Part shown: positions 1-64,000 of the stretch, piece after piece
How positions within the stretch are numbered: the stretch's first letter is position 1
Layout of the letters: each line of letters begins with the position of its first letter
Assembly (NCBI GenBank): GCA_026770705.1
Contig: JANJGN010000004.1
Location: 69,192,001 to 69,256,000 of the forward strand
Length of the DNA stretch: 64,000 nucleotides
Reading direction: 5' to 3'
DNA from: Isurus oxyrinchus
Taxonomy: Eukaryota
Notes under the pieces: model-generated
Told to the model about the DNA's origin: nothing
Database searches by the model: none
What the model saw: the letters and a program-made list of their open reading frames with translations, nothing else
Made by a program: the position numbers and the translations under genes

Positions 1-2774
1 GTGTGAGAGGGAGCTGGTAGGGTGGGAGGGTGAGGGTGTGTTGGTAGCAGTAGAAGGGGCAGTGAGGGTGGTTGGTGGGGACATGGAGCCAGACACTGAC
101 CCTGGGGGTGGGATGGAGAAAGTCAGGGAGCTCAACATGGACAGGGGTTGGGTCCAGGAGGTAGGGAACATTCATGTACTCCTGGACATCCCCGAACTAC
201 AAGGGTTCAGGCTGGTAAGTGACAGTGGGGAGACAGATGGTGATGCCAAGGAGGTCGACAGTGAAGGGGGAAAGGACATGGGTGATGGGGGAGGGGAAAG
301 GACAGGGGAGTTAATCAAGAACTTTACCACGATCAGATTTTTCAAATCGAGAGTGACCGGAGCCTCGTGCTGGGTCGGGCACAGGTGCTGCATTGGGAAT
401 GTGATCAGTGGGTGGGTGAAGATGCGGCTCAGATGGACAACTGAGAGAGAACCCCAGCAGGCAGCATTGAAAATGCTTGGGACAGTGAGATGAGTGTGAT
501 GGATGAAGGCTCCATGTGCGTGGGAAAGTGCTTGCACGAGGCTCCAAAAGGCCCTGCCATTCACATAATTCTCCCTCCAGAATCACCCGTATTCCGGCTG
601 TGTGCAGCTGAACTGCTACTGGCATGGTGGGGGTTGGGAGGGTGGGGGGGGGATGTAGTGGGAGGACTCGCAAAGCCTGTCAATGAAGCTGAAAGACCCC
701 ACACACTATTCAGTGAAAGTGAATATAGTTTCTCATTGTAAAGTGACAAAATGTGTTCACTCTTGCAACCACCTGTGATCAAAATTTCTTAACTTTTCTA
801 GGCCTACCATTTCTTCTAGGTACTGCCCTGACATCCGCAACAGGGATGGAGACAGCCTGTGTAATGTTTGGTCCTGTTGCTTCTGTGACTTCAGTATGTC
901 TGCTCTGGAGAGGCGAGGCCTTGAGTGCCCTGGTTTGCTTTGGCTGTCCTCCTGTGAGCCAGCTGCACCCTCTGCATGTGACAGAGGATGTGGTTGAGGG
1001 GGGGGGGGGGTCACAGTCAGAGAGGATTCGGAAGCAGTGGGCGGTCTCTGAGATTCCTGAATAGATGACCCAAGGGTGTCCAGCTGCTGCTCCTCCCTTC
1101 AGGTGCTCAAAGGCCCTGGCCTGACTCCTTGAGGGGAAGGAGCACCTGGAAGGATGTTGAGTGCTCCATCTCCCCCTCGCAACTCACCTATGGCTACCAT
1201 GATGGAGTGCAGGTCTGCACACACCTCTGTTCTACTGGACCAGGGTCTCCATGGCATCTGCCATCCTCCCCATGGAGACCTCAATGTGTGCACATGTGGG
1301 CACCACTTCATCAGAGAGCAGGTGGACGCACTCCTCCAACTCGCGTGGCCCTCTGTCGGGGCTTCCAACAGCTCCACATGATGTTGCCCAACCTTCTGCT
1401 GACTCTCCAGGATGAATTGGAAAGCTGAATCCAGAGGCTCGTCATCTGACTCGGACCTCACAGATGCCTCTTCCCCAGCAGTCCTCCGAGTGACGGGGAG
1501 CTCAGCTGAACTTGCCTCCTCCTGCTGCGGACATGTGTCCGTGCGGTGATCACCAGATTGTGAACCCGAGCCTGCTTTAGAACTGGGTCCCACTGAGGTG
1601 TGTTTCTGCGCTAGTGCAGGGCATGTGTAAGCGCTATGACGGGTCTTCCAGACTGTTTATTTCTAACTCTTCAATGGGGGAGGTGTCCTTTTGGCTGGAG
1701 GCGAGGACCTAGATAGAGCTAAGGGCCTGACTAACTGAGGGTGTCGGTCACTTGGCAGAGCTTCCTGTGAACCAAAGTAGAGATAATTAGTGCATGACAG
1801 CACAGTCAAAAGCAGGAGAGAGAGAGAGAGAGGGAGAGAGAGCACTCACAGTCGTGTTGAGAGAGGGATGATCTGGTTCAAGACCCTCACATGGGTCTTC
1901 ATCGTCGACAACCGTCCACGCAGGCACAGTCCACATCCCCATCAGTCTGCGTAATGGCATGCTCCTTAAAGTGAGTGCAGCTTCTATTGTGGGCCACTCC
2001 ACCCCTGGTTTGGGGCCTCTCCCTGCTGTTGTGAGCCAGCTTCTCCTGCATGAAAATAGGTGGAAAGTGTGTGAGCAGGACTCATGGCACTGCGTGAAAT
2101 GTTTGTGTGACAAGCGGAGCCATGGACGGGATGAGAATGTGAGCTCGAGAGGACATGAGCCTGATGGAGATGTGAGGGTGTGTGTGAGAGTTAGTGGTGT
2201 TGCTCCTTGAGGTGTGGGATCCCTCTGGATGTGTGATGGATTTGTAAGTGTGAGTTGAGAGTGATGAGGTGGTTGCCTTACCCTGGCAGAACAGATGTGA
2301 GCATTCATCCTCTTCCTGCACTGGGTGGCTAACCTTCTCTGTGCTCCGTTGGTGCTGCCGCTGCCTCGCAGGCTGGAGTGGTGACGCTGGTGGACCTCCT
2401 GCGGCCAGAGCAGAGAGAAAGGACATTGTGGCAGCCATCCTCTGTGTTCAGCTGACGCCCCAGAGAGGCATCACTAAATTTGGAAGCTGGTGTCATCCTG
2501 ACTTTCGGGGCTATCTGTCGCTCGGAGCAGTCCTGGTCTGTAGACATGAATAAGGTATGAGCACTGGTGCGCTTTAAATATGGCGCCCAGAGTGGGGAAG
2601 CACTGAAGTCACAGCAGCTCGCTAACCAGCAATCTGGCATGTTTCCTGTGAATGTATTGTTAATGAGACAGGAAACGCTGGGAATGGGACGATGTGGCAT
2701 GAAAACCCGCCATTGCGGCCAGCGCATAAAATGTCCACTACTGCACCTCATGCAAGTCTGGGACATTTCCACCT
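1..2774 (-). mobile_element. Harbinger/PIF DNA transposon derivative with decayed, intron-containing Myb/SANT-like gene; runs off the left edge
   Basis: Collinear with 28080-30887 and with the reverse complement of 61778-64000. Minus-strand Myb/SANT-like motif (TQCRKRMN-type) near 2290-2440; splice donor at ~2281; shared SDDEPLD motif; TIR-like end ATTTCCACCT at ~2765-2774. Confidence 0.8.
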
Positions 2775-3239
2775 TCAGTGTGTAACAGAACCAACAGCAT
2801 TTCATTCACTCACTCACTTTTAGTTTCTTTTTATTTGGCAAAGACATATATAAAAGATATTATGGATTCAAAATTCAATCATCAAGCCAGGAATCTGTAA
2901 AACAAAATATGATATGTTGCTGCTTGGAGGGAGCATAGGTCAGAGAATTGGGCATAGAATTCAACACAACCTATTCCTTTGGTTTTCCCAGATGCTTATT
3001 TGAATCAAATGAAAGTTTGGAGTGAAGCCTTGCATTATTTACCCCAGTTCTAAGTATAAGTTTCATTTAGTTGTTCAATATTGGTTAACACTTTGATCTT
3101 CAAAGATAATTTTCATAAGAATGGTGAGTTGAAATCATCTTCCCTCCAGGACTCTTCAAGCTGTGATCATCCAAAATGACATTTTTCATCACATACCTAG
3201 GTGATAAGCTTTGCTGTCATTTATTTTTATTTTTTCACT

Positions 3240-3475
3240 GGATGAGTGGGTTGGAGGGCAGCATTGTCAAGGTCAACATTTAATGTCGATCCTGAATTGC
3301 TCTTTGGAAGGGGCTGGTGAGCTGCGTTCTTGAAACGCTGCAGTCCATGTGTTCAAGGTATACGCACAGTGCTGTTAGGGAGGGAATTCCAGGATTTTTG
3401 ACCTAGCAACGATGAAGGAACACTGGTCTATCTCCAAGTCTGGTTGGTGCGTGATTTGGAGGGGAACTTGTACAT
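3240..3475 (-). mobile_element. 3' fragment of a LINE, same family as 10222-11249
   Basis: Reverse complement resembles 11050-11245 (WNSLP-coding segment followed by the CTGCAGCGTTTCAAGAA...GCTCACCA tail). Confidence 0.65.
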
Positions 3476-3489
3476 AGTAGCTTGTACGA

Positions 3490-3995
3490 TTGCTGAGATT
3501 AGACAAGCATCTAGCTATGGTAGAGTGATTTTAATGGGAGATTTTAACTTAGAGATAGATTGGGATAAGCAGATGAATATACCTTAGAAATATAGTGAAT
3601 TTCTGGAGACGAGATAGTTTCTGAAACAATACATTCTAAAATCAACAAGGAGGCTGTCAGATCAGATTAAGTGATGAATAATGAACCAGATTTAGTTAAC
3701 AGCTTGATCGTGTGTGAATATTTGTCTACTAGAAATGATTATACGATTGAGTTCAATGTAATGTTTGAAAGGGAGAAATGTGAAACAGCTCCTAATGTTC
3801 TCGGTTTGGGTAAGACTAACATCAGTACAATGAGAAAGAGAGTGTGCACAATAAGGTGGGTAAATCTGTTAATGGGTAAAATGCCAGTGGATCAGTAGGA
3901 GAATTTAACCTGCTACAGAGCCAATTTATACCCCCAAGGGCAACAGTTCTGCCACAAAAGACAGGCATAACTGAGACTAATGTGATGAAGGAGTT
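3490..3995 (+). mobile_element. Decayed CR1 LINE endonuclease-region fragment
   Basis: ILMGDFN motif at ~3528-3548 and a degenerate DLVMxNE...DxxxIEF segment; multiple stops. Confidence 0.65.
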
Positions 3996-5799
3996 CAAAG
4001 TCACTGTGACTTTAATCGTTACTGGCAGGACATGGCAATTACTGCTGTGAGGTGTGAGGTCTCCAGTGATAGGATCACAGTTGTCTGTAATCATCTGCCT
4101 GCAGAGTCACAGTCTCCTGTGGCACTGATCCTTGGTCATCTCCAAGTAGCTCAGTCACAATCCTGTCCAATGCCCAAGGGCTAAGTGCCCACTCTCCCCA
4201 ACACCTGTACAGAGCCAAGGGCACCTTCTTTTCCAATGCCGAGTCCCCCTATGGCACGTTGACTCCCTTATGGGCCCAGAGGAATTCCCGGGAGCAGCGA
4301 AGATTGGCTCCGGTCTCTGTCCCCACCTCTCTTCAGCTCATCTGCAATGGACAGCTCTGAAGCTCATGTACCCCATTCAAAATTCCACCCGTCCCCTCTA
4401 ACAAGCTCTTAATGAGCTTTTTAAGTACTTTAACTGGCGTCAATGGGGAGGCGAGTGGGTAAGCCCTAGTAAACATTGTAAGCTCCGGAAATGGCTTCTT
4501 GAAACTGACACACTGGTCAGTGCTGGTGTTTTTGGGACCCTCGCTGCCTCTGTTCCCACTTGCGGAAGGGAGGGGCCTGAAAATACAGCCCTAGTTGTCA
4601 CACAAAGACACATACCTTCACGGCCTCAAATATACACACACCCTTACCATCACATTCGCATTTGAACATCCTGCATAAGTCCCATCCTCTGTAATTCTTA
4701 CTAATATCCTATTCACTGATTCAACTGTTCAGTTCAGATATTAAGTAGCAATGAAGCAAAAAGACCATCTTTGCTGAAACACACACATGTTCATTGGAAG
4801 TTGCCTCACTGGAGAACCACCAGCTATCATCATCTTGGGATTACACAATGTTTGAACTTCATTTATTGACTGATCAAATGGACAAATGCCAATGGAATTA
4901 CCAAATCAAATGCCAAATGGTAAAATCACTAATTGCAACAATTTGTAACCCACAGCTATTTCCTAAGGCCTGATGAACAAGAAGCAATTCCTAGTGAATG
5001 ATTTCATCGAAATAGTCATGAGAAGACAACAATGTTGGAAGAAAACATGTAAATATTAAGTCTGGAACACGAGAGAACAGGGAATAGATGGTTGAGCAAC
5101 TCTTCACAATCACCATATTCTTCACAAATCTGCGGCAAATTTAACTGATGAATCAAATGTAATTTTTCTAAACACTACATTTAGAGAGTACTGTCTGCCA
5201 AGATAATAGGAACAACAAATAAAAATGAGCGATAATCTGTAGTCTGCTTTAGTCTCTATGAGGTTGACATGCAGCATTCAATTAGAATCTCCTTCATTTA
5301 CTACATCACAACAGTAACTACAGTTCAAACAGCCTGCAGTTGTGAAAGGAGTTATATAAATGCAAGTCTTTCTTCCATGCATCCTAAGTAACAAATACAG
5401 GTTATACATGGGCTGAATTTGAGGGGGTGCTAAAGTTACTACAGGCCCCCAACTACAAAGTCAGGGGAGTGTGTGGTAGCACGCCCATGACCCTGAATGC
5501 TGCCCCACAGCAATTTAACATGGGAGCAGCCTTACTTGCTTCAAGGTGAGACTTCCACTCCTTTCTTGGGAGGAAGTCCTGCCTTAGCGTGCTGCCAGAC
5601 AATCAGATGGCCAGCAGCTTTGCAGTCTCAGTAGCGCCAGCTGGAAGCGGTGGCTACTGCTGGGACTACAGGCAGTCCCAGCACATTCAGGAGCCCAGGT
5701 AAGTCTAGGATCAGTGGTCTCAGTGAGGCACATAGGGGATGAGGGGGCCTGATCCAAGAAGCTAGCGGGGAGGCTTAAAGATGGGATGACCGTGAGGAG

Positions 5800-6899
5800 T
5801 GTCACGAAAAGCCGATACAGCCATGAATTACTTACAACCATATTGAACTTTTTAAGGAAGACGTGTGATTTTAAAGAAACACAAGCAAGGACCCTGAGCA
5901 ATTGATGATAATGTTAAGTGACCACTTTCTGGAAAAATTCCTATGTGGACTAGACTGATAGGTCTGTCCTGAGAAAACATGAATTGTTGCACTTGAAAAG
6001 GTGTCATGGCCTTCTTCAAACAGAGACACTTAAAAGGAAAGATGTAAAAGGCTGAACTTTAATCTTCTGTTGTTGCAGAGACAAAGATTCTAGACATCTC
6101 AGCAGTCATCTAACATCCATCTCCCGTTGATTCATATCTCAGAATGTGTAAAATGGTCAGAGATCAAGGAATACTCTGGGTGCAAGGCATGGTTTTTTTT
6201 TACCCTTGCAGGAATACACAGGAAAAATGGGTTAAAAAGCTAGGTGCAGAGCAGTGCAGTGTGCTAGTGTGCTGATGTACTTGTGTGTATGACAGCAACA
6301 AGGCAACTAACTAGTCACCCCTGCAGTTGCAGGTGAAGTCTCTCGCTCTCTCGGTCAATGGAGGCAAGTCAGTGGAAACCACAATCAAAAAGGAAATACG
6401 ACAGTTTCTTCAGCTATCCTGCAGAACCAAGTGTCTCCAAGCCTACTGTCAAACTGCCAAAGTCAACTCTATTGGAATCACCCACTTAATGGCCGCAATG
6501 TGTCAATCTATGCCTCACGGACAAGCCAAAGACTGATTCATATTTTGTTTTTAACTTTTATTTGGACTCTTAACTTCTCATTTCTGATCTGTGTGTACAT
6601 GTGTGGCCTTTTTATTATTTTTTCTCAGGCTTTTAGTAACTAATAAGCTTACTCTTTCTTTGACTCAAGAAAGCTTGGTTAAATTGGCTCCTTCTAAAAA
6701 AATGAATATATTTAGACTGGGAAAAGGCATCCATGGGGAAAGGGATCCCTTTTTAATTAACCTTGTTGCGACCAACCAAGGGTGTTGAATAAAGAAGGGA
6801 GCCAGCTCATTCCTTCTAATCCAGGTGCATAATAAAGTTGGGGTCCCATTCAGAAAGTTAAAAAATTGTGGGACCCTCACCTGCGGACTGGTTGCAACA
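5800..6899 (+). repeat. 5' LTR of the first Gypsy element (right boundary ambiguous because of tandem PBS units)
   Basis: Starts TGTCAC, ends GCAACA, followed by AATTGGGGGCT; AATAAA at ~6788. Confidence 0.6.
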
Positions 6900-8285
6900 A
6901 ATTGGGGGCTGGTCTGGGAAGTTAACAAAATGGGGGATCTCGCACAGGCACTGTTCGTAACAAATTGGGGGCACGGTGCTGAAATAGATCCCACAGATGA
7001 AACGAAAGAATTAGAGTGAGGGAAGTAAATTGTTCCTTTGAAAGCAACTTAAAATAAACCACAAAAAGGTTTTCTTGAGTCTGCCCTACTAAAGTGTAAA
7101 AATGTCCATATTTGATGTCAGTGGAGGGTATGTTAGTTCTGAAAATTTAACAGTTCTGTTGCTCGGAGAGCTAAAAGAGCTAGCGATGCATTTAGGATTA
7201 GAATTTCGCCCAAAAGCCAGAAAACCCAAAATGTTAAAAGGGGTGGCCAACAGTGCAAATTGAGGACGTTGAAATGGATAGAGTAGTGATAGAGAAATTA
7301 GAATTTCAGGAAAGAGAAAAGGAAAGGGAAAGAGAGAAAGAGGAAAGACAGGAAAGGTCACAGAGAGAAGAGAGAGAATTTCAGGACAGAGACAAGGAAA
7401 GGGAGTTTAAACTAAAACAGCTCAAGCTGAAAGGCAGGAATCCTACTGTGTCCCTTGAAGACACCACTAGCTCAGACGTAAGGGCTGAGGCAATCCGGTT
7501 TTCTCATTTAATCCTTAAGTTTCATGAAGCAGAGGTGGAAGCCTTCTTTATCTCTTCCAAGCAGTTAGCACAGCCATTCCAACATTGGTCCCAACTACTG
7601 CAGGGTAAACTTTCAGGAAAGCTCATGAGGTTTACTCCCTCTTGCCTGAGCAAAGTGTCAATGACTAAGAAACAGCAAAAAAGGCTGTTTTAAGCGAGTA
7701 CCAGTTCGTGTCAGGGGCACCGTCAGAAATTCCGTACCCTTGGGAAACAGCCTGACCAGATGTACCTGGAAGTTAAAAGGCTTAAGCAACTTCCTTTTGA
7801 CCAGTTGTTGAAGGCGCTTAAAACAGAAGCCACTTACGAAAAGCTCTATGAAATAATTCTCCTTGAGGAGTTTAAAAACTCCATACCCTTCCCAATAAGA
7901 ACACACCTAGAGAAACAGAGGGTAACAGGGGCCAGACAGGCAGCCACGCTGGTTGATGATTATGAGCTGATCAACAAATCCTTGTCCCAGAAAAGACCCA
8001 CCGTTAGTCATCCCCAATCAACAGGAAAGGATAGAGATTTAGAGTGTGATAGAAAACTGAGCACCCATGGGAGAGAAAGAAATGCTGGGGGCCCTCCCCA
8101 GGATAGAAAGGGCGGTGATGAGATGAAAAGTTAGGCCAAGAAGCCTGTGTGTTTTAACTGCCGAAAGGAAGGGCACCTGCTGGAGGTTACAGGAAAAACC
8201 AGTGGGATTTATTGGGGCACATATTCCCCATGCAAAGAATGGGAGTCAGTCAGAGAGCGTAGCAGACCAAGTTATGGGTTGAGCT

Positions 8286-9861
8286 GTGACCATGAATCCC
8301 TGTAGATGCACTCCTGAGAGTGTGGGTGAGGTTAAACAAATATCTGTGAGATATGTGGGCTTTATATCTGAAGGGAGGGTGGCTACATTTTCCCAGGGTG
8401 AAGCGAGTGTGCCAATAGTGATACTGAGGGATACAGTGGCCAGCCAAACTCTACTGCCAGGAAAAGGCATGACCTTTCCACTAGAGAGTGCAGTAAGTGC
8501 CAAGGTATCGGTAAAGGGGATTGAAGGAGGGGATATGCCCATTCTCTTATACCGGGTGCATCTGGAGAGCAACCTTGTGTCACAACTGTTGACTGTAGGA
8601 GTTGTCCCTGATTTGCCTGTGGACAGGATCAACCTGCTCCTCAGCAATGACCTGGTGGGATCAAAGGCAACAGCATCCCCAGTGGCATCAGAGAAGCCAA
8701 GTGAGATCAGGGAGACACAACAGCTGCAAGAGAAAGTGCCTGGCATTTTCTCTGACTGTGTGGTAATGCAGTCTATGGCCAGACAAGCTCCTTCAGTGGA
8801 GGCTGAAGTGGCAATGCTGGCAGATGATCCTACAGTCTGGTTATCTGAAATATTTTTTGGGAGTCTAGAAGGCTCTAAGGAGGTAATAAATAGATCTTCC
8901 TTGGGAGCGGCCCAGCAAACTGACCCACTGTTAAAAGCATTAGCTCAGACTGCACATGCTGAGGCCGAAGCAGAGGCAGAAACAGTCCTTGATTGCTACT
9001 ACATTAAGAATGACATGCGAATGAAGAAATGGAGACCCCCTCACAGACCTGCAAATGACGAGTGGGCAGTGATCCACCACGTAGTGGTGTCACTGAGGTA
9101 CCATAGGGAAATATTATGCCTAGCTCATGAAATTCCAATGGCTGGGCATGCCGGTATACGCAAAACCCAAGCCTGCATCAGCCAGCATTTTTACTGGCCA
9201 CACCTCCAGAGGGATATAAGATTTTGCAGAGCCTGCCACACCTGCCAGGCTGTGGGAAAACCCCAACCTGCAATACAACCTGCACCAACGATTCCTGTGC
9301 TGGCTTTTGGGGAACCATTCAGCAAGGTGTTAGTGGACTGTGTGGGGCCCCTGCCCAAAACAAAAGGTAGCTACCAGTATATTATTACCATCATGGACAT
9401 GCCTACCCGCTTCCCACAGGCTGTTCCCTGAGAACCATATCTGAAAAAACAGCGTGGGGGGATTAACCTAATTCTTTACCAGATATGGTCTGCCCACCGA
9501 GATCCAGTCAGATCAGGGCACAGATTTCATGTCCAAAATATTCCAGGAAGTCATGGGTAACCTGGGTGTGACCCAGCTGAAGTCTTCAGCCTATCACCTG
9601 CAATTGCAGGGGGCACTAGAACAGTACCACCAGACCCCAAAAACAATGATCAGGGCATACTGCCAAGAGTACCCCCATGACTGGGAGCCCCTTTTCGCCA
9701 CCAGGGATTCACCCAATGAATCCACCGGGTTTACTCCATTCGAATTAGTTTTCGGACACCAAGTGCGAAGGTCTCTGAAACTGATCAAGGGGAAGTTTTT
9801 AGAACAGAAGGAGAAAGTGAACATGTTAGACTTGGTAACAGTGTCCAGGAGCAACTCATGA
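8286..9861 (+). pseudogene. Gypsy pol remnant: protease-like region and integrase (zinc-binding and rve core), frameshifted
   Basis: ORF track 8286-9431 and 9529-9861: AHEIPMAGHAG, FCRACHTCQ, LVDCVGPLP, SAYHLQLQGALEQ, STGFTPFELVFG. Confidence 0.85.
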
Positions 9862-10119
9862 GAGCTTGTGATATGGCTCGAGAACGCTTAAAAACCTCCC
9901 ACTTTTCAAAGGCTGATGAACCAGGTAGTAGCGGGCTTATCCAATTGCGTAATGTACCTAAACGACCTCTTAGTGTACAGCTTCACCTGGGAAACTCACT
10001 TAGAGCAACTGGAAGCCGTCTTTCAGAAAGTACAGTTAGCTGACCTCGTGGTCAATCTCGCAAAGAACAAGTCTGCTCAGGTTCAGGTGAGCTACCTAGG
10101 ACACGTGCTGGGTCAAGAT

Positions 10120-12298
10120 GGCATTTGATAAGGTGCCACATAAAAGGTTATTGCACAAGATAGGAGATCACGGTATTAGCATGGACTAAGGATTGGTTAA
10201 CACACAGAATACAGAGAGTCGAAAGGACTCAAGCAGAAATGAAGATGTTTGTGGTTGTTGGAGGTCAGTCATCTCAGCTCCAGAACATCAGGGTAGTGTC
10301 CTCGGCCCAACCACCTTCAGCTGCTTCATCTTCCATCCATCATAAGGTCAGAAATGGGGATGTTCGCTGATGATTGCACAATGTTCAGCACCATTTGCAA
10401 CTCCTTAGATACTGAAGCAGTCTATGTCCAAATGCAGCAAGGCCTGGACAATATCCAGGCTTGGGCTACCAAATGGCAAGTAGCATTCACGCCACACAAG
10501 TGCCAGACAATAACCATCTCCAATAAGAGAGAATCCAACCATCACCCCTTGATGTTCAATGGCATTGCCATCACTGAATCCCCCACTGTCAACATCCTGA
10601 CGGTTACGATTGACCAGAAACTGAACTGGACTAGCCATATCAATACTGTGGTTACAAGAGCAAGTCAGAGGCTAGGAATCATGTGACGAGTAACTCACCT
10701 CCTGACTCCCCAAAGCCTGTCCACCAACTACAAGGCACAAGTCAGGAGTGTGATGGAATACTCCCCGCTTGCCTGAATGAGTGCAGCTCCCACAACACTC
10801 AAAAAGCTTGATACCATCCAGGACAAAGCAGCCTACTTGATTGGTACCATTTCCACAAACATTCACTCCCTCTACCAGCGACACACAGTAGCAGCAGTGT
10901 GTACCATCTATAAGATGCACCGCAGAAATTCTCCAAGGCTCCTTCGACAGCACCTTCCAAATCCACAACCACTACCATCTAGAAGGACAAGGGCAGCAGA
11001 CACATTGGAACACCATCACCTGGAAGTTCCCCTCCAAGTCACTCACCATCCTGGCTTGGAAATATATCACCATTCCTTCACTGTCACTGGGTCAAAATCC
11101 TGGAACTCCCTCCCTACCAGCACTGTGAGTGTACCTATACCACATTGACTGCAGCAGTTCAAGAAGGCAGCTCACCACCACCTTCTCAAAGACAACCAGG
11201 GGTGAGTAAAAAATGCTGACCCAGCCAGCGAAGTCCACATTTCGTGATTGAATAGTGGGTCTTTTTCAGGTTGGATAGACATAACAAGTAGAGTGCCACA
11301 AGGATCAGTCCCAGGGCCTCAATTATTTACTATCTATATTAACGACTTGGAGGGGGCAGAGCGTAATGTATCCAAATTTGCTGATGATACAAACATAGGT
11401 GGGAGGGTATGTTCTGATGAGGACAAAGGAATCTGCAAGGGGATATAGATAAGTTGAGTGAGTGGGTAAAAACTTGGCAGATGGAATTTAATGTAGGAAG
11501 GTGTGAGGTCATGCACTTTGGTAAAAAAAATCAAAAGGCAGACAATTATTTAAATGGAGAGAGACTCTAAAAAAATGCAGCACAGAGGGATTTACACAAA
11601 AAGTTAGCATGCAGGTGCAGCAAGTAATTAAGGCAAATGGAATTTTGGCCTGTATTGGAATTGGCCTGGTTGGAATTTAAAAATTGTGAAGTCTTGTTAC
11701 AACTGTACAGGGTGTTGGTGAGGCTGCACCTGGAGTACAGTGGACAGTTTTGGTCCTTGTATTTAAGAAAGGGTATGCTGGCATTGGAGGCAGTTCAAAA
11801 GAGATTCACTAGGCTGATTCCTGGGATGAAGGGGTTGACTTATCAAGAACAGCTAAACAAGTTATCCCTTTATTCATTCAAATTTAGAAGAATGAGGGGA
11901 TGATCTTATTGAAATGTACAAGATTCTGAGGGGGCTTGACAGTGTAGATGTTGAGAAGATGTTTCCACTAGTGGGGGAAGCTCAAACTAGGGGACGTACT
12001 TACAGAATAAGGAGGCACTCATTTAAAACTGAGATGGGAAGGAATTTCTTCTCTCAGAGGTTAGTGAAAGTATGGAATTCTCTACCCCAGAGAGTTGAGG
12101 AGGCTATATCACTGAAAGTATTTAAAGAGGAGCTAGATAAGATTTTTGAAATATTGGGGAGTTGACAGCTATGAGGAGCTGGCACGAAAGAGGAGTTGAG
12201 GTCAGGGGCAGATCAGCCATGATCTTATAGAATGGTGGGGCAGGCTTGAGGAGCCGAATGGTCTACTCTTGCTCCTATTTCTTTTGTTCTTACGTTCG
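10120..12298 (+). mobile_element. 5'-truncated CR1 LINE inserted in the Gypsy RT, itself split by a second LINE
   Basis: AFDKVPH at ~10122; resumes at 11250 with VPQGSVPGP, KFADDT, HLEYSGQFW, WNSLP; typical 3' UTR ending in a TTCTT-rich tail at ~12295. Confidence 0.88.
10222..11249 (+). mobile_element. 5'-truncated LINE (CR1/L2 group) nested inside the CR1 copy
   Basis: MFADDCT RT motif (10360-10380), IDQKLNWTSHI, SWNSLP; 3' end shared with the SINE at 59185-59565. Confidence 0.85.
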
Positions 12299-13044
12299 TA
12301 AAGATAAGTACTACCCAGGGCTGCAAAGATACAAACAATCTCACAGTTCTCCATTCCTACAACAAAACGGGAAATCATGAAGTTCTTGTGGATGTGTGGT
12401 TCTACCGTAAGTTCATCCCAAACTTCAGCACAGTAGCCGCCCCGCTGACAGACATATTACAGAAAAAAGCAAAGGTAGTATGAACTGAGAAATGCCAGAC
12501 AGCTTTCAAAAAGCTGCAAGCCATTTTAATAGGCAAGTGACATCAGGATCGGGGCTGTCCTCCTCTAGGAAGACAAATCAGGGATAGAGAGACCAATCAG
12601 TTACTTCCCCCAAAAAACTAAACAAGCATCAGAAAGGGTACTCCACTGTTGAGAAGGAAACCCTCGGTTTATTAGTTGCTCTCACACGCTTTGAGATATA
12701 TTTCCGAAATGGATAGAGAGAGACCGCAGTTTATGCTGACCACAACCTATTAACCTTTGTGGAAAGGTTTAAGACCCAGAATGCCAGGCTATTCCATTGG
12801 AATTTGTTTCGCCAACCATACCACCTAAAAATCACCCACTTTGCCAGGAAATCAAATGTGATTACAGGCACCCTGTCCAGAACTTAAAGAGACCCAGTTA
12901 GAACTGAAGAGATAATATTGGCCAAGGGTAGGAGAATGAATGTGTGTCTGTGTTTTTTTTTGCCTTGTAACAAAATGAAGATTAACCAAAATGGCCAGCA
13001 TGTTTAATATAAAAACAAAGAGAACTGCGGATGCTGGAAATGCA

Positions 13045-14112
13045 AAACAAAAACAGAATTACCTGGAAAAACTCAGCAGGTCTGGCAGCATCGGCGGAGA
13101 AGAAAAGAGTTGACGTTTCGAGTCTTCATGACCCTTCGACAGAACTTGATTTCGAGTCCAGGAAAGAGTTGAAATATAAGTTGGTTTAAGGTGTGTGGGG
13201 GGGGGGGGGCGCGGAGAGAGAGAGAGAGACAGAGGTGCTTGTGTAGACAAACAAGCAGTGATAGAAGCAGATCATCAAAAGATGTCAGTGACAATGGGAC
13301 AAAAGAACACATAGGTGTTAAAGTTAAAGTTGGTGATATTATCTAAACGAATGTGCTAATTAAGAATGGATGGTAGGGCACTCAAGGTACAGCTCTAGTG
13401 GGGGTGGGGGGAGCATAAAAGATTTTAAAATATTTAAAAATAAGTGGGAAAAGAAAAATCTGTAAAATTTATAGGGAAAAAAAAAAGGGGGAAAAAAAAG
13501 GGGGGGGAAACAGAAAGGGGGTGGGGATGGGGGAGGGAGCTCACGACCTAAAGTTATTGAATTCAATATTCAGACCGGAAGGCTGTAAGGTGCCTAGTCG
13601 GAAGATGAGGTGTTGTTCCTCCAGTTTGCGTTGGGCTTCACTGGAACAATGCAGTAAGCCAAGGACAGACATGTGGGCAAGAGAGCAGGGTGGAGTGTTA
13701 AAATGGCAAGCGACAGGGAGGTTTGGGTCATTCTTGCGGACAGACCGCAGGTGTTCTGCAAAGCGGTCGCCCAGTTTACGTTTGGTCTCTCCAATGTAGA
13801 GGAGACCACATTGGGAGCAACGAATGCAGTAGACTAAGTTGGGGGAAATGCAAGTGAAATGCTGCTTCACTTGAAAGGAGTGTTTGGGCCCTTGGACGGT
13901 GAGGAGAGAGGAAGTGAAGGGGCAGGTGTTACATCTTTTGCGTGGGCATGGGGTGGTGCCATAGGAGGGGGTTGAGGAGTAGGGGGTGATGGAGGAGTGG
14001 ACCAGGGTGTCCCGGAGGGAGCGATCCCTACGGAATGCCGATAAGGGGGGTGAAGGGAAGATGTGTTTGGTGGTGGCATCATGCTGGAGTTGGCGGAAAT
14101 GGCGGAGGATGA
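13045..14112 (-). repeat. Left inverted arm of the PLE (copy of the GIY-YIG region and 3' UTR/pLTR)
   Basis: Mirror of 16099-17165; ORF-track translations match on both sides. By eye only two differences were found: a substitution (13090 vs 17120) and a homopolymer length (A10 vs T9). Confidence 0.97.
13108..13146 (-). ncRNA. Second copy of the hammerhead-like motif, in the left arm
   Basis: Exact reverse complement of 17064-17102. Confidence 0.75.
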
Positions 14113-16670
14113 AATTCCACCCCTCATCTTTCGAACCCACCCAGGATTACCGGTATCTCCGGGACATAAAACGTTTCTCAGACTGCTGTTCCCGTCACAT
14201 TCTGAAATCCACACTCAGTGCCATGCGCCGCCGTATGAACACACTCGACCTCTCCCTCCAGCAGCACCGCCGTACCCTTTTTCAAAGCTGCGCGTGCCCC
14301 CAGTTTCATTTTATCCTTCGGCTCATCCGACGCCTCAACAAGAAACTTTTTCTCTTTCTCTCAACTGCTAAGGAACGCAAGCTCCAACAACTCATCGACA
14401 CCAACACCCATCTAGGACCCTCCACCCCAGCCTGTCCCTCCGTCCCCACCCCATCTTCCAATCCCAGCCCCAGCCGTGTATTCACTATACCCCCTGACCT
14501 TCCCCTCTCCGATGCTGAACGTTCAGTGCTCAGCAAAGGACTTAGTTTCATACCCTTACGCCCTCACCTCAATGAATTTCGGGCTCGGCATGATACTGAA
14601 CTCTTCTTTCGCCGTCTTCGTCTCCGGGCTCACTTCTTTGGGCAGGAGTCCTCTCCCAGTTCAACGGATCCTTTTACCCATCTCCAATATTCTCCCTCCA
14701 CCTGGACCCCTCCCTCTGGATTCTTACCTTCTCTTGATCTTTTCATTGAGAACTGTCGGCGCGACATTAGTCGTCTCAATTTCTCTGCTCCTCTCACCCA
14801 TTCTAACTTGTCTCTCTCTGAACTTACTGCACTCCATTCTCTCAGGTCCAACACTGACATTGTCATCAAACCCGCTGACAAGGGTGGTGCTGTTGTTGTC
14901 TGGCGCACTGACCTCTACCTCGCGGAGGCTGAGCGTCAACTCGCAGACACTTCCTCCTACCTCTCCCTGGACCATGACCCCACCACTGAACATCAAGCCA
15001 TTGTTTCCAGGACTGTCACTGACCTCATCTCCTCTGGGGATCTCCCTCCCACAGCTTCCAACCTGATAGTCGCCCAACCTCGGACGGCCCGCTTCTATCT
15101 CCTACCTAAAATCCACAAACAGAACTGCCCCGGTAGACCGATCGTCTCAGCTTGCTCCTGCCCCACAGAACTCATTTCTCGTTATCTTGACTCCCTTCTC
15201 TCTCCCCTTGTCCAGTCCCTTCCCACCTACATCCATGATTCCTCTGACACCTTACGTCACATCAACAATTTCCAGTTCCCTGGCTCCAACCGCTTCCTCT
15301 TCACCATGGACGTCCAATCCCTCTACACCTCCATCCCCCACCAGGATGGTCTGAGGGCCCTTAGCTTCTTCCTCGAACAGAGGCCCGAACAATCCCCATC
15401 CACCACTACTCTCCTCCGTCTGGCTGAACTTGTTCTCACGTTGAACAATTTCTCCTTCAACTCCTCTCACTTTCTCCAAATAAAAGGTGTGGCTATGGGT
15501 ACCCGCATGGGCCCCAGCTATGCCTGTCTCTTTATGGGATATGTGGAACATTCCTTGTTGCAGTCCTACCCCGGCCCCCTTCCACAACTTTTTCTCCGGT
15601 ACATCGATGATTACTTCGGTGCCGCTTCATGCTCTCGTCGGGACTTGGAAAAATTTATTAATTTTGCTTCCAATCTCCACCCCTCCATCATTTTCACGTG
15701 GTCCATCTCTGACACTTCCCTTCCCTTCCTTGACCTCTCTGTCTCAATCTCTGGTGATAGACTGTCCACTAATATCCATTACAAACCCACCGACTCCCAC
15801 AGCTACCTCGACTACAGCTCCTCACACCCCGCTTCCTGTAAGGACTCCATCCCATTCTCCCAGTTCCTTCGCCTTCGTCGCATCTGTTCCGATGATGCTA
15901 CCTTCAAAAACGGTTCCTCTGACATGTCCTCCTTCTTCCTTAACCGAGGTTTTCCACCCACGGTCGTTGACAGGGCCCTCAACCGTGTCCGGCCCATCTC
16001 CCGCGCATCCGCCCTCACGCCTTCTCCTCCCTCCCAGAAACATGATAGGGTCCCCCTTGTCCTCACTTATCACCCCACCAGCCTCCGCATTCAAAGGATC
16101 ATCCTCCGCCATTTCCGCCAACTCCAGCATGATGCCACCACCAAACACATCTTCCCTTCACCCCCCTTATCGGCATTCCGTAGGGATCGCTCCCTCCGGG
16201 ACACCCTGGTCCACTCCTCCATCACCCCCTACTCCTCAACCCCCTCCTATGGCACCACCCCATGCCCACGCAAAAGATGTAACACCTGCCCCTTCACTTC
16301 CTCTCTCCTCACCGTCCAAGGGCCCAAACACTCCTTTCAAGTGAAGCAGCATTTCACTTGCATTTCCCCCAACTTAGTCTACTGCATTCGTTGCTCCCAA
16401 TGTGGTCTCCTCTACATTGGAGAGACCAAACGTAAACTGGGCGACCGCTTTGCAGAACACCTGCGGTCTGTCCGCAAGAATGACCCAAACCTCCCTGTCG
16501 CTTGCCATTTTAACACTCCACCCTGCTCTCTTGCCCACATGTCTGTCCTTGGCTTACTGCATTGTTCCAGTGAAGCCCAACGCAAACTGGAGGAACAACA
16601 CCTCATCTTCCGACTAGGCACCTTACAGCCTTCCGGTCTGAATATTGAATTCAATAACTTTAGGTCGTGA
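14109..16670 (+). CDS. PLE polyprotein: reverse transcriptase + Cys-rich linker + GIY-YIG endonuclease (853 aa from the junction ATG; native N-terminus probably truncated)
   Basis: KPADKG, FYLLPKIHK, GRPIVS, TMDVQSLYT, GVAMGT, RYIDD, LPFLD; linker CPRKRCNTC; VYCIRCSQCGLLYIGETKRKLGDRFAEH...GLN. No stops or frameshifts. The ORF track extends it to 13986 through antisense-arm sequence. Confidence 0.93.
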   Translation: MKFHPSSFEPTQDYRYLRDIKRFSDCCSRHILKSTLSAMRRRMNTLDLSLQQHRRTLFQSCACPQFHFILRLIRRLNKKLFLFLSTAKERKLQQLIDTNTHLGPSTPACPSVPTPSSNPSPSRVFTIPPDLPLSDAERSVLSKGLSFIPLRPHLNEFRARHDTELFFRRLRLRAHFFGQESSPSSTDPFTHLQYSPSTWTPPSGFLPSLDLFIENCRRDISRLNFSAPLTHSNLSLSELTALHSLRSNTDIVIKPADKGGAVVVWRTDLYLAEAERQLADTSSYLSLDHDPTTEHQAIVSRTVTDLISSGDLPPTASNLIVAQPRTARFYLLPKIHKQNCPGRPIVSACSCPTELISRYLDSLLSPLVQSLPTYIHDSSDTLRHINNFQFPGSNRFLFTMDVQSLYTSIPHQDGLRALSFFLEQRPEQSPSTTTLLRLAELVLTLNNFSFNSSHFLQIKGVAMGTRMGPSYACLFMGYVEHSLLQSYPGPLPQLFLRYIDDYFGAASCSRRDLEKFINFASNLHPSIIFTWSISDTSLPFLDLSVSISGDRLSTNIHYKPTDSHSYLDYSSSHPASCKDSIPFSQFLRLRRICSDDATFKNGSSDMSSFFLNRGFPPTVVDRALNRVRPISRASALTPSPPSQKHDRVPLVLTYHPTSLRIQRIILRHFRQLQHDATTKHIFPSPPLSAFRRDRSLRDTLVHSSITPYSSTPSYGTTPCPRKRCNTCPFTSSLLTVQGPKHSFQVKQHFTCISPNLVYCIRCSQCGLLYIGETKRKLGDRFAEHLRSVRKNDPNLPVACHFNTPPCSLAHMSVLGLLHCSSEAQRKLEEQHLIFRLGTLQPSGLNIEFNNFRS

Positions 16671-17063
16671 GCTCCCTCCCCCATCCCCACCCCCTTTCTG
16701 TTTCCCCCCCCTTTTTTTTCCCCCTTTTTTTTTCCCTATAAATTTTACAGATTTTTCTTTTCCCACTTATTTTTAAATATTTTAAAATCTTTTATGCTCC
16801 CCCCACCCCCACTAGAGCTGTACCTTGAGTGCCCTACCATCCATTCTTAATTAGCACATTCGTTTAGATAATATCACCAACTTTAACTTTAACACCTATG
16901 TGTTCTTTTGTCCCATTGTCACTGACATCTTTTGATGATCTGCTTCTATCACTGCTTGTTTGTCTACACAAGCACCTCTGTCTCTCTCTCTCTCTCCGCG
17001 CCCCCCCCCCCCCACACACCTTAAACCAACTTATATTTCAACTCTTTCCTGGACTCGAAATCA

Positions 17064-17102
17064 AGTTCTGTCGAAGGGTCATGAAGACTCGAAACGTCAA
17101 CT
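17064..17102 (+). ncRNA. Minimal type I hammerhead ribozyme-like motif with variant core
   Basis: AGTT-CTGTCGA-A-GGGTC-ATGAA-GACTC-GAAAC-GTC-AACT: stem I AGTT/AACT, stem II GGGTC/GACTC, palindromic ACGT in place of stem III, GUC cleavage triplet. Core reads CUGUCGA rather than CUGANGA. Confidence 0.75.
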
Positions 17103-18430
17103 CTTTTCTTCTCCGCCGAAGCTGCCAGACCTGCTGAGTTTTTCCAGGTAATTCTGTTTTTGTTTAGCATGTTTAATATGTTATACTGTACATGGTACCT
17201 TTGTAATTGATGCCTCTGGCAATGGCAAATTATTAGCCTCATTTTTGCCATATATGCAGCTGTCCCTAATAAGCATGAATGATATAAAGGATTGAGGTTG
17301 TGCTGATGATGCACCACTGGGTTACTGTATCTTTAGATCTTGGCCAGTACGGACACAGCCCTAATAAGAAGACACAGACTAAGAGTGGCACCATTATACC
17401 CGAAAGAATATTAAGCAAAATTTGAATGTGAAAAAACGGGCACATCGTTCCTGTGCAAATCTTATTTGAGGAGTTGCAGGATCGATTGCAAGAGGAGCAA
17501 ACATGTAGCTAAGTGTACACAAAATATAAATTTCACTCATTATAGCGTCTGCAATAGGTTGGAAATCTGATTTCAGCCCCAAAGAGACTTGGGGGCCAGT
17601 TTTCCTCCCCTTCGTCCCAGTGTGAGTCAGGCAATGTGCACTTGAAAGTGATCTAATTGCAACATACTCGAGCATGGATGACCTTCTATGTACAGTTCAT
17701 TTGCAGGGGTTGATGTTAAGCCAGTGGGCACCACAGAGCGGCAGTCCTTAAAAGCCTCCATTGGTGCAAATTCTTGCTGGCTTCTTGTCATTCTGGCTGA
17801 CATCAAGTCTGAAGAGGTTGTCAGCTGTCACTTCTCAGATTTCCCATTCTCTTTTGGAAAACCCCCTTCACACAAGGCAGCTGGGACAGCATGGAAATAA
17901 CGTAGAAGGCATCAGGATGTGGCTCCCCCATCATTTACATGAAATGACACTGAATAAATAAATCTCTACTTGTGATGGGGGCATCCTGGAAGGGAAAAAC
18001 AGTAAAAGCCGGGAAATAAGAACACTGGTACAAACTGGTCTCATCTACCTTAAAATAGAACACCAATAAAAACTGGCAAATAAGAGGTCTGGTCCGAGTT
18101 GTTTTTTTTCCCTTCTGGGCTGTTCTGGTGCAAAGGTCTTTTGTGTCAGAGCCAAATCAGCCCTCCATGTTTAATATTCCTTCACAGCAAATAAAATTTG
18201 CTAGTAATGTAACTTGTAAATGGCTGCTGCAACTGTATTCTGGGAGAAATTCAGCTGTGTTTGTAACTTGGTGTTGAGAAGTCAAGATGCACATCACAGT
18301 GAGTACAATATAGCTGATCACAACTCGGCATGTGATTATTAATAATCTGTTGCCAAATCCACCTGGCGCTAGAAACAATTAGGGATAGTCAACAAGCCCT
18401 GAATTACTTGGTCATCTGGTCATATTGCTG

Positions 18431-18443
18431 GTTACCTAGCAAC
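18431..18443. promoter_or_regulatory. Candidate RFX X-box motif
   Basis: GTTACCTAGCAAC matches GTNRCC-N-RGYAAC, in sequence with no recognisable repeat; motif match only. Confidence 0.3.
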
Positions 18444-20100
18444 AGGGTGGTTTGTATGTGAGGCAGTTTGGTAATGTCCTGAAGGATGACACCTACCAGT
18501 TGGCCTTTGTACCACGAAAACCTATTTGTGATTGACAAATCATATTTAACTTTGAAGGATCCAGATGGTGCTAAGCCAGATCATTTACTCCTATGCATGG
18601 TTCCTAATCCTGCAGAAGTCAAAAAGTGGAGGGTGGTTCACAGTAACAAAAACCCAGATTTGAACAGTTTTCACGCTAGAGGATGCTTTACCTGATGGCC
18701 CCAGTCTCCCTACTGTTATCGTTTTGTAACCGCAGAACACAGCGGTCACAAGCAAGGCGTTGGCAATGGTAATTTGCTGCACGGCAATGATGGTTAATGT
18801 TCAAACCAAATCCAACCCATATGATTGGCACTTGAAAACAGATCAGACTAAAGGCCTTGGAAATGTAATAATAGCGGTTGCTGGTTATTGGCTGGACCCC
18901 GCCATTACCACACAGCTGGATTCCATACAAGAAACTAATCAATGACAGAGGTCATCACCTGCCTAAGCTTTTCCTGTCAAGCTCAGTTTATTGCTCACCC
19001 ACTACTGTTTTATCGGCATGTGGACATCAACACACTCTCGTTCATAAAAAAGGAGCAGGTCTATATCTTGTTACAAACTCAGCATGACTCCCAACCTACT
19101 GCACCTCAAAGCATTTCTTCCCCTTTTTTTATTGCGTGAAGCAAGTTCTGTTCCAGTAAAAATATATTAATCAGCTCATTAAAGCATCTATTTCTTGATG
19201 GACGAAGAGAGCAAATGGCCTCAAAGCATGTAGCTATGAAGAGAGAGGCTATTTCCTTCTAGGAAAGAATGTGCAAAAGAAATACCGCAATCAAAGGAGT
19301 CATTTGTTTAAAAATTGCATTTACAGAAATAAGCTTTCTCGATCATTAAGACGCAAGTCAATTGTTACAACCTATGAAATTGTAAATTATCGTGCACCAT
19401 CTGTGAATACCCCATACTTTTGATTTTATAATGCAATAAGTGATGTAGTTCTGAACCATAGGGAACAAGGAAACCCCAGGTTCAGTCTGCATTGTCTGTT
19501 GATTACACTGGCCTCAGTCAAGGAAGGACAGTAGTGGGAGCACTTGATCTCGTCTCATTATTCCCAGAGGTGAAAATCAACAGAAAATAATTTCTCCATC
19601 ACATTTTGACTAAAAGAAAAACGAACCTGCTTAAACTCACTAGGGAAAAAAATCACTGAGAAAGAATAAATAGTCTTCGTAGTTTGCAGACTGATTCATG
19701 CTGGGATACGCTGCACATGTTCAAGACAGTGGCATAGGCATGGATGGTTGTTAACTCCCTTCAGCTGTCAACAGAAAAATGTTAAATCCAGCCCTGGACT
19801 TTAAAGAGCCTGCGGCAGATCTCTCTGGTTTACATCTGAGAAATACTGAGCTTTCAGTGATAAAGCATGATGGGGCAGAGGTTCACTATGTCACCTCTCT
19901 ATCCTCTTTGCGCTGCCTTGTGCTACAGGTGATTTCCCATGGAGGAGAAGTGCTTGCATGTTGAGTGCTGAAATCACATAAATGTGACGGGACTGAGAAG
20001 CAACAAACCAGGAATGGGCAAAACCAACCATCCAAACAAAAAGGTGCATTAATCAAACCAGCTGCCGATTATTTTCTCAGCAACTCAATAATAAGGGTTC

Positions 20101-21364
20101 TGTCAGGAAGAAATAATAATTCTCAAAATGTTATTGGAATTTATTGTAAAATAGTGGTATCTGTGTCTATACATATGTGTGTGTGTGTATGTGAGACTTA
20201 ATTGGATTAAGGGCAGCTGGTCTGAGGCTTTGATGTTTCAAAGGATAAGCTCGGTTTGAAATGTTAAATTGGTAAAAACAGTTGTCAAGGGAACATTTAC
20301 ATTTTTAAATAAAACAGACTAGATTGATTTCAAAAGAGGGTGTGAAATGTGCCACCTAGCCAGGTGAAGTTCAGAAACAGTGGGCAGGATTTTTCCCTTG
20401 GTGGGGGTGCTCAGCAGGGGTGGGCAGGGGAAGCCAGGAGGCTGACCGCTGCCTGCAATCGGCTCCGCACCGCGATTTCACATGGGCGGGCCAATTAAGA
20501 TCCGTCCTGCGTGGATCGCGTGCAGCAGTGCTGAGCGCTGCCTGTGCCAGCAGGGGGAAGAGGGAGAGCCAGGCCTAGCCCGCAGTTAGCACATGCATGA
20601 GAAAGAGCGCTTCAATCTCCCTGAGGTACAGAGCTTCCTCAGGGAGATTGAAGTGCTGTATAAAAAAAATCAAGTAAATAAAAATTTAATAAAACAACTC
20701 TGTCGCATGAGCTGGGACATGTTTTTAATTCAAAAATCAAGTTTTTACTTAATGTTTATCTGCTTTAGAAAACCTCATCCCACTCATGGATGAGGTTTCC
20801 AAAAAAATGCAAAGGCCACTTGGCCTTTTCGCCTGCCTGCCAACCATTAGCTTGGACAGGCAACGTAAATTTGAATTTAATTAGATTGTTAATGACCTTA
20901 ATCAGCCTTTTAGTTATTGGCAGGTGTGCAGCCGACTCCGGCATGTGCCCACCAAATGATATAGCGTGAGACTGCATGATGACATCAGGACGCACGCCTG
21001 ACATCATCACACGTCTTTTTACACTCGGGCATGTCAGGCATGCATCTGCACGCTAAGCATAATATTCTGCCCTCTGTTTCATACTATTGCCTTAACAGAA
21101 GTGTAACTGGGAGTTAGATTGATTAGGGGATTCAGGAGTTATTATGGTAGTTATTTGTAGACATATGTATGTGCTTAAAAATCATATTTCTTATTAATAA
21201 ACGTTTAATCTAGTTTTGTAAAAACCTATAAGACTCGGTGGTCTTTGAATTCAAAGCCCGGCCTCTTGAAAGATACAAATTGCAAAAATTAGTTGTGGTA
21301 GTTGTTCCAAGTTTCCCTCTAGAATTTGAACAACTCAGCATTCACCATTGGCAGTGCCATAACA
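20101..21364 (+). mobile_element. Solo LTR related to the 33081/38108 LTRs, interrupted by a MITE
   Basis: TGTCA...CCATAACA termini; 21085-21364 aligns with 33700-33990 (AACTGGGAGT, GAGTTATTAT, ATACAAATTGCAAA, CCAAGTTTCCCTC); flanks GTTC/GGTC. Confidence 0.7.
20382..21072. mobile_element. Harbinger-type MITE
   Basis: TIRs GGGCAGGATTTT...ATATTCTGCCC; homologous in opposite orientation to 43078-43638; CpG-rich. Confidence 0.8.
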
Positions 21365-21744
21365 GGTCAGGTAATGCAATCAAGCCCTGGGTGGAAATAT
21401 GACAGATTCTCATTGGAAACATTTCACGATGGTTTTTAGTGTGGGGGATAGTGAGCATTTTGTAGGGGTGGGAAGGCTGTATGATAACACTGGGTGATTT
21501 TTTGTTGTTCCATCCCCTCTTCCACCAAAGGGGCACGATGTCTCAGTGAGCTTCATAGCTGTTCTGGGAATTCCACACCGTACAAGTTTGGCAGGCCTGA
21601 GGGGAGCACACAACAGCTAAGAATCTAGGAAAGCCCCACAGAAGTCTTAGAATCCATGGGTAAGCAACCCTAGAGAAGATCAATTTCCAACACATGTCCC
21701 AGTAGTTCCAAAAAAAGTGACAACTTAGCTTTCTTAAAAGGAAA

Positions 21745-22060
21745 CAGAACTTGCATTTATATAAAATCGTTCACAAACTCAAGATACCTCAAAAACCTTT
21801 GCAGCCAATTAAATACTTTTGAAGCAAGAAAGGAAGCATGGCAGACAAATTGCACAAAGCTCATACAAACAGCAAGATAATGATCAGATAATCTGCTTCA
21901 GTGATGTAGGCTGAGGGATAAATCCTGACCAGGAAAGTTCCTGCTTATCATCAAATGGTATAATCGAGCATCGAGCAGATGTATAATCCGACCGAGAGCA
22001 AACTCAGTTTAATGCTTCACCTGAAAGACAGCATTTGTTCAATGGACATTACTGCACCAG
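21745..22060 (-). mobile_element. Decayed Deu-domain (SacSINE1-like) SINE fragment
   Basis: Begins ACTTGCATTTATAT (reverse of the 3' tail) and aligns with 60560-60870. Confidence 0.65.
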
Positions 22061-22069
22061 CTGAGCTTT

Positions 22070-22230
22070 AACAAGCTTCATGGTCACTTTACTGACAACA
22101 GCTTTTATTTTCCAAATTGAATTCAAATCCTCAAACTGCCATGGTGGGATCTAACTCATATCTCCTGGATTATTAATCCAATTTCTGGATTATTAGCCCA
22201 ATAACATAATCACTGCATTACCAGACCCTC
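22070..22230 (-). mobile_element. 5' part of the tRNA-derived SINE family seen at 59185
   Basis: Reverse complement aligns with 59190-59360 (TAATCCAGA..., ATCCCAC..., AAAAGCT). Confidence 0.5.
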
Positions 22231-22344
22231 TAGTATGCCTACCGCAATCCAACATAGCCTGTGTCCCATGTATTTGATAGACACTAGAGATGGTGAAAAA
22301 AGCAGAGAGGTTTGAGGTTGTGCTTCATCAAATCAGCAACCTGT

Positions 22345-22570
22345 CAGCTCATTACATGGAGGAAGTGAAGACGACCATCACATTTGATTTCCACGCATCT
22401 GGGTCTTTCAAGACACCAGCACAAGACATCATTGACTGAGTCCAGATGAACATGAGCAAATACTGCATGGCAGATGCCAAATGTCAACACATTACGAACA
22501 TGTGAACAATGACAGTTCACCACAAGAGCCGACAGCTTTGTGAACATACAAAGGATGCCGGACCAATGTG
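22345..22570 (+). pseudogene. Old Harbinger transposase fragment
   Basis: Translates EVKTTITFDFHASGSFK, resembling MTVTVALKFYASGSFQ in the transposase near 32600-32660. Confidence 0.5.
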
Positions 22571-23699
22571 CAATGCAGGCACAACTTTGTTGATTTATGT
22601 GGCATTCACTCTGTGACTTTGTTACCATTTGTGCAGCTGTGGGTTGCAGTCTTCCCTACATCAACAGAAAGGGCCATTGCTTTGTTAACAAGTAAATGGT
22701 GAGTGGCAAATAGCACGATTCTGCGTGTTCTTAGCTATTATGCAGACCATAAGTAGCAGTAAAGGTCAGGGGGGTGTTTATGCGTGCAACATAAGCAGCC
22801 TCTCAAAATCAAGCAGAAACAACAAAGCTTGAACAGAATGAAAATCATAGACAGCTGTTCCATTCTTAATTTTTTTCATTTAAATTCTTAAATACTTTTT
22901 CCAGGTATTTCCTGCCAGCTCATCAAATTCCACAATGTAAGCTGATCTGAACTAAACTTCACACAGATGTGTTCTCATTATAAATCACACTAGTTGCACG
23001 TACAAGCCTGCACCACCTTTCTACAGTCTGCAGTAAAAAGGACTTGCATTTATGCAGCACCTTTTACAACCTCAAGATGTCCCAAAATGCTTTATAGCAA
23101 AAGAAGTATTGGTACTTTCGAAGTGTAGGGCAGAATTTTCCATGCCCACTGGCGCTGGACGTGTTTGGCAGCATGAGTGGACAATATGGCGATAAGGTCA
23201 AAAATCGGTTTGACGACATTATGAAACCTGTTTGCAATGATCTGCTCTGCCCATCAATGGCAGGCCGCATTTTCCACCATTGGACTTCAGGAAAGTCATT
23301 GTAACACATACTATATCATTATTAGCCCAGCTGGCCAGAATCATGCTCCCACGCTGGATCATCTGAGCACGTAGGTGGTGCAGAATATGTCTTGACAAGT
23401 GTGACGTGCAGAAGTCGGAACTTACTGTCAGGGCCTTGCTCACATCACAGCCATTCAAGGAACAGGAGAGGCTGGAGACCAACAACAACAGGACCCTGGA
23501 GGAACCTCCAGGCCATCTCATGGACATGGCTCTGCTGCAAAGCAGCTCGCGGAAGGTAGAAAGTCACCGTTGAGGGTGTGCTCAGTATCTTAGCCATGGT
23601 CTGCAATGAATGATCATCGAGGGGGTGGAAAGGGAGATCCTGCTGTGCTTGAGATTGGAAGATGTGCCGGGGGGTGAGACAGGAAGGTCTAGGTTCGAC

Positions 23700-24222
23700 T
23701 GGGGGAGGAAGGTGTGTCGAGGAGGGTGAGGTTAGGAGGGGGGGAACAAAGGTGTCAGGGAGGGGTTAGGGAGGGGGGGAAACAATGGTGTCGCTGAGGA
23801 GGGAGTAAGGGGGATGAAGGGTAACAGGGGAGAATACAGCAACTGGGGAGGTAGGTGTAAGGGGGAGGAAGGTGCAAAGGAAGGAATTTGGAAGGGGGAA
23901 GGAAACTAGAGAGCGGAAGGAGTACAGAGGAGGAAGGAGTCTGAAAAGGGAAAGGAGTAAGGGTGCAGGATGAAGTAAGGCTAGAGGAAGGAGTCAGGAA
24001 GGGGGAAAGAGTAAGCCTGGAGGAAAGAGTCCAGAGAGGGGTAAGAGTAAGGATGGAGGAAGAAGTAACGGCGAAGTAAGGAATCAGGAAGGGAGAAGGA
24101 CAAAAGGAGGAAGGAAGGAGTCTGGGGGTTGGGGGGGTGGGGCGAAGTGGGGGGGGAAGGAATCCAGAGGGGAGGAGTCCAGGCAAGGGGAGGGAAATAA
24201 GAGATCCAAGGGGGGAAGGAGT
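23700..24222 (+). repeat. Purine-rich (G/A) low-complexity tract with degenerate repeats
   Basis: Strongly G/A-biased on the + strand; recurring GGAGGAAGGAGTC / GAGTAAGG units. Confidence 0.8.
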
Positions 24223-27200
24223 TATAAGACCGTAAGATGTAGGAGCAGAAGTAGGCCATTCAGCCCATCAAGTCTGTTCCACTTTGTAATGAAATCATGG
24301 CTGATCTGATAATCCTCAACTCCACTTTTCTGCCTTTTCCCAATCACCCTTGATTCCCTTACTGATTAAAAATCTGTCCATCTCAGCCTTGAATATACTT
24401 AATGACCCAGACTCTGCAGCCCTCTGTGGTAAAGAATTCCACAGATTGACTATCCTCTGAGAGAGGAAATTCTTCCTCATTTCTGTTTTAAATGGGCAAC
24501 CCCTTTACTCTGAGATTAGGCCCTCTGGTCCTAGACTCTCCCACAAGGGGAAACCTCTCAGCATCTACCCTGTCAAGCCCCCTAAGAATTTTATATGTTT
24601 CAATAAGGTCGCTTCTCATTCTTCTGAACTCCAATGAGTACAGGCCCAACCTACTCAATCTCTCCTCATAAAAAAATCCCTCCATACCCAGAATCAACCT
24701 AGTGAACCTTCTCCGGACAGCCTCCAATGCCAGTATATCTTTCTTTAGATAAAGGGACCAAGCTCTTCACAGTTTTCCAGGTGTGGTCTAACTAGTGTCA
24801 TGTATAGTTTTAGCAAGACTTCTCTATTTTTATACTACATTCCCTTTGAAATAAAGGCCAACATTCCATTTGCCTTCTCTATTACTTGCTGAACTTGTAT
24901 GTTAGCTTTTTGGGATTCATGCACAAGAACTCCCAAATCCCTCTGTACTGTAGCCTTCTACAGTCTTTCGCCATTTAAATAATATTCAGCTCCTCTATTC
25001 ATCCTGCCAAAGTGCATAACCTCACATTTTCCCATATTATATTCCATCTGCCAAATTTTTGTCTACTCACTTAACCTGTCTATATCCCTCTATAGGCTCC
25101 TTGTGTAATCCTCACCACTTGCCTTCCCACCTATTTTTGTGTCATTTGCAAACTTGGCGATTGTACATTCACTTCCCTCATCCAAGTCATATATATGGCT
25201 ATATTGTAAATAATTGAGCCCCAGCACTGATCCCTGTGGCACTCCACTAGTTATAGGTTGCCATCACAAAAATGCCCCCCTTATCCCAACTCTCTGTCGT
25301 CTATTAGTTGGCCAATCTTCTATCCATGCTAAAATACTACCCCCAGCACCATGGACTCTTATTTTATTAAGTAGCCTTGTGTGCGGCACCTTATCGAATG
25401 CCTTTTGGGAATCCAAATATGTTATGTCTACTGGTTCCCCTTTATCTATCTTGCTTGTTACCTCTTCAAAGAATTCTACTAAATTTGTTAGGCATGATTT
25501 CCCCTTCATGAAGCTATGCTGACACTGCTTGAATAGATTATGTATTTCTAAATTCTCTGCTATTACATTCTTTATAATAGACTCCAACATTTTCCCAATA
25601 ACAGATGTTAAGCTAACTGGCCTATAGTCACCTGTTTTTTGGCGCCCACCCTTTTTGAATAAGAGTGTTACATTGGCCGTTCTCCAATCCTCTGGGACTT
25701 TTCCAGAATCTAAGGATTCTTGAAAGATTGCTATCAGTGCATCAACTATCTCTGTAGCTACTTCCATTAATATCCTAGGATGCAACCCATCAGGTCCAAA
25801 GGACTTTTCAGCTTTTAACCCCACTAGTTTCCCTAGTAACTTTTCTCTAGAAATAGTTATTTTATTTATTTCCCCCCCTCCCCCTCCTGCTTTTGCCCCT
25901 TGATTATTTAGTATTTTTCAAATGCGACTAGTATCTGTTACCGTGAAGACTGGAGCAAAGTTTTTATTCAACTTCTCTGCCATTTCCTTGTTCACCATTA
26001 TTATTTCCCCAGCTTCATTCTCTAAGGGGCCTATGTTCATTTTGGCCTCTCTTTTACTTTTTATATATATTTAAAGAAGCTCTTACTGTCCGTTTTTATA
26101 TTACTTGCTTGCTTACCCTTAAAGTTAATTTTCTCCCTCTTTTTTTTGGTCATCATTTGTTGTTTTTAAAACTTTCCCAATCCTCTGGCTTACCACTAGT
26201 CTTTGCCACATTGTATGTTTTTCCTTTCAATTTGATATTGTCCTTAACTTCCTTGGTTAATCATGGTTGGTTTATCCCCTTCCTTGAAACCTTCTTCCTC
26301 ACTGGGATAATCTTTGTTGTGAGTCATGAACTATTTTCTTAAACATCTACCATTGTTCATCAACCGTCTTTTCTGTTAAACTGCTTTCCCAGTCTACTCC
26401 AGCCAACCCTGCCCCCATTCCATTGTTTCCCTTATTTAAGTTTAGCACAGTTGTTTCCGACCCAAGTTTCTCACTCTCAAACTGAATGCTAAATTCTACC
26501 ATGTTATGGTCACTGTTTTCTTGGGGATCCTTTACTCTGAGATCATTTATTAAACCTGCCTTATTACATATTACCAGATCCAAAATAGTCTGATTCCTGG
26601 TTGATTCACAACATATTGTTCTAAGAAACTATCCCAAACATACTCTATGATTTCTTGTTCGTGTCTACTTCTGCCAATTTGATTTTCTCAATCTACATGA
26701 AGATTAAAGTCACCCATGATTAATGTACTGCCTTTTTTACATATCCTCATTATCTCCTGATTTACTCTCTGTCCTACAGTATAGCTATTGTCAGGACCCC
26801 TATAGACTATTCTCACCAGTGTCTTCTTCCCCTTGTTATTCCTTACCTCAACCCATACGGATGCTACATCTTCCGATCCAAGATCCTTTCTTGTTATCGT
26901 ACTTATTCCATCTCCTACTAACAAAGTTACCCCACCACTCTTTCCTTCCTGACTGTGCTTTCGAAAAGTCACATACCCCTGAATATTTAGTTCCCAGTTT
27001 TGATCTCCTTGCAACCATGCCTACATAATGGCTATAAGATCGTATCCATTAACCTCTATTCGTAACATTAATTCATTTATTTTGTTCTGAATAATACATG
27101 TATTTAAGTAAAGAGTCATTAATTTTGCCTTTTGAACATTTTTATCCCCTTTTGACCCTACCTGCTGCTTTTTTTTTATATTTGCACACTCTGTCCCTTC

Positions 27201-27401
27201 CTGTCCCACTCTGGGTAACATTACCCAGAGCTGCCAAATAGCTGCCTTGTAATGCTGCCATATCCTTTTGCTTTGTAAGCCTACATGTCCTCTTTCCAGA
27301 ACCCTTCACACCACCCCACCCCCCCATTTAGTTTAAAGCCCTCTCTGCAGCCCTAGTTATTCGGTTCACCAGGACACTGGTCCCAGTACAGTTCAAGTGA
27401 A

Positions 27402-27807
27402 TAAAAGCAAAATACTGCGGATGCTGGAAATCTGAAACAAAAACAGAAATGCTGGAAAAACTCAGCAGGTCTAACAGCATCTGTGGAGGGAGAAACAGAG
27501 TTAACATTTCAAGTTCATATGGCCCTTCTTCAGAGCTGAAGAGAAGTGGAAATGTGATGAAATTTATACTGTTTAAGGGGGGTAGGGCAGGTGGAGCTGG
27601 ATAGAAGGCCAGTAATAGGTGGGGACAAATGAGGGACTGACAAAGATGTTATGAACTAAATGACAAAGGGCGTGCTAACTATCAGCACCTCTTTTAGCAT
27701 TAACCACTATCATTAACACACTCTTAGTCCTTTAGTTCATTACATCTTTGTTATATGGACTCAAAACGTTAACTCTGTTTCTCTCTCCAGAGATGCGGCT
27801 TGATTGC
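27402..27807. mobile_element. Non-coding miniature PLE made of two inverted pLTR fragments
   Basis: Left end is homologous to 13011-13146; 27716-27750 and 27757-27800 are inverted copies of left-arm segments; TSD ACAGTTCAAGTGAA (27388-27401) / ACAGTTCAAATGAA (27808-27821). Confidence 0.85.
27499..27537 (-). ncRNA. Degenerate hammerhead motif in the mini-PLE
   Basis: Minus strand AGCT-CTGAAGA-AGGGCCATATGAACTT-GAAATGTT-AACT; canonical CUGAAGA core with decayed stems. Confidence 0.55.
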
Positions 27808-28919
27808 ACAGTTCAAATGAAGCCCATCCCACCAGAACAGTTCCCTTCTACCCCAGTACTGGTGCTAGTGCCCCATGAACTGAAACCCATTCCTTCCACA
27901 CCAATCTCTGAGCTACGCATTTAACTCCTTGACTTTATTTACCTACCCCAGTATGCCTATGGCTCAGGTAGCAATTCCAGAGATTATTACTTTGGATTTT
28001 AATTTAGTTCTTAACTGTTCAAATTCTTTCAGCTGAACCTTCTTTCTAGTCCTAACAATGTCATTGGTACCAAGTTCCAAGCAGGAAAGGGGTCCAGTGG
28101 GGTGGTTGCCCATGTGAACATGCAATGAGAGGTCTGCAGAGTTGATGACTGGCTCCTGGGGAGCGAGCTAAGAATGGGCATGGTAGGAGAGAATGGTGAG
28201 AATGACCAAGGGCAGAGTGAGGTGAAAGGGTGGGAGGGTGAGGGTGAGATGGTATTGGTAGAAGGGACGGCGAGGGTGGTTGGTGGGGACTCAGGCAGAC
28301 ACGGACTCTAAGGGTAGGAAGGAGAAGGTCGGGTAGGTGAATGTGGATGGGGGTGGAATTTGCGGGAAGGTGGGGAATATGCACGATCACCTGGGCATCC
28401 CTGAAGGAAAAGGATTCTGGCTGGTAGGTAACAGTCGGGGGGTGGAAGGTGATGTCATGGGGTCGACAGTGATGGGGGACCGGAAATGGGTGACGGGGTC
28501 TCGTGGTGGGCGAGATCAGGTGCTGCATAGGAGTGTGATTAGTGGGTGGGCAGAGATGCAGGTCAGCTCAGATGGACAACTGAAAGAGAACCCAGCAAGC
28601 AGCATTGAAAATGCTCAGGGCATTGAGATGGATGTGATGGGGGAAGGATCCGCATGCGTGGAAGAGGGCGTGAACAAGGCTCCGAAATGCCCTGCCACAC
28701 ACACGCTTCTCCCTCCAGAGTCACTCGTGGGCCGGGCTGCATGCAGCTGAACTGCTAAGGTGGGTGAGGGGCTGTTGGGGAGGGTGCAGGCGACTGACTT
28801 GCAAAGCCTGTCACTGAAGCTGAAAGACACCATTATCCAGTGAAAGTGAATAAATTTTCAAATTTTAAAGTGACAAAATGTGTTCGCCCATACAACCAAC
28901 TGTGATCAGAATTTCTTAA

Positions 28920-30623
28920 CTTTTCTATGCCTTAGACTTCTAGGTGCTGCCCTGATATCCACAGCAGTGGTGGAGACAGCCTGTGCAATGGTTGGCCCTG
29001 TTGCCTCTGATGACTTCGGTGTGGGTCCTCCATACTGCCAAGGCCTTGAGGGCCCCGGCTTGCTTTGGCTGTCCTCTTGTAGGCCTGCTGCTCCGTCTGC
29101 AGTGACAGAGGACGAGGTTGAGGGGATCACAGACAAAAGGGACTCAGAGGAAGAGGATAGCCTCTGAGATTCCTGATTAGATGTCCCAGGGGTGTCCAGC
29201 TGCTGCTCCTCCTCCCTTTGGGTGCCCTAGGGTCCCGGTCTGACTCCTTAAGGGGAAGGAGCACCTGGAGTGACATTGAGGTGCCCGTTTCCCTCTCCCT
29301 CTGGCACTGCAGGAACTCACCCATGGCTACTGCGATGTAGTTCTGCATACTTCTCCATGTTCTGCTGGACCAAGATCTCTGTTGTGTCCACCATCCTTAC
29401 CATGGAGACCTCCATACACGCACATACAGGCACCATGTCATCAGAGAGCAGGCCGTCGCACTCTTCTGACTCGTGAACCACTCTGTTGAGGGCTTTCAAC
29501 AGCTCTGTGTGATGCTCCCCTGCCTTTTGCTGACTCTCCACGATGAGTAGGAAGGCCAAATCCAGAGGCCTATCATATGACTGACCTCACAGATTCCTCT
29601 TCCCCAGCAGTCCTCCGAGTGCAGGGGAGCTCAGCTGAACATGCCTCCTCCTGCTGTGGACATGTGTCCATACGATGACCACCAGATTGTGAACTCAAGC
29701 CTGCTCTAGAACTGGGTCTCACCAAGGTGTGTGTCTCTGCACTGGTGCAGTGTGTGGGTATGCGCTGTGATGGGTCTTCCAGGCTGCTTATTTCCAGCTC
29801 TTCAATGGAGGAGGTTTCCTCTTGGCTGGGGGTGAGGACCTGAATGGAGCTGAGGGACTGGCTGACTGAAGGTGTTGGTCACTTGTCAGAGCTCCCTGTG
29901 AATCAAAGTAGAGATAATTAGTGCATGGCAGCGCAGTCAAAAGCAGGAGAGAGAGTACTCTCAGTTGTGTTGAGAGAGGGATGATGCAGGATCCTCATGT
30001 GGGTGTTTACCGCAGACCTCACCGTCACCGCAGGCACGATCCACATCCTCATCAGTCAGTGCGATGGCATGCCCTTCAAATCGAGGAAGGAGTCTAATGT
30101 GGGCCACTCCACCCCCGCTCTTGGACCTCTCCCTGCTGCTTTGAGCCAGTCTCTCCGGCATGAACACAGGTGAACAGAGTGTGAGCAGGATGCATGGAAT
30201 GTTGGTGTGGTGAGCGGAGCCATGGGCAGGATGAGGAAGCGAGCTCTAGAGGATATAAGCCTGATGGAGATGTGAGGAGGTGTGTGAGAGTTAGCGGTGT
30301 TGTCCCTTGAGGTGTGAGATCCCTGCGGATGTGTGATGGGTTTGTGAGTGTGTGAGTTGACAGTGATGACAAGAGTGACTTACCCTGGCGGGACAGATGA
30401 CACCATTCATCCTCTTGCGGCACTGGGTAGTGGTCCTCTTTTGCAAGGCATTGGCGCTGACCACCGCTGCCAGTGCTTCCCATGCTGGATTGGTGACTTT
30501 GCTTGCTGGTCTTTGCCAGTACAGGGCTGAGGACATCACAGTGGGAAACCACCACGTCCACAAGGCGCACAAGGGACGCGTCATTAAACCAGGGTTTACA
30601 GTCTTTTTGCCTTTCAGGGCCAT
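28920..30623 (-). pseudogene. Harbinger Myb/SANT-like gene, three exons, disrupted
   Basis: PASKVTNPAWEALAAVVSANALQKRTTTQCRKRMNGVICPAR followed by a GTAAGT donor; same exon layout as 62061-63760. Confidence 0.8.
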
Positions 30624-31819
30624 GTCTTCTTTGCAGTAGTCCTGGGCTGGAAGCACTGAGAGGTGTACGCGTGGCTACTTTAAATATGGCGCCCGTCATG
30701 AGGAAGTGGCGAGATGATGGCGCGCAAATGAGAGCCCACCCACCATCGAAACGGCGTGTTTCCTGGGAATTCACAATTAATGAGCCAGGATTGGGACGAT
30801 GTGGTGTGAAAAGCCACCATTGCAGCCAGTGGGAAAAACTTTCTTTTTCCCACCCACTACCCCACTAAATGTGGGCCGATTCTGCCCTATGAGGTAGGTG
30901 GCTTTACAGCACTGCTTATGGACCAGGAGGAGCAGAAATGTTTCCTCCAGACCCAACAAATCTGGACAATTCTACCTGTAGCTGCAGTTATAAATTAGGA
31001 AACGCAGCAGCGAATTTGCACACAGCGAATAGATAAATAACCAGGTCACTTGTTTAGAAGTGTTAGTTTAGGGCAAGGTAACTGGGTCGAATCTTCCTGC
31101 CCTTCTTCGATATAGGGCCACGGGACCTTTTACATGTCTTTTCACAGAAGTAGCTCTGAATTTGAAGCTTCAAACAGGTCAAAATATGGAATTAGATTGG
31201 ATGTGCGGCAGGAAACAAAGTAGGCCTAACTTAAGCTGTGTTTACGTCCAGCAAATCCTCATTCAATTGCAGAGCCAAATTTGAGCTGCACAAAAGCTGA
31301 GTACACAGCATTGGTGATTTTAGAAATGACAGAAAATGTGAGAGCGCAGGCACATTTATTGCCTTGCATGTACTGGAGTGTATCCCAATCATGAGTCTAT
31401 CATTCCCATTTTAGATCCTGATAAATCTGCCATGCATTTGAAACTTCTTGGGAGTAATTTTCCTCTTCACCCCTTGTGATCATCTGTTATAGAGCCCATT
31501 TCAGTCGTAAACACATAGGGGAGAATTTTCACATCGGCTTGCAGAGGCGGGCCCCGCACATCGACGTGTAAAATGACGCACAGTGACGTCGGGCACTGCA
31601 TGTCATTTAGATCCTTTATTTCGGAGGCGGCTGCACGCCCACCGAACTGTGAAAGGCCTGTTAAGGCCATTAAGAAGGGATCAGATGCTGATGGCAAAGG
31701 ATCAGGCGCATTTAAAGTTTCACGGCTGCGACTCCATGATATGAGCCTGATCGAAGAGCACAAGCAAGCTGCCCTCAGCCAGAAGGGAGCCAGGCATTCA
31801 CAGAGGCTGTGTGAAGATC

Positions 31820-33000
31820 TATGGAATGTCCTCACTGCATATCATCATCCTCCTCAAATCTAGCAGCTGTGAGGGCCTCCCGAGCATGCCTGCCTCGTCT
31901 GGCCACTGTGATGGCCTCTTCGTCTTCATCATCGCTTTCAAGGACCTCATCACCCTCATTCCTTCGACGTCCTCCTCATTGGAGGAAACATGCAGCCCCT
32001 CCATCTCTTCAGCCAGTTCCTCTCCTTGTTGCAGCACCAGGTGCAACGATGGAGGACACCCTCTGTGGACTATATTGCCGGGCTCAACCAGACTGTTCCA
32101 GGTCCGGAACCTCTTTTTCAGCATCCCGATGGTCTGCCACACCAAGTTGCGAGTTGCAGCATGAGCCTTGTTATACTTTCTCTTGGCTGCACACGGGTGT
32201 CATCAACCATCTACCCCTTGTCCCCAATGAGCCAGCCCTGCAGCCTCTGTGGACCCTGGAAGATATCAGGGGTCGTGGACTCTCCCTGGGAACCATGTGC
32301 ACATTTGCAGGATGTGTTTGTGGTGGTCGCACACCAGCTGAACATTCAGCGAGTGAAAGCCCTTGAGGTTGACGCACTCAATCACTTACTGTCACAGGGG
32401 TCTGAGCGTCACAAGTGCTGTAAATGGCACCCTGTACTTGTGGGAAATCGGAGATCTGGGCCAATCCCAGTGCTCTTGCTTCTTGGCTTTCTGGTCCCAG
32501 GCAAAATGCACAAAGTTGTGTGCCTTTGCAAAGTTTACATCCATGATCTCATGGATGCATTTGTGGATGGAGGCTTGCGATACCTCACAGAGGTCACCTG
32601 TGGTGCCCTGAAATGAGCCACTGGCATAAAACTTGAGTGCTACGGTCACTGTCATGGCCACGGGCAATGGATGCCTTCCTTGTCCCCATGCTGCCAAATT
32701 CTGCAGCAGCTGACAGATGTGACCGACCAGTGACTGACCAGTTCCCTAGACATGTCTTCAGAGACATTGATTCTCAGTCATCTGCAGGAATGAAAGGCAG
32801 CGTCTATAGGCCCTGGGTCTAGCTGGGCGCCAACCAGCAGCAGCTTACTGTGGCTCTTCAGTGGTGTGTGTGGGAGACCCAGTCACCCCTTCTTCCTGAG
32901 GGTGCTGCTCCTCCCTCTGCCCAGGCACCTCTGTTGCTCTCTTCTCATTCATCTCTACTCTCTGTACGCCACAAGGCATACAAATAGGTTACCAGATTCC
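31820..33000 (-). pseudogene. Harbinger (HARBI1-like DDE) transposase pseudogene
   Basis: ALKFYASGSFQGTTGDLCEVSQASIHKCI; [16 protein letters not shown]; GWLIGDKG; QTIGMLKKRFR; frameshifts and stops. Confidence 0.9.
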
Positions 33001-33080
33001 ACGCTCCTGCTGTACTCTTCCTGCAGCATGAAAGAGAGAGACGCATGGGTTAACTTGGGTGTACTGAGAATCTCTCTTGG

Positions 33081-33990
33081 TGTCATGAAACTACCATTTC
33101 TTTCCATCATATTTTCTGGTTTATTGTGAAGTAGGTTTATGGGGTTAAGTATAGGTGTGTCTGTGTGTAATTTAATTGCATTTTGTAGTCAAGTAGACTG
33201 CAAGCTTTAAATCATCAAAAGAAGCTCGGTGCCTGACATGCTAAAGAGTAAACGTGGATGCTGTTTAGCATGTAAGGCATGAAGGGAATTTGCATTTTTA
33301 GATAAATGAAGTGATATTTGGATTTCGAATGGATCTTAGTCTATTTAAAACTAGCCAGAAAAGCAAGGCTAAGGAATGTGTTTATTTTTCCCAAAGGTTA
33401 CTGGCAATATATAGTAGCAACATTAAAGTTTTTATGAGAAAGATACAATTTCAAAGATCTATGGAACAATAGAATTTACATATTAAAAATAGAGAAAAAC
33501 ATATATATGGGAGAATGAAAGGCCATGCAAGATCTAACAGGAGTATGTGAAATAGCCTTAACAAAGCCTCCAGCATTTGTGCACGAGTCTGCTATGTGCT
33601 GAACCTGAAGATTGGGGAAAACCATTTGAAATTCCACTGCCCAGGGTATTGTGTTAACTTGCTGAGTTTGTTTTAAATCTAAAATCTATTTTGGATCGTT
33701 ACCTTAAAACGGGTGGAACTGGGAGTCAGGTTAATTAGGACTTTTAAGAGTTATTATAGTAGTAATTAATTTGTAGTCTAATATATGTGCTTGAAATCTT
33801 TTATATTTTGTTAATAAATGTTTTAATTTAATTTTTAAAATACTCTAAAGTTCTTGGTGGACTTATTATTTCTGAATTCAGTGCACACATCTTGTAATAA
33901 ATACAAATTGCAAAACCATTGTGATGGCGCGACCAAGTTTCCCTCGTGGATTTGGTCCACCTGGCATGCATCATCTGCCATGTCATAACA
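33081..33990 (+). repeat. 5' LTR
   Basis: TGTCATGAAACTACC...TGTCATAACA; diverged direct repeat of 38108-39002. Confidence 0.95.
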
Positions 33991-36900
33991 AATTGGGGGC
34001 TCATGCGGGATTCTTGAAATTCCTTGATTGGTTTGGAGATGGTGAATCTTAAGGTTACGAATATGAGAAGAACATTACAATCCCTCATACCAACTCCTGA
34101 ATTCAAAGTGGTGAGACTGCAAAAATGACTATATCCATGGCTAAAACTTTTGGAAGTAGAAGATGTACAGTGATTGGGTTACACAATGTATCTAAGGGTA
34201 AGTTAACAGAGTTGGTGGATAAGTTGCTGTTGAGATTACCTGTAAGGGCAAAGAAAGCAGACATAGTTGAAGTGATGGCACAGCATTTGAAGTTGGAAGT
34301 GATACTTGCCACAAGTGAGTCACAGCTGGAGGTAGTGAGACTTCAGTTAGAAATGAAGAAGTGTGAATTTGAACAAGCAATGAAAATGAAAAAACTTGAA
34401 CTAGAGGCAGCAGAAAAATAAAGAGCAGAGAAAGAGAAAGGAAAGAGAAAAAGAGAGGGTATTTCAAAGAGAAATGGAAATGCAAAAACCTTACCTCCGG
34501 AGGGAAAAGTTAGCAATGGCGGAGGAGGAATAGGAGAAGGAAAGGGAAAGGGAACATGGGATTAAAAATCTGGACTTTGAAAAAGACCTCAGATACTGAA
34601 GAAGGTTCTGGTGATGAATAACCTTCAACACAAAACCCAATGGGGAGATGTTTAAATTTGTTCAAGCTCTTCCGAAGTTTGAAGAAAGGGATGTAGAATC
34701 ATTCTTTATTTCATTTGAGAAGATAGCGAAACAGATGAAATGGCCACAAGAAAACTGGACATTGCTTTTATAGTCTAGATAAGTGTGTAGAGCTCATGAG
34801 GTTTATGCTTCACTGTCAGAAAACAGTGGATTATGATGCAGTAAAAATGGCTATTTTGAGGGCATATGTGTTGGTTCCTGAGGCACACAGGCAGAAATTT
34901 AGGAATATAAGGAAACAGCAGGCAAACTTATCTTGAGGTTGAGAGTAAAACAAAGTAATTTTCACTGGTGGAAACAACATATGCAGTTCCTTGAATTCTT
35001 TTGGAAGAATCTAAAGCTTCAATTCCTTTGGTAGTGAGAACTCATGAGGTAGAACAGAGGGTTAAAATGGTAAGACAAGCAGCAGGGATAACTGGTGATT
35101 ATGAGTTGGTTCATAGATCTAAACCTTTTTCTCATCACTCTTTAAAATCAGAGGATAGAAAGTAGGAAGGTGAAAGGAAGGTAGGTGGTCAGGGAAGAGA
35201 AGGAGTAGTTGAAAATTCCCAGGAGGTTTTTTTTTCTCTCAGACTAAAAAGGAAAATGCTGAGGATAGAAGTGACACTCAAAAATTGAGGTATTTTCATT
35301 GTAATAAGGTTGGGCACACAAAGTCAATGTGTTGGAGGTTACAAGGAAAATATGTTATAATAATTGGAAGTACATCAGATTGTTTTACCATCTGGATATA
35401 GAAATGATATACTGAGAGTAGCTCATGAAATTCCAATAGGGGATATTTGGGAATTAGAAAGACAGGCAAAAATACAAAAACATTCTTATTGGCCTAGATT
35501 GCACAGAGATATAGTTAAATTCTGTAGAACATATCACACATGTCAGGTGATAGGGGAACCACAAGCAGCAATTAAGCTAGCACCTTTAATTCCAATTCAA
35601 GCATTTGAGGAACCTTTTACTAGGGTCATGGTTAATTGTATAGGACCCCTCCCTAAGACTAAAAGTGGAAATCAGTACTTGCTGTCAATAATGGATGTGG
35701 CTACAGGGTTTGCGGAAGCGATACCTTTGAGAAATATCACAGCAAAGAGAATTGTGGAAGTGTCAACCAAATTGTTTTACAAGATATGGTTTACCAAAAG
35801 AAATACAATCAGATCAGGGTTCAAATTTCATGTCACAGCTGTTTAAGGGAGTAATGAGCAGTTTGGGGGATAAACCAGTTTGAGTCAACAGCTTACCACC
35901 TTGAATCACAAGGGGCCTTGGAAAGATGGCATCAAATTTTAAAAACAATGATGAGGGCTTATGGTTGAAACTATCTACAGGATTGGGATGGGGGAATTAC
36001 ATTCTTGTTATTTGCTATTAGGGATGGTCTTAATGCATCAACGGGATTTAGTCCTTTTGAATTAGTATATGGTCATGAGGTAAGAGGACGACTGAAATTG
36101 ATTCATGAGAAATCGATGGGTCAAAATTCAGAAACTATTCTCCTAAATTATGTATGAAACTTCGGAGAAAGATTGAACAGAGCATGTGAGTTAGCTAGGG
36201 AACATTTAAAGATATCACAGCAAGTGATGAAAATGAAGACAGATAGGAGAACCGCAGCTTGTAGTTTTGTTGCTGGGGGAAAAGTGTTAGTTTAGTTACC
36301 AGTACTGGGTAAATCGTTAAAGGCAAAGTTTTGTGGGCCTTACAAGATTGAAAATAAACTGAGTAAAGTAAATTATTTAGTAAATACTCCAGATAGAAGA
36401 AAGAAGCAGAGGGTGTGTCATGTAAATATGCTTAAAAAGTGCTTTGACAAGGAAGAGGACCAAAAAGAGGTTTTAGTGATGGTAGATAACGAGAAAGGTA
36501 GAAATGAAGGATTCTGAAATTGATTTTCCTCTAATTAAATTGGATAATGAGGGGGTACTTAAAGATTTTAATGTAATATTGAGTTAACTTCCAGACATGT
36601 GTGAAAGTGGTTTGGTGAAGCTATTGCAGTCACACTATTTGTGGAAATAAGCTGGGGAGGACAAATTTAGCTACACATGATGTGAGGGTAGGGGATTCAT
36701 TTTCGATATGGCAACATCCTTATAGATTAAGCGAAGTTATTACAAATACAGAAAGAAATTGAATTCATACTTCAAAATTACATCATTGAGTCTAGTTGCA
36801 GGAACTGGAGTTCGCCCATTGTGATGGTACTGAAACCGGATGGAACACCAAGACTGTGTCCGACTATCGGAAGGTGAATGCAATGACAAAAGTGGATTCA

Positions 36901-38107
36901 TATCCTATACCATGGTTGGAAGATTGCATTGAGAAAGTGGGACAATCAAAGCTTATCACAAAGATTGATTTGCTGAGAGGATTTGGCAAGTACCATTATC
37001 GGAGAGGGCAAAAGAGATATCAGGTTCTGTGATGCCAGATGGACATGTCAGTTTAAAGTCATGCAATTTGGTTTGAAAAGTGGACCAGCAACATTTCAAA
37101 GACTAACAAAGTAATTGCAGGACTGAGCAATTGCGCTGTTTATATTGATGACTTGATAGTTTTTAGTCAAACATGGGAGGAGTATTACAACATCTGGAAG
37201 AGTTATTTAATGGACAGCAAGAAGCTAATTTGGTGATGAACTTAGCTAAAAGAGAATTTGCAAAGTACGCACATTATATATCTAGGCCATACCATTGGAT
37301 ATGGTAAGGTGGCTCTGAGAGATGTGAAAGTCAAAGCCATCATGGGTTTCCATGTGCCTACAACAAAACAAGAAGTTTTGAGATTTCTGGACATGAATGG
37401 GTATCACTGTAAATTTGTACCAAATTTTAGCAGTGCGGTTGCTCCATTGACTGAACTATTAAAAAAGAACAAGAAGTTTCAATGGACACAGGAGTGTCAA
37501 AGAGGCATTTGACAGTTTAAAAACTGTATTGATTATGACACCAGTTTTGGCAATACCTAATAATGCCAAGCAGTTTAAGTTGGCCGCTGACGCAAGTGAT
37601 ATAAGCATTGGTGCTGTACTGTTGCAAGAAGATGAAACTGGAATTGAGACACCAATAGGGTATTTTACACAAAAGTTGAACGTACATCAGAGAAAATATT
37701 CAACAGTCAAAAAGGAGTTTCTGGGTCTGGCATTGCAGCAGTTTGAGATTTATATTGCAAACAATTTATCAGAAATAATTGTTTACACAGGCCAAAACCC
37801 TTTAAAATTTCTGGACAGATTTCAAGTACGAAGCGCAAGGCTGTTCAGATGGAGTCCATTTAATTTACAGATTATACATGTCACTGGATGAGAAAATCTA
37901 ATTGCAGGTGCATTGCCGAGAGATTAAAGCTCAAAAGGGAAATTGGACACTGGATTGAAATGACCTCTGTTGATACAAAGGATTTGTATATATATTATGT
38001 TAAGGAATGTATCTGGTAATGTAATACTTTGGGTATTTCGATAAGATGGGTTAAGAAAATGAAGCCATCTTTTTAAATTATGGTTCTTTTTTTCTATAAA
38101 GAAGAGG

Positions 38108-39002
38108 TGTCATGAAACTACCATACTTTTATCATAATATTTTTCTGGTCTATTGTGAAATACATTTATGGGAGTAAGTATAGTTCGGTCTATGTGTGAT
38201 TTAATTACATTTTGTAGTCAAGTAGACTGCAAGCTTTAAATCATCAAAAGAAACTAGGTGCTTGACATGCTAATGAGTAAACATGGATGCTGGCTTAGCA
38301 TGTAAGGCATTTTTAGATAAATGAAGGGTTATTTGGATTTCAAAGGAATCTTAGTCTGTTTACAACTGGCCAAATGAACAAGGCTAAGGAATGTGTTTAT
38401 TTTTCCCAAAGGCTACTGACAATATATAGTGGCAACATGAAAGTTTTTATATTATGAGGAAGATACAGTTTCAAAGTCATGTGGAACAATAGCATTTACA
38501 TATTAAAAAGAGAGAAACATATGTAAAGGTTATATGTCAGAAGGCCATGTAAGATCTAACAGGAGTGTGTAAAAAAGCCTTAATGAAGCCTCCAGCGTTT
38601 GTGTATGGGTCTGCTATGCAATACACCTGAAGGTGGGGAAAAGCCATTTGGAATTCCACTGTCCAAGGTATTGTGGTAACTTGCTGAGTTGGTTTTAAAT
38701 CTAAAATCTATTTTGGGCCGTTGCCTTAAAGGGGGTATAATTGGGGATCAGGTTAATTAGGAATTTTAGGAGTTACTACAGTATTTGTAGTCTTATGTAT
38801 ATGCTTCAAATCTTTTATATTTTGTTAATAAATATTTTAATTTAATTTTTAAAACTCTCTAATGGTCTTGGTGGACTTATACTTCTGAATTCAGTGCACA
38901 CATCTCATAATAAATACAAATTGCAAAGCCATTGTAATGGCACAACCAAGTTTCTCTTGTGGATTTGGTCCACCTGGCAAATGTAACTGCCATGTCATAA
39001 CA
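38108..39002 (+). repeat. 3' LTR
   Basis: TGTCATGAAACTACC...TGTCATAACA; preceded by AAAGAAGAGG. Confidence 0.95.
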
Positions 39003-40199
39003 CTTGGTTAAGTCTGAATGCCGCTTAACGCATCCCGAAGAGTGCTGGCAACCACTTGGGTGGCCAGAGTTTAGTGCGCTGCATGGCTGCCTGGAACCCC
39101 AAACACCTCTACCCCACTCCACCTGACCGATTGGTGGCAGCTTTGCCCATTGGACTGCATGCTGTGCTCTCAGATCAGGTGCAGGCATTCTCCTAACCCA
39201 CACTGCAAGGCTGCACTGTTAGCTTGAACCATGGAGGAAGCTGGTTCAAACCAGAATGATGACATTGCAAGGGGCTGTGAGCGCTTCCACCAGTGACTGC
39301 TCCATGGCCAGCTTTAGCGAGGAGATTGTACAACGTGCCTAGTCATTCTACTAAAATGCTGATTAGTTTGCAGTCTGTGTCTGAGGGGTTAAAAGTTCAG
39401 AGCGTTTGGTGGCACTTTCGGGCCTCTACATTGCTCGAGGGGGCAGATAAGCTAGAGGCTCAACTCTAAGCAAGTCAATGTAGCTGCGTCTAAACTGTCT
39501 CAGCTGCAGAGAAACGGTCACTTTATACAAAGTTTCCCTAATGCGTGGCCGCTTCCCTCCCACTTCCCCCCACCCCACATGTACTTGTGCTCTACCATCA
39601 ACTGCAGTGTATTACCCTTGTCCTCTCTCCCCAAGTTGTCTCAACCGCAGTGCAGCACTTTCCCCCACCCAAGTCTCCTCGACCACAGTGTGGCCCTTGC
39701 CACCACCCCCCCTCCTCTAAAGTCACCTCCACCTTGAAGTCCAACAGGTGACCCTAGTGAGTGCTGCGCAACATTACTGTGCACTCACCTCCAAGTTCCC
39801 CTCAAAATGCAGCCTGCCAACTGCGCGCCTTATAAATGCTGTTGTGAAACACGTTGGCGTGATCTTGGACGATCCAGCGTGAGGGGATGATTGGGCTGGG
39901 ATGGGCTTATAATGATATGCAGGTGTATTATAATGAGGTTCCTGATGTTCGACGACAGGAAACACGGCCTGCCATTGACAGGCAGAGTAGATAATTGCAA
40001 ACTGGTTTCACGATGTCATGAAACAGGTTTTTGGCCTTCTCGCCATATTGTCTGCTCACGCCAACGAACACACCCGATGCCAGCAGGTACGAAAAATTCC
40101 ACCCATAGATTCAGACTCTCTAAATTGCCGGGACTCGAGGCATGGATTGTAATGGCACTGCACATAAAAATCGGACCATCTAATACCGGCACTAGCAGA

Positions 40200-40830
40200 G
40201 AAGCATTGCTACCCCATATGACTCCTAGTTCCAGATTTTCCAGCTAGGGGAAATAGTCTCGCCGCATCTACCCTGTCAAGGCTTGTAAGAATTTTACACA
40301 TTCAATGAGGTTAACTCTCCTTCTTTTAAATTCCAGACAATATAAACTCATTCCAATCAATCTTTCCTCACTGAAAAATCCTTTGATTCCAAGGATCTAT
40401 CTAATGAAACTTCATTACACCCCCTCTAAGGCAAGAATATTCATTCCTAGCTCAGGAGACCACAGCTTTACACAGTACACTAGATGTGATCTCACTAAAG
40501 CCTATATTGTAACAATACTTCCTTATTCTTGTACTCCAACCCCTTTGTAATAAAGATGGACATACAATTTGCCTTTCTAATTGCTATACCTGACTTTCTG
40601 TGGTTTGTGTACAAGGATACCCCAATCTCTGCATACCAGTATTTCCCAGTCTTTCATTTTTTTAAGAAAATTCAGTTTTTTTATTCTTCCTACCAAAGTA
40701 TATAATTTCATGTTTTCCCACATTATATTCCACCTTCTTGCCCTATCATTTAATCTGTCCATATCCCTTTGCAGCCTCTCTGCATCTTCCTGGCAGCTTG
40801 CTTTCTTGTGTAGTTTTTTATCATCTGCTG
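40200..40830 (-). mobile_element. Decayed CR1 RT/3' fragment
   Basis: Aligns with 24520-25150; ERLQRDMDRLND translation. Confidence 0.75.
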
Positions 40831-40859
40831 TTACATCTAACAATGTATTTACTGGTTGT

Positions 40860-41455
40860 TATATCAACAACAACTCACGTTTATATCGCACCTTTAACAT
40901 AATAAGATATCCCAAGGCACTTCACAGAGACACAAAATTTGACATGGGGAGATATCAAGACAGGTGACCAAGAGCGTGGTCAAAGAGGTAGATTTTAAGG
41001 AGCATCTTAAAAGAGGAGAAATGGGTAGAGAAACACAGGTGTTTAGGGGAGGAATTCCAGAGCCCAGGATCTAGGCAGCTGAAGGCATGGCTGCCAATAG
41101 TAGAGTGAGCAAATTCCAGGATACGTAAAATACCAGAATTGGAGAAGCTCAGAGTTCTTGGAGAGTTATAGAGCCAGAGACGTTACAGACAGGGAGGATG
41201 AGGCCATGGAAGGATTTGAAGACAAGGATGAGGATTTTAAAGTTGAGGTTTTCTGGAGCCAGGAACCAATACAAGTCAGCAAGTACAGCTATACTGGGTA
41301 AATATATCTTAGGATGTGGGCAGGAGGGTTTTAGATGACCTCAAGTTTATGCAGGGTGAAAGATGTGAAGCCAGACAGGAGCGCCTTGGAGTAGTTGAAT
41401 CGAGAGGTAACAGAGGCACGGATAAGTGTTTCAGGAGCAGGGGTGGAGATGTAAA
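40860..41455 (-). mobile_element. L2 LINE 3' fragment
   Basis: Begins with a CAA-repeat tail; shares GGTCAAAGAGGTAGATTTTAAGGAGCATCTTAAA with 54992-55025. Confidence 0.75.
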
Positions 41456-43077
41456 CATGTATTTTGCTGATCGTTGCGTCCAGTGAAGCGTTTTACTGGT
41501 TTTTGAATACTATTGGTTGCAGAATGTAGCTATATACTTGTTGGTTGATTTACTGTGAAGCTTTTTTTTCAGTTTGGAAATGAATATAAAGGGAGGCCTG
41601 AACTTCCCAGGAAAGAGGTCCAAGGCTGCTGGATGCAGAAGCGGGCTGTGCAAAAAGCCGGCCGGCCCTGGTGCACCTGCACTCTGTCAAGGCTATGAAA
41701 ATGAACAATAAAACAAAAACAGCCCTCCAGCCCTCATCCCTCACACCTGCTCACCCCTCCACCCACAACCCATGCTGTATCCATGCCAATCCATGCCACC
41801 TCATACCCTCCATGCCAATCTATGCTCCTCTACCAACTCCCTTTGGCCCTTTCTTGCCCCTTTGCCAACTTAGTGCCAACTCATGCCAGCCCATGCCCCC
41901 ACCAACCACCCTTTGCCCTTACACCCACCACATCAGCTCACTCAGTATTTACCATGGGCAGACCTCAAGAACAATGCTGGGATTAAATAAATTCCTTAAG
42001 TGTCTATTAATGAATTTACTGGGTTTTCCAGAAATTTTCACCCAAAGTCTTTGGACTTTTGGCTGCCTCTCCAGATTTTCCAGGACACCTGTGGCAATTC
42101 CCGTCATGGGTGGGACCAGGAAATTCCAACCACTATTTAGAAAAAAAACACTCTCATTCATAAATACTCATTCACTACGGTTAAATTCCTCTAATTCCTT
42201 ATGAAAACAGGCACTTGCAATCATGGCCCCAATTCAAAGGCTTTATAACCACTTGGAGTTGTCAAACAAATAGTGACAGGCACCCTGTGAAAATGAAAGG
42301 TTGTAAAATCAGTCAAGCATCACTCATCCTGCAATGATAGCATTCGAACTGCAATGATATCCCAGGCTATGTCAACAGACAGGGTGAAATAGCAAGCACT
42401 GACTTTTTTAACACTGTAGATTTTTTTTAAATTAAAGGGCAGGAGATTTAAATCTATTGACAGCTGCCTTGACAGTTCTCTTGGTTGATCCAATGAGTTT
42501 ATATACCCTTTATGCACATTTATGTCTAATTTTAACAATCCCAAAGGGCACCTTACCATTCCCAAAAGACACTTTACCTCTCCCAGAAGTATCCTGGGAT
42601 CACACCTAAAAAGGGTATCTTACATCTTCAAAGAACTCCAGCAGCTTTAGAGCTTCTCTTACCTGATCTAAAGTGCACATGTTTTAGACATACTACTGGT
42701 GAAAATCAGACCTCACTGAGGCAGCTGTACTTTACCATGTGCAGTTGTCTCTGTGAACCATAGGTGTGGATATTAAAACCCACCTTCACACATCCTGACA
42801 CAATGGTTGGGGCTGAGTTTGGGGCGGCACTTCCGGATCCAGGCCTCCACTGCCATTGTGCCATTGTCGCAAAGACAGGGAGTCTCTCTGCCTGCATGAA
42901 AATTCAGGCCTGGGGGTTTTACTTCAGATAAGCTAAGTTTGGATCTTTTCATGAACTTGCTCTTTCTTGTTTACCAAATTGCTGCTGCAACATCGTTGCC
43001 TAATCCAGTGTTACCTGACATATTACATCTGGATTTTCATTAACTCCCATTTCAGTATGAGAGAAAATTGAACCCAT

Positions 43078-43638
43078 GGGCAAAATTTTTACCTCGGCAG
43101 ATGGGTGCATGCCCGACCCGCTTGAGCGTAAAATGACGCATGTTGACGTTGGACGAGCGACCCGATGTCAACGCGCAGTAGCGTGATATTTTGGTCAAAC
43201 TGGAACACACCTGAGTCAGCAGCGCGCCCGCCGACAATTAAAAGGCCTACTAGGGCCATTAACAAAGCAATTAAAATAAATTTGTCGCTGCCCGTCCAAC
43301 CTTACGGCTGTGACGCAAGGGGACATATTTTATAACATTTCTCATTTCTTTATTACTTTTTAAAAAGCTCTTCATCTCCCTGAGGCAGCTCTGTGCCTCA
43401 GGGAGATTACCAAGCAAGCATAGCACATGCACTATGTTCGCATTCATCCTGCTCGCCCTCCTCCCCCTGCCCGTACAGGCAGCGCCGAGCGCTACCGCTC
43501 GTGCTTCAAGCTGGGCGGGCCTTAATTGGCCTGCCAGTGTGAAATCGCCTTCTGGCCTCAATCACGGGCAGCGGTCGGCTTCCCTACCGCCCCCGCCTGC
43601 CCCCACCGAGCTCACCCGACAAGGGCAAAATTCTGCCC
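43078..43638. mobile_element. Harbinger-type MITE
   Basis: TIRs GGGCAAAATTTT...AAAATTCTGCCC; same family as 20382-21072. Confidence 0.85.
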
Positions 43639-44999
43639 TATGAAAGGACAGCTTGACCACTAATATATTATGAATTCAACTGCGTAAGTGAGAAATAAAG
43701 ATGTGGGTTTTAAATATATCATTTCTCAGATACCAGTGAAAATCTCTTGCGTGAATTGCATGCAAATCCTGATTTCGACCTGCTCTTCTGAAGCACCCAG
43801 CTGTGATTTTTATTCAGGCCTGAATGGAGAAGCCACCACACTCAAGCAAATCAGTACAGCATCTGAACATGAAGAGACATTGGTTCTAGTGGGGCCAAAA
43901 GGAGTAAGAGTTTGGACTGGACTACCCCCACAGCACATCGCTTTTTCTTCCCAGATGACTCCTCGCAGAAATCCTGAACTGCAAGACGGTAGGCATCCAA
44001 GGGTTCTCAATTACATATGGCCTTCCCATTATTGCTGAGAAATGGAGAAGAGGACCACCAACAAGGCATAAGGCCTGGTGGTTAAAATTGGCAAGTTCCC
44101 ATGCTTCTAGCGGGTAGGTCGGATAGTAATCGACTCCTATGGTTTCCTGCTGAAAACTGACTGAGAGTTAAAACTGACCTCAAGGTTTCACATCAGCTCC
44201 CCACAGAGAATGCACTGTTCTTTCAAACTGAATAGTGTTGGAGCCATTCTACAAAGAAAAAGATTAGCTGTGCAAAAGGGTACAGAGCTACCCTAGCCAA
44301 TGTGGTTTTCATTGTGGGGACAGACAGGAATAAAAATAATGAAGCTCATATATGTATAGTGTAGACTCACATGGCAGAGTGCCCAGGAGAAAGAAAGAAA
44401 AAAAGCTCTACTTCCTGCCAAGATGCTAGGACAAGAAGAAAAGGCAGCAAGAAAATGGCAATACAACAAATCCTGAACTTAGTTCAAGGCAGGACTTTCA
44501 GAAAAGCTTGTATAAGAATTATTTAAATTGGTTGGCAACCTGTAAACATATACATTCTATAACATTTCAGGATGCAAAAGCACACTCAAAAATGTATTGG
44601 AATTATACTTCTAATAAAGCTCTCCCCAGCTTTGAATGCAAGTCACTTCAAAAGAAGCATCGTGAAATTTTAATAATGCTAATATTAAATGATCTCACCT
44701 AACTTGAAGTTTCATGCTTCTTTCTGTAAATTACAATAACTACGTTCGTTTATCCAGTGAGTTACTGAGCTAGACTGTATAGGAAGATTCTAGGTTCATG
44801 GTCTGTGCTGAGTTAACCATTCTCTAGCAGTGCAGTTGGCCTCTTACCTGAGGTCTTAGAAGGAAAAATCTGCAATGTTCCTGTCCCTGATTATTATCCA
44901 GTCCACTAAAAGGGTGAACAGTGGACGAGGACAGGAGAGGGTTAGTTTCTGTCATATAGTCTGACAACATTCACTGGCAAGGCTCTCCCGCAAACAATG

Positions 45000-46262
45000 G
45001 CAACTTGGGTGAAGTTTGTATGGAACTCTAATTGGAAAGGAATCAACATCTGAAAGGGAAGGAGGGCAAGTGAGGAAGGAGGAGTCTTGTTTGTAGGTAA
45101 CTGCTACGGTCGATCTGTGCCCAGAAGGTTCTGCTGCAAACAGGACAGGATACTGCAGATGATTGAGTTTTGGATGAGTTGCTGACTCAGTATTTCCACT
45201 CCTTGAATTTTCTCTCTGCCTCTGATATGCACTTGCTTTTGGACTAGGCTGCACCATTTCTTATTTGATTGTACCAGATGCAGCGATCCTGGGCAACCTT
45301 CTCCCAGGTCTCGAAGTCGATATCAAACTACTAAGTGAAGCTTTCAGAGTAGTTCTTCCTTTGACCACCATGAGAGCAACCCCAGACTCAAGCTCTCCAT
45401 GGAAGATTCACTTTGATAAGCGAGTTTCAGGTATTCTGGCTACATAGCCAGTCCAATCCAATTGTGACTGTTGCAATTTGGTGTGAATGCCTGGCATGCC
45501 AGCTCAAGGGAGTACCTCAGTGTCTGGTATTTTGTCCTGCCATCTGGTCTTCAGAAGCTTCCGAAGACAGCTAAAGTGAAAATGGTAGAGCTTCTTGACA
45601 TGAAGCTCGTACAGAGTCCAAGTCTCGCATGCACAGAGAGAGTGGACAGGATAATTGTTTAGTAGGCTTTCAGTTTTGTAGGCAGAATTACCCATCTTCA
45701 TTCCCAGATTGATGCTCAAAGTCTGCCGACAGCTACACTTGCTTTGGCAATTCTTGCAGGTGTCTCGTCATCAATATAGACTGCTCAAGAGGGTGCGCTG
45801 CTGAAATAAATGAACTTATCCACTGCTGACAAGTTCTGGTCATGGACTGAAACCTTGGGCTTGAGGTAGAATTTCATGGAGCAGGCTGGTGCATTACTTC
45901 AGTTTTCTTCATGCTCATTGTAAGACCAAAGTTTTCGAATGCATTGGAGAACAAGTCCACGCTACATTGCATGTCCAGCTCTGAACCAGCAGCTAGTGCA
46001 CAATCATCGGCAAACAGGGAATTGTATCACATGTCCTTGGAGACCTTGGTCTTTTCCTGGAATTGCCCCAGATTGAGAAACTTCCCATCCATGGGATATC
46101 TGATTTTGATGCCAGGATCACTGCCACGGAAGGGATCGGAGAGCATGGTGGAGAAGAACATGCTGAAGGGGATTAGTGTAACATGCAGCCCACTTTAATT
46201 TCATTAGTGACTGAGAATGGGTCAGAAGAGTCACCATCATCCACAACACACGTGAGCATGTT
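45000..46262 (-). mobile_element. RTE-clade LINE RT/3' fragment
   Basis: Minus strand LFADDCAL (~45995-46018) and LCACETWTLY...CLRKLLKTRWQDKIPDTEVL. Confidence 0.85.
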
Positions 46263-46264
46263 TT

Positions 46265-46785
46265 CAGTAAAACTACTTTCAAGCTGCTTTGAATAACAAA
46301 CCTAGTCCAGGTAAAACATACATATAGTCGCTTGACAGTACAGGACTTGAGTATTGCTGAAAAAGAGGCAATCTGTCAAAGCTATTCATCTTGCATTCAT
46401 CAGGACAGATGCAAGAATGCCAAATTTCAAAGGGAACAACAATTTATACAGCATGAGAAAAGGAGTGCTAATTGGTTGGCAGATTGGCTCTGATTGGTCA
46501 AGATGTTGCCATGAGGAAGGCACAGGGAGCTTTTGTTCCCCCATGCTTTTATTTATTCAAAAAGGTGCCATTTCTGGACATATTCCTTTTGCCTGCAGAG
46601 TGCAGGTCCCTGCATATGAATATATGTAGCTTCTAACAATTGTTTTGTCAGTATAATTCTTAGCACACTCAGGATGGTTCAGCAAGTGCTGCCCAATTGT
46701 GCAAACAGATTTAACACAAGGCATCATGTTTTGAGTTTTGCAAGCACATGTTGGTTAAGTAAGGTCAGTACTCTACTAATTGCGA
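46265..46785 (-). mobile_element. 3' fragment of a second PLE family (GIY-YIG C-terminus and pLTR)
   Basis: Minus-strand remnant LEATYIH...LCRQKE near 46580-46640; hammerhead-like motif downstream. Confidence 0.6.
46371..46410 (-). ncRNA. Degenerate minimal hammerhead motif
   Basis: Minus strand ATCTGTC-CTGATGA-ATGCAAGAT-GAATAGCTTT-GACAGAT: perfect 7-bp stem I and canonical CUGAUGA, but GAAA and the cleavage site are mutated. Confidence 0.6.
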
Positions 46786-47919
46786 ACAGCCAGAGAGATG
46801 TGCTGATTGATTCAATCCACCAGTTACTGGGACTTATTTGTATAAAACATATACAAACTAAATTTAGTCCTGCATCAAACAGGTTTGGCCCACGTGTACG
46901 ATCACATTTATTTGCAATGCAAATCGGTTGGACTAAATTTTTGAATGGTCTCCTTGGAGAAGAAGACATACCCAACAGTCTATCTCTGATGTATAATTTG
47001 ATCCAGTCCTTGACAGGCAGACAAGCAGGCTTCAGAGCATACACTGGTGTGACTGAACAGTGTGACTGAGGAAGTTGCAAATCATGTGAGAATGGTGATT
47101 TGGTAGAATTGCACAAAATGAGCTGCAGCCAGGTTTACAAAAATCCTGTTATCTGCTGCTCTGCATTAGTGATTATAGTTGTCCTTGGCTGGTAAAATAA
47201 GAGGCTTTTACCCCAATTAGTGGGTTAGTTATTTCTTTGGAGTTTTATTTTTTTTCCCTTCAGGAAATGATGAAAATTCTTTAATTCAGAATGAAGGGAC
47301 CAAGGTCAAGGCTACTTCTTTAAGGCAGAAACAATTAGTAAAATAGGAAATGGAAAACAAGAAGAGCAAGTACTCAGTGCCCTCAAGATCTTAGTGGTGC
47401 AGCAGGAAGCTAGTAGGATTTGGCAGTAATTAAATCAATGAGTGAAGGTGTGTGGGTTGGGGGTAAGGGTGTGTTTGGGTGCTTGTGTGTGATGTGTGGG
47501 GTGCACGTCTGTGGGGTCCAGGCTTGTGGGGATATAAACTTGAAGTGGGATAATTTGCTAGGTTATTGGTAAAATCATGCCATGTGGACTAAAACTGACT
47601 GCTGTTTCAAAGAACTGGCAGAGGTATGATGGGCCGAATGGCCTCCTGTTGTAAGATTCTGTGATTCAGCATGCATATTCCTCCTTACATCAGGGTTGGT
47701 CACCTGGCTTGAAGGTATCAATTTCGAGTCCATTTATGGAGTTTCCTGCTTTCGTGCTTCCCAGCACATGAGTTTCCAGCATTCATTTCAGCCCCGGAAT
47801 TTCTGCCCATGACCCAGGTATTGGTTCACTGAATCCATCACTCAGTGTTGAGGTGATTCTAAACTTCCACCATCATACCAGAACTGCAGCAACCTCAAAA
47901 GGTCATTGCTTACCTCCCC

Positions 47920-47994
47920 CTTTCATTACCTTCCACCTCACTCCCTTTCATTACTTCCCACCTCACCCCCTTCTATCACCTCCCACCTCACCCC
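47920..47994. repeat. 25-bp tandem repeat, three copies
   Basis: CTTTCATTACCTTCCACCTCACTCC-like units at 47920, 47945 and 47970. Confidence 0.85.
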
Positions 47995-48970
47995 CACCCC
48001 ACACAAAGAGGATAACCACCAACTGATATGACAGAGCTCATCAATGTGGATCAGAGACTTCTCGTGGTGGACAGCAAGAAGCAGGAACTATGTACACATG
48101 GCCTGAAAAGCAGCATAATACATCATTAAATGCATGAGTGCATTACTGCTACCATCTGTACCACGGCATGAACAATACTATACCACCAATTAGGGATGTG
48201 CAGCATCAACAGTAGCGATCTGCCTCTAGGCTCCAAGCTGGAAAACAGTGTGCTTCAGTAAGCAGGCCTCGCTTTCAGGCTCCACACTCAGCAATGTAAC
48301 AAGCCCAGGAACAGCACCAACACGCTTCAGTAGACACGTCCCATTTTGGTCTCCTGTTCCTAAGTATGTTGTTTCTGAGCCTGTTACATTGTCTAGCTGA
48401 GCCTGGAGGCAGGTAGCCGCTGTTCATCAGGCCACCTGCAAGTAGTTCCTGGTTCTTACTCTCTACCAAGCGATGCCTCAGATCCATTTACAGGCAAGGC
48501 AATGTAACAGGCTCTGGAACCAACATAATTCAGCAGGCAGGCCTTGCTTCCAGTTTCACTTCCCATTGGCACTCCCATGACTGGGCATATGCGCATGTGC
48601 CACCTATTGAGTCCTTACGCAATGTCCTGAACAGGAGCGTATGTGCGGAGGGATCCAATGTGCCTTGCAATTAATCGCTCCATACATTTATATTCTACAG
48701 TTTCTCTCCTTCCCTCTTGCTATTTGCCTCAGTTCATTCCATTTGTATTATTCATAAGAGGAAGCAGCAGAAACAATGGCCCAGAGTTTGCTGAGAAAAG
48801 AACAATATTATGGTGGTACATGCACACCATTATTTATGCGCATATCAGCCAAAAACTTGTGATGAGGAAATAATACTCTGAATTTGTGAATCATCACAAG
48901 TTTCTAGATGATTTGTGTCATAAGCTTCACAAAAATGCATCTCATGCCTAACCCCTCTGTGAGTTTCATG

Positions 48971-49619
48971 GGGCAGGATTTTATGCGTTGGTGAGTGGGG
49001 GCGGGGCCCGCTCGCCAGCGCGTTAAATGATGTGCAGTGCCGTCGGGTGGAACTCCTGATGAAGCCACACCTCATATAAATTTTCAGGAAGGCGGGGGCA
49101 CAGCAAAATCAGCTGCGGGCCCGGCGACCTATCAATGGCCGATTAAGGTTGGGGGGCAGGCCAGGAGCCCCGGTGCGAATTAGAAAAAGCATGAAACCTC
49201 ATCCATGGGCGGGATGAGGTTTCATGTAGGTTTTTAAAATTTTTAATAAAGTTTTTGTAAAAATTATGGACATGTCCCAACTCATGTGAGAGTGTCACAT
49301 GAGGGATGAGGGGACATGTAAGAAAAATCTTATTTTTCTATTTTTTGGTTTTTAACATTTACAGCCGATCTCCCTGAGGCTGCACTTAGCCTCAGGAAGA
49401 TGAGTGCGTTCTTTCGTGCGCATGAGTGAAAGAGCGCACTTTCGATTTTGGGATTCGGCCCCCATCCACACAGGGAGTGCATAGCGCTTCCGTGCTGACG
49501 TCACACTGGGCAGGCATAAAATGGCACTACGTCCCCAATCGGAGGCACCGATTGGAAGCGCGCCCACACGCGCCCGCCCACCCATCAACTTTCCCCCCAA
49601 TGGGGGGAAAATTCAGCCC
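48971..49619. mobile_element. Harbinger-type MITE (related subfamily)
   Basis: TIRs GGGCAGGATTTT...AAAATTCAGCCC; shares the GAAACCTCATCC...GGATGAGGTTTC hairpin with 20769-20798. Confidence 0.8.
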
Positions 49620-49979
49620 CTGAAGTTTCTGTATTAAATAGTTGCCCATTAAACTCACCACAGGAAGTTAAGTCTTGTAATTAACTGAATAAGCATCCTT
49701 TTAATGACATAGTGGGTGAGAAATTCATGTATTCCAACTTTTGGGTGCAGGGCGCATGATTCATGCCATGCCCGCGTCTCTGCAGATCAAGGTGAGCAAG
49801 GCACAAAATCCATCTACCCAATTCAGTTGAATGATTTCGCAATTCCTGTGCCTCCAGAACCACCTTCTCCTTTTCATCACTGCCAGCAAGCTCTGCACAC
49901 AGTAGGAGGCCCAAGCAGCATTGCTGCAGAGCACGTGGTGCAGACAGCCTGAGCTTTCTTAAAGACAGGCTGCCTCTTA

Positions 49980-51730
49980 AAGGGAAGTTTCACAAAAAGG
50001 CTGCTGCAATGGAAATTCTGGTAAACTGAGCACTAGGGAAGACAGAGGGGTCAGACTGATGGGCGTAGTACTGGAGGCATTAATAGTGCAGCTGGGCAGG
50101 AGGAGAGATACCATGGTCTTGCAGAGGCCATGTGTCCCTAAAGGGCCACTCACAGAAAGGAATGGGACCAGGTGGATCAACTCCCACAGTCTGGACCCAA
50201 GAACCTGACAGTAGTGCCACAAGAGGTCTAATGACCTCACGCAATTGATCAAAGTCAGTAAGTTCATCTTAAAATGATATCTCCCACCCACTACAACAAC
50301 AACCTCTCATACTCACACTGCTCAATGTCCCACATCCCAAATACTCAACCAGCACCAGTCTCTCACACTCAGGACTCTTGTCCAACATCCAGATACCTCA
50401 TCCCCACCCTCACAGCTACATCTCATGGCCTCCACACATGTTCACTATTCAGCTATGGCTGGAAGATCACCCAAACACAATGCGACATAACCACTGATAT
50501 TCTGCTCTCTCTCTTGCAGCACAAGGTGGCGCACATTAGCAGGTAACAGAGCGGAACCGGCAGGGAGCAAGGATACCTCCATCTCCTGGCCTTACCCTGG
50601 AGATGATTTTCTGTGTCATGGGGCCAGCTGCAACAGAGCCTGGGAACATAGCAACTTAAGAACAAAACAAAATAGGAAATATGAGCTGGATCAGGTCAGT
50701 GAGTCCCTCAAACCTTCTCCACCATTCAATAAGATCCAGGTTGATCTGATTGTGGCTTTAGCTCTTTTCCTACCTGCCCCTTTCAATTAACCCCCCTCAA
50801 CCCCATAACCCTCAAGTCCCTTGTAGATTAAAATTCTGTCTAACTCAACCTTGAATATATTCACTGGCCCAGCCTCCGCCGCTCTCTGGGGTAAAGGATT
50901 CCAGGGATTAATGACCCTTTGAGAGAAGAAATTTCTCCTCATCTCTGTCCTAAATGGGAGAACATTTGTTTTGAAACTGTTCCTCCTGGTTCTACAAACC
51001 CCCACAAGGGGGAACATCCTCCCTTGAGGGGGAAACATCTATTCTGCCAAATGCCTTCAAAATCTTGTGTGTTTCAATAAATTCATCTCCCATTCTTCTA
51101 AACTCCAGTGACTGTGGGCCCAATCTGCTCAACCTTTCCTCATGAGACAACCCCTTCATCCAGGAATCAACATAGTGAACTCCTCAAGGGCAGGAAAGGA
51201 AACTCCACCTTCCAAAAAATCATACCTCTAATGATTATCATATATCCATTTATTTCTAATTTGTGCTATCAATTTATCCTTCTGTGGCATCCAATGTCGA
51301 AGAGAAGCTTGAGGATGACAGCATATTCCTGCCTTATGCCCCACCTTAGCACCCAGTACACCCTCTTCTTGCTATCTCACATAGTGAGACAGCTGCTGAT
51401 GGTGAGCCCATGGACCTCTTGCTTCCTACCCCAACCCCTCCTCCCTCTTCCCCTTCTGAGTCCCCTCTTTCAGAGGCCCAAGGACTGCTGCCTGCCCAGC
51501 CACAGGAGTCTGAGGAGAAGGAAAGAGAGCAACAGCACAGCAATTAATGAAGAGGCTCAATCACTTGATTTGACACTTGTAGCTATCAGCCCAGATAATG
51601 TACCTTGCAAACCAGTATAGAGTTGTGATCAGCACATAGTGAGTCACTGACCATAACTGGGCTGCAGCTTTGCCTGGGAGAAAGGATGGTTTGCTTTCCA
51701 GCTGATCAGAAAGTGAAGTGACAAATGAGT
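49980..51730 (+). pseudogene. Old Harbinger Myb/SANT remnant, interrupted by a CR1 3' fragment
   Basis: CHKRSNDLTQLIK at ~50215-50255, then an intron-like CA-rich tract and a TTGCAG|HKVAHI exon, paralleling CRKRMNDL...DKLAHN. Confidence 0.55.
50655..51180 (-). mobile_element. CR1 3' end fragment
   Basis: FRTEMRRNFFSQRVINPWNPLPQR; aligns with 24230-24710. Confidence 0.85.
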
Positions 51731-52567
51731 GCTGGTGCTGAAAGCAGCACGAGGACAGAGTGAGAGTTCTGGGAGACCCGAGGCTGAAAGCAGTGTGAGG
51801 ACAGATTGAGAGTTCAGAGGAGACTTGAGGCTGAAAGCGGCATGAGGGCAGAGCGAGAGTGGACCTTCAGGCAGTGGAGTTCGAAGTGGCATTATGATTC
51901 AAAAAGTGACACGATGCGGGGAGGCAGCTGATTGGTAAGTAGGGTCAGCTGAGGACTTCTACTTCAATTTTTCTACTAACTAAACTGCTGTAGTCCATTA
52001 GCTTAAACAAAATAAGGTGAGGACTTTGGACTGTAGTGGGAGTGTTTGGAGTAAGACCCCTACCGTAATTAGTATTCTTTAAAAGGAGTAACTAACGAGC
52101 TTAATTTAAAGGGAAGTCATGGCAGCAGAACTTGCACCCGTGATATGCTCCTCCTGCGCTATGTGGGAAGCCATGGATGCTTCCAGTGTCCCTGGCAGCC
52201 ATGTATGTAGGAAGTCTGTCCAGCTACAGCTACTGGCTAACCGCATTTTGGAGCTGGAGTTGCGGGTGGATTCACTGTGGAGCATCCGCGATGCTGAGAT
52301 TGTCGTACACAGCATGTTCAGTGAGGTGGTCACACCTTGGGTAAATACTGAACAGGCAGAAAGGGGATGGGTGACCACCAGGCACAGTAGAGGAAGGCAG
52401 GTAGTGCAGGAGTCCCCTGTGGATGCCACCCCTCTCCAACAGATATACCGTTTTGGATACTGTTGGGGGAGACAACTTCTCAGGGGAAAACAGCAGGAGC
52501 CAAGTCCATGGCACCACGGGTGGCTCAGGTACACAAGAGGAGAGGAAGAAGATTGGGAGGGCTATCC
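51725..52567 (+). mobile_element. CR1 5' end: repeat-bearing 5' UTR and ORF1 N-terminus (Cys motif + leucine zipper), 3'-truncated
   Basis: MAAELAPVICSSCAMWE...VCRKSVQLQLLANRILELELRVDSL; WVTTR; LSNRYTVL after a frameshift; 46-47-bp tandem units at 51738, 51784 and 51831. Confidence 0.8.
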
Positions 52568-52599
52568 ACTCTATGACCTCTGTTCCATCTCCCTGTTGT

Positions 52600-54300
52600 G
52601 GTGCAAACCAGGAGCCACTGCCACTGCTGTGCCGTACTTAATGCAGCTTTTGGGTGCACAAGTCACCTACTCCTCTGCTATTCCTGTGAGAATGTGACAG
52701 CACTCACTGGCAAAAGGAGGAACTCACCACTACACCTCCAAAACACTCCAGAGAACTTCACGACCCTTTGAGATAGAAAAAATTCCAAAAACGTAACTTA
52801 CCCGCAGTCTGGGTGGCTGGCCCTTTAAATGAAGCTACTGCTAATACATCCTTTTCTTTCCCCCAGGGTCCAGCAGGGGATGAAAATTTTTCTGAAGCCC
52901 CGGGGGACAAATTTGGTGGCTGCCAGTTTGAGAAGTCGATTGAAGCAGTTGTAGTTAAGGGGGAGGGGTGGGTTTTGGTTAATGGAGGTTTCTAAGTATC
53001 GGTTGCAGGCATCCCGGTTGCCCTCCCCCAAATTCCTAGAAGAATACAGGGAAAATGAAGACCCCAAAGTGGTAACAGTGCTCTTCAAGTCCCTTGATGA
53101 ACAGTGCCCTATAAGATGGCAGGAAACAGTGGAGAAGATTAACTTCACACTCTCAAGCCAAAAGGAATGGAAACTCTTGCACTACCCGAGAGTATAGCTG
53201 AGCATCAAACACACCAACCGACCAGAATCAATGCTGATGCCATCACTTCACAGCTCCTAATAAACTCAAAGATACCCAAAAGCAGGGAAGATAAGTGGAT
53301 GGTGAAAAAAAGCCCTGATGCAGTCTTTCAAACTACCCCAGAGCAGACAGGCCTCTCGAGCCCTTACAAACAAGAGGAAGTGAACAACGCCCTGACGGCA
53401 ACCAAGTTAGGCAAAGCAGCAAGAGTCAATTGTATTTACCCAGAATTCCTCAAGAACATCAGGTCACAGGGAAGGAAGTGTCTAATAAAGATGTTTACCG
53501 GCATCCACAGCACAGCACACCATCCCAAACATCTGACACCAATCCAAAATACTGGCCATTGCCAAGCCAGGGAAGCCACACAATGACCCACTCAGCCACT
53601 GCCCCATCACCCTGCTCTCAATAAAATACAAGGTCCTGGAATACCTCCTCCTGAATCCCACCCTGGAAGCAGCAATGCCCCTCTTCCACCCCTACCCCAC
53701 CCCAAAAACTAGGTTTTCGCACAGGCTGCAACTGCTCTGAGTAGGTCCTGACACTGACCTCACACATCAAGGCTGGTTTCCAGAAAGGCCTGAGGACAGG
53801 AACCGACTTTGTTGTTTATCCTGTGCCTCTGACACAATGTGGTGCACAAGCATGCTGTTGAAACTCTCCAAAATCATCCACTGTGTGAAAATTCTACAAC
53901 TAATCAACTCCATGATCAGCAACTGGCAGTTCAGTGTGCACTTTGGAGATCAAACCAGCCACCCACACATAACTAACAGCAGACTCCAGAGATCAGTCCT
54001 TACACCAGCTCTCTTCAACATATATACCAGTGACTCCCCCCCACAAAGTGATGGCTCTTCTCATGTATTGACAAGTTGGTCTTGGCTTTCCAGGCTGAAG
54101 ACCTTCAGGACAATGAGAAAATACTCACTGAAGGTTGATGTTCTCTGGAAGTCTACTTCAGAAAATGGAGACTTTGACCAAACACTGCCAAAACCGTTGT
54201 TTCAGTTCCACCTGAACAACTCAAAGGCCAGGGAAGAGCTTCATGTCCAGTTCTGTAGCCAACCAATCATCCACATCCAATGTCAAATGCCCTAGTACCA
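52600..54300 (+). mobile_element. Decayed non-LTR retrotransposon RT region (RTE-X-like)
   Basis: KLGKAARVNCIYPEFLK, PITLLS-like segment, QRSVLTPALFNIYTSD; many frameshifts. Confidence 0.7.
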
Positions 54301-54859
54301 CACTCTCCTCATCAACCTGCCTGCTGTTTGTAATTGGCTGCCGAACTTGGAGACAGCCTGATAATTGGTCGCCCTTAGGAAAATTGATCCGGAAGGCGTG
54401 CTGCTTTGCCGGCCGGGGTTACAGACCTGGAAATAGTCTCAATGGCCGAAAAGTCTGTAAGAGGGAAAATTTAGCCCAACATAACTGCAGCTTAATAGAT
54501 GTGAGTACAGATCTAAAGGGAAAAAAATGAAAGGTTAACCAAAGTGTAATGCTGAAAAAAACTGCAGTGGTCGGTGGATCAAAATTCCAGCAACATTGGT
54601 TAATGTTTGTTGATTAATTTCTTTAGAAAAGTGCTGCATGAAGCAAAGTTCTGTAAAGAACTGACCTGAAATAAGGGTAATGAGAACATGAGGACATCAC
54701 AGCATATGGAGCATTTTCTTTTAATAAAAAGAAGTAGCATGTAATACTGTAAATATCAGAAAACATGGATCGTAAAAAGGTCACGTTGCCCATCGTTCCT
54801 GCTGCTTTCATCAACCATATACATTCTACCCAAATCAAATCTCCGAGGGCTAACATGGG

Positions 54860-55415
54860 CAACAACAACAATCACTATCTAAATAGTGCTTAAAGCACAG
54901 CAAAATATCCAGGGCACTTCACAGAACATTATCAGATAAAAATTGACACTGAGGCAAAGAAGCAGCCATTAGGTCATGTGATTATATGCTTGGTCAAAGA
55001 GGTAGATTTTAAGGAGCATCTTAAAGGGCAAGTGAGAGGTGGAGTGGCAGGCAAGAATAGGAAAGGAAATCCACAGCTTCAGGCCTACGCTCCTAAGGGC
55101 ATGGCTGAAAATGATGTAGTGAAGAAAGATGGAGATGCTCAACAGGTCAGAGGTGAAGGTATGCAGAGCTCTTAGAGGGCTGGAGGAGATTACATAAGAT
55201 AGAGAAGGGCAAGGCCATGGAAGTTGATGACCATGAGAAAGAATGTTAAAATTGAGGCTTTGGTTAACTGGAAGCTTATAGGTCAGCGAGCAAAAGGGTG
55301 ATTGTTGAGCACAACTTGGTGTGAATTAAGATACAGGATTCAGAGTTTTGAATGAACCCAAGTTGCAAAGGGTGCAAGATGGGGGGCCCACTAGGGGAAA
55401 GCACTGGAATTGTCA
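54860..55415 (-). mobile_element. L2 LINE 3' fragment
   Basis: CAA-repeat tail; collinear with 40860-41400. Confidence 0.75.
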
Positions 55416-55629
55416 CTATTCCAATGTAAATAAGTTATTCCAGTAATTTCTCTTCATAAATATTAGTATAACTGATTTGCAAATTCCATAATATCATCTC
55501 ACTTGAATGCTGGGATCTCTTCTGGAATCTTCAAATAGTTTACAAACTCAAGCATTTTCTAACTGTGAGTACAAGTTCCTCTGGTTCTCTTGTGGAATGT
55601 GTCTGAAGATTTTCCGTTCATTTTCAAGT

Positions 55630-55765
55630 ATAATCACAAAACCCCTGTACTGAGGAAGTGGTGCATTGTTGGAGGTGCCATCTTTTGGAATAGCATGTTA
55701 AATAAAAACCCCATCTGTCTGTTAAGGTGGATGGCACTATTTGAAGAGTAGGGAAGTTCTCCTGG
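55630..55765 (+). mobile_element. Deu-domain SINE core fragment
   Basis: GTACTGAGGAAG...GGAGGTGCCATCTTT...GTTAAA...GGCACTATTTGAAGAG; reverse of 60770-60890. Confidence 0.55.
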
Positions 55766-58700
55766 GGTGGGAATTTCCAGCCCCACCCGCCACCAGGATC
55801 ATCCAGTCCCGCCAAAAGTCAATGGGCCTTTGGCTGAGCCGCCGAATCTCCAGTGGCAGGTCCAGCCATGACGCAGCCAGTAAATCCCAAACCGAGTGTC
55901 CTGCCCAATTTCCCTACCTTATTGAGAAAGTAGCCACAGGTCAAAGGAAATCCATTGGTTAAGAAGTGCTTTGGGAGCATATTAATACTTTGCTCTTTTG
56001 GTGAAAGAAAGAATTTTCCCCTCAAGACATTAATTTGCTTTTGTACACTAGGTACGCAACGGGATTGCAAACTGAACATGTTCTGCTTTTGATTTTCAAA
56101 GTTACTTCAGTTCTCTGTAGTAAATGGGGCTGACTGTTACTCAAGTCACACACTATAATTCATCGTATTGCAAGGCTTTTAATTTGAACAACTAAATACT
56201 TAGGAAATAACTTGTTAGTTTTACCACCCATCCTGCAGTCACTGTGACTAGCTGTTACTCTGGGAAATTCCTACAGCCTCACAGCAACCCACAATCATTC
56301 CATTGTCTCTCCTTGTGTTCCATAGCCTGAATTCCCTAGCAACTACAAGCAATGACAAAATCATGCAATAGTCTTGCACGTTTCCTACCTGGAACAAAGA
56401 CAATGTCATGGAAACATAAATGGCAAAAAGAGCTTGTGGCTCTTTAGGGAAAATTGAGAAATAGAAAAAAACTCACTTTCCTCATTTCCCACTGAGAGGA
56501 AGTAAACCAATCTTCTCTTACTCGAGACATTTCAGAAGGATTCAAGTATCAGTTCAAAAGTAATCAGGTAAAGTTTACTGGGATAGGGAAACGAAAATCT
56601 TAATATAACAATGTCATGCCTCTCGGGTTCCAGTTCCCTTGACGGGCACTTGGAATGTATCCCATGCAATCACAGAAAGGTACAAATAAATCATTCTTTT
56701 TAAACAAATACACCGGACCTTTTAGAGCAATGGACACAACAGTGGCACCAAAGTACAAAAGAATCTCCCCATAAATTAAGAACACACCCCACCTATACGA
56801 CATACAAGAGAGTTTCATTGTGCAGGAAGAATGCAGCGCTTCTCTACAATAGTACAAGATCATCCCATTGTTCACAAAGAGCAAACCCTACTAGGAAAAA
56901 GTTGTGGTGTCCATGCTCTCCTGAAATCTATTACTATCCTCTTCATTGTCTACTACGTTTCGAAGTTTTGTGTCATCTCCCTGGGAACATCACTATATAC
57001 AACTCCCCCATCTCCAAAACCCCCTCCAGTCCGAAATATAACTGCTCATCTCTACTACCTACCTTCTGTCTCTTAGGCAGTTTCGCATCCTACCATTATC
57101 GCTGTTACTGCCGCTTCAATGATGCCAACAAATTCATTATGTGGAACTTTAACATACAACTTTCAAAAGTCCATATACACAACATCAACCCTCACCTTTA
57201 CTTCAAAGAACTCAATCAAATTGGTCAACCATTGACATGCTGGCTGTCATCCATATTTTTGCAAGTGACAATTAATTTTGCCTCAGATTATTATTATTGG
57301 CAATTATAAGACAGTCAGTTTAGCATAGGTGGTGGGGAAGCTTCAAGAAACAATAATCTGGGAGAAAATTAGCCACTTATGCAATATGAGCAAAGAAAGG
57401 AGAGCCAGCAGGAATTTGTTAAGGGAAAGATTATACATCTGACAATACTACTTACCCTGCTGCTCCCCAGTCCACTATTGAAATCTTCAAATATTCTTGG
57501 AGTTTTGAAAGCAGCAGTTTAAAATGTCACCCTCACACACTCCACACAGTTCTTCTGGGTTACGTGCAAGCCTGTGACCCTGCTGGAGCAAGGTGCAGCG
57601 AGGTCATCGCTGGAGTACATCGACAAATGGAAGTTCCAGCTCATAAGGCAAGTGGCCATTTCAAGTCCAAGAAATTGGAACCAGCCATGATGATTTCATT
57701 GTCTGACATTTCACAATGTTGTTATTATTCCAAGGGGAGGATATGCTGCATGGATAACTCGTGGGAGAATAGGGCTGGAAGACACAGTAAGTAGTGTGTA
57801 AGACAGTCAAAGGGTATGGGAGCTGATGAGAAATAAAGGTTAATGACCTCAGGAAGTTAGTCAAGCTATGTCTAGGCAGTATTTCATCATACCAAGGAGA
57901 TGAGCAAAGCTTGCATTGCACAAAGCATTTACTGTCACTAAGTTAAACCATGATTGGGGTTGTATGCAGAGCCTCATAAAACAGCTCTTTCCATTCTTCA
58001 CATATGTGCACAAATGGTAGCAAGACATACTTTATTACAGGTGCTTCAAATGGACTTGTTATCACTTTATCATTTACAAAGGTGACCTGAAAAACAACTG
58101 GATACAACCTTACTTGCAGGATGCATGCTCACACACACTCGCACCAGCTGTGTTGCAGGGCTAACACTTGTATGTCACCCTAGGTGATCTTCAAACATCT
58201 AACATCTCAATGTTGCTTACACAACAAGACAAAAAGCAACAGGCAGCAGCAAAATCAGATTGGAAGAAGGCTCCGTAACTTAGGACTACTAGTTTTAAGG
58301 TATTGTAGTCAGCCATTATGGGAATGGACTAGTAATGCTTCGGTTATTAGTTCAGATTCGCATGTGGCAATAACTGAACTAATACTGATTAGTAGGCCTG
58401 TAAACATATTTGTCACAGATATTCCTCAAGTATGGTTTATGATTTTTACCATATTAGTTTGCAACAAATATGACAGACAAATGTGTATTTGTTCTTACAG
58501 ATTCCCTGTGGCCACTACACATAATTAGATCGTAAACATGTTTATATTTATTCCCTCTGGTCACTGTGTGTAATCAGATGCTAAACATCTTCATACATAT
58601 TTCCCTCATTGAGTGTTAGCCTTAGCTTGGATTCATGCTTCATTCCAGGAATTAAAATGTTGCCAAATTTGCCCACTGAAATTTAGCAGTTTACAAAACC

Positions 58701-59184
58701 TGAAAGCTGAGACAAGTATTTGCTATACAACCCAAACCATTTCCTTTCAGCTAGTCAAGATTTTTATTGTTGTAATTTTGAATTGGTTGAGATTTTTCAC
58801 AAGGGATGCCACAACGGCATCATTGTTGTCAAGGGAGGTAAACTATGACTGATTGATGACAAAGTGGGAACAAACATTTATATTCAACAATGCAGTGTTA
58901 CTAGCTGGCCAGGGCAAAATGTTGCCATGGAAATCTGACCTAAATTCAATTAATTACAGAAGCTTTTACTTTTTAAGGTGATGGAAGGAGCAGTCCTATG
59001 TTCTGCCAAGTTTCAGAAAGCCCAGGGTTTCCCTTGGACCTCGAAAAGCATGCACATAATTACGTGAGTATTGTAGGCAACTTCCTTCTGTTCACAAGCA
59101 GCTGCAGTTCTGATTTCCACACACAAATGGGAAAATAAAATTACCAAATATGCTATGCACAGCATACTGCTATCTATCACAGAG

Positions 59185-59565
59185 CGATGGTGGTGCAGAA
59201 GTAATGTCACTGGACAAATAATCCAGAGGTCCTGGTTAATGCTCTGGGGATATGGATTGAAATCCCACTGGAGGTGGAACTTAAACACAATTAATGCATT
59301 CAATGAATTAATCAAAAATGATATCTGGAACAAAAGCTAGTCTGAATAATGGTGACCATGAAATTATCACTGATTGTCATAAAAACCCATCTGGTTCACA
59401 AATGTCCTTTAAGGAAGGAAATCTGCTGTCCTTATCTGATTTGGCTAACATGTGATTCCAGACCTACAGCAATATGGCTGACTCTTAACTGCCCTCAAAG
59501 GGCAATTAGGGATGGACAACAAATGCTGGCACTGCCAGCAATGCCTACGTCCCATGAAAAAAAAA
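59185..59565 (+). mobile_element. tRNA-derived SINE with LINE-derived 3' tail
   Basis: Degenerate A/B-box head; tail CAATTAGGGATGGACAACAAATGCTGGCACTGCCAGC...CCCATGAAAAAAAA resembles 11190-11247. Confidence 0.7.
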
Positions 59566-59671
59566 TGGAGTCTCTAGAATAATTCATAATCTGCAGTCAG
59601 ACACCAGTTCTAACCACTGAGCTTCAGACATCAGAGGTAAATACTGAATGTCCATAAACAGCATGATCCTA

Positions 59672-59784
59672 TTTCTCTTTAGTTTTGAAGAAGAGTCATA
59701 CGGACTCGAAGTGTTGCCTCTGTCTTTCTCTCCACGGATGCTGTCAGACCTGCTGGGTTTTTCCAGCAATTTTTGTTTTTGTTT
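59672..59784 (+). mobile_element. Solo PLE pLTR fragment with a decayed hammerhead
   Basis: Homologous to 17060-17165; flanked by CATGATCCTA (59662-59671 and 59785-59794). Confidence 0.85.
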
Positions 59785-60009
59785 CATGATCCTAACCTCA
59801 TTTGGCTTTTGCACCACAGCACAAAGTTCCTCTTTTTAAAAACGTGCTAGTTGATGAAAATGTGCATATATCAATAAATAAGATATGAGTGACCTAATAA
59901 AGTGCTTGAGGTCAGCCAGTTTTTATACCCAGCCGGCTGACTGACTGATCCTGAAGCCAACTGTTGCCTCCAGCTAGCTGTACATTATGATAGGTATATT
60001 CAATGGCCT

Positions 60010-60170
60010 TTCCCTCATCCATACTATTGTTACCTCCATATTAAATTATGCCAATGCTTTCCTGGCTGACCTCTTATCCCCTACCCTCCAGGAATGTAAG
60101 CTCATCCAAAATTTTGCTGTCCATATCCTAACTCACACCAAGTCCTATTCAGCCATCACTCAGGTGCTTC
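60010..60170 (+). mobile_element. L2 LINE ORF2 C-terminal fragment
   Basis: LIHTIVTSILNYANAFLADL...LIQNFAVHILT resembles the L2 LDYCNSLL...LQNAAAR segment. Confidence 0.6.
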
Positions 60171-60559
60171 AGCCTCCTGCTGTGCATCCTTGATGGGATA
60201 TTGTGGGGCGGGAGAGGCATAGAGTAAAGTAATAGTTAATGAAAAGTTGAATAGCAGGAGGGTAAGGGAGAGGAGATGATACAAAAATGAATGGATAGCT
60301 CAAAAGAAAGGAGGAAGGGCAGTGTTGGGAGTGGAAGAGAATTGGGAGGAGGTACAATGGGTATGAGAATAGAGCAATGGGAAGGGAGCCACTGTGAGCC
60401 ATAGCTTCCCTGCAACCTCTGCCCCAAATGCAGCCTGCAGCCCTTGGTAGCTTCTTAGCTGTCACATCACCCACCTCCTCTCACCTCTGGCCTGAAAAGA
60501 AAGAAGAAAAAGACAAAGCATTAAAGAGAAAAGGATGGAGAGAGAAACAAAAAGAAGAG

Positions 60560-60990
60560 AATAAGATTTGCATTTAGAGAACTTCTCATGACCACTAGAT
60601 GTCTCAAAGTGATTTATAGCCAATGAATTATTTTTTGAAGTGTAATCACTGTTGTAATGTAGGAAACACAACAGCCAATAAGTGCTTAGAAAACTCCCAC
60701 CATCAGTTATGCAATAATGACCCAATAACCAGATTTTGAGTGCAGGATAAATAATGGCCAGGACACCAGGGATAACTGCCCTGCTTTTCTTCAGAATAGC
60801 ACCACAGGATCTTTTATATCCACCCAGACAGGCAGGTGGGGCCTTGGTTTAACATCTCACCCACTGAGTGCTCCCTCAGTACCAGAGTGGAGTGTCAGTT
60901 TTCATTTTTGTGCTCAAGGCCTGGAGTGAGACTTGGACCCAGAGCCTTTTGATTCAGAAGCAGGAGTGCTACCGATTGAGCCATGGCTGA
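60560..60990 (-). mobile_element. Near full-length Deu-domain tRNA SINE (SacSINE1-like)
   Basis: Minus-strand head TCAGCCATGGCTCAATCGGTAGCAC (A box)...GGGTCCAAGTCTC (B-box-like), central domain, tail ending AAATGCAAATCTT. Confidence 0.8.
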
Positions 60991-61777
60991 CACGCTGACA
61001 CATTAGGGCAAGAAGCAGAAAAGATAAAAAGAGACAGAAGAAGCAGAAGAGAGAGAAACAGTAATACAGAGGCAGCACAGATAAGTAGGAGAGAAGTCAG
61101 CTTCAATATAATATGTGCTGTGCCAGGGAAGATTAATTTGGATATTACATAAACTTCCTTTAATTTACTATTGGTGCCCATAGCCATCTAAATGCTAGGC
61201 TTTGGAATTTCTTTAAAAAATCTCTCTACATCTTTATACTCCTTTAAGAGACAATATAGTGTCCTTAAAACACATTTATTTGGCTAAATTTTAGTTCCCC
61301 TTTCCAAACTTCTCCTTCTTCGCTTCAGTATCAATTTATGTCTAATCCTGTCCAGTATCTTTGGGAACATTTTGCTATTGTTTCCCTTGGCAGTTTTCAT
61401 TGACAACCCTAAGCCTTTTTTTTGAGTTACAAAATCTCAAAAACCTCTACTTTCAACCATGTTATGGTGCAGGAATAGGAATTCCTCCTCACAAATTTTG
61501 GGCCATGTTTTCCAAGGCTGTTTTATTCCAGCTGTTAGGTCAGTCCTACCCTCTCACTATAATCAGATCTCAAACAATATCCTGAAAGAGCACAGTTAAC
61601 AGCATTCACTATTAGATCATGTTGGTAATAACGTGACTATCAGAAGCATTAATTAATAGTAAGATACTAGAATACCAATTCGAACCTTTGATTCCATTTG
61701 TTACCTGCCCACTGCAAGATTGGGACTTAAAGCAAAGATTTGACCATTTGACCTATCTTTAACAAAGACACAGTTAA

Positions 61778-64000
61778 GGGCGGAATCATCCCAGATTTGC
61801 ACTAAGTGTGGTAGCGGGTGGGAATAAAGTCGTTTTACCCCCCGGCCTCAATGGCAAGTTTTCACACTGTATTGTTCCATTCTCAGCACATCCCACCTCA
61901 TTAATGATGCAGTTCCAGGAAATACACCAGGTCGTTGGAGGGGCAGCCTCTGATTCGCCCCACCATCACCTCAGGCCTTCTGTAATCTGGGCGTCATATT
62001 TAAAGGGCACCCCTGCACAGAGCTGGCTCTTTCTAAGGGATCACAAGCTGCTGGAAAGTCATGGCTGCCCCCAGATTTAGTGACGCCTCCCTCGGGTGCC
62101 TGCTGGATGTAGTGGAGGCCCGCTGTGAAGACCACTACTCCTGCTCTGAGCAAAGACCAGCAAGCAAGGTCACTAATTCAACATGGGGGGCAGTAGCAGC
62201 AGTAGTCAGCACCAACGCCCTGCAAAAGAGGAAAGCCACCCAGTGCCGAAAGAGGATGAATGATCTCCTCTGTTCCATCAGGGTAAATCACCCTTCTCAT
62301 CACCATCAACTCACACACTCACAAACCCATCACACATCCACAGGGATCTTACTGCCAGTTCAAGGGACATCACTATTCACTCTCTCACACACCTTCATCT
62401 GCCCTGCAGGTCGTGTCCTCATCTCGCCCATGGCACCACTCACCATCCACACATGCCAGGCATTCTTCTCACCTGGCCTGGCAGGCATCTTGCTTGCATT
62501 CTCTCCATCTCTATTCATGCAGGACAAGCTGGCACACAACAAAAGAGAGAGGTTGCAGACTGGTGAAGGGATGCCCGACATCAAGGTCCTCAAAGACTTT
62601 GAAAATAGGGTCATCCAGCTGGGCGGCAAAGATCTGGACCATTCCTGTGCTGACAGTGAGGTCGGTGGTGCTTAACCAAGTGAGGATCCAGCAAGGCAAC
62701 ATCCATCAGACAACCATGCTGTGAGTGAGTTCCCTTATTCCGCAGTGCCCTGCCATGCTCTAATTATATATCCTTGCTTTTGCAGGCACATGTGAGAAGC
62801 AGCCAAGAGGGGGACCATGACCCAGGTCCTCGACTCAAGCCCTGAAGACACCTTGGAAGAAGAATCTGATGACACCCTAACTGAAGACCCATCACAGCGC
62901 TCACCCACACCCTCCACCAGCGCTTAGACACAGTCCTTGTTGGGGGCTAGTTCTAGAGTAGCCTCGGGTTCACAATCTGGCGAGCACATTGCACTGTCTG
63001 ATCCACAGCAGCCAGAGGCAGAGACTTCGCAGGTGTCCGGCACTGGGAGGACTGCTGGAGGCCAGAAGTCTGCTGAGTCTGAGTCAGATGATGAGCCTCT
63101 GGACTTGGTTATGTCTCAGTTGCTGGAGCTGCCAAGGCAAGCTCAGGGACATCAGGAAGGAATGTCTGCTGCACCCCTCAGATTGCAAGGCACAATGGAG
63201 GAATCCATTTGCTTTCAGACTGAGGTGATAGTGCCGGGATGCCAATGATCAACACTGATAGGATGGCAACAACCATGGAGACCTTCGTCCGGGACATCAC
63301 TCCTGCACTGCTGCACAGACTGAACTCCATCACTAAAGCCATAGTTGGCTTCCAGCAGTATCAATGTGAGAGGGGTGTGGGGCAGTTCGATCTCACTCCA
63401 GCTTCCCCTTCTCCTCAAGGAGTCAGCCAGGGGCCCTTGGACACCCATAGGGAGGAAGGTCAGTAGATGCTCGCCCCAGGGCCATCCACCCAGGTGACAT
63501 GGGGAGTGTCTGGCCCATCCGACTCCTCTCTTCCTATGACCCAGGCATCTCCAGATCCACAAACCAAGGAGGGTGACACTGCCACACAACAGGACCCCGA
63601 AAGCAGGCTGGGGCCCTCCAGGTCTCAGTCCTCCAGACAACGCCTGCCAAGGTCATCACAGACAAGGCATGGCAATCAGCAGGCTGCCTCCACCTCTGCT
63701 GTTAGTATCGGGGGACACCAAGACTTAGTGGCAGGGTTAGAAAGGTTAAGGAGATGTAGTTGCACAGACAAGACCTTGATCACTTGTACATAATGTTCAC
63801 TATTGTAAATAAATTCCCAAGAATGTCTCCCCAACTTTGGCTCCTTGTTATGTAGAGCAGCGTTCTTGTCACTCAGATGTGAAAACTGAGCTCCTGCACA
63901 AGATAAAAGCAGGTGTCTCAGTCCTGGGTCTCTTCCCTGTGTTTTGTGTAACCTTCAACCAAAGTGATAGTCCAGCTTCACACTCACTGGACACATTAGT
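61778..64000 (+). mobile_element. Harbinger derivative with Myb/SANT gene; runs off the right edge
   Basis: TIR GGGCGGAATCAT at ~61778; homologous to the reverse of 28900-30887. Confidence 0.85.
62061..63760 (+). pseudogene. Myb/SANT-like gene: exons ~62061-62282, 62523-62679 and 62786-~63760; premature stops
   Basis: MAAPRFSDASLGCLLDVVEAR...TWGAVAAVVS...TQCRKRMNDL; GT at 62283, AG at 62521-62522 (phase 0); stop at 62673-62675. Confidence 0.8.

Follow-up and report, generated by a model that had tools for sequence, protein, structure and literature searches.

The window analysed here, a stretch of 64,000 nucleotides from Isurus oxyrinchus, carries at 12997-17179 a young copy of an abundant Neptune-type Penelope-like element (PLE), 5'-truncated and inserted head to head. 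The features of this retrotransposon copy are listed in Table 1. The insertion is directly bounded by two identical copies of the 14-bp target site duplication (TSD) AGCATGTTTAATAT, which has no third occurrence in the 64-kb window. The repeated regions of the two arms differ by one substitution (13090/17120) and a 1-nt homopolymer gap at 13486 (99.8% identity in the arm alignment), and the tail is found on the left arm only. The outer boundary of the tail is blurred by 2 nt, because the family sequence continues with AT, as does the TSD from that side. In full the arms are unequal (1.05 vs. 3.04 kb), each having sequence absent from the other, and they are joined at 14110-14112 over the shared TGA. 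The observed/expected CpG ratio of the ORF was 0.68 and that of the arms 0.56, vs. 0.27-0.31 for the flanks, and the right flank is without a close second copy elsewhere in the assembly. An exact TSD, near-identical arms joined near 14112, a one-sided tail of 34 nt and retained CpGs had all been proposed in a preliminary description of this DNA, and each was confirmed. The ORF had also been called intact. It is stop-free from 14109 to 16670, but its first 66 of 918 codons are missing, and the ATG at 14109 is a product of the junction, where the TGA is common to both arms, and not the natural start.

Table 1. Features of the insertion and its immediate flanks, in window coordinates.
Feature	Position	Strand	Remarks
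Left half of putative palindromic target motif	12990..12996	+	AATGGCC; fits R-7, R-3, C-1; misses C-5
Left 14-bp TSD copy	12997..13010	+	exact repeat of right copy
34-nt tail, end of arm primed at outer (long) start site	13011..13044	-	
Inverted arm: 3' UTR/pLTR and endonuclease-coding ORF end	13045..14112	-	arm alignment
Left copy of minimal hammerhead-like motif	13108..13146	-	mirror of 17064-17102
Arm junction	14110..14112	.	3-nt overlap TGA common to both arms; accidental ATG at 14109
5'-truncated stop-free ORF, 852/918 codons	14112..16670	+	
Telomerase-like RT, YIDD	15600-15611	+	within ORF
Forward arm of repeated region, ends at inner (short) start site	16099..17165	+	arm alignment
CX4CX2C linker	16263-16289	+	within ORF
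GIY-YIG endonuclease with CCHH motif	from about 16374	+	within ORF
Minimal hammerhead-like motif	17064..17102	+	stem I AGTT/AACT, core CUGUCGA, stem II GGGTC/GACTC, GAAACGUC; read by eye
Right 14-bp TSD copy	17166..17179	+	
Right half of putative target motif	17180..17186	+	GTTATAC; fits G+1, Y+3, Y+7; misses G+5; flank single-copy

Elsewhere in the window lie two older relatives with 77-81% identity, at 27414-27537 (-) and 59681-59784 (+), one tailed and one not. Two further open pieces were read by eye: 8283-9431 (+), which we take to be LTR-retrotransposon protease/integrase-like, and 25264-25917 (-), presumably LINE reverse transcriptase-like.

Domain searches with the ORF matched RVT_1 (E = 5.9e-8) and GIY-YIG (E = 7.9e-4, below the Pfam cut-off). 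Conservation was counted on an alignment of 86 sequences. The catalytic residues Y834, G836, R845, and E894 were conserved in 99-100% of 82-83 homologues, the endonuclease CCHH residues C827, C830, H849, and H865 in 96-100%, and the linker residues C784, C789, and C792 were invariant across 83-84 aligned sequences. A search for solved structures related by sequence found none. The predicted structure of a full-length natural copy (pLDDT 92.9) had telomerase structures as all of its top ten Foldseek matches. The family has the features by which endonuclease-containing (EN+) PLEs are recognised: a single ORF with reverse transcriptase (RT) and C-terminal GIY-YIG endonuclease, an RT closest to telomerase in the Foldseek search on the model, partial tandems forming pLTRs (L036, L039, L120, L144, L146) besides inverted 5'-truncated copies throughout, and a tail of 30-40 bp (34 nt here, with two clustered ends in the family). 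The near-invariant CX4CX2C linker and CCHH motif point to the Neptune or Nematis clade (PMC8557442). Neptune PLEs have a CX2-5CxxC linker between RT and endonuclease, a CCHH motif and a vertebrate host, and Nematis shares the linker (PMC8557442). It is from the vertebrate host that we infer Neptune rather than Nematis. The closest named proteins are from bamboo shark (65-69% identity), in keeping with a cartilaginous-fish host.

Two exact 28-base markers had 62,288 and 7,273 matches in the 4.98-Gb assembly, and the window carries the rarer one. The family thus amounts to about 70,000 marker matches, and the window copy is an ordinary member, since 30 of 71 position-ordered family loci share its structure with a TSD. 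A 38-mer spanning the tail variant of the window had 841 exact genome matches. A T-to-A variant noticed in the first 40 matches was discarded as an ascertainment effect of the query. In tandem copies the natural ATG lies 38 nt beyond the tail, and the full-length ORF has 918 codons. Thirteen sampled copies had this natural start: three were fully open, two left the fetched stretch and eight had early stops. The open copies (3/13) could provide a Neptune-type enzyme for assay.

A total of 170 loci were fetched in three sets: set A (39 loci around the best matches to the right-arm end), set B (71 loci covering the first 100 marker matches in positional order), and set C (60 loci covering matches 11-75 of the 841 tail matches). 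The 3' ends of the family were non-random, as the preliminary description would have it, and formed two clusters, hereafter the long (tailed) and short (untailed) ends. In sets A and B and the window both outer ends were recovered for 59 of 76 head-to-head junctions. A TSD of at least 10 nt was present in 53 of these 59, and all 53 were single-tailed; the six without such a TSD included two short/short pairs and one long/long pair. Across all sets there were 86 distinct head-to-head pairs with an exact TSD of at least 11 nt (87 at first, before a double count of L135 was removed). Every one had one tailed and one untailed end (86/86), with no long/long or short/short pair among them. For those tail-ascertained focal ends of set C that had a TSD and whose partner could be scored, the partner was untailed in 29/29. 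The loci L042, L080, and L094 were rejected as exceptions, a TSD of at least 10 nt being absent. L182 was likewise rejected as a two-tail exception, having mirrored flanks and no TSD. L182:1-6164 is an inverted duplication that includes host flank and carries two tails, the outcome of either later rearrangement or assembly fold-back.

The structures in set B were inverted with a TSD and both ends at 30 of 71 loci and of another kind with a TSD at 16; 25 were unresolved. Beyond the pairs, 26 further TSD-flanked copies were retained after 10 candidates had been dropped (repeat of at least 20 nt, or not abutting the element). Single-arm copies ended at the long site in eight cases and at the short site in six, each with a TSD, and the six short-ended copies lay 0-6 nt from it. 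Ten were tailed copies whose partner begins 4-780 nt further inside than the short site, one consisted of a short copy and a tiny partner bearing the tail, and the last (L070) had no tail at either end. At L144, L146, and L120 a single insertion contained multi-unit tandem arms (up to two full units at L144) reading through upstream start sites.

That the window structure is an assembly fold-back artefact is hardly credible. The structure is known from the assembly, with no long read seen spanning both arms, and one sampled locus, L182, does resemble a fold-back. Against this, the window flanks are not mirrored and the right one is single-copy, the repeat is direct, the arms differ in sequence at two places and also at both of their ends, and the same structure recurs at 86 sites. 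In L1 twin priming both target strands prime cDNA, which yields an inversion inside one TSD. Applied here, one cDNA would start from the RNA 3' end and a second internally, with the inverted piece derived from upstream transcript. The inversion inside a TSD and the short junction overlap would fit this, but L1 twin priming begins at poly(A) and divides one transcript into parts that do not overlap, whereas in the present family the region copied is common to both cDNAs and the two start sites are fixed and internal. Rather than dividing a transcript, the two arms each hold the same 1067 nt; many pairs consist of two arms of ~100 nt (18/76 stop at the hammerhead edge), there is no poly(A), and transcription units continue past the tail. 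We consider twin priming of this kind highly improbable.

In tandem copies the sequence does not end at the tail but goes on into the 5' UTR and ORF. The tail end therefore lies inside the transcription unit and is not the RNA 3' end. Both starts are thus internal, unless the RNA is processed there as for the anole element. The preliminary description had two target nicks each prime a cDNA, one of them from the RNA 3' end; two start points 34 nt apart stand, and the placement of one at the 3' end does not, since the tandems run on. The start-site region is U-rich and ends 38 nt before the ATG. This region folded no better than shuffles (z = 0.30), which gives no ground for claiming a stem-loop. 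Just before the short start site, CAG/GTAATT at 17146-17154 looks like a candidate splice donor.

Two internal RT starts bounding the tail have been reported in vitro for PAc, a Poseidon element of the green anole, whose enzyme nicks and extends both strands and is predicted to form a helical dimer through a long N-terminal helix (PMC11167929). PAc shares with the present family the two internal starts and the predicted dimer, and its pLTR has a hammerhead to which the hammerhead-like motif here may correspond. It belongs to a different clade, it has its starts within the ORF, 111-118 nt in and part of an AC-rich stem-loop, whereas ours are U-rich and precede the ATG, and it prefers ATT where the shark family has RNCNRNC/GNYNGNY flanks. 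The excerpts of PMC11167929 report no start-site difference between strands for PAc and do not link the two starts to inverted insertions.

The lengths of the longest TSD repeat in the 86 pairs were 12 nt in 3, 13 in 20, 14 in 34, 15 in 21, 16 in 5, 17 in 2, and 18 in 1; a single fixed length of 12, 13 or 14 was rejected as a misfit to this distribution. The flanks form a palindromic motif, RNCNRNC-(13-15)-GNYNGNY. Among 172 half-sites a purine was found at -3 in 151, C at -5 in 76, A at -7 in 82, and C at -1 in 77. The pattern was equal at both nicks, fell to background level at -8 to -12, and kept its register for 13-, 14-, and 15-bp repeats. It was replicated in 26 held-out sites (52 half-sites), with a purine at -3 in 40 (25 expected), C at -5 in 18, a purine at -7 in 36, and C at -1 in 19. 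A depletion of T at -1 was not relied on, because it is partly forced by the choice of the longest repeat. Primer-template matching was higher at both ends than in a simulation without pairing, with 1.69 vs. 0.75 at the long end (n = 61 of 86) and 1.16 vs. 0.80 at the short end (n = 80 of 86). The microsatellite bias hypothesised for Neptune (PMC8557442) was not seen in the 86 listed TSDs.

Outer family ends were followed by element sequence in 14 of 300 cases, eight of them at two self-insertion hot spots in the pLTR, at window 16881-16900 and 16938-16960, the second with a perfect GTTTGTC half-site (hot-spot loci L037, L175, L199, L038, L080, L117, L125, and L152). As these self-insertions show, the pLTR is a sequence that the enzyme can cut. 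This counts for the suggestion in PMC8557442 of an EN-mediated resolution, in which a palindromic double-stranded precursor would have its ends trimmed unequally by the endonuclease before integration. That proposal gives no reason for strictly unequal cuts, and the primer-template matches at both ends together with the in vitro start sites point to priming instead; we regard it as very improbable.

The lengths of the two arms correlate (rho = 0.83 in 76 simple pairs, 0.66 in the 28 with both arms >200 nt). In 18 of the 76, both arms stop at the 5' edge of the hammerhead motif. Outside this cluster 18 of 49 pairs stop at most 16 nt apart (permutation mean 1.9, maximum 11), and with both arms >150 nt there were close stops in 8 of 31 pairs vs. 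0.9 expected. The median stop offset of the near pairs was +3 nt, not the +36 predicted by equal cDNA length. In the remaining 31 of 49, the window locus included, the arms end apart. No priming order was found among these: the short arm was the further-reaching one in 17 pairs, against 14 for the long arm (p = 0.72). Non-CpG polymorphisms shared between arms numbered 162 vs. 40 by permutation (16 vs. 4.6 in the young subfamily), and subfamily markers were discordant between arms in 5 of 65 pairs. Four of the five discordant pairs had been ascertained by the rarer letter and may represent later mutations; L177 had not. A comparison of the distance between arms with that to the nearest copy gave a weak result, the arms being closer in 16 of 28 pairs, several of them distorted by indels. 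Gene conversion, or descent from a single source locus, would also leave variants common to both arms. The 63 exactly resolved junctions comprised 30 with inserted bases and 33 that were blunt or overlapping, with a mean overlap of 1.5 vs. 0.66 by chance. This pattern fits the end-joining of two 3' tails (microhomology-mediated repair).

Shared stop points and shared variants are also what fold-back copying predicts. The long site alone would then prime, and the cDNA would snap back, copy itself, stop before the tail and jump to the second overhang. Self-priming has been proposed for head-to-head copies (PMC3846280), and such a course would account for the single tail and for the partners that end deeper than the short site. 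Unequal arms would have to be ascribed to a later deletion at the palindrome centre. Of the 31 unequal pairs, 17 have the untailed arm extending further 5', the window locus among them, and each of these would need that extra deletion. The six single-arm copies with a short end lie within 0-6 nt of their TSD, pairing at the short end does not exceed that at the long end, and the anole enzyme starts reverse transcription at both sites in vitro (PMC11167929). We therefore think fold-back copying unlikely. We would also not expect, at a similarly low probability, a dimer with two RNAs, one per subunit, in which asymmetry forces one short and one long start. This arrangement fits the symmetric motif, the predicted dimer, the 31/49 unequal pairs and the five marker-discordant pairs; it needs an extra rule to bar long/long and short/short pairs (0/86), and it does not predict a shared 5' coordinate.

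Residues 1-330 were predicted to homodimerise through antiparallel helices 78-107, with a score of 0.48 vs. 0.00 for the best of three controls, a contact agreement of at least 55% between runs, and a pLDDT of at least 64. The mark used was reached by 21/30 solved homodimers and 0/23 monomers (in eukaryotes by 17/29 and 0/30), and by only 1/7 eukaryotic chains without a solved relative; the score is a model confidence. The predicted N-terminal dimer resembles that predicted for the anole protein.

We propose that a dimer nicks both strands, at the window locus 14 bases apart, and that a single RNA with two internal start sites is the template for both free ends, a reading to which we assign a probability of about 0.6 and whose basis in this protein is the sequence, the family statistics and the predicted dimer. 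Two endonuclease domains in two-fold symmetry would each nick 5' of GNYNGNY and leave 3' overhangs. Aided by 1-3 nt of pairing, the overhangs would prime at different sites, one of them at the inner, U-rich site and its counterpart at the outer one. Both RTs would copy the same stretch of RNA, the rear one displacing the first cDNA, and the cDNA 3' ends would be joined by host end-joining (in the window over TGA), with gap filling giving rise to the TSD. A single surviving cDNA would yield an ordinary single-arm copy with either end. In its most specific form, which we put at even odds, a homodimer would read RNCNRNC-N13-15-GNYNGNY, cut with a 13-15-nt stagger, and have two polymerases copy one RNA simultaneously from starts 34 nt apart. 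If so, the inverted pLTR, the one-sided tail and the TSD would be explained in one step, and the head-to-head copy would be a primary product and not a rearrangement.

An architecture of tail and inverted repeat is drawn as typical of PLEs (PMC8557442, Fig. 2) and described for Pen2a_Av (PMC3846280). In the canonical units of these excerpts the tail is optional or frequent, whereas here it is on exactly one end in 86/86 pairs. The TSD is 13-15 bp here vs. 8-10 bp in rotifer examples (PMC8557442, PMC3846280), and the window copy differs from the canonical unit in having no direct upstream pLTR. How PLEs make inverted repeats and tails is a named open task in PMC8557442, and the in vitro study left later integration steps unvalidated (PMC11167929, excerpts). 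The window locus alone adds little; the value lies in the family statistics, with which any model has to agree: no insertion with two tails, arms that share a 5' stop coordinate, a stagger of 13-15 nt and symmetry of the cut motif. The literature searched did not contain the strict one-tail count, the shared stop point or the target motif, parts of which older Penelope papers may hold, and the excerpts of PMC9977147 and of a 2026 retrozyme preprint had nothing on tails.

The subfamily is young: of 63 sampled segments of at least 1 kb, most of them from young-subfamily sets, 40 match the window ORF at 99% identity or more. The further claim of activity now goes beyond the data. At 7e-10 per generation, a rate from another species, the epaulette shark (PMC10587355), a single substitution over 1067 nt allows an age of anywhere from 17,000 to 3.7 million generations. 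In X1 and X8, runs on two samples from two studies, the contig lying on 12891-13010 departs exactly at the left TSD end into 474 and 939 letters, respectively, that are not on the element. This departure at 13010 likely marks the empty site. The flank in X1/X8 differs by about 1%, and the marker letter of the window made up 2% of reads in a run of the same label vs. 10% of exact matches here; because of these two differences the samples may be from related species.

The motif at 17064-17102 fits by eye the minimal hammerhead architecture described in PMC4209133, where such hammerheads are reported in Neptune pLTRs; an Rfam search found no hammerhead. Its core (window 17068-17074) is CUGUCGA throughout the large family, and an older relative in the window has CUGAAGA. 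The consensus of the hammerhead core is CUGANGA. The 5' edge of the motif (17060-17065) is the preferred 5' truncation point of the family, used by 45 of 152 arms, and may be a transcript start or an RT stop. A ribozyme cut site was rejected as its origin, as the expected cut would follow 17098. Truncation at the hammerhead edge yields many mini-elements of ~105 nt.

Follow-up and report, generated by a model that had tools for sequence, protein, structure and literature searches.

A junction-made start codon in an inverted, 5'-truncated Penelope-like element of Isurus oxyrinchus

Endonuclease-bearing (EN+) Penelope-like elements (PLEs) typically insert as inverted, 5'-truncated copies with a tail, according to the accessible sections of PMC8557442. 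These sections describe a single ORF with a reverse transcriptase (RT) together with a GIY-YIG endonuclease at the C-terminus, a CxxC inside the GIY-YIG, 5' truncation, an inverted truncated 5' copy and a one-sided tail of 30-40 bp. All of these features recur in an insertion that we analysed in a 64,000-nucleotide stretch of the Isurus oxyrinchus assembly (contig JANJGN010000004.1), hereafter the window. It departs from the EN+ PLEs in PMC8557442, as far as that source could be consulted, in that the copy has no direct upstream pLTR and the arm joins about 60 codons into the ORF. The accessible part of the same source makes no mention of a junction-made ATG. The element shares with Neptune and Nematis the CX2-5CxxC linker between RT and endonuclease, but unlike theirs its target is not a microsatellite.

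Two further systems are close. For PAc, a Poseidon element of Anolis, the available portion of PMC11167929 reports an AT-rich target, matched here, and a hammerhead motif near the 3' end, where our insertion has a hammerhead-like candidate, and the geometry of our insertion fits the both-strand cleavage and extension and the two RT starts proposed there. By contrast, Poseidon has no linker finger; in PAc, moreover, the ORF starts in the ribozyme (PMC11167929, same portion). Penelope copies of Adineta vaga likewise show inverted pLTRs, duplications of 9-10 bp, a 31-bp tail and a 5' junction with microhomology; they differ in having palindromes at the inverted junction, where the window copy has a 2-kb spacer between its arms, and in chimeric ORFs that arise from asparagine-rich inserts (PMC3846280, parts accessible). 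The inverted architecture is thus already described, and the window copy is an ordinary example of a described insertion type. LINE-1 5' inversions made by twin priming also involve priming a second time, from the opposite strand, and joining through microhomology, as we propose for the window copy. L1, however, inverts a non-redundant internal piece, whereas the window copy has the 3' kilobase twice, each time with the element 3' end. Our literature search, by title and start of abstract and reaching only a minority of the subscription papers, returned nothing on junction-made start codons in PLEs, and a term search of the accessible text of preprint 10.64898/2026.07.22.740005 found nothing relevant. 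As set out below, the locus is very probably a recent insertion, dead on arrival, of a Neptune/Nematis-type PLE with a high copy number, in which the junction ATG is real but incidental.

Insertion architecture and the junction ATG

The insertion, an endonuclease-bearing PLE with a Neptune/Nematis-type linker, spans 13011-17165 of the window and is laid out as follows.

12997-13010, forward strand: left target-site duplication, 14 bp, identical to 17166-17179
13011-13044, reverse strand: PLE tail of 34 nt, on the left arm only; tails of 30-40 bp are known from the accessible parts of PMC8557442 and PMC11167929
13045-14112, reverse strand: left arm, an inverted 5'-truncated copy (linker, GIY-YIG and 3' region), from comparison with 16099-17165
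14109-14111, forward strand: junction-made ATG in place of a native Leu codon; the arm supplies its A, the microhomology its TG
14110-14112, forward strand: 3-nt microhomology TGA; the arm matches through 14112 and the family body from 14110
16099-17165, forward strand: right arm, formed by the 3' portion of the sense copy; no tail at its end
17166-17179, forward strand: right target-site duplication, 14 bp, matching the left copy

The left-arm copy is joined head-to-head to the 5'-truncated sense copy, and 13045-14112 matches 16099-17165 in reverse complement at 1,066 of 1,068 bases; one substitution (13090) and one indel (13477) are the only arm differences in 1,068 positions. The two copies are truncated at unlike points (about 1.1 versus 3.06 kb). 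Both termini of the insert are element 3' ends that abut the 14-bp duplication, offset by the 34-nt tail. The terminal repeats of an EN+ PLE are present here as 1,068-bp inverted arms plus the 34-nt tail, and the copy is not full length: its arm stands in inverted orientation and meets the body at a native Leu codon, and about 60 residues are gone. The ATG lies at the inner end of a long inverted repeat. A decayed LTR retrotransposon lies upstream of the insertion in the same orientation.

A first-pass annotation had proposed that the inversion junction created an in-frame start codon for the truncated ORF of a copy that had lost its native 5' end. The ATG at 14109, with A at -3, indeed opens 853 codons that end in a stop at 16668-16670. 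To trace its origin, contigs of four of 24 runs were compared with 12900-16090. Two of these, X4 and X5, are DNA runs; X4 is possibly the source sample and so not independent, and X5 is labelled as another organism. Family contigs that match the body continue upstream of 14110 with native sequence (37 loose ends in X4, agreement 0.79; 35 in X5, agreement 0.95), which confirms the loss of the native 5' end. Translated by hand, these loose ends read R-L-T-P-R-G-F-Q and carry CTG (Leu) at 14109-14111, a reading that fits columns P(-5), G(-3), F(-2) and L(0) of the homologues; in 31 of the 57, Leu stands where the window copy has its new Met. A consensus check for a native ATG at 14109 thus found CTG in both DNA runs, which rules out a native start at this position and shows that the ATG was made by the junction. 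On the other side, contigs that match the arm leave the window behind 14112 (331 in X4, 399 in X5) and continue with the arm's own sequence. Since the arm matches through 14112 and the family body from 14110, the TGA belongs to both sides, and its proposed role as a 3-nt junction microhomology holds.

The arms are 99.8% identical, and a contig bridging 14112/14113 was found in none of the 32 pieces listed of about 260,900, DNA runs included, which is a weak test. Both points would suit an inverted arm produced by assembly or fold-back artefact, a reading to which we give next to no credence: the locus has a 14-bp duplication, a one-sided 34-nt tail, two arm differences and a microhomology join. 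Duplication, one-sided tail and join are hallmarks of real PLE insertion in the accessible sections of PMC8557442. The target duplication and the tail are our grounds for taking the junction as real even though no contig bridges it among those listed.

Coding content and the lost N-terminus

The ORF and its motifs occupy the following positions.

14109-16670, forward strand: 853-codon ORF of a 5'-truncated PLE, with a partial N-terminal helical domain, KGLxF, DKG, RT, linker and GIY-YIG
15132-15626, forward strand: RT core (Pfam RVT_1, residues 342-506), E 5.9e-08, above cut-off; YIDD at 498-501
16263-16289, forward strand: CX4CxxC zinc-finger-like linker, CPRKRCNTC, residues 719-727, a Neptune/Nematis hallmark
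16374-16478, forward strand: GIY-YIG core with CxxC between the two motifs (VYCI-CxxC-YIG), E 7.9e-04, below the curated cut-off

The single ORF combines an RT with a C-terminal GIY-YIG, as in EN+ PLEs. It also carries the DKG motif (ADKGG at 256-260) and a CCHH finger, with CxxC at 761-765 and histidines downstream. Its RT falls nearest to telomerase when judged on the model of homologue P0008 (49-51% identical), for which telomerases rank 1-7 in a PDB fold search; by sequence, no PDB relative was found, the one match being at E 0.64. All RT and endonuclease motifs examined are intact, and 853 of about 915 residues are kept. The closest named homologues, from Chiloscyllium and Rhincodon, are 64-69% identical, which by itself points to a cartilaginous fish as host. 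In the accessible part of PMC8557442 the linker finger (CX2-5CxxC) marks Neptune and Nematis and is absent from Penelope/Poseidon. The linker found here sets the element apart from Penelope/Poseidon and points, by this motif, to a Neptune/Nematis-type PLE. Near-private alleles of the window copy lie at 14233, 14808 and 14853. Among 30 variants listed, ten change a residue relative to other copies of the family, mostly at variable columns; residue 376 is His, and Lys stands there in 52 of 57 homologues. A metagenome scan with residues 1-200 gave 279 pattern matches, none of which was confirmed. Separately, 120 loci from a 16-nt pattern scan were discarded as chance matches because tblastn matched none of them to the ORF.

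Alignment of 57 homologues of 860-1000 aa (out of 121) allowed the loss to be measured. A median of 60 residues (range 30-157) precedes the column of the new Met in these 57, and the N-terminally complete homologue P0152 has 64. The lost part carries K-T-R-x2-S-H-x2-F-L-x2-C-x6-P-x-G-F, in which F, C and P are conserved in all 57 homologues, T and G in 55 each, K in 53 and H in 52. Conservation reaches 90% or more in seven columns of the lost part, versus four in the first 122 retained residues. In the AlphaFold model of P0008 the lost segment corresponds to helices 4-18 and 24-55, the block having a pLDDT of 80-96, so a protein started at 14109 would be without two predicted N-terminal helices. 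The 40 residues that a start at 13989 would add are unrelated to the lost N-terminus. The available text of PMC11167929 describes the N-terminal region of PAc as a putative nucleic-acid-binding domain, with residues 27-173 forming a predicted dimer surface; by analogy, the same roles may apply in the Neptune/Nematis-type clade.

Where the native ORF begins was approached through the pLTR, which also holds a hammerhead-like motif in each arm.

17064-17102, forward strand: minimal hammerhead-like motif in the 3' pLTR region, found by pattern and read by eye
13108-13146, reverse strand: minimal hammerhead-like motif of the left-arm copy, found by pattern and read by eye; no Rfam match

The putative motif at 17064-17102 shows features listed in PMC4209133, with a 5-bp stem II in the fold. 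The overall fold of the region is no better than that of shuffles (z 0.40), and an Rfam search gave three sub-threshold chance matches and no hammerhead. One core position departs from the consensus, CUGANGA. Candidate native starts in the pLTR are an ATG in the ribozyme (stem II) loop, whose frame closes after 18 codons, and an ATG followed by a donor-like site. When the stored proteins were compared with these candidates, a matching word occurred in only one, at an internal position.

Chance expectation and prospects of translation

The first-pass annotation had gone further and suggested that such junctions are a route by which 5'-truncated PLEs stay coding, detectable if in-frame junctions exceed one third among inverted copies. 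We rejected the test as posed in this way, for any join whatever shares its frame with one of the antisense frames. The proper null is the chance of an ATG before a stop, which amounts to 33-44%. We joined all antisense arm lengths in silico to body starts and scored an in-frame ATG before a stop. Such an ATG was found in 40.6% of 866,400 simulated joins, in 954 of 2,888 (33%) at the observed body start and in 44% of the 10,511 joins whose microhomology was 3 nt or longer. Within two codons of the join an ATG was rarer, at 3.4% (97/2,888, observed body start) and 6.3% of the 10,511 microhomology joins. The arm is 66% purine; A precedes 13 of its 60 antisense TGA sites, and in nine of the 60 there is a purine at -3 as well. 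The junction ATG is thus not much more than chance would give, though one so close to the join is a 3-6% event.

Nine other arm-body joints of the family were readable among those listed, with more than 750 more joints in the family besides. Six were taken from one 15-row table, after setting aside three short within-arm skips and six rows from the stretch end, and three from a 12-row table; four of the nine have unknown letters between the two sides, and for one more no statement is made on this. An in-frame ATG occurs in two of the nine, against 36% expected (P of 2 or fewer 0.31), so this small sample gives no sign of the enrichment that had been anticipated. In all nine the start lies at residues 153-623, with the truncation reaching into the RT region or beyond it.

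These counts bear on the idea that inversion junctions offer 5'-truncated PLEs a general way, favoured by selection, to remain coding and supply protein in trans. Raw material for it is abundant, as a third or more of random joins are ATG-led, and the window copy is a clean example. Set against this are the lack of enrichment in the nine joints and their start residues, and the native upstream sequence present in family contigs, which leaves no evident need for such a route. For RT initiation the Anolis element depends on a pLTR-ORF junction RNA, according to the accessible part of PMC11167929, and such a copy has none. We regard this idea as extremely improbable, and the proposal that junctions keep 5'-truncated PLEs coding is not borne out, given the absent enrichment and the loss of about 60 conserved residues. 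It is further opposed by 23 upstream ATGs with rivals in better context and by the position of the start codon in a 1-kb stem, as the following features make clear.

13989-13991, forward strand: first in-frame arm ATG, flanked by G at both -3 and +4; a start here would yield 893 aa
14099-14101, forward strand: out-of-frame ATG whose context is strong (A at -3, G at +4); it opens a frame of 90 codons that overlaps with the junction ATG

The frame upstream of the junction is open, as had been stated, over a length that we correct from 41 to 42 codons (from 13983; stop at 13980), and the further in-frame ATGs expected from the antisense arm are present at 13989 and 14061. The arm holds 23 ATGs before 14109, of which 21 do not lead into the ORF; the out-of-frame ATG at 14099 lies 10 nt before 14109. 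By the Kozak rule, the contexts of 14099 and 13989 are better than that of 14109. Among 1,099 possible 5' ends in the arm, 14109 is the first ATG for only 10, while with 67 a different in-frame ATG comes first, and with 1,022 the first ATG opens a frame that fails to reach the ORF. In an RNA of the arm and the whole ORF, the leader, ATG included, would pair with 16099-17165 into a 1-kb duplex, and the inner 200 bp of the stem are calculated at -465.9 kcal/mol.

As to transcription, the native pLTR points away from the ORF. The pLTR normally carries the promoter, and bidirectional promoter motifs have been argued for (PMC3846280, accessible parts). The decayed LTR retrotransposon upstream is co-oriented, and read-through from it is therefore possible. 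Two runs that are presumed to be RNA contain family sequence. The sole contig from these runs at the junction, among the 32 pieces listed, is X19 record 11 (290 nt; run guessed to be RNA); it aligns over 14110-14364 and has a further 35 letters off the window. Since it leaves the window at 14110 and does not enter the arm, it is not a junction contig, and contigs of this kind show neither strand nor level.

It is conceivable that the locus is transcribed from the arm or flank and yields a chimeric protein of 853-893 aa with some RT or endonuclease activity, as an unselected accident. The open frame with its three in-frame ATGs, of which 13989 combines a purine at -3 with G at +4, the intact catalytic motifs and the family sequence in the two presumed RNA runs are compatible with this. 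The 21 of 23 upstream ATGs that miss the ORF, the better-context competitor at 14099, the pairing of the leader with the 3' end of the ORF, the departure of X19 record 11 at 14110 and the missing N-terminal helices all weigh against it, and we consider it unlikely. The ORF is probably not translated from 14109. Drosophila siRNAs match inverted regions of Penelope copies (PMC3681739, accessible portion), and a read-through RNA is more likely to form a 1-kb hairpin that triggers silencing than to serve as an mRNA.

Insertion mechanism, age and significance

The reading that we prefer, a recent dead-on-arrival insertion, can be followed from the target site to the ATG. The target would have been nicked on both strands, 14 nt apart, and each nick may have primed a cDNA (1,102 and 3,056 nt) from RNA of one source. 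The two cDNAs would have begun at the two RT start sites, which lie a tail's length from each other, and both would have stopped early, after which their 3' ends could have been joined through the 3-nt microhomology. The ATG would then be a by-product, the base before the shared TGA happening to be A. This scheme agrees with PAc, a Poseidon element of a different clade, for which the accessible part of PMC11167929 reports that both strands are cut and extended and that two RT starts explain the tail; a 5' junction with microhomology is reported for the Adineta vaga copies (PMC3846280, accessible parts). Self-priming on the antisense template, an alternative to two-ended priming drawn from the same parts of PMC3846280, fits less well, as it suits the 2-kb spacer between the arms less well.

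The single substitution between the arms leads to an expectation of about 1.2 substitutions in the ORF. The frame is intact because the copy is young, and no selection has to be assumed. The apparent age could have been lowered by gene conversion between the two arms. At the ten listed variable positions of the arms, both arms carry the same letter, and four of these are minority alleles in X4 by ratios worked out by hand.

A more consequential outcome, in which the antisense arm acts as a new leader for an N-terminally shortened PLE protein of 853-893 aa that retains RT and endonuclease activity but, for want of its own pLTR-ORF start RNA, works only in trans, seems to us a very long shot. 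If true, the trans-acting protein would mobilise other RNAs or poison dimers of the full-length protein, and near-full-length inverted copies would be an overlooked pool of proteins, a third or more of joins being ATG-led.

Taken as it stands, the junction ATG matters little. The locus does offer a genomic footprint of two-ended priming, with a 14-bp stagger, a 34-nt tail, a 3-nt join and shared minority alleles, and this footprint, in what appears to be a Neptune/Nematis-type element, fits in vitro results from another clade. It also advises caution in annotation, as a long ATG-led PLE ORF may fall short of full length. Should the chimeric protein turn out to be produced and active, it would be wrong to dismiss truncated copies as dead, and what the N-terminal helices of PLEs do could be tested directly.

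Sequence context of the PLE insertion

The Penelope-like element (PLE) at 13011-17165 lies about 110 nt past the last piece of a decayed LTR retrotransposon, and the two elements are co-oriented. The surrounding features are as follows.

about 7700-12890, +, decayed LTR-retrotransposon pieces
7694-8131, +, SCAN, LTR-retrotransposon piece
in 8283-9428, +, integrase zinc-binding domain, LTR-retrotransposon piece
near 12570-12886, +, RNase H-like reading (by eye), LTR-retrotransposon piece
25264-25914, -, RT fragment
453-2357, 28591-30516 and 62150-63456, dispersed repeat family
33112-33966 and 38141-38979, dispersed repeat family

The dispersed repeats share 74-91% identity and occur in direct and inverted orientation. 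A second PLE-end insertion with inverted ends (27403-27810) is older and much shorter, with about 81% identity to the tail region, and a further fragment was observed at 59725-59784.

Contig depth and variants of the family

Across 12900-16090, the summed contig depth, which does not equal copy number, peaks at the 34-nt tail (13011-13044); at the 5' end of the truncated ORF it is approximately one fifth of that in the 3' region. Such a profile is expected of a very high-copy, mostly 5'-truncated PLE family. In the contigs of sequencing run X4 aligned to this interval, C>T and G>A are the main change types (395 of 549 places).

Terminal motifs of the two arms

A minimal hammerhead-like motif was identified in each arm.

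17064-17102, +, motif of the right arm
13108-13146, -, motif of the left arm

The core, CUGUCGA, is identical in the two arms and departs from the hammerhead consensus, CUGANGA. Since both arms carry it, the sequences indicate that this variant of the putative hammerhead motif is inherited from the source element. The sole substitution between the arms (13090 / about 17121) falls within an ATG of the element-sense pLTR, the terminal repeat region. A donor-like CAG|GTAATT is located 29 nt downstream of this ATG, together with a pyrimidine-rich tail, and these elements would constitute a candidate 5' exon and intron, an arrangement resembling that of Penelope.
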